Shown here: positions 1-57,973 of the stretch, one piece after another
Position numbering within the stretch: the first letter of the stretch is position 1
Layout: every line of letters begins with the position of its first letter
Assembly: GCA_036676985.1 (NCBI GenBank)
Contig: JAKFBU010000025.1
Location: 1 to 57,973, forward strand
Origin: Candidatus Sericytochromatia bacterium
GTDB lineage: Bacteria > Cyanobacteriota > Sericytochromatia > S15B-MN24 > UBA4093
Length of the DNA stretch: 57,973 nucleotides
Direction: 5' to 3'
Position numbers and translations under genes: made by a program
Notes under the pieces: model-generated
What the model saw: the letters and a program-made list of their open reading frames with translations, nothing else
What the model was told of the DNA's origin: nothing
Database searches by the model: none

Positions 1-120
1 GTCGTCCATCTCCTTGACCTTCTGAGCCACCTGCTGCGATGCGTTCTGAACCGCAATCGTCGCGTTGGCCGAAGCCTGATCGAACCCAGGGCTACCCGAA
101 GCGGAAACAGGTGCTCCCAT
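1..120 (-). CDS. hypothetical protein, 5' part only (MGAPVSASGSPGFDQASANATIAVQNASQQVAQKVKEMDD...)
   Basis: ATG at 120 with a strong GAGGAGG RBS upstream; frame open to the window edge; not in the ORF track. Confidence 0.7.
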   Translation of the reverse strand, partial: MGAPVSASGSPGFDQASANATIAVQNASQQVAQKVKEMDD

Positions 121-267
121 TTTAGTATCCTCCTCTAATCGGAACCTTCCAACCCGTCGGTTGCGCTCTGCAACCTTCCTGCTGGTTTATATGCGAACCG
201 ACGAATAATCTTGCAGCGTTTGATGGACATTTAACGGACTTTTGACCGAAACGATATACGCGATTCC

Positions 268-1425
268 CTAGAGGGGGGCGTGCTGGTGCTGTTTCAGGCC
301 CTCCGGCAGGTCGGTCTCGCCCGCCAGCGCGTGGAAGACCTCCCCAATGCGTGCCCGCAAGGTCGCCGTGGCCCCGTAGTCCAGCTCCGGGGTGCCTGCC
401 GTCGCTTGCGACACGGCCGATTCGAGCTGCCGCTGGTACTCGGCGAGCACCTCCGCGACCACCTGCTTGCCGGCCGTCACGGCCTCCCCCTGCGCCATGA
501 CCTTGCCGGGGTTCAGGCCGCGGCCCAGCTTCTCCAGGTGGCGAGGGAGCGACAGGGCGCCAACGCCCTTGTAGACGCCGTCGTGCAGGTCGAAGTCCTG
601 GTTGCTGCCCGCCACCTTGAAGTGCCGATCCCAGTACTCCGTCAGGTGCTTGGGCCCCAGCTGCAGCTCGAAGGCCCCGCGCTTGATGCCGCCCGTCACG
701 TCCTCGACGATTACGTGGATCCGGCCCTTGTACGGGGCTGCGGGATCCCGGAGGACGGCGTCGGTGGCATAGTCCTTGACGACGAAGTTCAGGGCGCAGA
801 GCGGGCGCTTCTGCGGCAAGGTTGCCTGGACGTGTTCGACCATGCGGTGCAGGAGGGCGGGGTCCAGCTTGGGCAGGTTGACCCGGGCCCGCGTGAGGTC
901 GTTGAGCTCGCCCGGGGTGGCCGGCACCGGAGACCCGTCGGCCAAGAGCCGACCGCGCAAGCGGTTTTCCTCGGTGTTGCGGTCCAGCTTGCCGAGCATG
1001 CTGTACCAGGATTTCACGGGGCCGTCGGCCCGGACGCCGAACGTGCCGAGGACCTGGTTCATGTCTTGTAGCCAGGCCTTTTGCTCGCCGGCGAGCACCT
1101 TGGCGAAGCGCACGGGAGCCGTGGGCTCCAGCCGCGCGAGCTCGCGCAGCTTGGGGGCCGTCATGTAACCGATGGTCCGGTAGAAGACCTTGGTCTCCGG
1201 CTCCTGCAGGAGTCGAGCGGCCCGGGCTGCCGTCATGGGGCGCTCGAGCTCGGCCAACTTGCCCGTCTGCAGGTCTTCCTGGCTCAGGGCGGCGAGCTGG
1301 TGGGGATCCGGCGCGATCGAGGGCGTGGCGGGGGCGGCCTCGAGGATGGGAGCCGCCAGGACGGGGCTCGGCAGTATTCCGAGCAAGACGCCGAAGGCGA
1401 GGGTGCGAAGGTGGCTGGTTTTCAT
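268..1425 (-). CDS. secreted protein with divergent RelA/SpoT-like (alarmone synthetase-type) nucleotidyltransferase domain
   Basis: Sec signal peptide MKTSHLRTLAFGVLLGILPSPVLA; motifs VKSWYSMLGKLDR, LNDLTRARV, VKDY..PYKGRIHVIV and FELQLG in Syn1-4 order. Confidence 0.6.
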   Translation of the reverse strand: MKTSHLRTLAFGVLLGILPSPVLAAPILEAAPATPSIAPDPHQLAALSQEDLQTGKLAELERPMTAARAARLLQEPETKVFYRTIGYMTAPKLRELARLEPTAPVRFAKVLAGEQKAWLQDMNQVLGTFGVRADGPVKSWYSMLGKLDRNTEENRLRGRLLADGSPVPATPGELNDLTRARVNLPKLDPALLHRMVEHVQATLPQKRPLCALNFVVKDYATDAVLRDPAAPYKGRIHVIVEDVTGGIKRGAFELQLGPKHLTEYWDRHFKVAGSNQDFDLHDGVYKGVGALSLPRHLEKLGRGLNPGKVMAQGEAVTAGKQVVAEVLAEYQRQLESAVSQATAGTPELDYGATATLRARIGEVFHALAGETDLPEGLKQHQHAPL

Positions 1426-2541
1426 CTACTTGGGCTTGTGGGCTTCCGCGAGCATCTTGAGGTAGGCGTAGGCGACCATGTCCTTGTTGTTGACGATCGC
1501 GCCCACCATGCCGTCGATGGGACCGAGGCTCACGGACTGGTTCGGGATGGATTTGGCGAGGTCCGCCGCCCCGAACTTGCCGATCTTGCCCACCTCGGCG
1601 GTCGTGAGCGGGATGCCCTTCCAGCCTGGGGGGACGTTGGTGACGATGGTCTTGCCCCAGCGCACCGAACGGGCGGCCTCCTCGGCCGTGAGCACGTGCT
1701 CGACGACCGCGTCGTACTGGGTCTTGGCGGGACTCACCTTGCCGAGCACCTTGCCGAGCTTGCTCTCGGGGGCGACGCCCACGATGGCGTCCACCACGCC
1801 CGCGATCTTGGTGCTCTTGCCGTCGGCCGCCATCGAGTATACCTGGCCGTTGTTGAGGAAGCGACGCTCCAGGCCCTCCTTGGTGAGCGCCCAGTGTCCG
1901 CCCTTGCCGCCCATGGAGAGGAAGCCGCGCTCGCTTCCCTTCAAGACGGCGGAGTCCGCGATCTTCATGGCGTTGGCGGCGGTGGTGTAGTGCAGGATCT
2001 TCTCGCCGGCCTTGACCTCGGCCCCGAGCTTGGTGGCGTTGCGCACGGCCTTGAGGAGCTTGGCGCCGCCCGTCACCTTGAAGACCTTGGCGCCGACACC
2101 GCCTATCTTGCCGACGGGAATGAAGTTGATGGCCACCTCGCCAAGCGCCCACGCGGCCGCCTTGGCGCGCGTCTTGGTGTCCTTGGTGCCATCCAGGGCC
2201 GTGCTCGTGTTCTTGGCGACCGACGTGACGCCGGAGAAGTCCATGACCAGGCCGAAGGCCTTGCCCACAAAGCCCGTCATGCCGCCCTCCTTCGAGCGGT
2301 CTTCCCAGTACTGGCGGGCGTCCTGGACGGGGTTGTTGACGAAGGTGTCCCAGAGGCGCTTGGCCTCACCGGGCTCCTCGATCTTCTGCTTGGCGTCCGA
2401 GGAGATGGCGACGGCGTCCTGGCGGGGGCGCGGCTGCTGTTGAGCCTGTTGCTGGGGCGCCTGTTCGAGCGGGCCGGTCGGTCGTGCCTGGGGCTTGCCC
2501 AGGGGCGTCGTCGGCGTTCCTCGTTCGACCTTGCCACCCAT
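1426..2541 (-). CDS. polymorphic-toxin-like protein, putative HYD1-type ADP-ribosyltransferase C-terminal domain
   Basis: GGAGGTG RBS before ATG 2541; P/Q-rich disordered N-terminus; pre-toxin-like AINFIPVGKIGG; ILHYTT..I..S..LKGS and GQVYS motifs. Confidence 0.55.
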   Translation of the reverse strand: MGGKVERGTPTTPLGKPQARPTGPLEQAPQQQAQQQPRPRQDAVAISSDAKQKIEEPGEAKRLWDTFVNNPVQDARQYWEDRSKEGGMTGFVGKAFGLVMDFSGVTSVAKNTSTALDGTKDTKTRAKAAAWALGEVAINFIPVGKIGGVGAKVFKVTGGAKLLKAVRNATKLGAEVKAGEKILHYTTAANAMKIADSAVLKGSERGFLSMGGKGGHWALTKEGLERRFLNNGQVYSMAADGKSTKIAGVVDAIVGVAPESKLGKVLGKVSPAKTQYDAVVEHVLTAEEAARSVRWGKTIVTNVPPGWKGIPLTTAEVGKIGKFGAADLAKSIPNQSVSLGPIDGMVGAIVNNKDMVAYAYLKMLAEAHKPK

Positions 2542-2608
2542 CGCCTTCACCTCCACGCGTCGCGACGGCCGGTGCCGCTTTCCATGACATTCCCTGTCCG
2601 GCCGCGTT

Positions 2609-2632
2609 GCTAACGACCGAGCGGTCGTTAGC
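2609..2632. promoter_or_regulatory. perfect 11-bp inverted repeat (operator or 5'UTR hairpin) in a divergent intergenic region
   Basis: GCTAACGACCG-AG-CGGTCGTTAGC. Confidence 0.4.
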
Positions 2633-2673
2633 CGATAGCAGGCATTCGCCAGCGTGTCCCAACTCCTTTGGGC

Positions 2674-2699
2674 ACATCGGCCAAACGCTCCGAGGTTGA
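2674..2699 (-). promoter_or_regulatory. possible sigma28 (FliA)-like promoter for the toxin-like gene
   Basis: minus strand TCAA-N14-GCCGATGT compared with consensus TAAA-N15-GCCGATAA. Confidence 0.3.
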
Positions 2700-2728
2700 C
2701 GCGGCTAAACTGCCCGCAGGAGGGACTT

Positions 2729-3292
2729 ATGAGGCAACCGACACGTTGGTGGCACGGCCGTTTCTGGATGGCGGGAGGGCTCGTCTTTCTGGTGGCTTGC
2801 ACGGCGTCCCCTTCAGGGGGCGGCGGCGGAGCCTCTCCTTCGCCCAGCCCATCTCCTAACCGTCCGGCTGCCACCCCCGCGGTACCGGGGCCGGCTCCGA
2901 TGATCAGCGATCGCCCCGGCCTACCGGGCACCGGTCGTTTGATCCAGCCCGCCGTCACGCCGGCCCCCGGTGGCGGGCCGACGAGCTACCCGGAGGGGAC
3001 GGTCTTCCTGACGGGGAACATCGAGGTCACGATCGGGCCGGGGGCGACCTTCACGCCGAGCCACGTCTACCTGCGACCCGGGGCCTCGACCACGTTCGTC
3101 AACCGGGACACGGTGGCGCATACCGTGGCGGGCTTCGGCGGCGCCACGGACTCCTCGGGCGCCATCGCCCCGGGCGGGCGCTACACCAAGGGGTGGTCCC
3201 ATCCCGGCACCTGGACCTTCCACGATCCGGCCGTTTCGGGTTCGGGGGTGTTTACGGTGACGGACGTTCCGGAGTCAGGGACGGGGCACTGA
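2729..3292 (+). CDS. lipoprotein with Pro-rich linker and cupredoxin-like C-terminal domain
   Basis: lipobox LVAC; FTPSHVYLRPGASTTFVNRDTVAHTV...SGAIAPG..Y...PGTW.FH plastocyanin-like pattern. Confidence 0.7.
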   Translation: MRQPTRWWHGRFWMAGGLVFLVACTASPSGGGGGASPSPSPSPNRPAATPAVPGPAPMISDRPGLPGTGRLIQPAVTPAPGGGPTSYPEGTVFLTGNIEVTIGPGATFTPSHVYLRPGASTTFVNRDTVAHTVAGFGGATDSSGAIAPGGRYTKGWSHPGTWTFHDPAVSGSGVFTVTDVPESGTGH

Positions 3293-3375
3293 GTTACGGG
3301 GGAATGCTCAGGTCTCGTCACCCACGACAGGGCGCGGGCCACCGTCGCCAACCCTGTCGTACGGAGGGCGTTGCT

Positions 3376-3404
3376 CTGGACCCCCGCTTTCGCGAGGGTG
3401 ACGG
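3376..3404 (-). repeat. REP/dRS3-like palindromic repeat, family A
   Basis: reverse complement CCGTCACCCTCGCGAAAGCGGGGGTCCAG; five copies in the window. Confidence 0.8.
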
Positions 3405-3455
3405 AAGCGCCGACTTGGCGCAAAAGGCTTGCCTTTTATGTCTGAATAAGCGCTC

Positions 3456-3484
3456 CCGTCATTCCCGCAAAAGCGGGAATCCAG
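3456..3484 (+). repeat. REP/dRS3-like palindromic repeat, family A
   Basis: CCGTCATTCCCGCAAAAGCGGGAATCCAG. Confidence 0.8.
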
Positions 3485-3533
3485 GGCCGGCCATCCGGAC
3501 TGTTAGCGAGCGGTGCAGTCGTGCAAATCGTCC

Positions 3534-3848
3534 CTACCCCGTCCCCTCCCCGATGTCCGACAACGTCTGCGCCGTGCGCAAGAGCGTCTCGTAGATGCGC
3601 TTGCGGCGGCTCAGCTCGGCCTGCATGGGGACGTCGGGGGGCGACACCTCGACCGGACGCCGGCGGGCCTCCGGCCGGACCGGTAGGGAGCGATCGAGCT
3701 CCTGGAGGGCGCGGCGCAGCTTCAGGCGCGCGTCGTACAGGTCCTTGAAGTCCGTCGCCTCCAAGAAGGCGCGGACCTCGTCGGCCAGGGCCTCGAGTCT
3801 CTGGATGCGCTGGTTGTACCGTTGCCAGTCGAAGTCATGCGTGCTCAT
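3534..3848 (-). CDS. hypothetical helical protein
   Basis: GAGGAGGG RBS, ATG start, 104 aa. Confidence 0.7.
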   Translation of the reverse strand: MSTHDFDWQRYNQRIQRLEALADEVRAFLEATDFKDLYDARLKLRRALQELDRSLPVRPEARRRPVEVSPPDVPMQAELSRRKRIYETLLRTAQTLSDIGEGTG

Positions 3849-3998
3849 CCATCCCTCCTCTGGGCGAGGGATTGCCGCTCGTCTCGAAGGCGGGCGGAAC
3901 GTTGCCAGGATGCTCTACATGAGTTATCGGCAGACGGACCGCCCGGAACCAGGGCGCTTAATGAACTCCTAATGGGATGCTGAACGGGGGGACGTGGG

Positions 3999-4004
3999 TA
4001 TAAT
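3999..4004 (+). promoter_or_regulatory. sigma70 -10 element
   Basis: TATAAT about 35 nt upstream of the small zinc-ribbon ORF. Confidence 0.45.
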
Positions 4005-4039
4005 GCGTGGGACCCCAATCCCGTCTAGAGGAGGCGTTC

Positions 4040-4186
4040 GTGGCTGAAACGATGGTCGTGACCTTTACCTGCAAGTCCTGCGGCAACCAATTCAAGCATG
4101 AGACGCCGGACATGACGCTCAGGCTTCCGGAGATCAGCTGCCCGGTCTGCCTGTGGTCCCCCCAGGAGAGCGTCAAGAAAGCATAA
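4040..4186 (+). CDS. small zinc-ribbon protein (48 aa)
   Basis: GAGGAGG RBS, GTG start; MAETMVVTFTCKSCGNQFKHETPDMTLRLPEISCPVCLWSPQESVKKA with two CxxC. Confidence 0.75.
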   Translation: MAETMVVTFTCKSCGNQFKHETPDMTLRLPEISCPVCLWSPQESVKKA

Positions 4187-4228
4187 GAGGCCCGACCCGC
4201 AGTCGGACCTCCGGCTAATAAGGGTTTG

Positions 4229-4251
4229 GGGCGAGCCGTTCGGCTCGCCCC
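4229..4251. terminator. hairpin between convergent genes
   Basis: GGGCGAGCCG-TT-CGGCTCGCCC. Confidence 0.55.
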
Positions 4252-4257
4252 TTCGTC

Positions 4258-4785
4258 TTAGAAGGCCCCCCACGATTGCTTGCCCGGCAGATAGTTGCTG
4301 GGGCAGATGAACCGCAAGGCGCGGGCGAGCTTGAGCGACTGATCCAGGCGCTCCTGGCGCAAGGTGCCTGCCTCGTCGAGCAGCGGGTCGAACATCTCGG
4401 AGAGGCGTTCGTGCATGGCCTGGTCGCGCTCGACCTCGGTCGCATGCTCGCTCCGCAGCGCCGCCAGCTCACCCGCGTCCAGCCAGAAGCCGCCGCAGCT
4501 GGGGCACTCGTCCACGAGCACGAGCTTCTTGGGGCTGGTGTAGTGGCGCATCATGACCATCGAGGGACACTTGGGGCACGAGCGGCGCTTGTCCGCGTCG
4601 ATCCGGAGGTTCGCGTCCCGGCGCAGGTCGAGGAGTGATTCGCCCGTCGACTCGTGGGTCTCGTCCACTCGCTTGAGCTCGAAGGCGTCGAACCAGAGGC
4701 CGCCGCATCCTCCGTCGCAGCCATCCACCGTCAGGGTGCCGACCGTGATGGGTTGCAGGGCGTTGTCGCAGGCGGGGCATTGCAT
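4258..4785 (-). CDS. zf-TFIIB-type double zinc-ribbon protein
   Basis: two CPxC...VDxCxxCGGxWxDxxEL repeats. Confidence 0.85.
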   Translation of the reverse strand: MQCPACDNALQPITVGTLTVDGCDGGCGGLWFDAFELKRVDETHESTGESLLDLRRDANLRIDADKRRSCPKCPSMVMMRHYTSPKKLVLVDECPSCGGFWLDAGELAALRSEHATEVERDQAMHERLSEMFDPLLDEAGTLRQERLDQSLKLARALRFICPSNYLPGKQSWGAF

Positions 4786-4897
4786 GGGGCCGTCTCTCCT
4801 CTCAGCGTGGGGGCCATGGGCTGTTTACCCAGCGAGCGGCGGATCATTCCACGCGACGAGTCCGTCCCCCCGCGGGGACGGACTCGAGCGGCCTGGC

Positions 4898-5410
4898 CTA
4901 TTGGTGCTGGACCCGCTCCGCCTCCTCCGGCGACATGGTCACGCGCAGCCGGGCCGTCTCGGTCTGGCCGGGCTCCTCGACGCCGATCCGGTGATGGTAG
5001 ACCAGGTGCCCCCCGAGCCAGCCGGAGTACATGAGGGCGGCGTCTCCGACGACCGTCAAGGCGGTCGTGAGCCAGAAGGTCGGGCCGGCGGCGAAGTAGC
5101 GGATGGCGAGGTTGATCGCGAAGAGCGCCACGACGCTCAGGTTGATGATCATGTGCGTCGTCGCCTGTCGCCGGGCCTCCGGGCCCTTTTTGGGAACCAC
5201 CGTGAGGTAGTCGAGGAGGCCCGGGACGGCCGCGAGCAGCGCGCCCACGACGCCGAACACGATGGACCAGGTCGCAAAGACGTACCAGAAGGGACGCCCG
5301 GAGACCATGAACGTGAGATCTCCGACCAGCGCCAGCACGAACGCGCCGATGGGAATGGTGATCAGCATGGGGTGCAGCGGGTGCTTGGCCACGACGACAC
5401 TGCTCTTCAC
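4898..5410 (-). CDS. DUF2231 family membrane protein
   Basis: HPLHPMLITIPIG...GLLDY...H...N...GWLGGHLVY; GGAGG RBS before GTG. Confidence 0.85.
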   Translation of the reverse strand: MKSSVVVAKHPLHPMLITIPIGAFVLALVGDLTFMVSGRPFWYVFATWSIVFGVVGALLAAVPGLLDYLTVVPKKGPEARRQATTHMIINLSVVALFAINLAIRYFAAGPTFWLTTALTVVGDAALMYSGWLGGHLVYHHRIGVEEPGQTETARLRVTMSPEEAERVQHQ

Positions 5411-5550
5411 GGGTAACCTCCCTTCGAGCCCAGCGTACTCCTGCCGCGAGTCTAGGCGCCGGGGGCGGCCGCTACAACCGATGCTCCGACGGTGGAAAAC
5501 GGCGAAGCCCGCCCTGCATGGTGCAGGACGGGCTCCCGTCAAATCAGGCG

Positions 5551-5730
5551 CTAGGCGTAGAGGTCGACGTAACTGCCGCCGGGCCTCGGAGCTTGCGGAA
5601 TGCTGCTCAACAGCTGGGCATTGAGCGCCATGTCGATGTTCATCGCCTCGTCGAGCACGCCGATGCCGACCCGGTCCACGCCGCCGCGGGCAGTGCTCGC
5701 TGCGCTGACCATCGAAGAGGTGATGTCCAT
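5551..5730 (-). CDS. YjfB-like putative motility protein (59 aa)
   Basis: MDI...VGIGVLDEAMN...QLL...G.YVDLYA C-terminal pattern; AGGAGG RBS. Confidence 0.65.
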   Translation of the reverse strand: MDITSSMVSAASTARGGVDRVGIGVLDEAMNIDMALNAQLLSSIPQAPRPGGSYVDLYA

Positions 5731-5859
5731 GAGCCCTCCTTGCTGCCGGGTGCTCGCTCCACTATACGCCCGGTCGCCCAATGGTGCATCATGGGCGTGC
5801 TAAATGTTTGCAATGTCCAGATTACCGAGCGCCTGGACGGCGCGATCCGAGGAGGTCCC

Positions 5860-6189
5860 GTGCTCACCATCGTCCTGTCGACCGGTCCGGCCGACGCCGC
5901 CCCCGACATCGCCAAGCAAATCGTCACAGAGCGCCTTGCCGCCTGCTGCAACATCGTCCCTAAGGTCGAGAGCTACTACTGGTGGGAAGGCCAGGTGACG
6001 CACGACGCCGAGTCCCTGCTGATCTTCAAGACGCCCACCGAGCGGGTCCCCGAGCTCACGCGGCGCCTCCAGGAGGTCCACCCGTACTCGGTGCCCGAGA
6101 TCCTCGCCCTGGAGGTCGCCTCGGGCCTCGAGGCCTACCTGTCCTGGGCCTGCGCCGAGGCCCGTCCGCAGGGAGGCGCCCAGGCATGA
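5860..6189 (+). CDS. cutA: divalent-cation tolerance protein CutA
   Basis: ERLAACCNI, SYYWWEG, HPYSVPEI. Confidence 0.92.
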   Translation: MLTIVLSTGPADAAPDIAKQIVTERLAACCNIVPKVESYYWWEGQVTHDAESLLIFKTPTERVPELTRRLQEVHPYSVPEILALEVASGLEAYLSWACAEARPQGGAQA

Positions 6190-6593
6190 CCGTCCACTAC
6201 CTGCACACCAAGCTGAGGGTCGCCGATCTGGACCGGGCGATCGCCTTCTACTCCGAGGTCTTCGGCTACGCCCTGCGCAAGCGCAAGCCGGGCCCCGAGG
6301 GCAGCCTGCTCGCCTTCTTGGCCCTGCCCGGCGAGGAGACGGAGCTGCAGCTCGCCCACTATCCGGAGCTTCCGGCCTTCGAGGTGCCCCCCTACCTCAT
6401 GCACCTGGCCTTGCGCGTGAGCGACCTCGAGCCCCTGCTCGAACGGGCCGTGGCCGCGGGGGCCGTCGTGAAGAGCGGCCCCTACGAGCTGCCGTCGGGG
6501 TCCCGGGTGGCCTTTCTGCGGGATCTGGACGGCTACGAGCTGGAGCTGATCCAGAAGCCGCGTCCCGGAACGGGGATCGAACCGGCAAGTTAG
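6186..6593 (+). CDS. VOC family / lactoylglutathione lyase-like protein
   Basis: YLHTKLRVADLDRAIAFYS...HLALRV...FLRDLDGYELELIQ; ATGA overlap with cutA. Confidence 0.88.
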   Translation: MTVHYLHTKLRVADLDRAIAFYSEVFGYALRKRKPGPEGSLLAFLALPGEETELQLAHYPELPAFEVPPYLMHLALRVSDLEPLLERAVAAGAVVKSGPYELPSGSRVAFLRDLDGYELELIQKPRPGTGIEPAS

Positions 6594-6637
6594 CGCAGGT
6601 TGCTCATAAAGTCCGCGAAACGCGTCGAATTAATGGG

Positions 6638-6667
6638 TTGACATGAAAACCGCCGCTCGGTTATGGT
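6638..6667 (+). promoter_or_regulatory. sigma70 promoter
   Basis: TTGACA-N18-TATGGT. Confidence 0.65.
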
Positions 6668-6735
6668 AGATTGACTGTCCCCGGAGGGGCGGTCCGATTG
6701 TCGAGTGGACTCGGCAGGAAAGGTGGAGGTTGCAG

Positions 6736-6813
6736 ATGATTGGCCAGTTCAAGCGCGGCATCCCGTGCGTCGATTCCCCCAACGCAATCTCCCCCGGCAT
6801 GGTTCACCGCTAA
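6736..6813 (+). CDS. 25-aa small ORF / possible leader peptide MIGQFKRGIPCVDSPNAISPGMVHR
   Basis: GGAGGT RBS; lies between a promoter and a terminator. Confidence 0.45.
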   Translation: MIGQFKRGIPCVDSPNAISPGMVHR

Positions 6814-6874
6814 GTGGTGAATCGGTCGTGGGGGCCGCTGAACCCCTCGGCCACGAGCTAAACCCTCATGTGTG

Positions 6875-6905
6875 AGCCGCGGGAAACCGCGGCTTTATCG
6901 TTTTT
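6875..6905 (+). terminator. intrinsic terminator upstream of the MFS gene
   Basis: AGCCGCGG-GAAA-CCGCGGCT followed by TTATCGTTTTT. Confidence 0.7.
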
Positions 6906-6976
6906 CGCCCGATGGCGAGCATGGTCGCCTCGTTTAAGCGAGGGCCGGCTTTGCCGTGCGCATGAGGAGGGCTCTT

Positions 6977-8221
6977 ATGAATTTCCTACAACCCCTCGCG
7001 GAGTTACGCGCCCTGTTTAGACGTCATCCTGCCTTCCGGCAGGTCTTTCTCGCGGATATCGCGTGTCAGCTCGGTGACGGCGGCCTCCTGGTGGCCTTTC
7101 CGATGCTCATCCTGCAAGAGACGAAGGACGTCTCCTTGACGGGGCTCGCCTTCAGCGGTGAGATCCTGGCCTTCGCGCTCTTGAGCCCCGTGGCCGGCCA
7201 GCTTGCCGACCGCATGGACCAAAAGCGCCTGATGGTGCTCGCCAACGCGGCACGGCTCGCCGTCTTCACGCTCTTGCTCGCGGCCCTCGGCCTCGGGCTC
7301 GGCGTGGGCGCCCTGCTCGTGCTGTCGCTGACCCTGGGGGCCGCCGGCTCGTTCTTCATGCCCGCCCGGGCGGCGCTGGTGCGTCGCCTCTTGGAAGGCA
7401 AGGAGCTCGAGCAGGCGATCGCCCTCGAAGGCACCATGGCCTTCCTCGTCAGGCTGGTGACCCCGGCCCTGATGGGGGCGCTCTTGGCCTTCCAGCCCGC
7501 CACGGTGGGCATCTGGGTGGACATGGCGGCCTACGCCTTGGGCATCCTGTTCCTCTTGCCCGCCTGGGTCACGGCTCCGGGCGGTGAGGTGGCACAGGAA
7601 GCGGAGGCCGGGGAATGGCAGGACGGGTGGCGAGCGATCGCCGCCTCGCCCCGCCTGAGGAGCATGCTCCTCCTGGACGTGCTCCTGTGCCTGGTGGGCA
7701 TGGCGGCCTTCTCGAGCACGGTCGCCTACCTCACGGAGGTGCTCAAGCTGGGGGCCCAGGCCAACGGGTGGCTGCTCGCCACCACGGGGCTCGCGGGGGC
7801 CATCGGCACCCAGCTCGCCGGCCGTCTCTCGAAGGCCTGGCGGGTGTACGCGGCCCTCACGGGGGCCATCGCCCTGACGTACCTCCTGGTGCCGTACGTC
7901 TCGGTGCTCTGGCTGCTCATGATCGCCTGGTCGCTGCGCGGCCTGGCGATCGGGGCCCTGGGGGTGCTCATCAACCAGACCATCGCCGCCGCGGTCCCCG
8001 CGGAGGTGATGGGACGGGTGCAGGCCGCCTGGAGTCTGGGGGCATGCGTCGCGGCCTTCGCGGGCAGCGCCGCCACCCCGTGGCTCCTCAGGCACCTGGG
8101 GGCGGCACGGTCGTTCACCCTCTACGGCGTGCTGCTCGCCGTCCTGGCCGTGGCGCTCGTCGCTCCGAGCGCCGTGCGCCAGGCGTGGAGGGCGATCGCC
8201 GCCCGCCGTGCCTACAGCTGA
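6977..8221 (+). CDS. MFS transporter (H+ antiporter/macrolide-efflux-like)
   Basis: about 12 TM segments, motif A GQLADRMDQKRLM; GAGGAGG RBS. Confidence 0.9.
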   Translation: MNFLQPLAELRALFRRHPAFRQVFLADIACQLGDGGLLVAFPMLILQETKDVSLTGLAFSGEILAFALLSPVAGQLADRMDQKRLMVLANAARLAVFTLLLAALGLGLGVGALLVLSLTLGAAGSFFMPARAALVRRLLEGKELEQAIALEGTMAFLVRLVTPALMGALLAFQPATVGIWVDMAAYALGILFLLPAWVTAPGGEVAQEAEAGEWQDGWRAIAASPRLRSMLLLDVLLCLVGMAAFSSTVAYLTEVLKLGAQANGWLLATTGLAGAIGTQLAGRLSKAWRVYAALTGAIALTYLLVPYVSVLWLLMIAWSLRGLAIGALGVLINQTIAAAVPAEVMGRVQAAWSLGACVAAFAGSAATPWLLRHLGAARSFTLYGVLLAVLAVALVAPSAVRQAWRAIAARRAYS

Positions 8222-8305
8222 GCGTCCGCCCGGCCCTCGCGGCCGGGCGGAATCTTTCTATTCGTGCCCGTTTGTGTCATCCTGGTGAGGACAAGGAGGC
8301 TCGCC

Positions 8306-8785
8306 ATGACGTGGGATCAGCTCAAGGAGCTCATTCGCCAGAACCGGGTGTTCGACGGGCTGTCGGACGCCGATCTCGCGGCGCTGGGCGGCATCGCCAC
8401 CCCCCAGCGGGTCGCAGTGGGCGAGACCATCCTGCACGTCGGCGACAAGGCGGACGCCTTCTACCTCCTGAGCGAGGGCGGCGTCGAGGTCTGGGCGCCC
8501 AAGGACGGCGATCGCCAGGTGCTCGCCAACCTCGGGCCGGGCCAGGTCTTCGGGGAGATGGCCTACATGTTTCCGGACGCCCCGCGCATCGCGAACGTCA
8601 CGCCGACCATGCCCAGCGAGGTCTACCGGGTCGGCTACGCGGACTTCAAGTCCCTCGAGACCTCGGCGCCCTCTGCCTACCGCGCCATCGTGACCAACCT
8701 GACCAAGCTCGCCGACGCCCGCAGCTGGACGAGCCCCGTCGACCTGATCTTCCAGCACTACATCACGGCGTTCTCTCACCGCTAA
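8306..8785 (+). CDS. cyclic nucleotide-binding domain protein
   Basis: GD.AD.FY....G.VEV...LGPGQVFGEMA....PRIANV; no HTH. Confidence 0.88.
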   Translation: MTWDQLKELIRQNRVFDGLSDADLAALGGIATPQRVAVGETILHVGDKADAFYLLSEGGVEVWAPKDGDRQVLANLGPGQVFGEMAYMFPDAPRIANVTPTMPSEVYRVGYADFKSLETSAPSAYRAIVTNLTKLADARSWTSPVDLIFQHYITAFSHR

Positions 8786-11096
8786 ACTGCGCCGCGCGCG
8801 CCCGCTCGCGGTCCACGACGGCCTCGAGCGCCTCCAGGCATGCGCCGGCGAGCTCCGGATCCGCTCCCTCCATCGCTTCCAGGAGCGAGTGGGCCGTGCG
8901 CGGCTCGGCGATGGCTCCGAGGAGCCGTGCGGCGCGCACCCGCACCCGCTTGTCCCCGTCGCGCAAGAGGGCCGCGAGCCGCATCAGCGTGCCGGGCGTC
9001 ACCAGCGCCCGGACGGTGTCCGCGGCCTGGGCGAACACCTTGGGATCTGGATCCCGCAGCGCCCCGAGCACGTCGTCGAAGGCCTCGACGGCGCGTAGGG
9101 CGGCGATCGCCTCCAGGGCCTCCCGGCGCACGGCCGGATCGGCATCCGAGAGGGCCGACCGGCATGCCTCCAGGGCCTTGAACGATCCGATCCGTCCGAG
9201 CTGCCGCAGGGCCTCGGCCTTGAGGACCGGGGAGTGGGACGCGGTCATGAGGGCGTCCGCCGCCTCGGAGGCACCCAGCTCGCCGAGGGCCTCCACGGCC
9301 CCCAGCCGTACGACCAGCTCGGCGTCGCGCGAGGCCTCCGCGAGGGGCACGAGCGCCTCCTTGTCCCCGAGCATGCCGAGGGCATCGACGGCCCGGCGGC
9401 GCACCAGCTTGTCGTGGTCCTCGAGGGCCGCGACCAGGGCCGGAATGGCCTCGTGGTGGCCGAGGCGTCCCAGGGCTTCGGCTGCGTGCCGCCGGTCCTC
9501 GGGCGATCCTTCGGCCAGGAGGCGCAACATGGGCGTGACGGCGCGCGGGATGTCCCCCAGGCTCTCGGTGGCCGCGCGGCGCACCTCCACGTGCGGGTCG
9601 TCGAGGGCCGCCATCAGGGGACGCACGGCCTCCACCTTCCCGATGATGCCGAGGGCGTCGGCCGCGCTCACGCGGACCTGCCAGCTCTCGTCCCCGAGGG
9701 CCCTGATGAGGGGGCCGAGGGCCGCCGGATCGGCGTAGAGGCCGAGGGCCTTGGCTGCCACCAGGCGCAGGTAGTCCTCGGGATGGGTGAGGGCCTCGAG
9801 CATGAGGTCGAAGGCCGCCGCGTCCCGCCGGTAGGCGAGGCTCTCCACGGCGCGCTTCAGGGCGCGGGCCGTCCGCTGGCGCACCCAGGAGGAGCTGTCC
9901 TTGAGGCCGCCCATGAGGGCGCGCAGGGCGTTGGGGGTGCCGAGCGCCCCCAGCCCGTCCACCGCACAGCGCCGTACGTAGCGGTGCGGATCCTGGCTGG
10001 CGACCAGCAAGGGATCCTCGCTCGCGAGCTCCCCGCGCTCGCCGAGCGCGCGGGCCGCGAGGCCCCGCACGTACGGGTCGGAGAGCCGCAGGGCCCCGAG
10101 CAGGGCCTCGCCGGCGTTCGGCATGAGGCGGAGGCTCTCGATGGCCGCGAGGCGCACCCGAGCGTCCGGATCGCCGAGGGCGTCCACCAGGCCGGGAATC
10201 GAACGCTCGGCCTCGAGCAGGCCCAGGGCCTCGGCCGCCCGGCGGCGGACCTGGGCGGAGGGATCCTTGAGCGCCGACAAGAGCGAGTCGACGGCCTCCG
10301 GGATGCGGCCGAGGGCGTAGGCGGCCTTGCGCACCACCTCTTCGTTCTCGTCGCGCAGGGCCGCCAGGAGGGCGTCGATGGCGCGGTGGTCCCCGAGGCT
10401 CGCCAAGGCACTCGCCGCCGCCTCGCGGATGGCCGGGTCCGGGGCCCGCAGCTCGTCCAGGAGGGCGTCGGTGGCACGGCGATCGCCCAGGGCCACCAGC
10501 GCCTCGATGGCCTCGTGGCGCACGCCCAGCTGCTCGGTGCGCATGGCGAAGAGCAACGGATCGAGTGCCCGCCGGTCTCCCAGCCGCCCGAGAGCTGTGA
10601 CGGCCGCGCGGCGCGCGCTCTGGCTCGCGGGATCCATGAGCATGCGCGACAGGGGCCCGAGGGCTCGGATGTCGCCCAGGCGGCCCAGGAGGTGGGCGGC
10701 CGCGCGCCGGAGGGTCTCGTCGCGGTGGCTCAGCGCCAGGAGGATGGGCTCGGCGAGGCCCAGGGAGGTGCCCAGGATCTCCTGGATCTCGCCCGGCAGC
10801 TCGTGGATGTCGATGCCGCCCTTGGCCAACAGGTCGAAGGTGCCTTCCTTTCCCAGGGCACGCAGCGCCTCGGCCGCGGCGCGCTTGACGTCCGTGTTGG
10901 GGTCCTTGAGCAGTTCCATGAGGGGCTCGACGGCGGCCGGGTAGCCGAGCGACCCCAGGTTCTGGGCGGCCCAGGCGCGCACCCGGGCGCTCGGATCCTT
11001 GAGGGCCACCAGGAAGATGTCCAGGACGGCGAAGGCGAACTCGTCGATGCGGCTGCCGTCCTTGGAGGAGGACTCGGGGGCGGCGAAGTCGGTCAT
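8763..11096 (-). CDS. HEAT/PBS-lyase repeat protein
   Basis: more than 20 repeats of L.D.D..VR..AA.ALG.LG. Confidence 0.92.
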   Translation of the reverse strand: MTDFAAPESSSKDGSRIDEFAFAVLDIFLVALKDPSARVRAWAAQNLGSLGYPAAVEPLMELLKDPNTDVKRAAAEALRALGKEGTFDLLAKGGIDIHELPGEIQEILGTSLGLAEPILLALSHRDETLRRAAAHLLGRLGDIRALGPLSRMLMDPASQSARRAAVTALGRLGDRRALDPLLFAMRTEQLGVRHEAIEALVALGDRRATDALLDELRAPDPAIREAAASALASLGDHRAIDALLAALRDENEEVVRKAAYALGRIPEAVDSLLSALKDPSAQVRRRAAEALGLLEAERSIPGLVDALGDPDARVRLAAIESLRLMPNAGEALLGALRLSDPYVRGLAARALGERGELASEDPLLVASQDPHRYVRRCAVDGLGALGTPNALRALMGGLKDSSSWVRQRTARALKRAVESLAYRRDAAAFDLMLEALTHPEDYLRLVAAKALGLYADPAALGPLIRALGDESWQVRVSAADALGIIGKVEAVRPLMAALDDPHVEVRRAATESLGDIPRAVTPMLRLLAEGSPEDRRHAAEALGRLGHHEAIPALVAALEDHDKLVRRRAVDALGMLGDKEALVPLAEASRDAELVVRLGAVEALGELGASEAADALMTASHSPVLKAEALRQLGRIGSFKALEACRSALSDADPAVRREALEAIAALRAVEAFDDVLGALRDPDPKVFAQAADTVRALVTPGTLMRLAALLRDGDKRVRVRAARLLGAIAEPRTAHSLLEAMEGADPELAGACLEALEAVVDRERARAAQFSGERTP

Positions 11097-11098
11097 GT

Positions 11099-11593
11099 TT
11101 ACTCCAGCACCAGGGAACGGGTGGCGGCGGCCTCGGGCATGGTCACCGTCGACGGTCCCATCGGCCGCTCCAGCGTGAAGTAGGGCGCGGGAATCACGAT
11201 ACTGTACGTACCAGCCGGGGCCTGAACTGCGAGGCTCACGGTCGCAGGCTCTGTGGGGATGGCGAGAGCCGGAAACGTACAGCCCGAATTGGGCGCCGCC
11301 TCAGTCCGGAACACCTGGCCCGTGACGGTGATGGTCTTGGCGTCCACGTCCACCTCGGCCTTGAACGACTGGGTGGCGAGCTGGTCCAGCCTGGTCAGGG
11401 GTGCTTGGCGCGTGACCCAGGGCGTGAGGCTCACAGAGGCCATGGCCGATCCGGTCGCCGGGGCCTCGATGGCGAACATCCGCGCGGGGACAAGCCGCGT
11501 CTGGTAGCAGTCGCCGGTCTGGCCGGGACCGAAAAACGAGCAGCCGGCCGCAAGCACCAGCCCCGCGCCGAACGCCCCGAACAGCCAGCGCAT
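11099..11593 (-). CDS. hypothetical lipoprotein
   Basis: MRWLFGAFGAGLVLAAGC lipobox. Confidence 0.7.
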   Translation of the reverse strand: MRWLFGAFGAGLVLAAGCSFFGPGQTGDCYQTRLVPARMFAIEAPATGSAMASVSLTPWVTRQAPLTRLDQLATQSFKAEVDVDAKTITVTGQVFRTEAAPNSGCTFPALAIPTEPATVSLAVQAPAGTYSIVIPAPYFTLERPMGPSTVTMPEAAATRSLVLE

Positions 11594-11598
11594 GCCCG

Positions 11599-12777
11599 TT
11601 ACCCCTTGAGGGTCGACAGCTCGGCGCCGAGCCTCGACAGCCGCTCCTTGGCGGCCATGAGCGTCTCGGGCTTCTTGGGGAAGGCGAAGCGGATGAAGCC
11701 CTCGCCCGCGGCCTTGTCCGCGTAGAAGCTCGTGCCGGGCACGGCCGCGACCCCGATGCGCTCGATGAGGAAGCGCACGAACTCCACGTCCTTCATGCCG
11801 TAGGGCCGGATGTCGGCCATCATGTAGTAGGCGCCCTGCGGCATCAGCGGGTTGAGCCCCGCCGCCGTGAGCACCTCGTGCATGAGGGCGCGCTTGGCGC
11901 GGTAGCTCGCGAGCAGGCCGGCGTAGTACTCGGGCCCGAACCCGAGGGCCGTCACGGCGGCCTGCTGCAGGGGGGCGGGGGCCCCCACCGTCAGGAAGTC
12001 GTGAGCGCGTCGAATGGCGTTGGTGAGCGCCTCGGGGGCGATCGCGTAGCCCAGCCGCCAGCCCGTGACGGCGAAGGTCTTGCTCAGGCCGCTGATGGTG
12101 ACGGTGCGCTCGGCCATGCCCGGCAAGGAGCCGATGGAGACGTGCTCGCCCTCGTAGACCATGTGCTCGTAGATCTCGTCGGTGATGGCCAGCGCGTCGA
12201 ACTCCCGGCACAGGTCGGCGATGAGCGTGAGCTCCGCGCGGTCGAAGACCTTGCCCGTGGGGTTGTGCGGCGTGTTGATGACGATGGCCCGCGTGCGCGG
12301 CGTGAAGGCCGCCCGCAGCTTGTCGGGATCGATGGCGAAGGTGGGGCCCTCGAGCGGCACGAAGCGCAGGGTGGCCTGGCTGAGGATGGCGTCCGGGCCG
12401 TAATTCTCGTAGAACGGCTCGAAGACGATGACCTCGTCGCCCGGGTTCACCACCGAGAGCATCACGGCCATCATGGCCTCGGTGGCCCCGCAGGTGACGG
12501 TCACGTGGCGGTCGGGATCCACGTCGGGCAGGCGGTTGAAGGCGACGGCCTTGGTGGCGATCGCCTGTCGCAGGGCGGGGGCACCCCAGGTCACCGCGTA
12601 CTGGTTGATGTCCGCCATGATGGCCGCGCAGGCCGCCTCCTTGAGGGCGGCGGGGGCCGGAAAGTCGGGGAAGCCCTGGGCGAGGTTGATGCCGCCGTGC
12701 TGGTTGCACAGGCGGGTCATCTCCCGGATGACGGACTCCGAGAAGCCCTGGACGCGATCGGCCACGTGTTGACGCAT
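11599..12777 (-). CDS. PLP-dependent aminotransferase class I/II (YbdL/DapC-like)
   Basis: INLAQGFPDF, NTPHNPTG, DEIYEH, SKTFAVTGWRLGY. Confidence 0.93.
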   Translation of the reverse strand: MRQHVADRVQGFSESVIREMTRLCNQHGGINLAQGFPDFPAPAALKEAACAAIMADINQYAVTWGAPALRQAIATKAVAFNRLPDVDPDRHVTVTCGATEAMMAVMLSVVNPGDEVIVFEPFYENYGPDAILSQATLRFVPLEGPTFAIDPDKLRAAFTPRTRAIVINTPHNPTGKVFDRAELTLIADLCREFDALAITDEIYEHMVYEGEHVSIGSLPGMAERTVTISGLSKTFAVTGWRLGYAIAPEALTNAIRRAHDFLTVGAPAPLQQAAVTALGFGPEYYAGLLASYRAKRALMHEVLTAAGLNPLMPQGAYYMMADIRPYGMKDVEFVRFLIERIGVAAVPGTSFYADKAAGEGFIRFAFPKKPETLMAAKERLSRLGAELSTLKG

Positions 12778-12893
12778 GGATGCCTCCTTCCACGTGGCCA
12801 TCGTAGCACATGCGCGCGGCGCCGCACGCCCTGACGGCGCCTGGGAAGCGGTCTCCTCTTGACCTTCCGCCGCCTCATGGGAAGGCCGTCGGA

Positions 12894-14519
12894 TCAGGCT
12901 GCGGTGTCGAGGGGGTAGAGCTCGTGCCAGAGCACATCGACCGCTTCTTCCGGGGTCGAGAACAGGTGGGTGCGCCCGATCCGCCCGATCACGCCGAGCC
13001 GGCTCAGGAGGTCCTGCACCGCGGGCGTGAGGCCCACCAGCCCGACCGGGATATCGCGGCGCCGCAGCTCGCGCACCAGGTCGTCGAAGCAGAGGGCGGC
13101 CGTCACGTCCATGGTCGTCGAGGTGCCCATGTTGAGGATGATGGCACGGCCGCCGGGGGCCGCGAGCACCATCTCGGCGAACCGCTGGGCGTCTCCGAAG
13201 AACAGCGGCCGGTCGATGTCGTAGACGGCGAACTCGCTGGCGATCTCGGGCGGCACGCCGATGGCGAGCGGAATTTCCGGGTGCTTGACCAGGTGCACGT
13301 CCGACATGCGCCGGATGAACAGGAAGGCCGCCGTCACCAGGCCGACCTCCACGGCGAGCACCAGGTCAAAGACGATGGTCACGGCCCAGGTGACGAGCAT
13401 GACCGTCAGGTCGGACCGGGTGGAGTAGGCCAGGAGCTTCACCTGCTCCCACTCGATCATGCGGAAGCTCGTCACCATGAGGATGCCGGCGAGGGCCGCC
13501 ATGGGGATGTGGGCGGCGAAGGGCCCCAGAGCGACCACGACCAGGGCGATCACGAGGCCGTGCAGCACGCCGGACATGCGGGTCTTGGCTCCGGAGCGGA
13601 TGTTGACGGCCGTGCGCGCGATGGCGCCGGTGGCGGGGATGCCCCCGAAGAAGGGCACGGCCACGTTGGCGAGACCCTGGCCGATGAGCTCCTTGTCCGG
13701 ATCGTGCCGCTTGCCGCCCGCCATGCGGTCGGCGACCGTCGCCGACAGCAGGGACTCGATGGATCCCAGCGCCGCCAGGGCTAGCGCCGGACGCAAGAGG
13801 CCGCCCAGCGCGTCGGGATCGAAGGAGGGCATGGCGGGCCAGGGCAGGCCTTGCGGGATGGCACCGATCCGGGGCACGTCCAGGCCGAGCCACACTGAGC
13901 CGGCAGTTGCGATCAACAGCGCGACGAGCGAGCCCGGGACCACCTGGTTGATCTTGCCCCACAGGACGATGGTCGCGATCACCCCGAGCGTGAGCGCGAC
14001 GGTGGCGGGGTTCGCGAGCGACAGGTGCGTGAACTGCCAGAAGATCTGGTGGTGCAGGCTCCCCTTGGGCGTGAGGCTTGCCAGGCCCAGCATGTTGCCG
14101 AGCTGTCCCGCGAAGATGAGGACGCCGATGCCGTTGGTGAAGCCCGTGATCACCGGGAAGGGCAGGTAGGAGATGAGGCGCCCCAGGCGCCCGAGGCCCA
14201 GGCCGATCTGGATGAGGCCCGCCATGAGCCCCGCGATCATGACCTGGCCGATGCCGTACTGGGCCACGATCCCGGCGAGTACGACGGCCATCGCACCGGT
14301 CGGCCCCGTGATCTGGACGGCGGAGCCGCCGAAGAGCGAGCCGACGATGCCCGCGACCACGGCGGTATAGAGGCCGGCCTTGGGGTCCACACCGCTCGCC
14401 ACGGCGAACGCCAGGGCGAGCGGCAGGGCCACCACCGCGGAGGTCAGTCCTCCCATCACGTCCCCGACCCAGCGGGGGCGTTCCTCGAGGGAGCCGGGAA
14501 CGGAGTGGATCGCATGCAT
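12894..14519 (-). CDS. SulP/SLC26 inorganic anion transporter with STAS domain
   Basis: ALPLALAFA, GPTGAM, ESLLSA, GAIART, C-terminal PLFFG STAS. Confidence 0.95.
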   Translation of the reverse strand: MHAIHSVPGSLEERPRWVGDVMGGLTSAVVALPLALAFAVASGVDPKAGLYTAVVAGIVGSLFGGSAVQITGPTGAMAVVLAGIVAQYGIGQVMIAGLMAGLIQIGLGLGRLGRLISYLPFPVITGFTNGIGVLIFAGQLGNMLGLASLTPKGSLHHQIFWQFTHLSLANPATVALTLGVIATIVLWGKINQVVPGSLVALLIATAGSVWLGLDVPRIGAIPQGLPWPAMPSFDPDALGGLLRPALALAALGSIESLLSATVADRMAGGKRHDPDKELIGQGLANVAVPFFGGIPATGAIARTAVNIRSGAKTRMSGVLHGLVIALVVVALGPFAAHIPMAALAGILMVTSFRMIEWEQVKLLAYSTRSDLTVMLVTWAVTIVFDLVLAVEVGLVTAAFLFIRRMSDVHLVKHPEIPLAIGVPPEIASEFAVYDIDRPLFFGDAQRFAEMVLAAPGGRAIILNMGTSTTMDVTAALCFDDLVRELRRRDIPVGLVGLTPAVQDLLSRLGVIGRIGRTHLFSTPEEAVDVLWHELYPLDTAA

Positions 14520-14603
14520 GACGTTAGCCTCTGGTCCTTTCGAGACCTTCAAAGATTTGCAGGTGTTGGGCAAAACGCGGGGAGTGGCTCCGTGGGGCGT
14601 GGC

Positions 14604-14936
14604 TTAGGAAGAGGAGGGCTCCATGGCTTCCAGGGTGTCGCGGATCTCGATCAAGTGGTTGTTGAAGAGGGTCCGGGCGTCGTCCAGGAGGGTGAAGATC
14701 ATCGGGTCGCGGGCGGAGTAGAGGACGTAGCTGCCCTCCTTGCGGCCGGTGACGATGTTGCGGCTGCGCAGGACGGCGAGCTGCTGGGAGACGGTGGTGG
14801 GCTCGACCTCGAGCAGCTCGGCCAGCTCGTTGACCCCGCGCTCGCCGTCCCGGAGGGCGTCGATCAGGGCGATGCGGAGCGGATGGGCCAGGGCCTTGAA
14901 GAATTCGGCCTTGAAGCGCCGCAGGGGTTCGATCAT
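14604..14936 (-). CDS. ArsR/SmtB family transcriptional regulator
   Basis: FFKALAHPLRI...VSQQLAVLR...V.Y. Confidence 0.93.
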   Translation of the reverse strand: MIEPLRRFKAEFFKALAHPLRIALIDALRDGERGVNELAELLEVEPTTVSQQLAVLRSRNIVTGRKEGSYVLYSARDPMIFTLLDDARTLFNNHLIEIRDTLEAMEPSSS

Positions 14937-14960
14937 CCGTCCACCTTTCCATCTCGTCAT

Positions 14961-14973
14961 ATTTGCAGATGTT
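14961..14973. promoter_or_regulatory. candidate ArsR operator (second copy at 14555-14567)
   Basis: ATTTGCAGATGTT upstream of arsR and ATTTGCAGGTGTT upstream of sulP. Confidence 0.45.
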
Positions 14974-15092
14974 TAGATCGTTTATACCACCGCCTCCAAA
15001 GGACGCTCGTTAAGAATCACGAATGATTTCGGGCGGAAAGGCCGTAGCGGCGCTTCCTTGCCACTCAGGCGCGCGTTGCGTAAGCTAGAGGC

Positions 15093-15989
15093 ATGCCGAT
15101 CATTGCCATGCTCATCGCCGTCATCGTGTGGGGCGGATCCTTCATCGCCACCAAGGCGGCCGTCGCCGACGTCCCCCCCATCGCCTTCGCCGTCCTCCGC
15201 TTCGCCGTGGCGGTCGTGGGCCTGGGGGTGGTGCACTTCCTGACCCGCACGCCCATCCGGGTGGAGCGGGATCTCTGGCGCCCGGTGATCGTCGCCGCCC
15301 TGACGGGCGTGACCCTGACCTACGTGCTCGAGAACATCGCCCTCAAGTTCACGACGGCGGGCAACAGCGCGCTGTTCATCGCGGCCAGTCCGCTGGTGAC
15401 CATGGCGTGCGCGGTCATGTTCCTCAAGGAGCGCCTGACCTGGCGGATGGGCGTGGGCTCGTTCTTCGCGTTCGCGTCCATGGTGGCGCTGGTGGGCGCG
15501 AGCTTCGGGGAGACGGGGGTGGGCGACGTGCTCATGGCGCTCAACACCCTGGTGGGCGCCGTCTACGCCATGGCGAGCAAGAAGCTCGCCGACCGCATGT
15601 CGCCCTTGTCGGCTCTCACCGTCACGTTCGCCATCGGGATGCTGGCGTTGTTGCCGTGTGCTGGCGTCGAGGCCCTGGTCACGCGGGCCCCGTGGCACAT
15701 GACGCCTACCGTGGTGGGGGCGCTGCTGTTTCTGGGGCTCGGCTCCTCGTGCCTGGCCTACTGGCTCTGGATGTACGCCCTGGGGCGCATGTCGGCGGCC
15801 ACGGCCGGCCTCTACATGTACCTGATGCCCGTGGTGACGCTCCTGCTCTCGGCGCACTTCCTGGGCGAGGCCCTCACGCCGCTCAAGCTGGTCGAGGCGG
15901 GAGTGATCCTGGCAGGCGTGTACCTGGCGGTCTCGAAGCCGCCCGTTCAGCCGCAGCCGCGGACCGTTCCCGAGGCGGCGGGTGCCTAG
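15093..15989 (+). CDS. DMT/EamA family transporter
   Basis: 10 TM segments, IVWGGSF, LRF, two EamA repeats. Confidence 0.92.
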   Translation: MPIIAMLIAVIVWGGSFIATKAAVADVPPIAFAVLRFAVAVVGLGVVHFLTRTPIRVERDLWRPVIVAALTGVTLTYVLENIALKFTTAGNSALFIAASPLVTMACAVMFLKERLTWRMGVGSFFAFASMVALVGASFGETGVGDVLMALNTLVGAVYAMASKKLADRMSPLSALTVTFAIGMLALLPCAGVEALVTRAPWHMTPTVVGALLFLGLGSSCLAYWLWMYALGRMSAATAGLYMYLMPVVTLLLSAHFLGEALTPLKLVEAGVILAGVYLAVSKPPVQPQPRTVPEAAGA

Positions 15990-16056
15990 TGAAAGCAGGC
16001 CAGACGGACCGGCGTTCTGCCGTCCGCCTGGAATATCATTCGATACCTGCAATGGC

Positions 16057-16137
16057 CCGTCATCCCGGCGAAAGCCGGGATCCAGGGTTGGCTCACGGGG
16101 CGCATGCCCTGGACCCCAGCTTTCGCCGGGGTGACGG
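16057..16137. repeat. inverted pair of family A palindromic repeats (16057-16085 and 16109-16137)
   Basis: CCGTCATCCCGGCGAAAGCCGGGATCCAG ... CTGGACCCCAGCTTTCGCCGGGGTGACGG between convergent genes. Confidence 0.85.
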
Positions 16138-16162
16138 CTAACCCCCTATCCCATCGGGTGTT

Positions 16163-16936
16163 CTAGCTAACAACTTCCTTCGGCCTGGAGCTCATGAGCC
16201 CCGAGCCGACCTCCAGGGCCTCGAACCAGTCGAGGAAGCGGCCCACGTCGTCGCCGCGGAAGATGGCGCCGTGCTGGGGGCAGAGCATCTGCACGTCGAG
16301 CTCGCGCACCCGCCGGACCCAGTCGTTCTTGGCCTCGTTCGAGGGCATCCAGCGGCGGTGGAAACCCTCCATGTACGGGATGTGGCCAGCGAAGTCCGTG
16401 ACGAACAGCTCCTGCTTGTGTTCGGGCAACAGCGCCGCGCCGATGTCCCCCGAGAAGAGGATCTTGGCATGCGGGTCGTAGATGTTCAGGTTGCCCGACG
16501 CGTGCAGGTAGTGGGCCGGGATCATCTCGACGCTGCGGCCTCGGCTGCCGATGGGCAGGGTGCCGCCCTCGTCGGGGACGAGCATGAAGCTGTCGACGTA
16601 CTCGTAGCCGAAGTGGGCGATGAAGCTCGACCAGATCTTGGGCAGATAGGTCTTCGCCTCCTTGCAGATCCCGAGCCACAGGGGCAGCGACGAGAAGATG
16701 TCCGGGTCCTGGTGGCTCGCGAAGAAGGCCTTGATCTGGTGGAGCTCGACGAAATCCGAGGCCGCCGCGAGGACCGCGGGGAAGATCTCGGTGCCTCCCG
16801 GATCCAGCATCAGGGCTTCCCCGCTGCTGACGATCAGGTACTCGTTGGTGTCGATCACCGAGTCCTTCTTGTCGGGATCGCGCGCGAGCACGATCCACTG
16901 GTGCTGCCCGTCGTCGAACAGGACCTTGCCAATCAT
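16163..16936 (-). CDS. MBL-fold oxygen-binding di-iron (ODP-like) protein
   Basis: SHQDPD, AHYLH, LFSGDIG, CPQHG. Confidence 0.85.
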   Translation of the reverse strand: MIGKVLFDDGQHQWIVLARDPDKKDSVIDTNEYLIVSSGEALMLDPGGTEIFPAVLAAASDFVELHQIKAFFASHQDPDIFSSLPLWLGICKEAKTYLPKIWSSFIAHFGYEYVDSFMLVPDEGGTLPIGSRGRSVEMIPAHYLHASGNLNIYDPHAKILFSGDIGAALLPEHKQELFVTDFAGHIPYMEGFHRRWMPSNEAKNDWVRRVRELDVQMLCPQHGAIFRGDDVGRFLDWFEALEVGSGLMSSRPKEVVS

Positions 16937-17231
16937 ATGACCTCCTCAAGTCGGCGGGCGGCGGCGACGCTCCGGCAACAGCCGCCGTACGCTCGACTCG
17001 GATCGCCGAAAACTAGCATGGTTATACAGTTTCTTGGAGGCTTTTAACCTAAAGAATTTGTGATGGTGGCCGTTTGCCGGTTCGTTCGAGCGGCAAATGG
17101 CCTGAATGAGCCCTAGCCGGGTAGGGTATCTTTTCGCCGGCCACGGGCCGTGGTCATGAGTCCGAACGATCGGACCCTTGCTGTCTGGGTACAAGACCCG
17201 GAGCGTTTCCCCACCCGGAGAGGAGGCACCC

Positions 17232-18152
17232 TTGGCGGTCCGACAAACGACACCCACCCTGCTCGTCCAGGCCCTGCGCGGGGTGGTGGCGGCGCCCGAG
17301 TCGACGCTGAAGCTTGTCGTGAGCGCGGCGGTCGGCGGTGGGCACCTGCTCTTGGAGGACGTGCCGGGCGTCGGCAAGACCCTGCTCGCCAAGACGCTGG
17401 CCCAGGCTCTGGGCGTCGGCTTTCGCCGCATCCAATTCTCGCCCGATCTCTTGCCGGGCGATATCACGGGCGTCCAGGTCTACGTCCCCGGAGACGGCTC
17501 GTTCCGCTTCAACGCCGGCCCCCTCTTCAGCCACGTCGTGCTCGCCGACGAGATCAACCGCGCCTCGCCCCGCACGCAGGCGGGCTTGCTCGAGGCGATG
17601 GAGGAGGGCCAGGTCTCCATGGACGGGGCCACGCATCCGCTGCCGCGCCCCTTCTTCGTCATCGCGACCCAGAACCCCCTGGCGTTCGAGGGCACCTATC
17701 CCCTGCCGGAGGTCCAGCTCGACCGCTTCATCGCGGCCCTGAGCCTCGGCTACCCCACCTACGAGGACGAGCTCGCCCTCCTGGAGGGCCGCCACGGCCA
17801 GGGCGCGACCCTCGAGTCCTTGCCCGCGGCGGACCTCGTCGCGTGGCAACAGGCCGCCGCCCGCGTTCACGTGGACCCGAGCCTGCGGGCGTATGCCCTC
17901 GGCGTGGTGCGCGCGACCCGCAACTGGCCCGAGGTGGCCCTCGGCATCAGCCCGCGCGGTGCGCTCGCTTGGCAGGCCCTCGCCCGCGCCCATGCCTTCG
18001 TGGAGGGGCGCCAGTTCCTCGTGCCGGACGACCTCAAGCAGACGGCCCTGCCGGCCCTCGCCCATCGCCTGGTCCTGCGCGGCGAGCCGTCGACCGAGCG
18101 TAAGCGCCGGGTGATCGCCGACGTGCTGGAGCGCGAGCCGGTGCCCCGCTAA
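17232..18152 (+). CDS. MoxR family AAA ATPase
   Basis: EDVPGVGKT, RIQFSPDLLPGD, DEINRA, ATQNP; AGGAGG RBS before TTG. Confidence 0.95.
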   Translation: MAVRQTTPTLLVQALRGVVAAPESTLKLVVSAAVGGGHLLLEDVPGVGKTLLAKTLAQALGVGFRRIQFSPDLLPGDITGVQVYVPGDGSFRFNAGPLFSHVVLADEINRASPRTQAGLLEAMEEGQVSMDGATHPLPRPFFVIATQNPLAFEGTYPLPEVQLDRFIAALSLGYPTYEDELALLEGRHGQGATLESLPAADLVAWQQAAARVHVDPSLRAYALGVVRATRNWPEVALGISPRGALAWQALARAHAFVEGRQFLVPDDLKQTALPALAHRLVLRGEPSTERKRRVIADVLEREPVPR

Positions 18153-18153
18153 G

Positions 18154-20541
18154 ATGCACGTCTCGCTCGGCGGCAAGGGGCTGATCGTCCTCGCCATGGG
18201 CGTCCTCGCCTTCCTGGTGGGGACGGTCGCCAGGCTTCCCCTGCTCAACCTGTGCGGGTACTTCCTGCTCGCGACCTTGGCCACGGCGACCGTCATCGCC
18301 TTTCTGGAGTTGCGCGGCGTTCGCCTGCAGGTCGCCATCGGTGCTCGCCCCGAGCCGGACGGCGCGGTGGGCGTGTGGGTGCGCCTCCTGTGCGATCGCA
18401 AGGCGGGTCCCTTCGGCCTGTCGGTCACGACCGCCCGAAGCTGGGGGAGCGATCGCCTGGTGATGGCCCCGGAGCCTGCTGGCTACCGGATCGGCCTCGA
18501 CCTGGACCCGTCGGAGGCCCCCTCCCACGTGCGGATCCGGCTCAGGTCCTTCCCGCTCGGCCTCGTCTCGGTGGGACGCGTGGTCCGTGCCGAGCTCCCC
18601 GCGTCCGAACCCCGTCCGGACGATCTCGCCCCGGCGCCCGTCCTGGGGCACGTGGGGTTGGAGCCCTTCGGAGGGCTGCGCGAGCACCGGCCCGGCGAGG
18701 GCATTCGCGACGTACACTGGACGGCGAGCGCGCGCATCGGCCGCCTGGTCGTACGGCTGCGCGAGCCCGAACAGGAGCCCCGGCCGCGCCCGAGGCCCAG
18801 CGAGCCTTCGAAGCCGCCGCAGCCGCCGGAGCGGCGCATGCTCCTGCACGTGGCGACCTGCGCGGCGTCCCAGTGCGCGATCCTCTTCACCTGGGCGCTC
18901 GGCGCCCTGTCCTGGCCTCTCGCCCTCGTGGCCACCTTAGTGCACGTGGCGGGTGCGGTCGTGAGCGGCCGCCGGTCGGGAAGGCCGGACTGGCCCCTGC
19001 TGATCGCCTTGTACGCCGGGGTGCTCGGCACCCTGGTGTGGTTCCTCATGTCCCTCCGGCGAGGTGTCGCGCCGCCCATGGCGATTCTCCTGGTCGGCAT
19101 CATCTCGGTCTTCGCCTGGGACATGCGCAACCGGCAGTATCTCCGGGCCCAGCAGCTCAACGCCTTCCTGGTCCTGGCCGTGACGCCGGTGCTCAACCCC
19201 GGCAAGGACACGCCCTTCATCGGCGCCGCCTTCCTGGGGGCGACCCTGGCGCTCTTGTTGGCGAGCTGGGCGGACGGGCGCCATGAGATGGGGGCCCGGG
19301 CCGTGACCGTGCGGGACCTCAAGGACCTGCCCTCGGCCTGGCTGCCCATCGGTGTGCTGAGCGCCCTCTCGCTCTTGGTGCATCCTTTCCTGCCGCCCCT
19401 GCCACTGCCCCCGTTGCCGACCTTCGGGTACACGCCGGTCGCCAACCAGATGACGCGAGAGGGCGCCTCGCGCCTGCCGGGCGAGGGCGGGATCGTCTCC
19501 CTCAACGCCCGGTGGCCCGATTCGGACGACCCCGTGCTGCGGCTGTACGAGGGGGATCCCATGCGCCTCAGGACCGAGGTCTTCGGGATCTACCGAGACG
19601 GCGCCTGGTACCGGGCCGAGCGCGGGGAGGCTGCGTGGCCGCGGGCCAAGAGCGACACCACGGTCCGCGTGATGCTCATGGTGCGGGGTATCAAGACCTT
19701 ACCCCTGCCCGAGTCGGCCCTTGGCGTCCAGGGCCCGGCCGTGCGTCGCACCCTCTACGCGGGTCAGGTACTCGAGGCCGAGCGTGCCGTCTGGAGGGGC
19801 TTTACCTACCGCGTGTGGTTGCCTGAGGAAAAGGTCTACGATCGGGTGATGCCGACCCGGGTGGAGGCAAGTACCCTCGGCTTGCCCACGGAGCTCGGGC
19901 CCCTGGCGCGGCGGTTTTCTCAGGGGGCCAAGACGCCCCGGGAGACGATGGAACGGTTGTCCCAGGCCCTGCAGCGCGAGGCCCAGTACGACCTCAACGC
20001 TCCGCAAGCCCCGACGGGGGTTGACCCCACGGTGCACTTCCTCACGGCGAGCCGGCGCGGTTTCTGCATGCACTTCGCCACGGCGCTCGCGCTCATGGGC
20101 CGCGAACTCGGCGTGCCGACCCGGCTCGTGGCCGGCTACAACCCGGGCAAGCGTCAGCTGCGCTACACCCTGGTCGAGGCGGGGGATGCGCATGCGTGGG
20201 TGGAGGCCTACGTTGACGGCCGCTGGGAGCCCTTCGACCCGACGCCGGTTGGCGTCATGGCGCGCGATCGCTGGGCCTGGCCCCGCATGTGGGGCCTCGT
20301 CGCGTTGGCGATTGCCCTGGCGGTCCTGGCCTGGTGGCGCCGCCCGCGCATCCCGCGCGTCACCGTCGAGTTCCGGCGTGCGCTCAGGCGCCTGGAAAGG
20401 CGTGGAGTGGCGGTGTCCGAGACCACGAGCCCCCGCGAGGTGCTCGAGAGAGCCCGGGAAAAGCTGGAGCCTGGAGAGCTCGAGTCCTTAGGGCAGTTGA
20501 TCGGGCGCTACGAGGCCGAGCGCTTTGGAGAGAAGGCCTAG
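18154..20541 (+). CDS. DUF58-like domain fused to TgpA-like membrane transglutaminase domain
   Basis: GLREHRPGEGIRDVHWTASAR (DUF58); TM block; GFCMHFA, HAWVE, FDPTP triad. Confidence 0.85.
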   Translation: MHVSLGGKGLIVLAMGVLAFLVGTVARLPLLNLCGYFLLATLATATVIAFLELRGVRLQVAIGARPEPDGAVGVWVRLLCDRKAGPFGLSVTTARSWGSDRLVMAPEPAGYRIGLDLDPSEAPSHVRIRLRSFPLGLVSVGRVVRAELPASEPRPDDLAPAPVLGHVGLEPFGGLREHRPGEGIRDVHWTASARIGRLVVRLREPEQEPRPRPRPSEPSKPPQPPERRMLLHVATCAASQCAILFTWALGALSWPLALVATLVHVAGAVVSGRRSGRPDWPLLIALYAGVLGTLVWFLMSLRRGVAPPMAILLVGIISVFAWDMRNRQYLRAQQLNAFLVLAVTPVLNPGKDTPFIGAAFLGATLALLLASWADGRHEMGARAVTVRDLKDLPSAWLPIGVLSALSLLVHPFLPPLPLPPLPTFGYTPVANQMTREGASRLPGEGGIVSLNARWPDSDDPVLRLYEGDPMRLRTEVFGIYRDGAWYRAERGEAAWPRAKSDTTVRVMLMVRGIKTLPLPESALGVQGPAVRRTLYAGQVLEAERAVWRGFTYRVWLPEEKVYDRVMPTRVEASTLGLPTELGPLARRFSQGAKTPRETMERLSQALQREAQYDLNAPQAPTGVDPTVHFLTASRRGFCMHFATALALMGRELGVPTRLVAGYNPGKRQLRYTLVEAGDAHAWVEAYVDGRWEPFDPTPVGVMARDRWAWPRMWGLVALAIALAVLAWWRRPRIPRVTVEFRRALRRLERRGVAVSETTSPREVLERAREKLEPGELESLGQLIGRYEAERFGEKA

Positions 20542-20963
20542 GGCTTGGACACCACCGCCAGGGTGCAGCGCGAGATGCAGACGAGCTTCTCGGTCTCGTC
20601 CACGATCCGCACCTCCCAGACCTGGGTGCTGCGACCCACGTGCAGGGGCAGGGCCTCGGCCATCACCACGCCGTCACGCCGGGCGCGGATGTGGTTGGCG
20701 TTGATCTCCAGGCCCACGGCCATGTGATCGTCCGAGCAATTAAGGTTGGCGCCGATGCTCGCGACCGTCTCGGCGAGCGCCACCGACGCCCCGCCGTGCA
20801 GCAGGCCGTAGGGCTGGTGGACCTTGGAGGTGACGGGCATACGGGCGCGCACCCGGAAGGCCGTCATCTCCACCACTTCGATGCCGAGCGTCTCCATCAG
20901 GGTGCCGACGGCCCCTTGCTGCATTTTCCGGTAGTTCTCTTGCACGGGTTTCTCGTTTCTCAT
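20538..20963 (-). CDS. hotdog-fold thioesterase (MenI/YdiI-like)
   Basis: HQPYGLLHGGASVALAET, GLEINANH. Confidence 0.9.
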   Translation of the reverse strand: MRNEKPVQENYRKMQQGAVGTLMETLGIEVVEMTAFRVRARMPVTSKVHQPYGLLHGGASVALAETVASIGANLNCSDDHMAVGLEINANHIRARRDGVVMAEALPLHVGRSTQVWEVRIVDETEKLVCISRCTLAVVSKP

Positions 20964-21056
20964 GGCCCGCAGCGCGGGCTGGGGCGCGCTTGGGAGGGAT
21001 GCTCGTAGGCTATAATAGACCCCGGTGCGCATTTTCGAAACAGAGAGGGACGATTC

Positions 21057-22538
21057 GTGGCTTATCCCCGCGGTAGCGGCATCCTGTTCCACCTTACCTC
21101 GTTGCCCGGCCCCCATGGCATCGGCGACCTGGGTCGGGAGGCCCATCGGTTCGCCGACTTCCTGGCTATCGGCGGTCAGAAATACTGGCAGCTCTTGCCC
21201 CTGGGGCACACGGGCTATGGCGACTCGCCGTACGCGGCCTTCTCGGCCTTTGCCGGCAATCCGCTGCTCATCAGCCTCGAGACTTTCGTCGAGGAGGGCT
21301 GGTTCCCGGCCGAGGAGCTGCACGATCACCCGCGGTTCCCGGGCCACGAGGTCGATTACGGGGCCGTCATCCCCTGGAAGATGGGCATGCTCCGCAAGGC
21401 GTTCGCCCACTTCGAGGCCCGCCATCCCGAGTGGCCCGCCGACATGCTGCAGTTCTGCTACATGTCGGCCGACTGGCTCGAGGACTATGCCTTGTTCATG
21501 GCCCTCAAGGACCATCACCAGGGCGAGCCATGGGACAAGTGGGAGCCGGGCGCCCGTCACCGCGATCCGAGGGCGCTCGCGCGTTACGCGCACGAGCTCG
21601 CGGCGGATGTTCGCTTCTACCGCTTCCTCCAGTTCCAGTTCTTCCGGCAGTACACGGCCCTCAAGCAGCACGTGAACCAGAACGGCATCGCCGTGGTCGG
21701 CGACATGCCCATCTTCGTCGCCTACGACAGCGCCGACACCTGGGCCCACCAGGGGCTCTTCCTGCTGAACCAGGGTCGACCGGTGGTCGTGGCGGGCGTG
21801 CCGCCCGACTACTTCAGCAAGACCGGCCAGCTCTGGGGTAACCCCCTGTACAACTGGGAAGCCATGGCGCACCGGGGCTTCGACTGGTGGGTCGCGCGCA
21901 TGCGCATGGCCCTCGCCATGTTCGACATCGTGCGGATCGACCACTTCCGCGGCTTCGCAGCGTGCTGGGCCATCCCCTACGGCGACCAGGACGCGACCCG
22001 CGGCTGGTGGATGAAGGCTCCCGGCCACCAGCTCTTCGAGACGCTTCAGGCGCACCTGGGCCGGCTGCCCATCATGGCCGAGGACCTGGGCGTCATCACG
22101 CCAGACGTGGAGCGCCTGCGCGATCGCTTCGGCTTCCCGGGCATGAAGGTGCTGCAGTTCGCCTTCGGCTCGGACCGCGCCAACCCGTATTTGCCCGAGA
22201 ACCACACGGTGAACAGCGTGGTCTACACTGGCACGCACGACAACGACACGACCTTGGGCTGGTACAGCCAGGCCACCCGCAAGGAGCGCACGACTTTGCG
22301 GCGCTACACGGGCACCGACCACAGCCGGGTCGCGTTGGACTTGATGCGCGTGGCCATGGCCTCGCCGGCCTCGATGGCCATCACGCCCTTGCAGGACCTC
22401 CTGGAGCTCGGGACCGAGGCCCGGATGAACACGCCGGGCGTGAAGGGCGGGAACTGGAAGTGGCGAGTCGCGCGTGAGCACGTGAACGAGGGATTGGCCT
22501 CGGGCCTGCGGGCGTTCACGCGGGAGTTCCAGCGGTAG
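21057..22538 (+). CDS. malQ: 4-alpha-glucanotransferase (GH77)
   Basis: GDMPIFVAYDSAD, GQLWGNPLY, RIDHFRGF, AEDLG, YTGTHDNDT. Confidence 0.96.
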   Translation: MAYPRGSGILFHLTSLPGPHGIGDLGREAHRFADFLAIGGQKYWQLLPLGHTGYGDSPYAAFSAFAGNPLLISLETFVEEGWFPAEELHDHPRFPGHEVDYGAVIPWKMGMLRKAFAHFEARHPEWPADMLQFCYMSADWLEDYALFMALKDHHQGEPWDKWEPGARHRDPRALARYAHELAADVRFYRFLQFQFFRQYTALKQHVNQNGIAVVGDMPIFVAYDSADTWAHQGLFLLNQGRPVVVAGVPPDYFSKTGQLWGNPLYNWEAMAHRGFDWWVARMRMALAMFDIVRIDHFRGFAACWAIPYGDQDATRGWWMKAPGHQLFETLQAHLGRLPIMAEDLGVITPDVERLRDRFGFPGMKVLQFAFGSDRANPYLPENHTVNSVVYTGTHDNDTTLGWYSQATRKERTTLRRYTGTDHSRVALDLMRVAMASPASMAITPLQDLLELGTEARMNTPGVKGGNWKWRVAREHVNEGLASGLRAFTREFQR

Positions 22539-22583
22539 GTCGTCGTGTTCACGCCGGAGACCCGGCTGCCAGGATGGCCGGCT

Positions 22584-22612
22584 CTGGACCCCCGCTTTCG
22601 CGGGGGTGACGG
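22584..22612 (-). repeat. family A palindromic repeat
   Basis: CTGGACCCCCGCTTTCGCGGGGGTGACGG. Confidence 0.8.
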
Positions 22613-22653
22613 ATACCTAACTGCCGCAAGCAAATTCAATCATCGGTAGGCAA

Positions 22654-22693
22654 AAACGGTAGCGGGGGCCCATTCGGGCCCCCGCTACCGTTT
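22654..22693 (-). terminator. intrinsic terminator after the BMC gene (possibly bidirectional)
   Basis: AAACGGTAGCGGGGGCCC-ATTC-GGGCCCCCGCTACCGTTT with a T-tract on the minus strand. Confidence 0.8.
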
Positions 22694-22704
22694 CAATGGC
22701 GCGA

Positions 22705-23331
22705 TTAGCGGCCGGCGTTGACCTTGCCGGAAAGGGATTCGATGGCGCGGACGGCGGCCTTGGCGCCCTCCTCGATGTTCGCCTCGTCGCCCGCCAGGTA
22801 GACGCGGCCGAAGGCACCGAAGGCGCGCACCTCGAGCACGTTGACGTCCGCCGCCTTCTCGGCCTCGTTGGCCGCCAAGAGCGCGTAGCCCGCCGGATGG
22901 ACCTCCAGCACGAACAGCGTCTCGCCCTTCTTGATCATCTCACCGTGCCGCATGCGGTTGATGAGCATGGTCTGGTGGGCATCGGTGCCGGTGATGGTCG
23001 TCGCCGAGACGATCTTGGGCTTGATGCGGTCGTCTTCCGTCAGGCCCATGCGGTCGAGGATGGCCTCGCCCGCCGCCCGGACCTCGTACTGCTCGTCATG
23101 GTGCGCCTCGAGCACGCCGAAGTCGCGCTCGACGATGAGCATGCCGGGCTTGACCTTGGTGGCCTTGAGCGCCGCGTCGGTGATCAGGTTGATCTCGATG
23201 CCCGGGTTGATCTCGACGAACACGGACGCCTGGCCCTCGACGGGGAGGAAGCCCTGGGACACCGTGCCCATGAAGGCCGCCACCTGGGGCTGAAGGGTAT
23301 CGAGGTAGACGAAGGTACGGAGATCGGCCAT
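22705..23331 (-). CDS. tandem-domain bacterial microcompartment shell protein (BMC-T, CcmP/CsoS1D-like)
   Basis: LRTFVYLDTLQPQ.AAF.G...GFLP, VERDFGVLE.H, AANEAEKAA, GAFGRVYLAG. Confidence 0.88.
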   Translation of the reverse strand: MADLRTFVYLDTLQPQVAAFMGTVSQGFLPVEGQASVFVEINPGIEINLITDAALKATKVKPGMLIVERDFGVLEAHHDEQYEVRAAGEAILDRMGLTEDDRIKPKIVSATTITGTDAHQTMLINRMRHGEMIKKGETLFVLEVHPAGYALLAANEAEKAADVNVLEVRAFGAFGRVYLAGDEANIEEGAKAAVRAIESLSGKVNAGR

Positions 23332-23346
23332 CGGGTCCTCCTAAAT

Positions 23347-23697
23347 TCAGGAAAGCAGCGCGTCGAGTTGCTGGGTATCCATCCCGACCACCAACCGATC
23401 GCCGATGCGGAAGGAGGGACGGCGCACGAGGTAGGGTTCTTCGGCCATCAAACGGATCATCTCATCGTTCGAGAGGGACTTGCCCTCGAGACCCATGGCC
23501 TTGTAACGAGGGCTCTTGGTCGAGAAGAGGTCGGCGGCCGGGCGATCGCCCAGCACCTGCTTCAGCTCCTGGAGCGTCAGAGGCTGCTTGAAAAGGTCCC
23601 GCTCCTGGATGTCCACGCCCTTTTGCGAAAGGTACCCCTTCGCCTTGGTGCAGGTACTTCAGCCCTTCTTGGTAAAGAGCGTGACGGCTTGAGCCAT
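23347..23697 (-). CDS. ArsC/Spx-family thioredoxin-fold selenoprotein (UxxC), 116 aa
   Basis: GGAGG RBS; ATG GCT CAA...AAG GGC TGA AGT ACC TGC gives MAQAVTLFTKKGUSTCTKAK in frame with the ArsC body (EPYLVRRP). Confidence 0.85.
23625..23643 (-). promoter_or_regulatory. bacterial SECIS-like hairpin
   Basis: GCGAAGGG-GUA-CCUUUCGC starting 15 nt after the UGA; G-initiated apical loop. Confidence 0.65.
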
Positions 23698-23777
23698 GAA
23701 ATCCTCCGAAGAGTCCGTAAGAAGCGGAACGTGGGTCTATGATACCGCACGGAGCGAGCGGATGATAGGGGATCGGC

Positions 23778-24845
23778 CTAGCGGGACCCCGAAATCAGCG
23801 CCGCGATCTGACGGGCTGCCTGTCCCTCGCCGAACTCGCCCAGCCGGCGCGCGCTCGTGGGCCGCTCGGAGAGCGCGCGCGCGAGGGCCGCAGGGTCCGC
23901 ACCGACGAGCACGTTCCAGCCGCCCGCGAGCGTCTCGTCCCACTCGGTCTCGTCGCGCAGGGTCCGGCAGGGCACGCCCAGGAAATAGGCCTCCTTCTGG
24001 ACGCCGCCCGAGTCCGTGAGGACGGCGGCCGCGTTGGCCTCCAGCATGAGCATGTCCAGGTAGCCGACGGGCGGGACGATGCGCAGGTTCGGGTGCGCGA
24101 GGACCGAGTCGAGCCGCTGCTCCTCGAGCCGCTTGCGGGTCCGCGGGTGCAGGGGCAGCACCACGGGCTTGTCGAGCGTCGGGAAGGCCCCGAAGATGGC
24201 CGCGAGGCGCGCGGGGTCGTCCGTGTTCTCCGCCCGGTGCACGGTGGCCAGGTAGTATCCGCCCGGCGCGAGGCCGAGCTCCGCGAGCATGCCCACCCGC
24301 TCCTGGGCGCGGGGCCGGAAGTGCAGGGTGGCATCGTACATGACGTCGCCCACCCGGTGGACGCCTGAGGTGATGCCCTCGGCGGCGAGGTGGCGGACCG
24401 CCGTCTCGGTGGGCGCGAAGAGCAGCGTCGCGGCGTGGTCCGTGAGGACCCGGTTCACCTCTTCCGGCATCCGGCGGTTGAAGCTGCGCAGCCCCGCCTC
24501 CACGTGCGCGATGGGGATGTGGAGCTTGGTGGCGGCCAGCGCCCCGGCCAACGTCGAGTTGGTGTCGCCGTAGACGAGCACCCAGTCGGGCTGTTCCGCC
24601 ATGAGGACGCGCTCGATCTCGGTGAGCATGGCGCCCGTCATGGCTCCGTGCAGGCCGCCGCCGATGCCCAGGTGGTATTCGGGCTTGGGGATGCCCAGCT
24701 CCTCGAAGAAGACGTCCGACATGTTGGCGTCGAAGTGCTGGCCGGTGTGGACCAGCACTTCCTGCGCGACCTGGCGTAGCTCGTGGCTGACCGGAGCCGC
24801 CTTGATGAACTGGGGGCGGGCTCCGACGACCGTGACGACCTTCAT
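23778..24845 (-). CDS. wecB: non-hydrolysing UDP-sugar 2-epimerase (WecB/WbpI-like)
   Basis: GARPQFIK, HTGQH, GDTNST, HVEAGLRS, TDSGGVQKEA. Confidence 0.93.
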   Translation of the reverse strand: MKVVTVVGARPQFIKAAPVSHELRQVAQEVLVHTGQHFDANMSDVFFEELGIPKPEYHLGIGGGLHGAMTGAMLTEIERVLMAEQPDWVLVYGDTNSTLAGALAATKLHIPIAHVEAGLRSFNRRMPEEVNRVLTDHAATLLFAPTETAVRHLAAEGITSGVHRVGDVMYDATLHFRPRAQERVGMLAELGLAPGGYYLATVHRAENTDDPARLAAIFGAFPTLDKPVVLPLHPRTRKRLEEQRLDSVLAHPNLRIVPPVGYLDMLMLEANAAAVLTDSGGVQKEAYFLGVPCRTLRDETEWDETLAGGWNVLVGADPAALARALSERPTSARRLGEFGEGQAARQIAALISGSR

Positions 24846-25967
24846 CTAGACGCTCGCCACCCCGGCGACCGCCTTGGCGAGGGCGGAGACGACCTCGCGC
24901 TGCTGCGCCTCGGTGAGCTCGGGGAAGATGGGCAGGGACAGGACCTCGGCGGCGGCTCGATCCGAGACCGGGAAGTCGCCCTTCTTGTGGCCCATGTAGG
25001 CGTGGACCTCCTGCTGGTCCAGGGGAATGGGGTAGTAGACCATCGTCTGGACGCCGAGCTCGGCCAGGGCCTTCTGGACGCGATCGCGCTCCTTCACCCG
25101 GATGGTGTACTGGTGGTAGACGGGCACGGTGCCCTCCAGCTCGTCCGGCGTGACGACGCCCGGGATGCGGGCCTCGGCGATGAGGGCGTTGTAGCGCTTG
25201 GCGACCTGGCGGCGGGCCTCGTTCCACTGGTCCAGGTGCGGCAGCTTGACCCTGAGGACCGCGGCCTGGAGCTCGTCGAGCCGCGAGTTCACGCCGAGCT
25301 CCGTGTGGTGGTACTTGATGGCGCCGCCGTGGGCGCGCAGCATGCGGGCGCGGTCGGCGATCGCCGGGTCGTTGGAGACGAGCGCCCCGCCGTCGCCGTA
25401 GCAGCCGAGATTCTTGGACGGGAAGAAGCTGAAGCAGCCGACGTGGCCGATGGTGCCCGTCTTCTTACCCCGGTAGGTCGAGCCGATGGACTGGGCGCAG
25501 TCCTCGATGACGGACAGCCCGTGCTTTTCAGCGATCTCCGTGATCGCGGCCATGTCCACGGGCTGGCCGTACAGGTGGACGGGCATGATCGCCTTGGTCT
25601 TGGGCGTGATGGCCGCCTCGACGAGCGCGGGGTCCATGTTGTAGGTGACGGGATCGATGTCCACGAACACGGGCGTCGCGCCCACGATGCCGATGGCCTC
25701 GGTGGTCGCCACGAAGGTGAAGGGCACGGTGATGACCTCGTCGCCCGCCCCGATCTTGAGGGCCCGCAGAGCCAGGTGCAGGGCGTCGGTGCCCGAGTTC
25801 ATGCCGACGGCCTGGGCCACGTCGAGGTAGCTCGCGAGCTCCTTCTCGAACGCCTTCACGTTCGGACCGTTGATGTACTGGCCGCTGCGGACCGCCACGA
25901 GGATGGCCTCGTCCATTTGGGCCTGGAGGGACTCGTACTGGGGCTTGAGGTCGAGAATGGGGATCAT
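24846..25967 (-). CDS. DegT/DnrJ family aminotransferase (WbpE-like)
   Basis: NSGTDAL, PVHLYGQ, EDCAQ, FSFFPSKNLG, NSRLDELQAA. Confidence 0.93.
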   Translation of the reverse strand: MIPILDLKPQYESLQAQMDEAILVAVRSGQYINGPNVKAFEKELASYLDVAQAVGMNSGTDALHLALRALKIGAGDEVITVPFTFVATTEAIGIVGATPVFVDIDPVTYNMDPALVEAAITPKTKAIMPVHLYGQPVDMAAITEIAEKHGLSVIEDCAQSIGSTYRGKKTGTIGHVGCFSFFPSKNLGCYGDGGALVSNDPAIADRARMLRAHGGAIKYHHTELGVNSRLDELQAAVLRVKLPHLDQWNEARRQVAKRYNALIAEARIPGVVTPDELEGTVPVYHQYTIRVKERDRVQKALAELGVQTMVYYPIPLDQQEVHAYMGHKKGDFPVSDRAAAEVLSLPIFPELTEAQQREVVSALAKAVAGVASV

Positions 25968-25969
25968 GG

Positions 25970-26560
25970 TTACTTCCTCGTCACCGACTGGTCGCCGGTC
26001 TTCTCGTAGTGCTTGCCGCATTCGGAACAGGTGGCCGCGTTGCCCGAGAACGCGAGCTTGACGCCGCACTCGCAGGCCCAGCCCTTGATGCGGGCGGGGT
26101 TGCCGTAGACCATGGCATAGGGGGGCACGTCCTTGGTCACCACCGAGCCCGCGCCCACGAAGGCGTACTCGCCGAGCGTGTGGCCACAGACGATGGTGGC
26201 GTTGGCGCCGATGGTGGCGCCCTTCTTGACCAGGGTCTTGGCATAGTCCTTCTCGGGGTCGTTGCGGCGCACGTGCGAGCGGGGAGTCGTCACGTTGGTG
26301 AAGACCATGGAGGGCCCGCAGAACACGTCGTCCTCCAGGATCACGCCGGTGTAGACCGAGACGTTGTTCTGGATCTTGACGTTGTGGCCGATGGTCACGC
26401 CCGGGCTGATGACGACGTTCTGGCCGATGTTGCAGCGCTCGCCGATGACGCAGTCCTTCATGACGTGGCTGAAGTGCCAGATCTTGGAGCCCGCGCCGAT
26501 GGTGCAGGGCTCGTCGACGTACGAGCTCTCGTGGACGAAGTAGGGCTGGTTCGTGCTCAT
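25970..26560 (-). CDS. hexapeptide N-acetyltransferase (WbpD-like)
   Basis: [26 protein letters not shown]-terminal Zn knuckle. Confidence 0.92.
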
Positions 26561-26567
26561 GGGGGTC

Positions 26568-27560
26568 CTATCCAACGATGGCGGGGGATTGCAGCTTGTG
26601 TTGGGCGGCCTCGAGCACGCGCAGCACGCGCGCGCCGCTCCAGCCGTCGCTCTTGGGGCGGCGGCGCGAGGCGACGCACGACAGGAAGTGCGCGAGCTCG
26701 CGGGCCATGGGCTCGCCAGGCGGGACGTCGATGACGCGCTCGTCGCCCCGGCGCAGCAGCCAGGAGTCCTCGACGCGATCGAACCCGCGATCGTAGACCA
26801 AGAGCTTGTGGTCGGGCCGCGAGTCCTCGAAGACGGCCATGGCCCTGGTGCCGATCACCGTCAGCTGGTGCAACTTGACGGGCTCGAGCCAGCTCACGTG
26901 GATGTGCGCCGTGACGCCGTCCGCGAAGCCCAGGTCCATGTGGACCGTGTCGGGGATGCCCGGCTGGAGCACGGTGGTGCCAAAGGCCTCCACCCGTTTG
27001 GGCTCATGGGGGGCCACAAGGCCGAGCACCAGGCTCACGTCGTGGGGCGCGAAGCTCCACATGACGTTCTCCTCGTGGCGCAGCTTGCCCAGCGACAGGC
27101 GCGAGCTGCGCACGTGCTTGATGGTGCCGAGCTCCCCGTCGCGTGCGAGCTTGAGCAGGCACTCGTAGGCCGGATGGTACTCGAGGATGTGCCCCACCAT
27201 GAGGACGCGCTCCAGGCGGTCGGCCTCGGCGGCGAGTTCCTCGGCCTCGGCGGCCGTGAGCGCCAGCGGCTTCTCCACGAAGACGTCCTTGCCGGCGCGC
27301 ATGGCTTCCAGGGCGAGCCGGTGGTGGGTGCTCGCGGGCGTGGCGATGACGACTGCGTCGATTGACGGGTCCGCGAAGACCTCGCCCGCGTCGAGGGTGA
27401 CGGGGACGTCGGGGTGGCTCTGCGAGAGCTTGGCGAGCGTCACGGGGTCGCGATCGCAGATCATGGCGAGCGCCCCCAGGCGCTCGGTGTTGCGGACGAG
27501 GTTGGGGCCCCAGTAGCCGCCTCCGATGCAGGCGACGCGAGGCGGGTTAGAGGAGGACAA
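26568..27560 (-). CDS. Gfo/Idh/MocA oxidoreductase (WbpB-like)
   Basis: [21 protein letters not shown]. Confidence 0.9.
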
Positions 27561-28875
27561 TCTTCTCTCTCCCTTCCGTCAGGTGCTTGGTGGCGTTGCG
27601 GGTGTCGACCACGACCGCGGCGTCCGCGACCACCCGCGCGTAGTCCACCGTCGAGTGGTTGGTCATGATGACGACGCAGTCCGCCCAGGCGAGGCCCTCG
27701 TCGAGGGGCACGCTCTCGTAGGTCGTGCCGTGGTGCCGGAAGCTCGGCACGTACGGGTCGTGGTAGGCGAGCTCGACCTCGTCCTGCTTCAAGATGTCGA
27801 GGAGCTTGAGGGTCGGGCTCTCGCGCCAGTCGTTGATGTCCTTCTTGTAGGCCGCGCCGAGAAGCAGGATCCGGCTGCCGAACAGGCTCTTGCGACGACG
27901 GCCCAGGGCGCGGAGGATCTTCTCGCGCACGTGGTAGGGCATCAGCACGTTGATCTCACCCGCCAGCTCGATGAAGCGGGTGTGGAAGTCGTACTCGCGG
28001 GCCTTCCATGTCAGGTAGAAGGGGTCGATGGGGATGCAGTGTCCGCCCACGCCCGGGCCCGGGTCGAAGCGCATGATGCCGAAGGGCTTGGTGTTGGCGG
28101 CCTCCACGACCTCCCAGATGCTGATGCCCATCTTGTCGCACAAGAGCGCGAGCTCGTTGACCAGGGCGATGTTCACCGCGCGGAAGGTGTTCTCGAAGAC
28201 CTTGGTCATCTCGGCGACCTTGGGGCTCGACACGGCCACCACGTGCAGGATGGTCTGCTGGTAGAAGGTCTTCGCGACCTCCAGGCAGCTCGGCGTCACG
28301 CCCCCCACGACCTTGTTGGTGTTCTTGGTGGTGTAGCGGGCGTTGCCCGGGTCCACGCGCTCGGGGCTGAAGGCCAGGAAGAAGTCCGTGCCGACCGTCA
28401 GGCCGCTCTTTTCGAGGAGGGGCAACAGGACCTCCTCGGTGGTGCCGGGATAGGTCGTGCTCTCGAGGGAGACGAGCTGGCCGGGGCGCAGCTGCGGGGC
28501 GAGCTGCTCGGCGACGTTGACGATGTACTGGATGTCCGGGTCGCGCGTCTCGGTCAGGGGGGTCGGCACGCAGATGACGACCACGTCGCAGGAGGCGAGC
28601 TCGGTGAAGTCCGTGGTCGCGCGCAGGAGGCCCTTTTCGACCAGCTCCTTGAGCTCGTCCGGCTGGACGTCGTCGATGTAGTTCTCGCCGCGGTTGACCT
28701 TGGCAACGCGCTCGGCGCTGCGATCGAAGCCCACCACCGAGAACCCGACCTTGCCCTTCTCGACGGCGAGCGGCAAGCCGACGTAGCCGATGCCGATGAC
28801 GCCAACCTTGGCGGAGCGGGTGGTGATGGCGTCGAGGAGGCGGGGCTTGGCCGCGAGGCCGGTCGTTTCCATCAT
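27547..28875 (-). CDS. UDP-N-acetylglucosamine 6-dehydrogenase (WbpA-like)
   Basis: GIGYVGLP, CVPTP, ESTTYPGTT, SPERVDPG, GGHCIPIDP. Confidence 0.93.
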   Translation of the reverse strand: MMETTGLAAKPRLLDAITTRSAKVGVIGIGYVGLPLAVEKGKVGFSVVGFDRSAERVAKVNRGENYIDDVQPDELKELVEKGLLRATTDFTELASCDVVVICVPTPLTETRDPDIQYIVNVAEQLAPQLRPGQLVSLESTTYPGTTEEVLLPLLEKSGLTVGTDFFLAFSPERVDPGNARYTTKNTNKVVGGVTPSCLEVAKTFYQQTILHVVAVSSPKVAEMTKVFENTFRAVNIALVNELALLCDKMGISIWEVVEAANTKPFGIMRFDPGPGVGGHCIPIDPFYLTWKAREYDFHTRFIELAGEINVLMPYHVREKILRALGRRRKSLFGSRILLLGAAYKKDINDWRESPTLKLLDILKQDEVELAYHDPYVPSFRHHGTTYESVPLDEGLAWADCVVIMTNHSTVDYARVVADAAVVVDTRNATKHLTEGREKIVLL

Positions 28876-29000
28876 GGGAGGTTCCTGCACGGGACGGGGA
28901 TGCTGCATGCGCCGGTGCGCATGCCCCACATTCTACACCAGCCATGGGCTTCTTGCCGTCCGTGGTAGGATCGGGGAGCATCCTACCTCTGAGGTCCCGC

Positions 29001-29753
29001 GTGCGTCAGCCCCAGTACTCTCCGAGCAAGCTCGGCGTCTATCAGACCTGCCCGCGCCAGTACTACTTCCAGTACGTGCGCAAGCTGCCCCGCCGCGCCT
29101 GGGCGAACCAGAGCTTCGGCACCTCGCTGCATCGCACGCTGCAGGTGATCCACGAGCAGGGGGGCCCGCAGGAGCAGACCCTGGAGACGGCCCAGCGCCA
29201 GCTCGAGGCCTCATGGACGAGCGCGGGCTATGACTCCAAGGCCCATGAGCAGGCCGAGCTCGAGCGCGGCAAGGAGCTCCTCGCCGCCTACTACGAGACG
29301 TGGTCCGGGGTGGACGGGACGCCCGTCCTCCTGGAGAAGCGCATGAGCGCTCCCTACAAGGGCTCGGTGCTCCTGGGCATCATCGATCGCGTCGATCGCA
29401 TGGCGGACGGCACGCTCGAGATCATCGACTACAAGTCGGGGCATGCCCCCGAGAGCGTGCGGCCCCAGACCGTGCAGCAGCTCGCCATCTACCACCACCT
29501 CATCGAGCACAAGCTTCATGAGACGCCTGCCGGCCACTCGGTCCACTACCTGGCGAGCAACGTGCGCCTCAAGGTCCAGTTCACCCAGAGCCACCTTTCC
29601 GAGGTCCTCGACGGGGTGCTCGCGACCATCCAGGCCCTCGAGGCCGATCACCGCTTCATCCCTCGGTTGGCTGCTCACTGCACCTGGTGCGATTACCAGC
29701 GGTTCTGCGACGTGGGCCGCTCGTACCGCCCCGAAATAGACGAGCAGGCGTAA
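29001..29753 (+). CDS. PD-(D/E)XK RecB-family nuclease (Cas4/AddB-like, Fe-S staple)
   Basis: SPS...CPRQY, G..LH, GIIDRVD, IIDYKSG, QLAIY, CTWCDYQRFC. Confidence 0.88.
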   Translation: MRQPQYSPSKLGVYQTCPRQYYFQYVRKLPRRAWANQSFGTSLHRTLQVIHEQGGPQEQTLETAQRQLEASWTSAGYDSKAHEQAELERGKELLAAYYETWSGVDGTPVLLEKRMSAPYKGSVLLGIIDRVDRMADGTLEIIDYKSGHAPESVRPQTVQQLAIYHHLIEHKLHETPAGHSVHYLASNVRLKVQFTQSHLSEVLDGVLATIQALEADHRFIPRLAAHCTWCDYQRFCDVGRSYRPEIDEQA

Positions 29754-29925
29754 GCCCGATCACGGCCCGGGAGCGATCGCGGGTACTGCCCCCATGTGGG
29801 TCATGGGGCATACTGGGCCCATCGCTCGTCCACCTCTCTGAGCGAACCACGAGCCCGCCGCCACACACCCGGCGGGCTCGCCCCTTTCCGGGCCTCGCCC
29901 CGACGGCCTTCGGGGCGATCCCTTA

Positions 29926-30003
29926 GAGCACCTGACAAAACCAGGCATGTGTCGCCGGTGGCCGCCTTTCGGCGGCTAGAAGGAACAGATTTGGTAGGCG
30001 CTC
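29926..30003. mobile_element. 78-bp MITE-like element, copy 1
   Basis: terminal inverted repeats GAGCACCTGACAAA / TTTGGTAGGCGCTC, TA flanks; near-identical copy at 51386. Confidence 0.7.
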
Positions 30004-30146
30004 TAAGCTAGGTTGGCTACCTTGCACAAGACCTGCGGGAGGCCCAACCGTACAATACCTCCACCCCAGAGCACCCGACAGGCCGGGCTCCGGCTTCCGG
30101 GGCCACCCGCAGGCATAACCGTCGACTCGGCCCCAAGGAGGTAGAC

Positions 30147-30689
30147 GTGCGCTGTCCGAACTGCAACTCCACCCTGATCCCCCTGGACCAAGCCAGCACG
30201 GCGGCCAATCCCTACTTGGCCCATGCGTGCCAGGAGTGCCGCTGCACGGTCGTCATGTCCTCCACCACGGGCCCCGCGTGGTCCTTTCCCTTCCTCAAGG
30301 TCCTCATCGTGGAGGACAACTTCCAGAACCGCGAGGTGCTGCAGCTCATGCTCGAGAAGCTCGGCTGCCAGGTGACGTTCGCGACCGACGCCGAGCAGGG
30401 CGTGGGCATGGCCTTCCGCGATCGCCCGGACGTCATCTTCATGGATCTGCAGCTGGAGGGCTCGCACTACGACGGACTGGAGTGCATCCGCATCCTCAAG
30501 GCCAACGAGCAGACCAAGGACATCACGGTCTTCGCCTACACGGCGGAGCCTGCGCCCTACAAGGTCATCGACGCCGTGGACGCGGGGGCGGCGGACGCCC
30601 TCTTGAAGCCCTTCAAGCGCTCGCAGCTGATCGACCTGTTGGTCCGGCACTTCAGCGCGCCGGTGGCCAAGACGCAGGTGGGGATTTAG
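30147..30689 (+). CDS. response regulator receiver with N-terminal zinc-ribbon
   Basis: CPNC...CQEC then VLIVED, FMDLQL, KPF; AAGGAGG RBS. Confidence 0.85.
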
Positions 30690-30695
30690 TCCGCC

Positions 30696-31841
30696 CTACA
30701 CGGGCAGCGTGAACCAGAAGCGGCTGCCCTCGCCGGGCGTGCTCTCGACGCCGATGCGGCCGCCATGCGCCTCGACCAGGGCCTTGGCAATCGACAGGCC
30801 GAGGCCCGTGCCCCCGTGCTCACGCGTGAGCGCCGGGTTCACCTGAAAGAACTTCTCGAAGAGCAGGGGCACGTGCATCGCGGCGATGCCCGGTCCGGTG
30901 TCCCGCACCTCGATGCGGACCGAGCCTGGCTCCGGGCGCACCGTCACCCGGATCATGCCCGCGCGGGGCGTGAACTTGATGGCGTTGCCCACCAGGTTGT
31001 CCAGGACCTGGGAGATGCGCAGCGAGTCCCCCCAGACGCGCGGGGTCTCGGGCGCTACTAGGGCCTCCAGCAGGAGCCCGGCCTCGGCGGCTCGCGGCTC
31101 CAGGCCCCTGAGTCCCTCATGGACCAGTGACGAGAGGTCCAGCTCCTGGCGGGAGATCGTGCACGTGCCCGACTCGAGCCGGGTGATGTCCAAGAGATCG
31201 TCCACCAGCCGCTCGAGGCGCCCGGCGCTGCGCTGGATCTGGCCCACGTAGCCCCGCTGAGTCTCGCTCAGCTTGCCGCCCAGCTCGTCGAACAGGAACT
31301 CGGCGAAGCCCATGATGGTCGTGAGGGGGGTCCGCAGCTCGTGTGAGACGGTGTTCAGGAGGCTGCCCTTCATCTGATCCAGCTCCTGAAGGCGGCGGTT
31401 GGCCTCCTCGAGCTCCTCGGCCCGCCGGGCGATCTCGTCCTTGGCCTGGCGCAGCTCGGTGACGTCGCGGATGACGCCGACGACGAGGCGCCGGCCGTCA
31501 CGTAGGCGGAAGAGGGACTTCTTGGTGATGATCACGTGCTGCACGCCGAAGGCGTCGGTGAAGCGCTCTTCGTTGCTGTTGCCCTGGCCGCGGTCCAGGA
31601 CCTCCTGATCCTTTTGCCAGAAGACCTGGGCCTCTTCGGCCGGGAAGAAGTCATGGTCCGTCTTGCCGATGAGCTCGGCGCGCGGGTGCCCCATAAAGGA
31701 GCAGAACGCGTCGTTGAGCCAGAGCCAGCGATGGTCCTCATCCTTGACGAAGACCGGGTCGGCGATCGTGTTGAGGATCTGCTCGAGGGTCTCGACGGAC
31801 TCCCAGCTACGGCCGGACGCTTGCGCCCCTGTCTCGCTCAT
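30696..31841 (-). CDS. cytoplasmic PAS-domain sensor histidine kinase
   Basis: [35 protein letters not shown]. Confidence 0.95.
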
Positions 31842-32018
31842 GGTTGCCACTCCCTCTTCCTCTTGTTCCACGCAGGCGGAAGAATCCGAGCGTCGGCATG
31901 TGAAGAAAGGTTTCGCTAGCGTGGCGAGCCGACCGACTCCTGCCGGGAGACCGGTCCCTCGTGCGAGACCTCGGGCAGCCCGGTCGCGAGCGGCGCACCG
32001 GCCAGGTCGCCGTGTTGG

Positions 32019-33608
32019 CTAGAGGGTGGGCTCCTTGGAAGGCTCGGCCTCGCTCCACTCGCGGAGCAGGTGGCGCTGAACCTTGCCGTTCTTGGTCTTG
32101 GGGAGGCGGTCGGTCACGCGGACCTCATGGGGGCACTTGTGGCGGGCCAGGTGGCTCGTGCAGTGGCGGATGGCGTCCTGCGGGTCGAAGTATTCGCTCT
32201 CGGGGACGACCCAGGCGACGATGCGCTCGCCGCGCATGGGGTCGTCGGCGCCGATGACCGCGGCCTCGCGGATGGCGGGGTGGCGCTGCAGCACCTCTTC
32301 GACCTCGTAGGGGCTGATCTTGTCGCCGCCGCTCGACACGACGTCCTCCCGGCGACCGTGGAGATAGAGGTAGCCGTCGGCGTCCAGGTAGCCCATGTCC
32401 CGGGTGCGCAGCCAGTCGCCATCCATGGCATGCATGGTCTCGCTGATGGCGTTCCAGTAGCGGGCCATGGCCGCGGGCGTCTGGACCTGGACCTCGCCGA
32501 CCTCGCCCGCTTCGGCCGGACGTCCGTCGGCCATGACCCGGAGGGTGACGCCCTCGATGGCCCGGCCGACCGAGCCCTGGGCGAAGCGCGGGTCGGCGGC
32601 CTCGATGGTCGCCACGCGCGGGCCCGCCTCGACCAGGCCGTAGTTGTTGAAGATCCGGGCCTCGGGGAAGACCTTGCGGATGTGTGCCACGTCGTCGGCC
32701 CGCAGATGGGCGCCCGCGGAGCAGACGTAGCGCACCGCGCTCAGGTCCAGCTCGGCCAGGTCCTCGAGCTGGGCTAGCATGCGGAAGGTGCTCGGCATGC
32801 CCGCGAAGCTCTCGATGGCCTCGCGCTGGATCTCCTGCAGGACCGGGAAGGCGAAGGCGAGCCCCCGGAAGAGCTGTGCGGTGCCTCCGATGAGGAGGGT
32901 GGCGAGGAGCTGGGAGACGAGCGGGTAGGCGTGGTGCAGGGGCATGGCGATGGCCGTCGACGGATGCTCCTGCATGGGCAGGGTCCGGCTGACGGCCCGT
33001 GCGTTTTCGAGCAGGCCCCCGTGCGTCATGCAGACGCCGCGCGGGGCGCCGGTCGAGCCCGAGGTGTAGAGGATGGCCGCCAGGTCGCCGGGCTCCGCCG
33101 CATGGGGCTCAGGGGCCTCCTCGAAGGGCAGGTCGAAGTAGTGGATGGGCGGACGCTCGCCCTGCTCGGTCTGCCAGCTCAGCTGCTGGCGACGGGGATC
33201 CAGCCGGACGACCCGGCCCTGGCACGCCCGGATGAAGGTCTCGCGCAGGACCTCGCTCGTGGAGGCGTCGGCCATCAGGAGCTGCGCGCTCGAGTCCCGG
33301 GCCAGGCCGATGACCTCGACCTCGAGCAGGCTCGGGCTGATGGGCACGGGGATGGCGCCCAGGTGGGCGAGGGCGAAGAAGGAGACGACGAAGGAGTCGC
33401 AGGTGGGCGCCATCAAGAGGACGCGATCGCCCGTCTTCACGCCGGACTTGGAAAGCTCCTGGGCGATGCGCAGCACGCCGCGCTGCAGGGCCGCGTAGGT
33501 CCAGCGGCGGCCTTCGGAGATGAGGGCCTCCACGTGAGGCCTGCCGTCGGCTTGCCCGGCGATCAGATCGGTCAGCGATCGAAAGTCGGGCAGGTCCATC
33601 GGCGGCAT
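32019..33608 (-). CDS. class I adenylate-forming enzyme (acyl-CoA ligase-like)
   Basis: YTSGSTGAPRG, YGLVEA, LPKTKNGKV. Confidence 0.9.
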   Translation of the reverse strand: MPPMDLPDFRSLTDLIAGQADGRPHVEALISEGRRWTYAALQRGVLRIAQELSKSGVKTGDRVLLMAPTCDSFVVSFFALAHLGAIPVPISPSLLEVEVIGLARDSSAQLLMADASTSEVLRETFIRACQGRVVRLDPRRQQLSWQTEQGERPPIHYFDLPFEEAPEPHAAEPGDLAAILYTSGSTGAPRGVCMTHGGLLENARAVSRTLPMQEHPSTAIAMPLHHAYPLVSQLLATLLIGGTAQLFRGLAFAFPVLQEIQREAIESFAGMPSTFRMLAQLEDLAELDLSAVRYVCSAGAHLRADDVAHIRKVFPEARIFNNYGLVEAGPRVATIEAADPRFAQGSVGRAIEGVTLRVMADGRPAEAGEVGEVQVQTPAAMARYWNAISETMHAMDGDWLRTRDMGYLDADGYLYLHGRREDVVSSGGDKISPYEVEEVLQRHPAIREAAVIGADDPMRGERIVAWVVPESEYFDPQDAIRHCTSHLARHKCPHEVRVTDRLPKTKNGKVQRHLLREWSEAEPSKEPTL

Positions 33609-33768
33609 GAACTCCTCATGGGTGGCGGCATACGGCCGCCATGAGCTGACGGCCCTGGGATCCAGGTTAACCGATCCGGCGCACTCTGGAAAGGCCTTCG
33701 TTCTTTGGAGCCCGTCGCTTCACGATCCTTTCACGAATCGCGGCGTCGGTCGCGGGATTTCAACGTTT

Positions 33769-33787
33769 CTTAACCTTATCTTAGCTG
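33769..33787 (+). promoter_or_regulatory. OmpR/Pho-box-like direct repeat
   Basis: CTTAACCT-TAT-CTTAGCTG, 11-bp period. Confidence 0.35.
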
Positions 33788-33855
33788 TTCCTTAGGGACT
33801 TCTCGGCCGGCCGGAGGGATGATGGAGCAGGCGGGGAGCCGTCGGGAGGACTGAG

Positions 33856-34620
33856 ATGTCGCGTTCGATCGCCTGGCAGGGCTTGCTGTTGGCAGTGTTG
33901 ATGCTCTCCGGTTGCGGGGTCGAGCCCGGCACCATGGTCGACGACGGCAAGCGTCCCAAGGATCTCCAGCTGAGCCGATCCCCGCTGGGGGCGACGCCCG
34001 CGCCGAACGACGTCCAGCTGGTCAACCAGCTCCTGTCCGACGTGAACACGGTCCGCAGCACCACGCGCTCCTTGAAGTTCGACCTGACGGGGTACTTCAT
34101 CGACGAGAAGACGGCCAAGCCCGGCTCGAACTTCGCCGAGTTCAGCTTCGAGCGTCCCAACAAGACGTCCATCTCGATCAAGCAATGCAGCGACGGCAAG
34201 ATGGTGGGCACCAAGCTGGTCTGGACGGGCGGCAAGCAGATGGCCGTCAAGACCAAGTTCCTCGGCTTCTGGGTCAAGACCTCGGTGGACGTCCATGACG
34301 ACCGTGCCCGGGACCAGCGCGGCTTCTTCATCGACGAAACGGGCATCACCCCGACATTGGACACCTTGACCGACCCTCGTAACCAGGTTAAGCTGCTCGG
34401 AGTCGGGAACCTGAGCGACATTCCGGTCGCTCAGCTCGAGGTCGTCTCGCCGCGGAGCCTGCGGGGGATCAAGCGTGAAGTCTTCTTCGTGGACGGCCAG
34501 CGCAAGATCCCGATCATCCGGGAGATGTACGACCAGCAGAACCGCCTGGTCTTCCGGATTAGGATGGACCGGGTGATCATGAACCCGACCCTGCCGCCCA
34601 CCGCCTTTCAACTCGAGTAG
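33856..34620 (+). CDS. lipoprotein, LolA/MucB-like fold
   Basis: lipobox LSGC; FERPNK; C-terminal MNPTLPPTAF pattern. Confidence 0.6.
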   Translation: MSRSIAWQGLLLAVLMLSGCGVEPGTMVDDGKRPKDLQLSRSPLGATPAPNDVQLVNQLLSDVNTVRSTTRSLKFDLTGYFIDEKTAKPGSNFAEFSFERPNKTSISIKQCSDGKMVGTKLVWTGGKQMAVKTKFLGFWVKTSVDVHDDRARDQRGFFIDETGITPTLDTLTDPRNQVKLLGVGNLSDIPVAQLEVVSPRSLRGIKREVFFVDGQRKIPIIREMYDQQNRLVFRIRMDRVIMNPTLPPTAFQLE

Positions 34621-34622
34621 CG

Positions 34623-35174
34623 ATGGCCGATACGCCGGACACGACCCCGAATAGGCCATACAAGCGCGCCATGGAGCGCGTGACCTATAGCATCCCGGTG
34701 GAGATCACCGATCGGTCCGGCAGCTTCATGATCAAGGCCCGCCTCCGGGACATCTCGCCCCTGGCGGCCAAGGTGCAGTTCATCCGTCCGCCCCGCCTGA
34801 AGCCGGGCGATCAGGTGATGGTCACGATCTGGAAGAACATCCGCGCCGAGAACGCGGTGGACGCCTTCCGGGCGTCGGCGACGGTCTTCGCGTCGCGCTC
34901 CCAGGACGAGCTGGTCCTGATGTTCGACGAGCCGCGGACGCTGTTGGCCGAGGGGTTCGGCAAGTTCGTGTACGGGCCGTTGCTCCTGGCGTCCTTGAAC
35001 ACCCTCATTACGCCCAACGACCCCATTGCCGAGCTGTCGGTGGAGACCCTGCGCGAGGCGGCCCGTCGTTATGCGGACGTGGCGCGGGATGCGGGCGCGC
35101 TCCGGATCGAGCACGATCCGCGCTGGCGATCGCACCGCTACGTGCGGCCTTCGGACCGGCGGGATCGCCGCTAG
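34623..35174 (+). CDS. PilZ domain protein
   Basis: KRAMER...RDISPLAA (RxxxR plus DxS). Confidence 0.7.
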   Translation: MADTPDTTPNRPYKRAMERVTYSIPVEITDRSGSFMIKARLRDISPLAAKVQFIRPPRLKPGDQVMVTIWKNIRAENAVDAFRASATVFASRSQDELVLMFDEPRTLLAEGFGKFVYGPLLLASLNTLITPNDPIAELSVETLREAARRYADVARDAGALRIEHDPRWRSHRYVRPSDRRDRR

Positions 35175-35202
35175 GTCAATAGAATCAGAAACAGCCCCCT
35201 GT

Positions 35203-35616
35203 TCAGCGCAGCAGCAACGTATCCAGCAAGCTCGCCAGCGGGTGCTGCTGCGCCTCGTAGGGAGTGAGCACCTGCAGCTCCACCGTGCGCGTCTCACTGG
35301 TCTCCGACTTGCCGTCGGCCACCAGCTTGAAGGAGAGCGTGATCGTCCCCGGACGCACCAGGGGGAAGGTCCAGATCTCGGGCGAGACCATGGCTTGGTA
35401 CGTCACCTTGTAGGGCGGCGCGAACAGCGGACGGCCAGTGGCTTCCCAGAGCCATGTGTAGCCAGCCCGGGCGGGCAAGGACACCGAGATGCTGTGGCCC
35501 ACCACCCCGCGCAGGTGGTAGCCCGGTTGGGCAGGCGCCTCCAGGGGCTTGCCGTCCCCGGCCCACGCCGGGTACGCCAGCCCGAGCATCGTCAGCAACG
35601 CGAGCGCTGCACGCAT
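35203..35616 (-). CDS. secreted protein, chagasin/I42 inhibitor-like
   Basis: signal peptide AWA; VG.SISVSLP..AGYTW...WTF..VRPGTITL.F. Confidence 0.45.
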   Translation of the reverse strand: MRAALALLTMLGLAYPAWAGDGKPLEAPAQPGYHLRGVVGHSISVSLPARAGYTWLWEATGRPLFAPPYKVTYQAMVSPEIWTFPLVRPGTITLSFKLVADGKSETSETRTVELQVLTPYEAQQHPLASLLDTLLLR

Positions 35617-35617
35617 C

Positions 35618-36586
35618 TTAAAGGACCGCCAGGGCCTGGTTCATCCGGGCGCGGATCGTGGCCTCGTCCCACCGGATGATCTCGTCCCAGGTATAGGTGC
35701 GCCGCAGCCGCTGCATGGCGAGGAACCCCACGTAGGCCGTGGCCCGCGGCGGAAACACCAGCCCCTCGGGATGCGGCGAGTCATAGCGGCGCAACACGTC
35801 CGAGTCGGTCGACTCGAAATACGAGAGCACGGTCTGGATGAGCTCCGGGCGGTTGAGCTGCGCCTTGCGCCAGTCGTCCGCCGAGTAGCCGAGGGTCTCT
35901 TCTGCGCTGAAGCCCGAGAACTGCTCCACGGCGAAGAGCCGTGCGGCCCCTTCCTCGAAGGCCCGGTAGCCGAGACCCGAGAGGGGCTCCGGTCCGTGCA
36001 GGTCCGCGCGCAAGAGGCGGTACATGCCGCCCGCGAGCTCCAGCTCCAGAGGCACTGCCGGGGCGGCGTCCGCCGGTACGTAGAGCGTGAGCCGCTCCCC
36101 GTACCGGATGATGCTCGTCTCCGTGAGCCCGAAGCCCACGCCGAGCACGAAGGGCCGATCCAGCCTCAGCTCGCCCGGGGCGAACGCAGTCTGCAGGCGG
36201 TTGGCCAAGAGCGGGATGCTCTGCTTGAGGCGGATCTTGCGCAGCTTGATGGCCTCGACGCGCATGGGGTCGAGGACCAGGCTGCGGGTGTAGGCCGGCA
36301 GCGTGTGGTCGTAGAAGGTGCCGCGCCCGACGCGCGCAAAGACTCCGGCCTCCAGGAGCCTGGCATGCTCGGGCTCGAAGTAGGCGCGAAATGAGGCGAC
36401 CCGGTCGTTGACCGCGTACTCGGCCGTCCCGGCCCAGAAGTCCAGAAAGGGATCCGCCAGGTCGACGAGCGCGAACTCGCGGGTCCACTGGCGCCCGACG
36501 GGCGGCTCGGTGACGGCCAGCGCCGGCGGGGTCAGCCCCGGGGCGATCGCCATCAGTGCCAATAGCCAAACCAGTCGACGTGCCAA
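35618..36586 (-). CDS. secreted DUF2268-like peptidase homolog lacking HExxH
   Basis: GAGGAGG RBS before TTG; signal peptide; FEEGAA.LF; PRATAYVG. Confidence 0.45.
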   Translation of the reverse strand: MARRLVWLLALMAIAPGLTPPALAVTEPPVGRQWTREFALVDLADPFLDFWAGTAEYAVNDRVASFRAYFEPEHARLLEAGVFARVGRGTFYDHTLPAYTRSLVLDPMRVEAIKLRKIRLKQSIPLLANRLQTAFAPGELRLDRPFVLGVGFGLTETSIIRYGERLTLYVPADAAPAVPLELELAGGMYRLLRADLHGPEPLSGLGYRAFEEGAARLFAVEQFSGFSAEETLGYSADDWRKAQLNRPELIQTVLSYFESTDSDVLRRYDSPHPEGLVFPPRATAYVGFLAMQRLRRTYTWDEIIRWDEATIRARMNQALAVL

Positions 36587-36710
36587 CGGTGCCTCCTCGC
36601 TGCGCCCCCTTGCCGGGGAGCTATCATGGGGAGCATATACCACAGAATGATCGAGAACCCATTGGCCATTCGGCGCGAAGCCATGGGCGACATGAGCGAA
36701 GGAGGCCCGG

Positions 36711-37445
36711 ATGCCCCTCTTGGAAGTCCATGACCTGACCAAGCGGTTCGGAGACCTCCGCGTGGTCGACGGGATTTCCTTCTCCCTGGAGCGCGGCGAG
36801 ATGCTGGGCCTGCTCGGCCCCAACGGGGCCGGCAAGACCACGACCATCCAGATGCTCCTGGGGCTCATCACGCCCACGTCCGGCACCATCCGCATGTTCG
36901 GCATGGACCTCGCCGAGCACCGCCAGCAGATCCTGCAACGGGTCAACTTCTCGTCGACCTACGTGTCGCTTCCCTACTCGCTGACGGTGCGCGAGAACCT
37001 CCTGGTCTTCGGCCGCCTCTATGGCATCCGGAACCTGACGCGCAAGGTCGAAGAGACCATCGACCTGCTGGACCTCCGGGCCAAGGCGAACCGTCCGAGC
37101 AAGGAGCTCTCCTCGGGACAGCTCACGCGCCTGCACCTGGCCAAGGCCCTCTTGAACGATCCCGAGCTGCTCTTTCTCGACGAGCCGACGGCGAGCCTGG
37201 ATCCGGACGTGGCCGACCGGATCCGCAAGCTCCTCCTCCGGGTGCGTGCGGAGCGCCAGCTTTCCATCCTCTTCACGACCCACAACCTGCGCGAGATGGA
37301 GCAGCTGGCCGACCGGGTGGTGTTCCTGAACCAGGGCCACATCCTCGCCACGGGCACGCCACGGCAGATCGTCGAGCGCTATTCGGCCGCGGACCTGGAG
37401 GCCGTGTTCCTCAAGGTGGCAAGAGGCGAGGTGGAGGAGGACTGA
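36711..37445 (+). CDS. ABC transporter ATP-binding protein
   Basis: GPNGAGKT, LSSGQ, LDEPT. Confidence 0.95.
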   Translation: MPLLEVHDLTKRFGDLRVVDGISFSLERGEMLGLLGPNGAGKTTTIQMLLGLITPTSGTIRMFGMDLAEHRQQILQRVNFSSTYVSLPYSLTVRENLLVFGRLYGIRNLTRKVEETIDLLDLRAKANRPSKELSSGQLTRLHLAKALLNDPELLFLDEPTASLDPDVADRIRKLLLRVRAERQLSILFTTHNLREMEQLADRVVFLNQGHILATGTPRQIVERYSAADLEAVFLKVARGEVEED

Positions 37446-38239
37446 TGGCTTTGCACCGCATCTGGGCCCTGATGAGCCGCCACTTCTACGTCATCCGGCG
37501 CAACCCCATGCGCGTGGCGGAGCTCGTCTACTGGCCCCTCTTGGACCTGCTCGTCTGGGGCTTCCTGAGCATGTACCTCAGCAAGTTCGGCACGGGACTC
37601 GGCGTGAACTTCCTGGCGTTCTTCCTGGGGGCGCTCATCCTCTGGGACCTGCTCTTCCGGGCGCAGCAGGGCGTCTCCATCGCCTACCTGGAAGAGGTGT
37701 GGAGTCGCAACCTCCTCAACCTCTTCGTGAGCCCCCTGTCGGTGGGCGAGTTCCTCACGGCCACCATGCTCATCAGCCTGTCGAAGCTCGCCATCTCGAC
37801 GGTGCTCATGGCGATCCTGGCGGCCCTCTTCTACGGCTTCAACCTCCTGATCCTGGGCTGGAACCTCGTGCCCTTCGTGGTGGCCCTCCTCCTCATGGGC
37901 TGGGCGCTCGGCATCTTCACCACGGGCCTGGTGCTGCGCTTCGGCCAGGGGGCCGAGAGCCTCGCGTGGGTGCTGGCCTTCCTGTTCCAGCCCCTGTCGG
38001 CGGTCTTCTACCCGGTCTCGGTGCTGCCGCCGTTCCTGCAGCCGGTGGCCCTGTCCCTGCCGTCGACGCACGTCTTCGAGGGCATGCGCGCGGTGATCAA
38101 GACGGGCGTGCTGCCCATGCATCACCTGGTGTGGGCCATCGGCCTGGACGTCGTGTACGCGGTGGCGGCGATCGCCTTCTTCTACTGGAACTTCGGCGTG
38201 GTCAAGGACCGCGGGCTGCTCGCCAAGACCGGAGAATAG
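37445..38239 (+). CDS. ABC-2 transporter permease
   Basis: 6 TM segments, EEVWSRNL.NLF.SP, FYPV..LP. Confidence 0.92.
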   Translation: MALHRIWALMSRHFYVIRRNPMRVAELVYWPLLDLLVWGFLSMYLSKFGTGLGVNFLAFFLGALILWDLLFRAQQGVSIAYLEEVWSRNLLNLFVSPLSVGEFLTATMLISLSKLAISTVLMAILAALFYGFNLLILGWNLVPFVVALLLMGWALGIFTTGLVLRFGQGAESLAWVLAFLFQPLSAVFYPVSVLPPFLQPVALSLPSTHVFEGMRAVIKTGVLPMHHLVWAIGLDVVYAVAAIAFFYWNFGVVKDRGLLAKTGE

Positions 38240-38242
38240 AAT

Positions 38243-38313
38243 ATCCGCAGATTTCGCAGATGGCGCAGATTGATCCAACGATCAAATCTGCGAAATCGGC
38301 GTCATCTGCGGAT
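38243..38313. repeat. CGCAGAT-unit long palindrome (family C)
   Basis: ATCCGCAGATTTCGCAGATGGCGCAGATT...AATCTGCGAAATCGGCGTCATCTGCGGAT between convergent genes. Confidence 0.7.
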
Positions 38314-38330
38314 CGGTTATTTGGTATCGC

Positions 38331-39497
38331 CTAGCGCGCGACCGCCGCCTGCTTCGTGGCCTTGTCGAAGGCCTGCTGGAGGTCGGCCATCAGGTCGTCG
38401 GCGTTCTCGATGCCCACCGACAGGCGTAAGAGGCCGTCCACCACGCCGCGAGCCTCGCGGATCTCCTTGGGGATGGAGCCATGGGTCATGGTGGGCGGGT
38501 GCGTGAGCAGGCTCTCGACGCCGCCCAGGCTCTCGGCCAGGCTGAAGAGCTCGGTCGAGGTGGCGATGGTGCGGGCCACGTCCATGCCGCCCTTCACCAC
38601 GAAGGACACCATGCCGCCGAAGTCCCGCATCTGACGCTTCGCGAGCTCATGGCCCGGGTGCGAGGCGTGGCCGGGGTAGTAGACCTTCTCGACGAGCGGA
38701 TGCTCTGCGAGCCAGTCCGCCACCTGGCGCGCGTTCTCGCAGTGGGCGCGCATGCGCACGGCGAGCGTCTTGATGCCGCGCAGCGTGAGCCACGCGTCGT
38801 GGGGACCGGGGATGGCGCCCAGCGAGTTCTGGACGAACTTCACCTCGGTGTACAGGTCCTCGCGATTGGTCACGAAGGCGCCGCCCACCACGTCCGAGTG
38901 GCCGCCCAGGTACTTGGTGGTCGAGTGAACGACCAGGTCCGCGCCCAGCGCCAGCGGGTTCTGGAGGTAGGGGCTCGCGAAGGTGTTGTCGATGGCGAGC
39001 AGGATCCCCTTCTCCTTGGCGATCAGCGCGAGGCCCGCGATGTCGATGATCCGCAGCAGGGGGTTGGTCGGCGTCTCGGCCCAGAGCAGCTTGGTGTTGG
39101 GCTGGATGGCCGCCCGGACGTTGTCGAGGTTCTGGGCGTCGACCCATGAGAAGGTGATGCCGTAGCGGGTCAGGACCTTCTCGAAGAGGCGGTAGGTGCC
39201 GCCGTAGACGTCGTCCGAGACCACCACGTGGTCGCCCGACTTGAGGAGCTTCATGGTCGCGTCGGTGGCGGCCACGCCCGAGGAGAAGGCCAGGCCGTAG
39301 CGGCCGCCCTCGAGGGACGCGAGGCACTCCTCGAGCGCGCGGCGGGTCGGGTTGGCCGTGCGGGAGTAGTCGAAGCCCTTGTGGACGCCGGGCTCCTCCT
39401 GGGTGTAGGTCGAGGTCTGGTAGATGGGAACGATGGTAGCGCCGGTCGTGGGGTCCGCCCCCTGGCCGACGTGGATGGCCTTGGTCTCGAAGTTCAT
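38331..39497 (-). CDS. cystathionine gamma-lyase/synthase
   Basis: YSRTANPTR, ETPTNP, HSTTKYLGGHSD, AESLGGVESL. Confidence 0.95.
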   Translation of the reverse strand: MNFETKAIHVGQGADPTTGATIVPIYQTSTYTQEEPGVHKGFDYSRTANPTRRALEECLASLEGGRYGLAFSSGVAATDATMKLLKSGDHVVVSDDVYGGTYRLFEKVLTRYGITFSWVDAQNLDNVRAAIQPNTKLLWAETPTNPLLRIIDIAGLALIAKEKGILLAIDNTFASPYLQNPLALGADLVVHSTTKYLGGHSDVVGGAFVTNREDLYTEVKFVQNSLGAIPGPHDAWLTLRGIKTLAVRMRAHCENARQVADWLAEHPLVEKVYYPGHASHPGHELAKRQMRDFGGMVSFVVKGGMDVARTIATSTELFSLAESLGGVESLLTHPPTMTHGSIPKEIREARGVVDGLLRLSVGIENADDLMADLQQAFDKATKQAAVAR

Positions 39498-40861
39498 GCG
39501 GTCACCCCCACTTTCTCGCTGCCCGTGAAGTACTCGATGAGGTCGATCTTGGTCAGGACGCCGAAGGGCCGGCCGGCCTGCGTCACGATCACCGCGCCGT
39601 CACCCCGCAACAGGGCCTCGTAGACCTTGGAGACGGGTTCCGACTCCTCGGCCGTGGCGTAGGGGCGGCCCATGACGTCGCCGACCAGCTTGGTGGCACC
39701 CGTGCCGTCGAAGATGGCCTTGAGCAGCGTGCCTTCCTGGATGGAGCCGACGACGCGATCGCCCTCGATGACGGGCAACTGGCTGATGCCGTTGTCGCGC
39801 AGGAGCTCGACGGCGGCCGACAAAGGAGCCGTGGGCTCGACGGCGATGAGCTGCGGACGCTCGCCGCGGCTCGCAAGCAGCGTGCGCACGGGCACGTTGG
39901 GGCGGTTGCTCTCGAGGAAGCCGTGCTGCCGCATCCACTCGTCGTTGAAGATCTTGGAGACGTAGCCGCGGCCCGAGTCGGGCAGGAGCACCACGACCAC
40001 CGCGTCCGCGGGCAGCTCGCGGGCGACCCGCAGGGCGGCCACGACGGCCGTGCCCGAGCTGCCGCCGACGAGGAGTCCCTCCTCGCGCGCCAGACGCCGG
40101 GTCATGGTGAAGGCCTCCTGGTCGCTCACGCGCTCGTAGCGGTCGATGAGGCGCAGGTCCACGGTGTCGGGGATGTAGTTCATGCCGATCCCCTCGACCT
40201 GGTAGGGCTTGGGCGTGTCGCCCGAGTAGATGGAGCCCTCCGGATCGGCGCCGACCACGACCACCTTCGCGTTCTGCTCCTTGAGGTAGCGGGCCGTGCC
40301 GGAGATCGTGCCGCCCGTGCCGATGGAGGCCACGTAGTGCGTGATCCGGCCGTCGGTCTGGCTCCACAGCTCGGGGCCCGTGGTCTCGTAGTGAGCCTCG
40401 GGGTTCTTGGAGTTGTGGAACTGGTTGGGCTGATAGGCGCCGGGGATCTCGCGCGTGAGCCGGTTGGCCACGGAGTAGTAGGAGTCGGGGTGGTCGTTGG
40501 CCACCGCCGTCGGCGTGATAACGACCTCGGCGCCGTAGGCGCGCAGGACGTCCCGCTTCTCCTGGCTCATCTTGTCGGGCATCGTGAAGATGCAGCGGTA
40601 GCCCTTGATGGCGGCCGCGATGGCGAGGCCGACCCCGGTGTTGCCGCTGGTGGGCTCCACGATGGTGCCGCCCGGCTTGAGGAGGCCCTTGGCCTCGGCG
40701 TCTTGGATCATCTTGAGGGCGGGACGGTCCTTGACCGACGCCCCCGGGTTGAAGTACTCGACCTTGGCGAGCACGGTCGCCTGGATGCCTTGGGCGACGC
40801 TATTGAGCTTGACCAGCGGCGTGTGGCCGATCGTCTCGAGGAGGTTATTGGCGTAATGCAT
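39494..40861 (-). CDS. cystathionine beta-synthase with C-terminal CBS pair
   Basis: NPGASVKDR, TSGNTG, GTGGT, PDSGRGY.SK, CBS domains. Confidence 0.95.
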   Translation of the reverse strand: MHYANNLLETIGHTPLVKLNSVAQGIQATVLAKVEYFNPGASVKDRPALKMIQDAEAKGLLKPGGTIVEPTSGNTGVGLAIAAAIKGYRCIFTMPDKMSQEKRDVLRAYGAEVVITPTAVANDHPDSYYSVANRLTREIPGAYQPNQFHNSKNPEAHYETTGPELWSQTDGRITHYVASIGTGGTISGTARYLKEQNAKVVVVGADPEGSIYSGDTPKPYQVEGIGMNYIPDTVDLRLIDRYERVSDQEAFTMTRRLAREEGLLVGGSSGTAVVAALRVARELPADAVVVVLLPDSGRGYVSKIFNDEWMRQHGFLESNRPNVPVRTLLASRGERPQLIAVEPTAPLSAAVELLRDNGISQLPVIEGDRVVGSIQEGTLLKAIFDGTGATKLVGDVMGRPYATAEESEPVSKVYEALLRGDGAVIVTQAGRPFGVLTKIDLIEYFTGSEKVGVTA

Positions 40862-41075
40862 GGAAACCCTTTCGTAGGGGGATATCGCGACGACGTCGTC
40901 TCCGCCAGTATAACCGCTGAGGCCGGGTCGCCGCCACCGCTCGCCCGGCGCCGGCCCCTCCGGACAGGGGTGGAAATAGGAGTTGTGAAGCGGTTAAACT
41001 TGGATTAAAACGGTTCAGCTTTTAAGGAGCCGTTACAATAACTATCACAGCAGACACGCGCATCGGAGGTCCCCC

Positions 41076-42731
41076 ATGCGGATCAACATCGCCGTCAAGC
41101 TGGCCGGTGTCTTCACCCTCGTCTCCCTGTCGCTCCTGGTCCTCGTGGCCCTGGTGGCGTCCGTGATGACGACCAAGGGCATGACGAGCGAGGCCAGCAA
41201 GCGCCTCGACAATGACGTGGCGGTCACCCTCCATACCTTCGACTACTTCGCCCAGGATGCCTTGGCGTCGGCTCAGATGCTGGCCAGCAATCCCCGGGCG
41301 CTTCGCTTCGTGACGGCTCGCGGCCAGACCGGCCATGAGGCCGTCAACGACCTTTTCGAGCTGCTCCCCAAGAATCGCATCGTCCGGGTCTTCGACGCCG
41401 AGGGGCGTCCGCTCAAGGAGCGGGGCGTGCCCAAGGAGGTCTCCGAGCTCGTGAGCGCCGGCGTCCAGCTGGCCCTGGCAAACGAGACGGTCAAGGGCGT
41501 CGAGCCCATCGGCGATCGCGGCCTGGCCATCCGTGGCATCGCGCCGGTCAAGGTGGGCAACCAGGTGGTGGGCGCGGTCATGGTCGGCTCGTGGCTCGAC
41601 CAGACCTTCGTCGATCAGATCAAGGGCATCACGGGCCTCGAAGTGGGCATCGCGGGCGGCAACTCGCGCACCAGCCACTGGCTCGCTCAGACCATCCGTC
41701 CCGAGGGTCTCGGCCGCCTCAAGGGCGAGCTGCCCCTGGCGGTGGTGCACCACGTCCGCGGCACGGGCGACGTCGTCAAGCAGAATGTCCGCTTCGCCTC
41801 GGACGAGTACATGGGCGCCTTTGCCCCCTTGTTCGGCGACTACGGCGAGTTCGTCGGCCTGCTCTTCATCGGCGAGCCCCAGGAGCCCATGCAGCGGATG
41901 GCGCGCCAGGCGCAGCTGTTGATCTTCGTGCTGGTGCTCATCGGGGCGGTGCTCGCCTCGGTGGTGGCCACCCTCCTCTCCAAGACCATCACCAACCCCA
42001 TCCGCGTGCTCGCCCAGCAGGCCACGGCCATCTCGCAGGGCAAGCTGGACGGTCGCGTGACCGTCGAGACGGGTGACGAGCTCGAGCAGCTCGCCCAGGC
42101 CTTCAACCAGATGGCCGAGTCGCTCGAGATCATGAAGTTCAACGACCAGAACGCGAACCCCCTGACCAAGCTGCCCGGCAACCTGTGCATCGAGGCCGAG
42201 GTGCAGCGCCGCATCAGCCGCAACGAAGAGCTCGCGGTGCTCTACATCGACCTGGACCACTTCAAGGCCTTCAACGACAAGTTCGGGTTCGAGCAGGGCG
42301 ACCGGGTCATCCAGCTGTGCGCCGGCACCATCAACCAGGCGGTGCAGGTGGTGGACAACCCCGGCGACTTCGTGGGCCACATCGGCGGCGACGACTTCAT
42401 CGTCATCACCCAGCCCCACGTGGCCGAGCGGGTGGCGCGCGAGATCATCCGCATCTTCGACGCCGAGGTCCCCGAGCTCTACCCGGATGAGGACCGGTCG
42501 CGCGGCTACATCGTCTCGGTCGATCGCCGCGGCCAGAAGCAGGAGTTCCCGCTCTGCTCGCTGTCCATCGCCCTGGTCAGCAACGAGCGCCGGCCCATCA
42601 AGGACTTCCTGGAGCTCGGCAGCCTGGCCGCTGAAGTCAAGAAGTACGCCAAGAGCATGGAAGGCTCGAGTCTGGCCCGCGATCGCCGCCTGGACAAGAC
42701 GGCCCCCCTGGATGGAGCGGTCCTTTCCTAA
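41076..42731 (+). CDS. membrane diguanylate cyclase (Cache-HAMP-GGDEF)
   Basis: 2 TM segments, HAMP, NPLTKLPGN, DLDHFKAFND, GHIGGDDF. Confidence 0.9.
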   Translation: MRINIAVKLAGVFTLVSLSLLVLVALVASVMTTKGMTSEASKRLDNDVAVTLHTFDYFAQDALASAQMLASNPRALRFVTARGQTGHEAVNDLFELLPKNRIVRVFDAEGRPLKERGVPKEVSELVSAGVQLALANETVKGVEPIGDRGLAIRGIAPVKVGNQVVGAVMVGSWLDQTFVDQIKGITGLEVGIAGGNSRTSHWLAQTIRPEGLGRLKGELPLAVVHHVRGTGDVVKQNVRFASDEYMGAFAPLFGDYGEFVGLLFIGEPQEPMQRMARQAQLLIFVLVLIGAVLASVVATLLSKTITNPIRVLAQQATAISQGKLDGRVTVETGDELEQLAQAFNQMAESLEIMKFNDQNANPLTKLPGNLCIEAEVQRRISRNEELAVLYIDLDHFKAFNDKFGFEQGDRVIQLCAGTINQAVQVVDNPGDFVGHIGGDDFIVITQPHVAERVAREIIRIFDAEVPELYPDEDRSRGYIVSVDRRGQKQEFPLCSLSIALVSNERRPIKDFLELGSLAAEVKKYAKSMEGSSLARDRRLDKTAPLDGAVLS

Positions 42732-42760
42732 TGTGATCGGTTCCGTGATCGGCGCCTCGT

Positions 42761-42793
42761 AAGCTCCTCTCGTTGACACAACGAGAGGAGCTT
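42761..42793. terminator. perfect 15-bp stem hairpin (terminator or RBS sequestration)
   Basis: AAGCTCCTCTCGTTG-ACA-CAACGAGAGGAGCTT. Confidence 0.55.
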
Positions 42794-42797
42794 TCTC

Positions 42798-42908
42798 ATG
42801 CCCTGGCTCGCCTTGCTGCTCGTGATGCTCGCGCTCGCCGCGATCCCGGCCCTGACGGCCGATCCCCGGTCGGGCCATGAGGACGACGCTCAGAAAGGGA
42901 CCCTATGA
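42798..42908 (+). CDS. 36-aa small hydrophobic protein
   Basis: GAGGAG RBS; MPWLALLLVMLALAAIPALTADPRSGHEDDAQKGTL; ATGA overlap with the next gene. Confidence 0.4.
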   Translation: MPWLALLLVMLALAAIPALTADPRSGHEDDAQKGTL

Positions 42909-43432
42909 TTCGCCACATGCTCGTCGCGACGGCACTCGTCGCCGTCTCGGCCTCGGCCGCCGGCGCCTCGACGCTGCCGCCCCTCGATTTCCGCGCGAAC
43001 CAGGTCATGTTGGGCCTGGGAGCGCTCGACGCCAACGTGGACGTGGCCCTGAGCGATCGCTTCAGCGTTGGGCTCAGCGCACAGCCCTTCTCCCCGGTCA
43101 CCGGCCGCGCCACCGTGCGCGTGGGCGAGGTGGGCGGGCTCAGCTACGGGCTGAGCCTCGCGGGGGGCCTTACGCCCAACGTCTGGGGGAGTGTCAGCGG
43201 CCCGACGACCTACAGCACGTGGGTGCAGCCGGCGCTCGTCGTCGGCTATCGCTTCGGCGGCCCTGAGGGCGCGTTGAGCCTGCGCGGGACGGTCGGTCCC
43301 ATGTTCCTCAACGGATCGACGGCCATGCCCTTTCTGGCATGGCCGAACGCCGAAGTGGCCTATCGGTTTGCGCCGGGTCATGAGCTCACGCTCGGTGGCA
43401 ATGGCCTGGTGGGCTGGCGAGGGACCTTCTAG
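42905..43432 (+). CDS. putative small outer-membrane beta-barrel protein
   Basis: signal peptide, amphipathic strands, C-terminal Phe. Confidence 0.65.
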   Translation: MIRHMLVATALVAVSASAAGASTLPPLDFRANQVMLGLGALDANVDVALSDRFSVGLSAQPFSPVTGRATVRVGEVGGLSYGLSLAGGLTPNVWGSVSGPTTYSTWVQPALVVGYRFGGPEGALSLRGTVGPMFLNGSTAMPFLAWPNAEVAYRFAPGHELTLGGNGLVGWRGTF

Positions 43433-43442
43433 AACTGAAAAC

Positions 43443-43462
43443 GGGCGGCCCGAAGGCCGCCC
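43443..43462. terminator. hairpin between convergent genes
   Basis: GGGCGGCC-CGAA-GGCCGCCC, T-tract on the minus strand. Confidence 0.65.
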
Positions 43463-43478
43463 AAAGGCTTGGAAGCGC

Positions 43479-44204
43479 TTACTGCTGCGCGGTCGCCTCG
43501 ACCGGCTGCGGCGTGTAGTGGGCGAACATGTAGCCCGTGCCACGCGCGGTGAGGATGAGCTCCGGCGAGCTCGGATCGTCCTCGAGCTTGGAACGCAGGC
43601 GCGAGATGTGGACGTCGACCACCCGGGTGTCCGAGTACTGGCTCAGGCGGTAGCCCCACACCTGGTGCAGGATCTCCGAGCGCGAGTAGGCGCGGCCGGG
43701 GTTGGTGGCCAACAGCTCCAGGAGGTTGAACTCCATCTCCGTCAGCTTGACCTTCTTGCCGTCCTTGAGCACCTGGCGCTTGCCGGTGTCGATGAGCAGC
43801 TTATCGATCTTGATGGTGGCCTGCTTGGTGACGTCGGTGTGCGTCCGGCGCAGGACCGCCTTGATGCGGGCCTCCAGCTCGCGGGGGCTGAAGGGCTTGA
43901 CCACGTAGTCGTCGGCACCGAGCTCCAGGGCCGCGATGCGGTCCGTGATGTCGCCCTTGGCCGTGAGCATGATGATGGGGGTCATCATGTTCTTGCGCAG
44001 CTCGCGGCAGACCTCGAAGCCGTCGATCTTGGGCATCATGATGTCCAGGACGATCAGGTCGGGATTGTGCGCTGCCGCCTTCTCCAGGGCCTCAACGCCG
44101 TCCGCCGCGGTGATCACCTCGTAGCCGGCCAACTTGAGGCGCGTTTCCACGATCTGGCGGATGCTGGCCTCGTCATCGACAACGAGAATCTTTTCCTTAT
44201 CCAT
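43479..44204 (-). CDS. rpaB: OmpR-family response regulator, RpaB/Ycf27-like
   Basis: KEKILVVDDEASIRQIVETRL, DTRVVDVHISRLRSKLEDDPSSPELILTARGTGY. Confidence 0.82.
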   Translation of the reverse strand: MDKEKILVVDDEASIRQIVETRLKLAGYEVITAADGVEALEKAAAHNPDLIVLDIMMPKIDGFEVCRELRKNMMTPIIMLTAKGDITDRIAALELGADDYVVKPFSPRELEARIKAVLRRTHTDVTKQATIKIDKLLIDTGKRQVLKDGKKVKLTEMEFNLLELLATNPGRAYSRSEILHQVWGYRLSQYSDTRVVDVHISRLRSKLEDDPSSPELILTARGTGYMFAHYTPQPVEATAQQ

Positions 44205-44303
44205 GCGAATCGTCACTCCTAAACGGTTGCAATAGCAGTTAAGCGGCGTTTGACCTTATAATGCGACTACGTATTTTAACTTCATTAAGAACTACCATAC
44301 CAC

Positions 44304-44897
44304 CTAAATGGTCACCCGTAAACCTAGCTCCACCGTGTTGAAACCCGCTCCGCTCAGCGGATTCCAAGCGCGGTAGCGGGCCCCGACGCTCGCCAAGGGG
44401 AAGAAGGCGAAGTAGCCGCCGAGCGCATAGGTGTTGATGAGCAGGTTGTTCGCGAAGGGATGGTAGCTGTAGCCGTAGCTCCCCTCGAACCAGATGGGCG
44501 AGAGGATCGGCGAGAAGGCGACGTCCAGGCGGCCCTGCAGGCCGTGCGAGAAATCGGCCTGGAACATGTTCTGGCCCTGGTAGGCGAGGGTCGGCTTGAC
44601 CGAGAGCATGGGGATGAAGGACATCTCCTTGCGCAGGCCGAGCTCCAGCAAGGAGCCGTTCTGGCCGGGCATGGAGAACACGGAGCCCGCCGCGTCGATG
44701 CCGAACACCTCGGCGTTGGCGTCGACGCCCACCGTCATGCCGCTGCGCGAGCCGCTGGCCCAGCCGGCGTAGCCCGAGGCCGAGGCGCCGACTCCGATGA
44801 GCGGAATGGCCTGCGCGGCGGCGGGGGCGAGGGCGACGCCGAGGGCGAGGCCCGCCGCCAGGAGGCGGCCGACGTTAGGGCGGAGGCAAAGCTTCAT
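44304..44897 (-). CDS. putative outer-membrane beta-barrel protein
   Basis: signal peptide AQA; alternating beta strands. Confidence 0.65.
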   Translation of the reverse strand: MKLCLRPNVGRLLAAGLALGVALAPAAAQAIPLIGVGASASGYAGWASGSRSGMTVGVDANAEVFGIDAAGSVFSMPGQNGSLLELGLRKEMSFIPMLSVKPTLAYQGQNMFQADFSHGLQGRLDVAFSPILSPIWFEGSYGYSYHPFANNLLINTYALGGYFAFFPLASVGARYRAWNPLSGAGFNTVELGLRVTI

Positions 44898-45441
44898 GCG
44901 TAAACTCCCTTGCTGCAGCTCGGACGGCCTGTTCGAAGGCCGCCGCGGTCGACGATGCGGGGTCGAGTGGCGCGGTACCCACCAACCGTTTGGAAAAGAG
45001 GATCTGGCCGGAGCCGGCAGCGACGAGTCGTACCGAGAGCGCGATCCAGACCCGATTCTGGCGGGGCTGGATGCGGTAGCTGCTGATGGTTCCCGTCAAG
45101 AAGGTTGCGACCTGAAGGCGTTCGCCCTGGGTCTTCAGCCAGCTGGATGCTAGCCGGGGACCCGGACGAGGAACCGGAGACGCTACGATCGCTCCCTTGA
45201 GATCTGAGCGGGCTTGGCTCCAAAAGGCCTGGGTCACGGTCGTACCCACCTCTTGTCCAGTGAGGTCGAGGAACTCCACGATCGCCAAGGGCCGCTGACC
45301 CTGGCGCGCCGGCTCCTCTGCCGGCGACTCCGCCGAACGTCCGAGCCAACTCGCGCACCCGGCGGTCGCCATGAGGGCGACGACCAGGCAGAGACGGCTG
45401 ACGGCCCTACGGGCCGGGACGCGGTGGGCGAAAAGTATCAA
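44875..45441 (-). CDS. lipoprotein (CsgG/LpoB-like fold)
   Basis: TAGC lipobox; LAIVEF.D; FLTGTI..Y; LSVRLV...SGQIL. Confidence 0.6.
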   Translation of the reverse strand: MILFAHRVPARRAVSRLCLVVALMATAGCASWLGRSAESPAEEPARQGQRPLAIVEFLDLTGQEVGTTVTQAFWSQARSDLKGAIVASPVPRPGPRLASSWLKTQGERLQVATFLTGTISSYRIQPRQNRVWIALSVRLVAAGSGQILFSKRLVGTAPLDPASSTAAAFEQAVRAAAREFTHEALPPP

Positions 45442-45521
45442 GCTTCCTAAACCTCACCAGCCAAATGATACGGAGTTTTGCGTGCCATGTCTAGCTTGCC
45501 TGCCAAATCGGGACAAATGTC

Positions 45522-46694
45522 TTACGCCCGGCGGATGACCTCGATCGGATCCAGCTTCAAGGCGCGCCGTGCCGGCAACAGGCACGCGAGAAGGGCCACG
45601 ACGAACGCGGCCGCGGCCGTCAGGGCGAAGTCGAGGGGCTCCATGCGAACGGGCAGGCGGCTGATGTAGTAGACGTCCGAGGGCAGGGCGAGCGGGAAGG
45701 TGGCGAGTGCCGCCGAGAGGCCGAAGCCGCCAGCCAGGCCCACGAGCACGCCGATCAGGCTGACCAGGGAGCCCTCGACCACGATCATGCGGGCCATCAG
45801 GGCGCCGGGCGAGCCCACCGCGCGCAGGATGGCGATGTCGCGGCTCTGCTCGAGCACCCACATGGCGAGCGTGTTGGCGATGCCCATGGTCGCCACGATG
45901 ATGATGAACATGGTGACCAGGAAGATGACGCGCTTCTCGAGGGCCAGGGCCCCGAGCAGGCTCTGGTTGTTGGTGGTCCAGGCCCGCACGCTGTAGGGGA
46001 TCTCCATCTGCATTTGCCGCGCGAGGGCCGGGGCCGCGAACACGTCGTCCAGGCGCACCGAGAGGCCCGTCACGCCGTCGCCGAGCCCGAAGATCGTCTG
46101 GGCGACCGGCAGGTCCAGGTAGGCCACGTGCGCGTCGTACTCGTAGAGCCCCGCCTGGTAGAGGCCCGACACGACGACCTGCTGGCGCTGAGCCAGGCCG
46201 CTGACGAGGAGCATGCGATCGCCCATGCGCGCACCGAGCTTCTTGGCGAGCTCCGCGCCGAGCATGATGCCGGGGACGCCGTTCCTGGCCTTCAGGTCGC
46301 CCTGCTGGACGTACTTGGTCCAGTCGGGGTTGGACTTTTCCTGGTCCGGGTCGATGCCCCGCACGAGCACGCCCGCCGAGTAGCCGGAGCGCGTGAGGAG
46401 CGCCTGTCCGTTGACGTAGGGCAGGGCACTCAGGACGTGCGGGTACTCCTTGACCTGCTTCTGGATGGCGGGGTAGTCCCGGACGATGCCCGTGAGCACG
46501 TCGGTGACGGCGATGTGCGGCGTGGTCCCGAGGATGCGGCTGATGAGGTCCTCCTCGAAGCCGTTGGTCAGGGACAGGGCGGTGGTGAGGATGGTGACGC
46601 CCACCGCGACGCTCATGATGAGCATGAGGGTCTGGCGCCAGCGGGCGCGCAGGTGGCGCCGGGCTACGAAGAAGAGGAAGCGCATGGAGGCCAT
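45522..46694 (-). CDS. LolC/E (FtsX-like) ABC permease
   Basis: NGFE..L..RILG..PH, ALALEK, DIAILRAVG, SDVYYISRLP. Confidence 0.88.
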   Translation of the reverse strand: MASMRFLFFVARRHLRARWRQTLMLIMSVAVGVTILTTALSLTNGFEEDLISRILGTTPHIAVTDVLTGIVRDYPAIQKQVKEYPHVLSALPYVNGQALLTRSGYSAGVLVRGIDPDQEKSNPDWTKYVQQGDLKARNGVPGIMLGAELAKKLGARMGDRMLLVSGLAQRQQVVVSGLYQAGLYEYDAHVAYLDLPVAQTIFGLGDGVTGLSVRLDDVFAAPALARQMQMEIPYSVRAWTTNNQSLLGALALEKRVIFLVTMFIIIVATMGIANTLAMWVLEQSRDIAILRAVGSPGALMARMIVVEGSLVSLIGVLVGLAGGFGLSAALATFPLALPSDVYYISRLPVRMEPLDFALTAAAAFVVALLACLLPARRALKLDPIEVIRRA

Positions 46695-46838
46695 GATAGC
46701 ACGGTTCTGGGTGTCTGCCTTTGGCCGGATGGCCGACTCGTTCTACCCCCATTCCTAGGGGGGGCGTGCTGACGGAGACCCCTGGAGCGTCCAAACAAGA
46801 AGCCCCCCGCCCAACGGCGGGGGGCCAGTTTCGAGGGC

Positions 46839-47864
46839 TTAGAAGCGCTCGAGAAGGACCGGGGTCGACTTGTCGTTCATGTGCACCGAGTCGATGAAGC
46901 GGATGAGGCCCGAGGAGGCGCCCATGACCAGCGAGTAGGTGCGGTGGCCGGCGCCGTAGTAGCGAACGCCGTGCAGGATGTCGCCCTCGGTAATGCCCGT
47001 GGCCGCGAAGATGATCTCCTGGCCGGGAGCCAGGTCGTTGGTCGTGTAGACCTTGTCCAGGTCCACGCCCATGGCACGGCAGCGCTCGGCTTCCTGCTCG
47101 TTGCGGGGCTTGATGCGGGCCTGGATCTCGCCGCCCAGGCACTTCATGGCCGCCGCCGCGAGCACGCCCTCGGGCGCGCCGCCGATGCCCATGACCGCGT
47201 GCACGGCCGTGCCGCGCACCGCCGCCGAGATGGCCGCGCAGACGTCGCCGTCGCCGATGAGACGGATGCGCGCGCCCGCCGCCCGGACCTCCTCGATGAG
47301 GCCCGCGTGCCGGTCACGCTCCAGGATGACGATCGTCAGGTCCGAGATCTCGCGCTTGAGGGCCATGGCCAGGATGGCCAGGTTGGTCTTGACCGGGGCG
47401 GTGATGTCCACCTTGCCCGCGGCCGCCGGGCCCACGATGAGCTTTTCCATGTAGGTGTCGGGAGCGTAGAAGAGACCGCCCTTCTCCGAGACCGCCATGA
47501 CCGCGATCGAGTTGGGAAGACCCTTGGCGACCAGGTTGGTGCCCTCCAGGGGGTCCACCGCGATGTCGATCTCGCAGGAGCCTTCGCGCCACTTGCCGAC
47601 CTTCTCGCCGATGTAGAGCATCGGGGCCTCGTCGCGCTCACCCTCGCCGATGACGATGGTGCCGCACAGGTCCATCTTGTTGAGGGTCTCGCGCATGGCC
47701 TCGGTCGCCGCCTGATCGGCCGCGTGGTTGTCGCCATTGCCCATGAGGCGTCCGGCCGCCAGAGCGGCCGCCTCGACCACATGGACGATGTCGTTGACGA
47801 TTCGGGTCTCGAGGTCGCCGGGCTTGTTGCCAGTCGTTGCGATGGGGTTCGCAGAAAGCGTCAT
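46839..47864 (-). CDS. glpX: class II fructose-1,6-bisphosphatase (FBP/SBPase type)
   Basis: IGEGERDEAPMLYIGE, DPLEGT, YMEKL, GGAPEGV. Confidence 0.96.
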   Translation of the reverse strand: MTLSANPIATTGNKPGDLETRIVNDIVHVVEAAALAAGRLMGNGDNHAADQAATEAMRETLNKMDLCGTIVIGEGERDEAPMLYIGEKVGKWREGSCEIDIAVDPLEGTNLVAKGLPNSIAVMAVSEKGGLFYAPDTYMEKLIVGPAAAGKVDITAPVKTNLAILAMALKREISDLTIVILERDRHAGLIEEVRAAGARIRLIGDGDVCAAISAAVRGTAVHAVMGIGGAPEGVLAAAAMKCLGGEIQARIKPRNEQEAERCRAMGVDLDKVYTTNDLAPGQEIIFAATGITEGDILHGVRYYGAGHRTYSLVMGASSGLIRFIDSVHMNDKSTPVLLERF

Positions 47865-47998
47865 TGCAATCTCCTTATGTGAGCGCCGTCTCGGGGTGGA
47901 CATGCTGTCGCAGCGAGCGGGCAGTGCTATACCAGTGTAACACGATCCGAAGGCAGGCCCCAAGCAGGGCCTGCCTTCGATGCGTGGGTCGAATCGCC

Positions 47999-49750
47999 TT
48001 AGATCTTGACCAGACCCTTGTAGACCAGGCCCCGGATGGGGTCGATGGTGATGCAGGCGCCGTCCTCGATCTTCTCGATCGGGTCCGTGCCCAGGATGAC
48101 GGGCTTGCCGAGCTCCATCGAGACGAGCGCCGCATGGGAGGTGAGCCCGCCCGCGGCGACGACCGTGCCGGCCGCCACCTCCATGCTGGGCGTCCACTCG
48201 GCGTCGGTCTGATGGCAGACGAGGATGTCCCCCTTCTCGACCTTTTGCCGGGCCTCGGCCGGCGTGCGCGCCATGCGGGCGATGCCGCTGATGGCCCGCT
48301 GGCCGAGCCCCATGCCCCGGGCGATGATCGAGGTGATGACCTCCACCTTGATGGAGTTGGTGGTCCCGGGCTCGCCCATGGGCACGCCCGCCACCATGAT
48401 GGCGAGGTCCCCCGGCGTGAGGATGCCCGTGCTCGTCGCGCACTCCACCGCGTCGTTGAAGAGCGCCTCGATGTCGTCGTTCTGCGGGATGTGCATGGGC
48501 ACCACGCCCCACAGGAGGGCCATCTGGCGACAGACTTCCTCGTTGCACGAGGCCGCGATGATCGGGCAGGTGGGCCGGTACTTGGAGACGTGCCGCGCGC
48601 TCGATCCCGAGAACGTGGCCGTCACGATGGCGGCTGCGTTGAGCTCCGGCACCATGCGGGTCGCCGCGTGGGCGATCGCATCCTGCACCGGCCGCTGGTA
48701 GTGCTCCTCGAGCTCGGGACGCTCGGTGGGCTTGACGTTGCGCTCGACCTGCATGGCGATGCGCGCCATGGTCTCGACCGCCTCGAGGGGATACGAGCCC
48801 GCCGCCGTCTCGTTGGAGAGCATGACCGCGTCGGTGCCGTCCAGGATGGCGTTGGCCACGTCCGAGGCCTCCGCGCGGGTCGGGCGCGGGTTGTGGATCA
48901 TGGAGTCGAGCATCTGGGTGGCCGTGATGACGGGCTTGCCCGCCAGGTTGCAGGCCCGGATGATCTGCTTCTGGACCAGGGGCACGTCCTCGACCGGGAT
49001 CTCGACGCCCAGGTCGCCGCGGGCGACCATGACGCCGTCCGCGACGCCCACGATCTCGTTGAGGGCCTGCACGGCCTCACGCCGCTCGACCTTGGCGATG
49101 ACGGGAGTGCGGGCTCCTTGCCGGGCGAGGAAGTCCTTGACCTCGAGCACGTCGGCCGCCTGCTGGACGAAGGAGGCCGCCACCATGTCGACGCCCATCT
49201 TGACGCCGAACACGAGGTCCGCCTTGTCCTTGTCGGTCAGGATCGAGATCTTGAGGGGCGATCCCGGGAAGTTGACCCCCTTGCGGGGCTTCAGGGGGCC
49301 GCCCACCATGACGCGGGTCACGAGCATCTCGGGCTTGACCTCGACCACCTGGAGCTCCAGGAGGCCGTCGTCCAGGAGGATCCTGCGGCCGGGCTGGATG
49401 TCCTCGGTGAGGCGCGGATAGCTGACGGAGGCCATCTGCTCGTTGCCCTCGAGGGACTGGGTCGTCAGGATGAAGGTCTGGCGGGGCACCAGGGTGACCT
49501 GGCCACCCTTGATGTCCCCCACCCGGATCTTCGGGCCCTGGATGTCCTGCAACAGGGCGACGTGCCGGTCGAGCTCCTTGGCGATGCGCCGGACTCGCTC
49601 GATGTTCGCCTGGTGCGTGTCGTGGGTCCCGTGCGAGAAGTTGAGCCGAAAGACGTCCACACCCGCCTGGATCAGGCGGCGGACGACCTCGTCACTGCTC
49701 GAGGCGGGACCGAGGGTGGCGACGATCTTGGTACTTTTGCGCGCTTCCAT
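47999..49750 (-). CDS. pyk: pyruvate kinase with C-terminal PEP-utiliser domain
   Basis: TKIVATLGP, RLNFSHG, MVARGDLGVE, ATQMLDSM; TSHAA. Confidence 0.97.
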   Translation of the reverse strand: MEARKSTKIVATLGPASSSDEVVRRLIQAGVDVFRLNFSHGTHDTHQANIERVRRIAKELDRHVALLQDIQGPKIRVGDIKGGQVTLVPRQTFILTTQSLEGNEQMASVSYPRLTEDIQPGRRILLDDGLLELQVVEVKPEMLVTRVMVGGPLKPRKGVNFPGSPLKISILTDKDKADLVFGVKMGVDMVAASFVQQAADVLEVKDFLARQGARTPVIAKVERREAVQALNEIVGVADGVMVARGDLGVEIPVEDVPLVQKQIIRACNLAGKPVITATQMLDSMIHNPRPTRAEASDVANAILDGTDAVMLSNETAAGSYPLEAVETMARIAMQVERNVKPTERPELEEHYQRPVQDAIAHAATRMVPELNAAAIVTATFSGSSARHVSKYRPTCPIIAASCNEEVCRQMALLWGVVPMHIPQNDDIEALFNDAVECATSTGILTPGDLAIMVAGVPMGEPGTTNSIKVEVITSIIARGMGLGQRAISGIARMARTPAEARQKVEKGDILVCHQTDAEWTPSMEVAAGTVVAAGGLTSHAALVSMELGKPVILGTDPIEKIEDGACITIDPIRGLVYKGLVKI

Positions 49751-49753
49751 CCG

Positions 49754-51338
<1,585 letters not shown>

Positions 51339-51385
51339 GGAGCGTCCCGCCTCCCTGTCTGGTATGAGCCGATGTCTCGGCGTAT

Positions 51386-51463
51386 GAGCACCTGGCAAAA
51401 CCAGGCATGGGTCACCGATGGCCGCCTTTCGGCGGCTAGACGGAACAGCTTTGTCAGGCGCTC
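51386..51463. mobile_element. 78-bp MITE-like element, copy 2
   Basis: GAGCACCTGGCAAAACCAGGCATG...TTTGTCAGGCGCTC; same length as the copy at 29926. Confidence 0.7.
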
Positions 51464-51577
51464 TAACCTTGCTTCAATCTTGACCTTTGGTCCAATCGGG
51501 AGTTCCATTTTGCCGGGAACCCCCCAAAGATGCAAGCGAGCCTTGTCTCGGAAGGAGGCCCGTTGGCGGAGCGAGGC

Positions 51578-52468
51578 ATGGTCAGGGTGCGGTTGCACGG
51601 GCTATGGGCCTTCGGCCGGGACGTCCTCAGGGAGTTCGGCCGGGACCAGTGCCCGTTCCTGGCGGCAGGCGTCTGCTACTTCGTCGTCTTCTCCTTCTTT
51701 CCGCTCGTCCTGGGGACCATCTCGATCCTAGGCTACGTGGTCTCGCCCGAGTGGGCCATGGCCCAGATCCACGAGGCCCTGGGCAAGGCCGTGCCGTCGC
51801 AGCTCACCTTTGTGCGCGACCTCATCGAGCAGGTGGTGGCCGCCCGCGGCCCGAGCGGCTTGGCCGCCCTCGTCCTGCTCTTGTGGTCCGGCAAGGGCGT
51901 GTTCATGAGCCTCGGCGAGGCGCTCGACATCATCTGGAACTCCCACGAGCCGATCGGGTTCAAGGAGAACCTCCGCCGCAACGCCGTGGCCCTGGTGCTC
52001 GCCCTGGGCCTGGGCGGAGCCGTCGTGGCCCTGTCCATCCTGTACTGGGGCCTCACGATCGTCCTGACCTACGAGATCCCGGTCCTGCACTTACGGGCCG
52101 CGGACTTGCCCGCCGTTCTCTGGCTCCTGTCCAACGTCTTGCCGATCGTGCTCGTGGGAGCCGGCCTCGTCCTGGTCTACCGGATCATGCCGATGCGACA
52201 CCTGCCGGTCCCCGCCATCCTGGTGGGAGCTGCGAGTGCGGCGGTCATGTGGGAGGTGAGCCGTCGCCTGTTCAGCGTCTATTTGGAGCACTTCGGCCGG
52301 TTTTCGACGGTCTACGGTCCCCTGAGCGGCATCATCGCCTTCATGCTGTGGGGCTACGTCTCGGCCATGATCTTTCTGGTCGGCGCGGAGATCGCGGCCC
52401 GCTACGCCCACGTCAAGACGCTCGGCCCGGGGCAGGAGACGTCCGACAAGTCGCCATCCGCGCGTTGA
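51578..52468 (+). CDS. YihY/BrkB family membrane protein
   Basis: LAAGVCYF..FS.FP, YGPLSGII..MLW.Y.SA.I.LVGAE. Confidence 0.92.
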   Translation: MVRVRLHGLWAFGRDVLREFGRDQCPFLAAGVCYFVVFSFFPLVLGTISILGYVVSPEWAMAQIHEALGKAVPSQLTFVRDLIEQVVAARGPSGLAALVLLLWSGKGVFMSLGEALDIIWNSHEPIGFKENLRRNAVALVLALGLGGAVVALSILYWGLTIVLTYEIPVLHLRAADLPAVLWLLSNVLPIVLVGAGLVLVYRIMPMRHLPVPAILVGAASAAVMWEVSRRLFSVYLEHFGRFSTVYGPLSGIIAFMLWGYVSAMIFLVGAEIAARYAHVKTLGPGQETSDKSPSAR

Positions 52469-52548
52469 CGCTCGTCCCATGCGTCGTTACATTTGGGACC
52501 AACAGGACATGATCGAGCCACCAGGCCGTTCGGAAAGCGAGGGTAGCG

Positions 52549-53385
52549 ATGGCGCTCAAGGCGATGCGGGAACTCCCCGACTACGTGATGGCCCCGGGCT
52601 CTCCCGACGTGGAGGGCTGGCAGGTCCATGACCGGAACCACCAGGTGGTGGGCACGGTCGTGGACCTCATCGTCGACACCCGCGGCGACGAGGTCCGCTA
52701 CCTGGCGGTCCAGCAGACGGACGGCCGCACCGTGCTCCTGCCCATGGGTGATCTGGACCTGGACGAGAGCCGGGGCGTCATCCGGTCCGTGACCCGGACC
52801 CGCGAGGAGCTGTCGGACCTGCCCGTCTACACGCCGCCGTCCCTCACGCCCGAGGTCGAGGAGCGCTACTACGTCCTCTTCCGGCGCGAGGAGCCGATAG
52901 GCGCCGCGGACATGTCCCCCCTCGACTACCGGATCCCGCCCTTCCGGGCGCGCGGCGAGCGCATGGAGAGCCTGGTGCGCGGGCCCCAGCGTACGACCGG
53001 GACGCGCGTGCCGATCGAGCGCGGCGAGCCGGCCCAGCCGACCCGCCGCGAAGGGCGACTGGAGCGGCGAGCCGGGCGCGACGAGGGGCTCGAGCAGCGG
53101 CTGGAAGACCGCATGGAGCGGCGTGGGGAGCGGCGGGCGGAACGCTTGGAGGCCCGTGAGAGCCGACCGTCGGGCCCCGTGAAGGGCATGCCCGGGGAGA
53201 AGCCGGGGCTCTTCGCCGCCCAGGAGCCGTGGGTGATGGCCGACCAGTCCGAGGATCCGGCCGTCCGCGAGGAGTTCGACCACCTCGGCCCCGACGCGGA
53301 TCGCGAGGTCCTCTGGCAGTCCGAGCAGCCCGGAATGCGGTCCGCCCTGGGGGTCTCCCAGGATCTGCCCGAGGAGAAGCCCTAG
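52549..53385 (+). CDS. PRC-barrel domain protein with charged tail
   Basis: DVEGWQV.D....VGTV.DLIVD....VRYL. Confidence 0.8.
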   Translation: MALKAMRELPDYVMAPGSPDVEGWQVHDRNHQVVGTVVDLIVDTRGDEVRYLAVQQTDGRTVLLPMGDLDLDESRGVIRSVTRTREELSDLPVYTPPSLTPEVEERYYVLFRREEPIGAADMSPLDYRIPPFRARGERMESLVRGPQRTTGTRVPIERGEPAQPTRREGRLERRAGRDEGLEQRLEDRMERRGERRAERLEARESRPSGPVKGMPGEKPGLFAAQEPWVMADQSEDPAVREEFDHLGPDADREVLWQSEQPGMRSALGVSQDLPEEKP

Positions 53386-54677
53386 CGCGCGACGGAGATC
53401 GTCACATCCTCGGGTCGTGCGGGCTCCAGGACGTAGCGGGCCGCGTTGAGTCCGGCCACCCAGCCCGTGGACCAGGCGGCCTGCAGGTTGTAGCCGCCGA
53501 TGTAGCCGTCCACGTCCAGGACCTCTCCCGCCCAGTAGAGCCCGGGCACGAGCTTGGAGGCCATGGTCTTGGGCTCGATCTCCTTGAGGTCCACGCCCCC
53601 GGCTGTCACCTCCGCCACCTCCTTGGAGAGCGGGCAGATCATGGGCAGGCGCCACCGGAAGAAGGTCTCCAGGAGGCGCTGGCGCTCGGTGCGCGTCACC
53701 TCGGAGACTCGCTTGTCGCCGGGCGCCCCCGCGGCCGCCAGGAAGGCGGAGATGAGCTGCTCGGGCAGGCGCTCCTTGAGGGCGTCCGCGAGGGTGGCCT
53801 TGGGGCGGGCCTCCCAGTCGCGGCGTAGCCCCGCGTCCAGCTGCTCGCGGTCCAGGGCGGGCTTGAGGTTGAGCCAGAATTCGACTTGTTTTCCCTCCTT
53901 CTGGGCCACGACCGCATGGCGGCTCAGGTAGAGGATGATGGCGCCCGTGATGCCGAAGTGCGCGAAGCGCATCTCGCCGCGCCGGGTCAGGAGGGCCTTG
54001 CCGTCGGCTGCGACCGTCGCCTCGACGTTCTTGAGCTCGAGGCCCGCGAGATCCTTGACCCCCGGCACCTTGATGGGCACCAGGGCCGGGAAGGGATCGA
54101 CCACTCGGTGGCCGACCTCGCGCGCCATGGAGTAGCCGTCGCCCGTCGAGCCCGTGCCCGGGAAGGACTGGCCGCCGACCGTCACGATGAGGGCGTCGGC
54201 CGGAACGACCTCGCCCGTCTTGAGTCTCAGGCCCGTGACGGCCCCGTCCTCGAGCACCACCGACTCGCCGGGGGCCTCGAGGCGGATGGTCACGCCCAGG
54301 CGGGTGCACTCCTTGACCAGCGCGTCCACCACGTCCGTGGACAGGTCCGACTGGGGGAAGATGCGGCCGCCGCGATCGCGCTTGGTCGGCAACCCGATGG
54401 CCTCGAAGAAGCGGACGGTGTCCTGGGTGTCGAACTGCGAGAGCTGGCTCCAGAGGAACTTGCCTCCGCCCGGGTACTGCTGGACGAGCTCCTTGAGGTT
54501 GGTCTCGGCGTTGGTGATGTTGCAGCGGCCCTTGCCCGAGATGATGACCTTGTAGCCGATGCGCTTGGTCTTCTCGAGCAGGGTGACGCTCGCTCCGGCG
54601 CGCGCGGCGGCGATCGCGGCCATCAGGCCGGCGCCGCCGGCGCCGACCACCACCACCCGGGCGTTTCCTTTGGTCAT
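53382..54677 (-). CDS. HI0933/BaiN family flavoprotein
   Basis: GAGGAG, SGKGRCNITN, GSTGDGY, TAGGV, GGYNLQAAWSTG. Confidence 0.93.
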   Translation of the reverse strand: MTKGNARVVVVGAGGAGLMAAIAAARAGASVTLLEKTKRIGYKVIISGKGRCNITNAETNLKELVQQYPGGGKFLWSQLSQFDTQDTVRFFEAIGLPTKRDRGGRIFPQSDLSTDVVDALVKECTRLGVTIRLEAPGESVVLEDGAVTGLRLKTGEVVPADALIVTVGGQSFPGTGSTGDGYSMAREVGHRVVDPFPALVPIKVPGVKDLAGLELKNVEATVAADGKALLTRRGEMRFAHFGITGAIILYLSRHAVVAQKEGKQVEFWLNLKPALDREQLDAGLRRDWEARPKATLADALKERLPEQLISAFLAAAGAPGDKRVSEVTRTERQRLLETFFRWRLPMICPLSKEVAEVTAGGVDLKEIEPKTMASKLVPGLYWAGEVLDVDGYIGGYNLQAAWSTGWVAGLNAARYVLEPARPEDVTISVAR

Positions 54678-54680
54678 GGG

Positions 54681-54968
54681 TTACTCGCTGAGGATGCGCG
54701 GCACGCGGAACATGCCCGCCTCGGCGGCGGGTGCGTTCTGGAGCACCTCTTGCTGGCTCAGCGACGGGCGGGCCGCGTCGGAGCGCAGGACGTTGGCCAG
54801 GGGCAGGGCATGGGCCGTGGGCTCCACGCCCGCGGTGTCGACCGCGGCGAGCTGCTCGACGTAGCCGAGGATGGCGCCGAGCTGCTCGGTGAGCTGGGTT
54901 TCCTCGGCCTCCGAGAGCTCGAGCCGGGCGAGCTTCGCCACGTGGTGGACCGTGTCGCGGGTGATCAT
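54681..54968 (-). CDS. gatC: Asp/Glu-tRNA amidotransferase subunit C
   Basis: VHHVAKLARL, VDTAGVEPT, NAP...FRVPRI. Confidence 0.95.
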   Translation of the reverse strand: MITRDTVHHVAKLARLELSEAEETQLTEQLGAILGYVEQLAAVDTAGVEPTAHALPLANVLRSDAARPSLSQQEVLQNAPAAEAGMFRVPRILSE

Positions 54969-54981
54969 GGCATTCTCCAAC

Positions 54982-56400
54982 CTAGAGCCCCGCCACTGCC
55001 GCGAGGAGGGGCTGCCAGAGGGCATGGGGCATCAAGAACAGCAGCAAGGATCCTACCGCCCCGACGGCCGCGACGGCAAGCAGGTGAGGGCGGACGGTGA
55101 CGGGCTCCGCTATGGGTGCCCCCTCGAAGAAGGCCAGGCGCACGGGCCGCAAGAGGGCGTAGCCGAGCACCACGGCGCTGACGGCCGCAAGCGCCACGAG
55201 CCACACGAGCCCGTAGGCCATCGCGGCGTTCGCGTAGGCGACGACGCCCTTGAAAAGCAGGATCTTGCTCCAGAAGCCCGCCACGGGCGGCAGGCCCGCG
55301 AGCCCCAGGCACGCAACCAGCAGGACCGCCGCGAGCCACGGCGACCGGCCGAAGAGGCCCGCAAGATCGGTGAGGCGCTCGGCGCCGACGGCCTGGAACG
55401 CCGCCACGAGCGCCAGGAGCGCGAGGCCGGTGGCGATCGCCGCGAACAGCACCGCCGCCATGGCATCCGAGCTGGTGTCGGGGTGTGCGATCGCCAGCAG
55501 GCCCAGCGACCAGAAGCCCACCTGCGTCATGGCCGCAAAGGCCAGAAGGCGCTTGAGCTGCGTCTGGGCGAGGGCCAGGAGCGGTCCTATCACCAGCGTG
55601 AGCACGCACACGACGACCAGGAATGGCGCCCAGAGGTCCCGTGCGGCGGGCAGGGCGTCGTGCAGGACGCGCATGAGGGCGACCGCACCCGCAAAGAGGG
55701 GCACGGTCAGCCAGTAGGCCTGCTGGGTGCCCGAGGCCTCCAGGGTGTCCGGATAGGGGGCGTGGAAGGGCACCAGGGCCATCTTGCCCGCGAGGCCCGC
55801 GGTGACGAGCAAGGCGCCGAGCAGCATGGGGCCGTTGGTAGTGGTGCCCAACTGGGCGAGCTCGCGCGAGATCGCGCCGAGGTCCGTGGTGCCCCCGAGG
55901 CCGTAGAGCAGCGTGGCGCCGAAGAGGAAGGTCGCGGACAGGGCCGCCCCGAAGAAGAAGGTCTTGATCCCGCCCTCGGCAGACCGAGCGGTCGGGGCCA
56001 TTAGCCAGAGGCACGCGGGCAGCGCCATGAGCTCGAGCCCCGCGTAGAGCATCAGGAGGTCCGTGGCCGCGGGCAGGAGCATGGCGCCCGAGAGGCTCAG
56101 AAGCATCAAGGCGAGCGAGCGGCCGCCCTTGATGCCTTCGGGCAGCTCGTCCTGGTAGAGGGTCACGACGGCGGCGGCACCCAGCAAAAGGACCGTGCGG
56201 CCGAAGACGGCGAACCCGTCCAGGCGCAGGACGTCCAGGACCGTTCCGGTACCGGCGCCCGAGAGGTAGCTGCCCAGCTGCATGCCGGCGATGGCGACCA
56301 GGGCGTAGGCGGCGACGAGGCCGGTCTGCCGGCGTACGAAGAGGAGCCCGCCGATCAGGACGAGGAGGGCGAGATCCGGAAGCAACAGACGCAGATCCAT
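54982..56400 (-). CDS. nuoN: NADH-quinone oxidoreductase subunit N
   Basis: DLLMLYAGLE, SAEGGIK, GKMALVPFH, GLPPVAGFWSK. Confidence 0.85.
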   Translation of the reverse strand: MDLRLLLPDLALLVLIGGLLFVRRQTGLVAAYALVAIAGMQLGSYLSGAGTGTVLDVLRLDGFAVFGRTVLLLGAAAVVTLYQDELPEGIKGGRSLALMLLSLSGAMLLPAATDLLMLYAGLELMALPACLWLMAPTARSAEGGIKTFFFGAALSATFLFGATLLYGLGGTTDLGAISRELAQLGTTTNGPMLLGALLVTAGLAGKMALVPFHAPYPDTLEASGTQQAYWLTVPLFAGAVALMRVLHDALPAARDLWAPFLVVVCVLTLVIGPLLALAQTQLKRLLAFAAMTQVGFWSLGLLAIAHPDTSSDAMAAVLFAAIATGLALLALVAAFQAVGAERLTDLAGLFGRSPWLAAVLLVACLGLAGLPPVAGFWSKILLFKGVVAYANAAMAYGLVWLVALAAVSAVVLGYALLRPVRLAFFEGAPIAEPVTVRPHLLAVAAVGAVGSLLLFLMPHALWQPLLAAVAGL

Positions 56401-56413
56401 GTGAGCGCCTCTC

Positions 56414-57880
56414 CTACAGGCCGATGAGCGGCAAGAAGGTCGTGGCGAAGGACTCCACGGCCTGGAGCGCCACGATCGGGAAGACACCGAGCATCAGGGC
56501 AGTCAAGAGGAGCAGGCCCACGGGCAGCCCCTCCTGGGTCCCGAGGTCGGAAAGGCCCTTGAACTGCGGGGATGCGAGGCCCAAAGCGAGCGACCGGCCG
56601 GTCATGAGCAGGGACCAGGCAAGGCCCGCCCATGCCAGCAATGCGATGACACCCACGGCGGGCTGGCTCGCGAAGAGGCCGGGCACGAGGGCGGCCCGGG
56701 GGTAGCCCGCGAAGAACGGCAGCACCAGGCCCAGGCTGAAGGCGACGATGACCGCGATCCGCAAGCGGGGCAGCAGGCGGGTCAGGCTCGAGAGGTCGGG
56801 CAGCTTCCAGCTTTCCCCCCGGCCTGCGAGCACGCCCGAGAGCAGGAACAGCAGGGGCACGAGCGCGGCATGGGCCATGAGGGCGAAGGTCGCCCCCTTG
56901 ATGCCGGGGGCCTGGAAGGTCGCAAGACCCGTCACGACAAGCCCCAGGATGCCCATGGAGGTGAAGGCGAGGGTGCGGCGCAGGTCCGTCTGGACGATGG
57001 CGCCCCAGGCGGCATAGAGCGCGGTGACCAGGCCCAGGAAGGTGAGGAGGGGGGCCATGACCTGGGCCGGGCCCGGCATGATCCCGAAGCCGAGGCGCAT
57101 GAGGTCGTAAACGGCGAGCGTCCCCAAGAGGCCCGTGACCATGGTCGTCACCGACAGGGGGGCTGCTTCGGCCGCATCCGCATGCCAGGTGTGGAAGGGG
57201 AAGAGCGGCGCCTGAACGACGAAGCCCGCGCAGAGCGTGAGAAAGAGCGGGATCTGGAGGGCCATGGGGGCCACCGCCGCGGGGTGACTCGGCAGCATGA
57301 CCGTCAGGTCCGCGTTACTGCCGTTGAGCATGTAGAGCGCTACGCCGGAGCCGAACGTCAAGGCCTGCCCGATGCCCACCATGAGCCAGGCCTTCATGCC
57401 GGCGTATTGGCGCCGTGCGCCGCCCCATAGGCCCGTCAGGAAGTAGGCCAAAAGCAGCGCCGCCTGCCAGGCCATGAGCAAGAGGAACAGGTCCTGTGCA
57501 GCGAACGCCAGGATGAGAGCGGAAAGCAGGCTCAGCAGCAGGCCGAAGTGGAGCCGGGCCCGCTCCTGGACGTCCCAGGCCGCAAGCACGCTCGCGAGGC
57601 CCACCAGGCTCGTCACCACCAGCAGGCCCATGGAATAAGCGTCCGCCCCGACCTGGTAACGAATGCCCAGGCCAGGCAGCCAGTCGATCTTGTCCACGAG
57701 CTGGGTGGCGCCGGCCGGGTCGAGGCCGAAGGCGGCGGCTAGCCCCGTGACGACCGTCGCGATGCCCGCGAACGACGCGAGCCAGCGGGCCATGCGGGAC
57801 TGGTCGGGGGGCAACAGGGCGATGAGGGCCATGCCGACGAGGGGGAGGAGGACCATGAGGGTCAGGTAACCGGGCATCAC
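56414..57880 (-). CDS. nuoM: NADH-quinone oxidoreductase subunit M, divergent
   Basis: WLPGLGIRYQVGAD, WGG.RRQYA..K, PLFPFHTW..DA; precedes nuoN. Confidence 0.8.
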   Translation of the reverse strand: MMPGYLTLMVLLPLVGMALIALLPPDQSRMARWLASFAGIATVVTGLAAAFGLDPAGATQLVDKIDWLPGLGIRYQVGADAYSMGLLVVTSLVGLASVLAAWDVQERARLHFGLLLSLLSALILAFAAQDLFLLLMAWQAALLLAYFLTGLWGGARRQYAGMKAWLMVGIGQALTFGSGVALYMLNGSNADLTVMLPSHPAAVAPMALQIPLFLTLCAGFVVQAPLFPFHTWHADAAEAAPLSVTTMVTGLLGTLAVYDLMRLGFGIMPGPAQVMAPLLTFLGLVTALYAAWGAIVQTDLRRTLAFTSMGILGLVVTGLATFQAPGIKGATFALMAHAALVPLLFLLSGVLAGRGESWKLPDLSSLTRLLPRLRIAVIVAFSLGLVLPFFAGYPRAALVPGLFASQPAVGVIALLAWAGLAWSLLMTGRSLALGLASPQFKGLSDLGTQEGLPVGLLLLTALMLGVFPIVALQAVESFATTFLPLIGL

Positions 57881-57888
57881 TCGCTCCT

Positions 57889-57973
57889 TTAGCGGCCGAA
57901 CGCGCCGAAGATGCCGAAGAGCGTGTCGGGCACGCGCAGGATGTACCAGATGCCGAACCCGACGAGGAAGGCC
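57889..57973 (-). CDS. 3' end of a membrane protein, probably NuoL
   Basis: ...AFLVGFGIWYILRVPDTLFGIFGAFGR* immediately upstream of nuoM. Confidence 0.5.
   Translation of the reverse strand, partial: AFLVGFGIWYILRVPDTLFGIFGAFGR

Follow-up and report, generated by a model that had tools for sequence, protein, structure and literature searches.

Organisation of the locus

Two closely spaced genes lie on the minus strand of the window, the whole 57,973-nucleotide stretch of DNA analysed here. The upstream member, gene A (23347..23697), belongs to the thioredoxin-fold ArsC/Spx superfamily and runs from an ATG at 23697 through 116 codons to a TGA stop at 23349-23347. Its codon 13 (23659..23661, minus strand) is an in-frame TGA, which was translated as selenocysteine (U). 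A GGAGGA ribosome-binding site (23702..23707, minus strand) is placed 4 nt 5' of the ATG and is kept in G001, the other genome of the genus. The downstream member, gene B (22705..23331), extends from an ATG at 23331 to a TAA stop at 22707-22705 and encodes a predicted microcompartment (BMC) shell protein of 208 aa with tandem permuted BMC domains. The intergenic spacer (23332..23346, minus strand) is 15 nt long, differs at one base from that of G001, and contains the sequence AGGAGG at 23337-23342, 5 nt 5' of the gene B start codon. Downstream of gene B, a hairpin resembling an intrinsic terminator (22650..22694, minus strand) consists of a 19 bp stem and a GAAU loop and leads into UUUUU. Folding of 22653-22694 gives -45 kcal/mol (z = -7.73), a value matched by none of 200 shuffled sequences, and a hairpin is found at the same place in G001. 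The short spacing, the AGGAGG ribosome-binding site and the strong terminator described in the initial annotation of this DNA can thus all be read directly from the sequence. A pattern scan of 22400-24000 for promoters and terminators, in which promoters were sought as sigma-70 consensus sites only, returned no hits; the terminator hairpin was missed because its T-run lies partly within the stem. An Rfam search with a permissive threshold yielded nothing beyond chance matches to microRNAs, located on this same hairpin.

The pair is flanked on its 3' side by a convergent malQ-like 4-alpha-glucanotransferase gene (21057..22538, plus strand; PF02446, 597 bits), an arrangement that is the same in G001. 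On the 5' side lies wecB, encoding a non-hydrolysing UDP-GlcNAc 2-epimerase (23778..24845, minus strand; PF02350, 354 bits; TIGR00236, 305.9 bits). This is the last of four co-directional sugar-nucleotide genes (23778-28929), the others being a DegT aminotransferase, a GFO/IDH/MocA oxidoreductase and a nucleotide-sugar dehydrogenase. The 80-nt gap between wecB and gene A shows no distinctive structure (z = +0.26).

The 15-nt spacing and the single terminator suggest that genes A and B are probably co-transcribed. To this extent the two-gene operon initially proposed is plausible, but its standing as a separate unit is less secure, as four genes in the same direction lie directly upstream. With no terminator in the 80-nt gap, the pair may be read through from the sugar-nucleotide genes, and it is possible, though unlikely, that it forms merely the tail of a longer transcript from the UDP-sugar run (23778-28929), so that the adjacency would reflect an insertion into a cell-envelope operon. 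The direction of the four upstream genes, the short gaps between them and the lack of a sigma-70-like promoter between 22400 and 24000 all agree with such a transcript. However, the scanner was limited to sigma-70 consensus sites, and G001 shows good conservation of the 80-nt gap, which contains TATCAT-like boxes that could act as a promoter for the pair.

A predicted selenocysteine in gene A

With U read as Cys, the gene A protein matches the Pfam families ArsC (PF03960; 49.9 bits, cut-off 24) and Glutaredoxin (42.5 bits). Its top NCBIfam model is TIGR01617 (Spx/MgsR), with a score of 69.3 bits that falls under the cut-off of 75.05, while the model for the ArsC family (seleno)protein, NF041106, gives 39 bits and does not reach its cut-off of 85. 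The closest solved structures are the Spx chains 7f75, 6ghb and 1z3e (59 bits), with which residues 4-111 (up to 115) of the 116 can be aligned. The redox motif, U13-S-T-C16 in the context G-U-S-T-C, superposes on the C-T-S-C switch of Spx such that U13 corresponds to Spx C10. The same alignment reveals no terminal extension beyond the fold of the kind expected for an encapsulation peptide; the protein is a bare fold and therefore offers no room for one. These matches identify the gene A product as a predicted small selenol/thiol oxidoreductase of the ArsC/Spx superfamily, whose nearest relatives are Cys forms at 54-63% identity.

Spx is known from Bacillus subtilis and other Firmicutes as a redox-switched regulator that binds RNA polymerase, and gene A shares with it both the fold and the position of the switch. 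Unlike Spx, which is 131-132 aa in length, the 116-aa gene A protein is without the C-terminal tail and has a Pro in the position of Spx Gly52. In Spx, Gly52 contacts the alpha-CTD and the C-terminal tail also has a role. The TIGR01617 score under cut-off, the Pro at the Gly52 position and the missing tail together give no sign of a regulator role for gene A.

Several observations bear on the reading of codon 13. The TGA stands opposite the first Cys of a CSTC motif in the full-length homologues P0007, P0008 and L182-L184 (57-63% identity). The orthologue in G001 is 90% identical and also carries one TGA in the same frame; over the first 28 codons, which include the 12 that precede the TGA, the two genes differ by seven synonymous and three non-synonymous changes. 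This predominance of synonymous changes implies that the stretch around the TGA is translated. A contig from a groundwater metagenome of another study (run X5) spans 23480-23692 with no differences. The genome encodes all of tRNA-Sec, selA, selB and selD, with the protein models scoring above their cut-offs, and its selD gene itself contains a TGA. Moreover, members of the ArsC family in metagenome loci form PT-U-TKC / PT-C-TKC pairs, in which Sec and Cys alternate at this position. We therefore have high confidence that codon 13 specifies selenocysteine, which, to judge from these comparisons, is very probably inserted in the gene A protein. The description of the gene as a UxxC selenoprotein of ArsC/Spx type is borne out by the PF03960 match, by the position of the TGA opposite the Cys of homologues and by the Sec machinery.

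The codon could alternatively be a genuine stop, in which case gene A would be a pseudogene or would yield only an 89-aa product from a GTG at 23616, devoid of the redox motif. Automatic callers do report this 89-aa ORF, also in P0002, and the close homologues P0002-P0006 are called at 89-96 aa in the protein collection; such lengths are also to be expected of selenoproteins, which gene callers commonly cut short at TGA. An 89-aa product would miss both the fold's first strand and its active-site helix. A true stop is also hard to reconcile with a TGA located exactly at the catalytic Cys of the homologues in a genome with complete Sec machinery, with the U/C pairs seen in the same family in metagenomes, or with the retention in G001 of the GGAGGA site, the ATG and 12 in-frame codons 5' of the TGA, altered mainly by synonymous changes. 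We consider it hardly tenable. The one further point in its favour concerns the RNA structure 3' of the codon. A SECIS-like stem-loop (23601..23663, minus strand) contains a core hairpin of 8 bp with a GUA loop (23625-23643) that begins 16 nt 3' of the UGA. Its folding energy of -22 kcal/mol is statistically undistinctive (z = -1.49, equalled by 18 of 200 shuffles), and in G001 two pairs are broken and one G-U has become A-U, which leaves a 5-bp core. As a SECIS, this element is suggestive only.

In the reading that we favour, with codon 13 as selenocysteine, the first Cys of an N-terminal CxxC would have been swapped for selenocysteine in a recent Cys-to-Sec conversion, which is possible because the lineage has the Sec machinery. 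Homologues at 67-91% identity (P0003-P0006, with P0009, P0010 and P0013 at 67-76%) may carry Sec too. Selenoproteins of this fold with a UxxC motif are already known, and gene A is a new Sec member among them: the table of the GOS selenoproteome has an entry 'Arsenate reductase 2, cd03032, UxxC' (PMC2398784), and gene A has the fold family and the U-x-x-C position in common with that entry and with NF041106. The low score against NF041106, together with an identity of just 31-38% to the PT-U-TKC group of the ArsC family in metagenomes, places gene A in a separate subfamily. The interest of the gene in its own right is as an apparently clean example, within the ArsC/Spx fold, of Cys having recently given way to Sec, and as a case where automatic callers shorten a selenoprotein to 89-96 aa.

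Gene B and the microcompartment of the same genome

In Pfam, only the C-terminal domain of the gene B protein is detected (BMC, PF00936; residues 141-201; 29.8 bits, cut-off 24.5). Residues 3-207 can nonetheless be aligned to solved BMC-T(dp) chains, to which gene B is equal in length and aligned over the full length: Haliangium ochraceum 5v76 (chain A, 262 bits), CcmP 5lsr and 4ht5 (244 bits), HO-5816 5v74 (241 bits) and CsoS1D 3f56 (198 bits). We take 5v76, whose structure record names only a 'Microcompartments protein', to be the satellite-encoded BMC-T3 of H. ochraceum. The residues V67-E68-R69 are invariant in all 21 aligned orthologues, and E68 and R69 occupy positions 69 and 70 of 5lsr; this Glu-Arg pair presumably forms the pore gate. 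On the basis of these alignments gene B can be classed as a BMC-T(dp) shell protein of CcmP/CsoS1D type, in agreement with the initial annotation. Proteins of this type have a tandem of two PF00936 domains in about 205-215 aa, and their trimers stack face to face. The protein contains no Cys, and its orthologues none or one. Without a Cys, the gene B product cannot serve as a thiol-disulfide substrate.

Gene B is the sole BMC-domain match on the window contig in a profile search, and no BMC-type enzymes are encoded by the 19 neighbouring ORFs that were scanned between 8.8 and 37 kb. The shell gene had been described as lone, without further shell or cargo genes in its vicinity, and this is correct for the window but not for the genome, where a profile search of the contigs showed that one of them, C4, carries a main BMC locus. 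An inventory of BMC-H and BMC-P genes, as the initial annotation had proposed, found one BMC-H and three BMC-P (EutN/CcmL) genes there, alongside a tandem BMC-T and a second BMC-T(dp) of 212 aa that is 58% identical to gene B. With BMC-H and BMC-P both encoded on C4, a shell can be built. The enzymes of the locus comprise a DeoC-type aldolase (PF01791; TIGR00126, 299.8 bits) with a 170-aa N-terminal extension, RpiB (PF02502), an aldehyde dehydrogenase of the acylating type, a class II aldolase and a Nuo51-like FeS protein. DeoC together with RpiB is given as the defining signature of the SPU (sugar phosphate utilisation) type of microcompartment (PMC8217296), and the gene content thus assigns the C4 locus to the SPU-type metabolosomes. 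It resembles these in its DeoC, RpiB, aldehyde dehydrogenase, BMC-H, BMC-T and BMC-P triplet, and departs from the SPU definition in the addition of the class II aldolase, a PVM-like signature, and of the Nuo51-like FeS protein. Our literature search found no paper that treats Sericytochromatia together with a microcompartment.

The history of the two BMC-T(dp) copies was followed in a quick maximum likelihood tree (LG+G4, SH-aLRT, midpoint root) of 132 rows, namely the gene B protein and 131 rows drawn from all 130 loci, hits being retained only where 170 or more residues aligned. The rows split into two sides, both supported at 99% SH-aLRT. The first contains gene B, the G001 copy, the best hits of relatives within the class (24 of 24) and 17 rows from other phyla, all of them Myxococcota or Deltaproteobacteria where a title is given. 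The second holds the C4 copy, 19 second copies from relatives, most of the rows from other phyla and three cyanobacterial CcmP rows. This two-sided topology indicates that gene B is an old second paralogue. Its lineage appears from the sequence comparisons to be kept by most genomes of the class, apparently Sericytochromatia, and is not orthologous to CcmP. A match to gene B is present in 42 of 61 genomes, and in one of nine genomes of its own family besides the window genome.

A carboxysome protein or remnant was considered for gene B and rejected. Neither the large subunit of RuBisCO (RuBisCO_large) nor Photo_RC has any match in the genome, which is rated 100% complete, and the host is accordingly a non-photosynthetic relative of cyanobacteria, as had been supposed. 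The gene B score against the CcmP equivalog model NF053796 (281.3 bits) does not reach the cut-off of 340, the C4 paralogue scoring 286.5 bits, and gene B falls on the side of the tree without cyanobacterial CcmP.

Shell genes that lie away from the main locus, termed satellites, are described for several BMC types and have been suggested to tune permeability (PMC8217296). Gene B is likewise placed away from the main BMC locus, and by analogy we infer a satellite role. Its product would form a second BMC-T(dp) trimer with a gated pore, serving the SPU-type metabolosome from a separate contig, and the position outside the main locus would allow separate control of a minor, permeability-tuning component of the shell. 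A satellite of an SPU-type metabolosome is thus a better description of gene B than a carboxysome remnant. More broadly, this non-photosynthetic sister class of the cyanobacteria appears commonly to combine Sec machinery with sugar-phosphate metabolosomes that have two old BMC-T(dp) paralogues, which provides a background for the origin of CcmP.

Meaning of the adjacency

Conservation of the gene pair was assessed by searching for the ArsC-like protein in all six frames, with TGA read through. In both genomes of the genus the two genes are spaced identically and stand between wecB on the 5' side and a convergent malQ on the 3' side, and the junction between the genes is bridged by contigs from three runs of other studies (X8, record 19; X9, record 26; X10, record 2). 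Among the relatives, an ArsC-like gene is located beside the gene B orthologue (within 1.5 kb on either side) at one of 29 loci, that of the congener G001, in a search that took in all 27 genomes available for the order. No ArsC-like gene was found near the best BMC-T(dp) homologues of other phyla (0 of 80 loci, up to 4 kb on either side). In the opposite direction, no BMC-T was present within 3 kb of the ArsC homologues at 22 metagenome loci; these were obtained with an alignment query, a single-protein query having found no relative. In the relatives, ArsC homologues have the Cys form and lie next to SBP_bac_5, MBL-fold or CMD genes. The nearest of them (54% identity, in G008) adjoins MBL-fold and CMD genes, and G008 is one of five genomes of the same family with no BMC-domain matches. 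The comparison of gene neighbourhoods in relatives, put forward initially as the test of a functional link, therefore finds the pairing in a single relative of the same genus and not beyond. Judged by titles and the opening parts of abstracts, the literature returned no paper on the pairing of a selenoprotein with a shell protein.

A pairing confined to one genus suggests an accidental gene order, not a new system. We infer, with a probability of roughly 0.7, that genes A and B are ordinary genes of known kinds brought together by such an accident at the level of the genus. They have been neighbours only since the genus arose and, though probably co-transcribed, would not need each other. A longer transcript from the sugar-nucleotide genes would be compatible with this explanation.

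The initial annotation had instead suggested that the selenoprotein may be cargo of a microcompartment or its regulator. In such a scheme the gene A protein would be enclosed in the shell, would be a redox partner docked at the gated pore of BMC-T(dp), or would act like Spx on the expression of shell genes. The tight, co-directional arrangement with one terminator fits this idea, as does its retention in G001 and in the contigs of three other runs, and the Nuo51/FeS protein of the main locus shows that redox chemistry occurs in this BMC. At two loci of family f4 (L093 and L094), the shell gene orthologue has as its convergent neighbour another small Cys-based gene, of the LMW phosphatase/ArsC type, and this could hint at a recurring theme. 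Against this, the pair is missing from 28 of 29 loci of relatives, from all 80 of other phyla and from all 22 in metagenomes, and a LMWPc homologue is present at only two of 130 loci. The components themselves are also ill suited to a partnership: the shell protein offers no Cys for exchange, the redox protein is without an N- or C-terminal extension that could hold an encapsulation peptide, and, for a regulator, the Spx/MgsR model stays under its cut-off with a Pro at the Gly52 position. Finally, the closest Cys homologue comes from a genome free of BMC genes. A cargo, docking or regulatory role is consequently highly unlikely, and functional coupling of the selenoprotein to the microcompartment, taken generally, is at best an equally slim prospect. 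A general link between shell genes and arsenate-reductase-like genes was considered separately and set aside, given the two LMWPc homologues among the 130 loci searched.

A slimmer prospect again is a recruitment peculiar to this genus, in which a selenol/thiol protein would have been drawn to the SPU metabolosome, co-expressed with the BMC-T(dp) protein and using or controlling its large pore. It could, for example, pass reducing equivalents to a lumenal FeS protein or flavoprotein, or handle arsenate as a phosphate analogue, and the LMW phosphatase/ArsC-type neighbours in two genomes of a sister family would then be a parallel solution. Were a functional link of any kind to be true, gene A would encode a microcompartment accessory that depends on selenium, the first of its kind.

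The explanation that we prefer, a genus-level accident of gene order, is also favoured by the surroundings of the shell gene in other families. The neighbours of gene B orthologues vary by family. In family f6, a gene for HMG-CoA reductase lies directly 3' of the shell gene, with overlapping stop and start codons, at all eight scanned loci, and in family f7 a CHASE2 cyclase gene is found by the shell gene at three loci. In family f4, besides the two loci with a convergent LMW phosphatase, genes for PQQ_2/BamB-like beta-propellers occur near the shell gene at two of the three scanned loci (g7).

Neighbours of the satellite shell gene in related families

A neighbour of the satellite BMC-T(dp) gene that is conserved far better than its ArsC-family partner was found in a sister family, f6, where an HMG-CoA reductase gene (PF00368) lies directly 3' of the orthologous shell gene in 8/8 scanned loci (L096, L099, L100, L101, L103, L108, L109 and L110; at approximately 2130-3425 in each). 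The two genes are in close contact, the stop of the BMC-T orthologue overlapping the start of the reductase. Five further loci of this family (L097, L098 and L111-L113) carry an adjoining ORF of equal size, the domain scan having covered the other eight. A different gene stands beside the orthologue in two genera of family f4, where a low-molecular-weight phosphotyrosine phosphatase/ArsC-type gene with a C-x5-R motif is convergent to BMC-T (L093:638-1051, plus strand; L094:2100-2516, minus strand); these were the only two such neighbours among the 130 loci searched.

Distribution and decay of BMC-T(dp), and the main BMC locus

All sampled genomes of families f4, f6 and f7 contain BMC-T(dp). 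Within the window's own family it is confined to the window's genus, and a domain search found no BMC domain in five genomes of that family, a pattern which points either to loss in the sister genera or to regain in the window's genus. One relative, G046, retains a copy (contig C6, 86664-87242, plus strand; 40% identity) which is interrupted by 12 stop codons (4 TGA, 3 TAG and 5 TAA) and looks like a pseudogene. At the main BMC locus of the window's genome (L009, contig C4), two enzymes are extended at their N-termini, DeoC by ~170 aa (16606-17778, minus strand) and a class II aldolase by ~260 aa (7200-8687, minus strand); these extensions are possible encapsulation regions.

Selenocysteine use and a distant ArsC-family group

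The selD gene of the window's genome (contig C26, 280471-281394, minus strand) contains one in-frame TGA, so SelD is probably a selenoprotein itself. Across 61 genomes, selA scored above its cut-off in 23 (f3, 7/8; f4, 7/8; f7, 4/6), in 0/13 of family f6 and in 0/14 'same phylum' genomes outside the class. From these counts Sec use seems common in the window's class, and the selA search did not find it in the oxygenic cyanobacteria sampled. A second, more distant ArsC-family group (31-38% identical) was recovered from metagenome loci in both a PT-U-TKC form (L188, L190 and L194-L199, one of them PT-U-SKC) and a PT-C-TKC form (L186, L189, L191 and L192), and is a well-populated Sec/Cys pair.

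Other genes of the window

A 777-aa protein (8766-11096, minus strand) consists of HEAT repeats, PBS-lyase-type repeats among them, in a genome without photosystem genes. A four-gene sugar-nucleotide run (23778-28929, minus strand) encodes a nucleotide-sugar dehydrogenase, a GFO/IDH/MocA oxidoreductase, a DegT aminotransferase and a WecB epimerase, a set that resembles a UDP-2,3-diacetamido-sugar acid pathway.

Follow-up and report, generated by a model that had tools for sequence, protein, structure and literature searches.

The stretch of DNA analysed here, 57,973 nt from a Candidatus Sericytochromatia bacterium (hereafter, the window), contains a gene that standard annotation overlooks. It almost certainly encodes a true selenoprotein, of a type already on record, and its host is a relative of cyanobacteria that does not photosynthesize. 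As far as its sequence and that of its relatives can tell, the gene is very probably intact and encodes a 116-residue protein with the ArsC/Spx thioredoxin fold, in which selenocysteine (Sec), decoded with the help of SelB, takes the place of the first active-site cysteine and which would most likely function as an oxidoreductase. The evidence comprises the alternation of UGA and Cys codons among relatives, a covarying hairpin downstream of the UGA, a complete Sec machinery in the same genome and purifying selection on the frame.

A probable selenoprotein gene truncated by annotation

The gene lies on the minus strand (23697-23347) and is interrupted by one in-frame TGA; translation with TGA as U yields 116 residues with an ArsC/Spx fold and a UxxC motif. 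Its features, all in window coordinates, are as follows.

23703..23707, minus strand: GGAGG, Shine-Dalgarno-like, 5 nt ahead of the ATG; read directly from the sequence and kept in G001, the second genome of the genus
23347..23697, minus strand: full putative selenoprotein coding sequence, 116 codons plus stop; ATG at 23697-23695, terminal TGA at 23349-23347
23659..23661, minus strand: internal TGA, codon 13, the U of UxxC; alternates with Cys codons in relatives and is kept in G001
23650..23652, minus strand: TGC, codon 16, the predicted resolving Cys of UxxC; an invariant Cys in the orthologue alignment A2, TGC or TGT in 91 of 91 loci
23625..23643, minus strand: predicted SECIS hairpin; stem 23643-23636 with 23632-23625 (8 bp), GUA triloop 23635-23633, 15 nt past the UGA
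23612..23661, minus strand: UGA plus SECIS unit matched by covariance model R1 (61.7 bits, E ~3e-16 by a rough calibration)
23347..23616, minus strand: 89-aa ORF with a GTG start in the table 11 ORF list; the C-terminal part of the selenoprotein gene, truncated

Twelve sense codons, MAQAVTLFTKKG, stand between the ATG and the internal TGA, which is followed by STC, and the motif at codons 13-16 is U-S-T-C. An earlier reading made from the letters of the window and its ORF list (the sequence-only reading) had proposed a GGAGG ribosome-binding site and an ATG at 23697 upstream in the same frame, and both are found at these positions on the minus strand. Its remark that the ORF track offers only 89 residues devoid of an active site is likewise borne out, the table 11 piece starting at the GTG at 23616. 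Standard gene callers thus return an 89-residue fragment without the active site, and most of the 72 metagenomic relatives with a TGA, found among the best 80 of 504 stretches described below, are probably mishandled in the same way.

Two long ORFs in the vicinity, 22696-23742 on the plus strand (348 aa) and 23737-25227 on the minus strand (496 aa), overlap real genes in the other strand or frame, a pattern typical of G+C-rich DNA, and are without Pfam support where tested. In the region of the latter, frame 23778-24845 alone matches UDP-N-acetylglucosamine 2-epimerase (8e-106).

The in-frame TGA is maintained under purifying selection

Our collection includes one further genome of the genus, G001, which encodes an orthologue with 90% protein identity to that of the window's genome (G000) and has TGA at the same codon. 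Of the codons that differ between the two genes over the whole frame, 29 do so synonymously and 11 non-synonymously (pN/pS 0.15), two synonymous changes and one replacement falling within the 12 codons ahead of the TGA; the frame read through the TGA is thus under purifying selection. Bases 23659-23661 were also unchanged in contigs from four sequencing runs belonging to four studies, one of which shares its study with a possible source sample, the rest being from soil, groundwater and a marine-labelled sample. Among the runs matching the window, none is listed as RNA; one guessed to be RNA is probably DNA. Close to the TGA, the contigs of the four runs do vary: S14 changes synonymously from AGT to AGC, the codon of F8 becomes TTC or TAC (F or Y), and K10 is replaced by R (AGG). 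Given that the TGA is kept in G001 and in the four runs while the neighbouring codons vary, the TGA is very unlikely to have arisen by sequencing error or by nonsense mutation of recent date. Reads with TGC or TGT had been named as evidence that would count against the original proposal; the independent assemblies, namely that of G001 and the contigs of the four runs, carry TGA.

Alternation of TGA and Cys codons in relatives

A match of some kind to the ArsC family was obtained for 38 of the 61 relatives searched. The nine true orthologues from outside the genus (L022-L030, 39-55% identity) all have Cys at alignment column 13, within CSTC, CTSC, CSSC or CTTC motifs; selA is absent from one of these Cys-form genomes, G008, and present in the other eight. 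A first scan of metagenomes, with a single protein as the query, found no relative. For a second scan, the query was the orthologue alignment A2, and the best 80 of 504 tblastn-confirmed stretches were used. Over the resulting 91 loci, which include these best 80 of 504 stretches, the column-13 codon is TGA in 74, TGC in 15 and TGT in 2, a 74:17 ratio of TGA to Cys that is biased by the choice of the best-scoring stretches and is not an unbiased proportion. Neither TAA nor TAG occurs at this column in any of the 91 related loci, and the second Cys of the motif (codon 16) is present in every one of them. Alternation between Cys and TGA among homologues, which the sequence-only reading had put forward as a check, is therefore observed at exactly the codon-13 column.

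We built a quick maximum-likelihood tree of 80 distinct proteins from the 91 loci (112 columns, with the Sec/Cys column masked; unrooted, with SH-aLRT support only). The window protein and its orthologue from G001 fell into a seven-member group (95% SH-aLRT) together with five Cys forms, one from the same family as G000 (G008), one from the same class (G027) and three metagenomic (L052-L054), and the next branch outside this group is a Sec form (86% support). The tree requires a minimum of four exchanges between Sec and Cys, and branches with good support force two of these; being unrooted, it does not orient them. As the SECIS of G000 is the same element as that of distant Sec forms (see below), the simpler reading, which we infer here, would be that an ancestral Sec was retained in some lineages and repeatedly replaced by Cys. 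A Sec form nested among Cys forms, yet equipped with the SECIS of distant Sec forms, makes a neat case of repeated Sec/Cys exchange.

The nested position in the tree is also what might be expected of a pseudogene, in which TGA13 would be a nonsense mutation of what was once a Cys codon, leaving as product no more than a 12-residue peptide of no use or else the 89-residue fragment: the nearest protein relatives (L052-L054, G008 and G027) are Cys forms, G000 and G001 are nested among them with 95% SH-aLRT, and both TGC and TGT are one base change away from TGA. This explanation appears highly improbable, however, in the light of the persistence of the TGA over 10% protein divergence at a pN/pS of 0.15 and in the strain variants of four studies. 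It is further opposed by the hairpin, which is the same as that of 61 distant Sec forms (61.7 bits) and is missing from the Cys forms, and by the intact Sec machinery of G000, both described in the following sections.

A covarying SECIS hairpin confined to TGA forms

Bacterial SECIS elements, as known from Escherichia coli fdhF and the bSECISearch model, are SelB-dependent hairpins located shortly past the UGA within the coding sequence and topped by a small apical loop that begins with G. The hairpin of the window gene, GCGAAGGG-GUA-CCUUUCGC at 23643-23625, consists of an 8-bp stem, including one G-U pair, and a 3-nt loop. It resembles the fdhF-type SECIS in its location soon after the UGA in the coding sequence and in its small G-first loop, but differs in being very compact, the short stem and loop lying at a constant distance of 15 nt from the UGA. 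The sequence-only reading had the stem-loop beginning 15 nt past the UGA, which is exact. By itself, the hairpin is not beyond chance (the 71-nt fold has -22 kcal/mol and z -1.2, and 20 of 200 shuffles are as good), so that the case rests on comparative evidence.

The 74 TGA loci, drawn from the set that includes the best 80 of 504 stretches, were reduced to 63 distinct stretches of 66 nt, which align without gaps. Across these 63 TGA forms, the helix formed by columns 19-26 with 30-37 has standard pairs in 92.3% of 504 cells, and double-sided changes are seen at six of the eight pairs (44 cells), for example from A-U to G-C at one pair in 23 sequences. Among 500 shuffles of the TGA forms, none matched the observed pairing, covariation score or double-change count, a comparison to be read with the caveats that the helix was taken from one member and that the sequences are related, the shuffles preserving this relatedness. 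As a control, sliding the partner strand by 1-3 columns gave 34-71% pairing. In the 17 Cys forms, the same columns pair in only 38.2% of cells, which is the shuffle level (173 of 500 shuffles as high). The hairpin lies within the coding sequence and is conserved in part because it encodes the conserved peptide AK(E/G)(F/Y)LSQ; the contrast between the TGA forms and the homologous Cys forms controls for much of the effect of relatedness and of the peptide. The proposed fit to bacterial SECIS geometry is thereby strengthened, the stem being conserved, covarying and found only in TGA forms.

For a non-circular test, we built a covariance model, R1, from the 61 metagenomic Sec sequences only, leaving out both G000 and G001. 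R1 matched the window site (23612-23661) with 61.7 bits and that of G001 with 48.3 bits, against at most 14.2 bits at the homologous site of the Cys-form orthologues and no match at E up to 10 in the three closest Cys relatives (L052-L054). Over the window and the whole 4.68-Mb genome, R1 gave no other match above 16.6 bits. Taken with the pairing pattern, these scores identify the hairpin at 23643-23625 as the predicted SECIS of the family. One weak match in the window, at 7018-7050 on the minus strand (14.4 bits, E 0.02 to 0.9 depending on the search space), is most likely due to chance.

In the corresponding element of G001 (L021:1763-1812), two of the eight stem pairs are mismatched and one G-U pair has become A-U, so that the core is reduced to 5 bp and the loop reads UGUAU. 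Shuffled sequences fold as well as this 71-nt stretch (z +0.74), a genuine weak point for that genome, and of the seven codons that the hairpin spans, six are not the same in G001 and G000. The SECIS of G001 may be either weaker or tolerated by the SelB of that organism. The minimum-energy fold further suggested a helix below the hairpin that would take in the UGA (columns 5-10 with 44-49); with 62.7% of its cells paired across the family, it is not conserved and was dropped.

Selenocysteine machinery and decoding of the UGA

The window belongs to a genome assembly (G000) that totals 4.68 Mb in 79 contigs and is scored as 100% complete, contamination being 5.09%. This genome encodes a tRNA-Sec (selC; 75.2 bits against a cut-off of 47), which is called SeC(tca) by ARAGORN, as well as selA (627 bits) and selB (381 bits), adjacent to each other on contig C62 and both above curated cut-offs, and selD (387 bits, also above its cut-off). 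The Sec-decoding trait that the sequence-only reading had implied for this lineage is thus present in full, with selA, selB, selC and selD all found in a 100%-complete genome, and the main line of refutation, a lack of these four genes, does not refute the selenoprotein.

The selD gene of G000 (C26:280471-281394, locus L018) is itself a selenoprotein gene, with one in-frame TGA in the motif SG-U-ASK. The TGA is followed, at a longer spacing, by a 7-bp hairpin, GGCUCAG-GUC-CUGAGCC, a second SECIS with a G-first triloop in this genome.

Codon 13 would be decoded as follows: when the ribosome meets the UGA, the hairpin 15 nt further on would not yet have been unfolded, SelB with Sec-tRNA(Sec) would bind the hairpin and deliver selenocysteine, and translation would go on to the real stop 103 codons later, a terminal TGA with no such hairpin behind it. 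Incorporation of selenium at codon 13 through SelB is thus predicted from the conjunction of codon, hairpin and machinery. The UGA could conceivably be read through as something other than Sec, by a near-cognate tRNA inserting Trp or Cys or through a lineage-wide reassignment of UGA, and sequence analysis alone does not tell Sec from another residue at position 13. Such a reading seems scarcely credible nonetheless. The gene itself ends in TGA and the neighbouring genes read normally under table 11, and UGA is therefore not reassigned; moreover, non-Sec read-through would leave no role for a SECIS-type hairpin whose covariation is confined to TGA forms, and homologues invariably place Cys opposite position 13, as expected of Sec/Cys pairs.

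Family, fold and probable function

The 116-residue protein matches the Pfam family ArsC (PF03960) over residues 8-112 with 49.9 bits (4e-13), above the gathering threshold of 24, and its match to the glutaredoxin Pfam family is weaker. The best NCBIfam matches are Spx/MgsR-type models, TIGR01617 with 69.3 bits and PRK01655 with 68.7, all the Spx models scoring below their cut-offs: TIGR01617 requires 75.05, and the subfamily or equivalog models PRK01655, PRK12559 and PRK13344 gave 45-69 bits against cut-offs of 123-159 (123 for PRK01655). TIGR01617 was just reached by two of four Sec relatives scanned (75.5 and 75.9 bits). The ArsC family (seleno)protein model NF041106 scored 38.9 bits against a cut-off of 85; among five relatives, it gave 36-38 bits in three (two Sec forms and one Cys form) and no match at 1e-8 in the other two. 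Lying under the cut-offs of both NF041106 and the Spx models, the protein is filed under neither, and it appears to belong to a subfamily other than NF041106, one without a selenoprotein-aware NCBIfam model in the library scanned.

When a profile of the orthologues was searched against solved structures, chains of Spx were the best matches (E 2.7e-23, 85 bits), followed by ArsC-family proteins with no assigned function and by arsenate reductases of the plasmid type, the latter at about 1e-9. In pairwise alignments, U13 and C16 correspond to the CxxC pair of the solved Spx chains (residues 10 and 13, counted in the alignment), the basic stretch after UxxC resembles that of Spx, and Pro53 is aligned with Gly 52 of Spx (by the same count), which we take to be needed for binding of the alpha C-terminal domain (alpha-CTD) of RNA polymerase. 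The alignment stops near Spx residue 110-114, the 116-residue protein being without the C-terminal tail of Spx. The window protein thus shares with Spx of Bacillus and Streptococcus (PDB 1z3e, 3l78 and 7f75 chain G) the fold, the place of the CxxC motif and a core of similar length, and differs from it in having Sec where Spx has Cys and in the absence of the tail. The original placement of the TGA at the catalytic Cys of ArsC/Spx proteins was right as to position, with the refinement that this residue is the leading Cys in the CxxC of Spx-type proteins.

Catalytic thiol oxidoreductases typically carry Sec, where they have it, as the attacking residue. Judging from motif and fold, the product is most likely a thiol/selenol-disulfide oxidoreductase: Sec13 would attack the oxidised substrate, and Cys16 would resolve the intermediate, giving a selenenylsulfide that is then reduced by a cellular reductant. 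Both this activity and the kind of substrate are predicted from the motif and the fold.

The likeness to Spx raises the question of whether the protein could instead act as Spx does, that is, as a redox-switched regulator on the alpha C-terminal domain of RNA polymerase, with a U13-C16 selenenylsulfide serving as the switch rather than as a catalytic intermediate. The closest solved structures are all Spx (E 2.7e-23, compared with about 1e-9 for chains of plasmid-type arsenate reductases), the UxxC motif falls exactly on the CxxC of Spx, the basic stretch is similar and the top NCBIfam model is of the Spx/MgsR type. On the other hand, the scores for TIGR01617, PRK01655, PRK12559 and PRK13344 are all below the cut-offs, the 116-residue protein has no Spx C-terminal tail, Pro53 stands in the place of Gly 52, and Sec at the attacking position points to a catalytic oxidoreductase. 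We regard the regulatory role as unlikely, if the least improbable of the alternatives. A bolder version of it, a Sec-bearing Spx-type regulator amounting to a selenoprotein transcription factor, in a class with an old Sec trait inside a phylum otherwise reported to be without one, would be a long shot.

As a further functional candidate, the protein could be an ArsC-type arsenate reductase that contains Sec and is coupled to glutaredoxin. Arsenate reductases of this type have an arrangement with a single Cys. The Pfam ArsC match and the labels used in the literature ('arsenate reductase 2', 'arsenate reductase-like') speak for such an enzyme, but the equivalog model for glutaredoxin-dependent arsenate reductase, TIGR00014 (arsC), yields only 39.4 bits where its cut-off is 106, the two-Cys-type UxxC motif is the Spx arrangement, and there are no ars genes beside the window gene or among the 126 neighbour ORFs scanned. 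Arsenate reduction by the window protein is accordingly very unlikely.

A Sec-using branch in a non-photosynthetic class

No gene for a photosynthetic reaction centre or for the RuBisCO large subunit was detected in G000. Reaction-centre genes are likewise missing from all 47 genomes of its class, and several are present in 7 of 14 genomes sampled elsewhere in the phylum; from this distribution, we infer that this is a non-photosynthetic class of the cyanobacterial phylum. Within the class, selA was found in 23 of 47 genomes, and a phylum sample of 401 genomes returned the same 23 holders, with none among the 354 genomes sampled outside the class. The distribution is patchy by family, selA being found in 0 of 13 genomes of family f6 and in 7 of 8 genomes of both f4 and f3.

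In the excerpts of the published surveys available to us, the phylum is reported to lack the Sec trait (PMC9312934, PMC1794560), a single Sec protein is given for one 'Candidatus Melainabacteria' proteome (PMC9529120), and a 2016 survey mentions, in its excerpted text, only an orphan selD in Prochlorococcus (PMC5029168). Our literature search found no paper that pairs 'Sericytochromatia' with 'selenocysteine'. The type of protein, by comparison, has been recorded several times: 'ArsC-like' selenoproteins were described in 2006 from two deltaproteobacteria (PMC1794560); 'Arsenate reductase 2' (cd03032, UxxC) is represented by 42 Sec sequences in 21 samples, with 238 Cys homologues, in the ocean-metagenome selenoproteome, which lists a UxxS 'ArsC 1' beside it (Zhang & Gladyshev 2008, PMC2398784, Table 2); and a 2022 review includes an 'Arsenate reductase-like protein, COG1393, UxxC' (PMC9312934).

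The window protein is like 'Arsenate reductase 2' and the 'ArsC-like' selenoproteins in its ArsC/Spx-type thioredoxin fold and its UxxC motif with Sec first, a likeness of motif and fold, and also in having many Cys homologues and a bacterial SECIS past the UGA. It differs from these published proteins, which are marine or deltaproteobacterial, in coming from a soil and groundwater lineage of a phylum for which the Sec trait is reported to be missing. With NF041106 (ArsC_rel_Se_1), an ArsC-family model used by NCBI to name Sec/Cys proteins, it has the family in common, but it scores far under the cut-off and would represent another subfamily. The kind of protein is hence already known, and what is modestly new is the lineage. 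The selenoprotein was rightly described as hidden with regard to annotation, and not with regard to science, the family having been recognized before as one of selenoproteins.

For the class, the result adds a Sec-using branch and a concrete selenoprotein to a non-photosynthetic group in a phylum that also holds the oxygenic phototrophs, leaving knowledge of Sec decoding itself unchanged. We consider it, on the sequence comparisons reported here, a sound correction of annotation of modest lineage-level interest, involving no new kind of system.

Gene neighbourhood

The neighbourhoods of the loci were scanned through 126 of 152 neighbour ORFs, the 26 others, mostly from duplicate loci plus a few short ORFs, having been omitted by hand. 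No gene partner conserved across the family emerged among the 126 ORFs scanned, and no substrate is indicated by them. Partners local to particular clades include Staygreen, downstream in 10 loci, MutS domain V, homoserine dehydrogenase and SOUL (4 loci each) and LysR (3 loci). Scattered neighbours with links to redox or stress are MsrA, AhpC/TSA, ferritin, peroxidase, DJ-1, rhodanese and CMD.

The Staygreen genes (PF12638) are located directly downstream in a single clade of Sec forms (L075, L080, L083, L093, L099, L101, L106, L112, L114 and L121). In plants, the Staygreen family is involved in chlorophyll breakdown. In one of these loci, L080, the upstream gene encodes a heliorhodopsin.

In the window, the selenoprotein gene is followed after 16 nt by a gene (22705-23331, minus strand) for a 208-aa shell protein with tandem BMC domains (Pfam BMC, 6e-7), which presumably resembles the carboxysome shell protein CcmP. 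It was considered as a conserved partner of the selenoprotein gene and rejected, the synteny being shared only by G001. A paralogue with 58% identity is encoded on contig C4 (G000:C4:92625-98562) beside three other BMC-domain matches. All seven phototrophic genomes sampled from the phylum have homologues, with 53-60% identity; of the 46 other genomes of the class, 34 have homologues as well, often in two copies.
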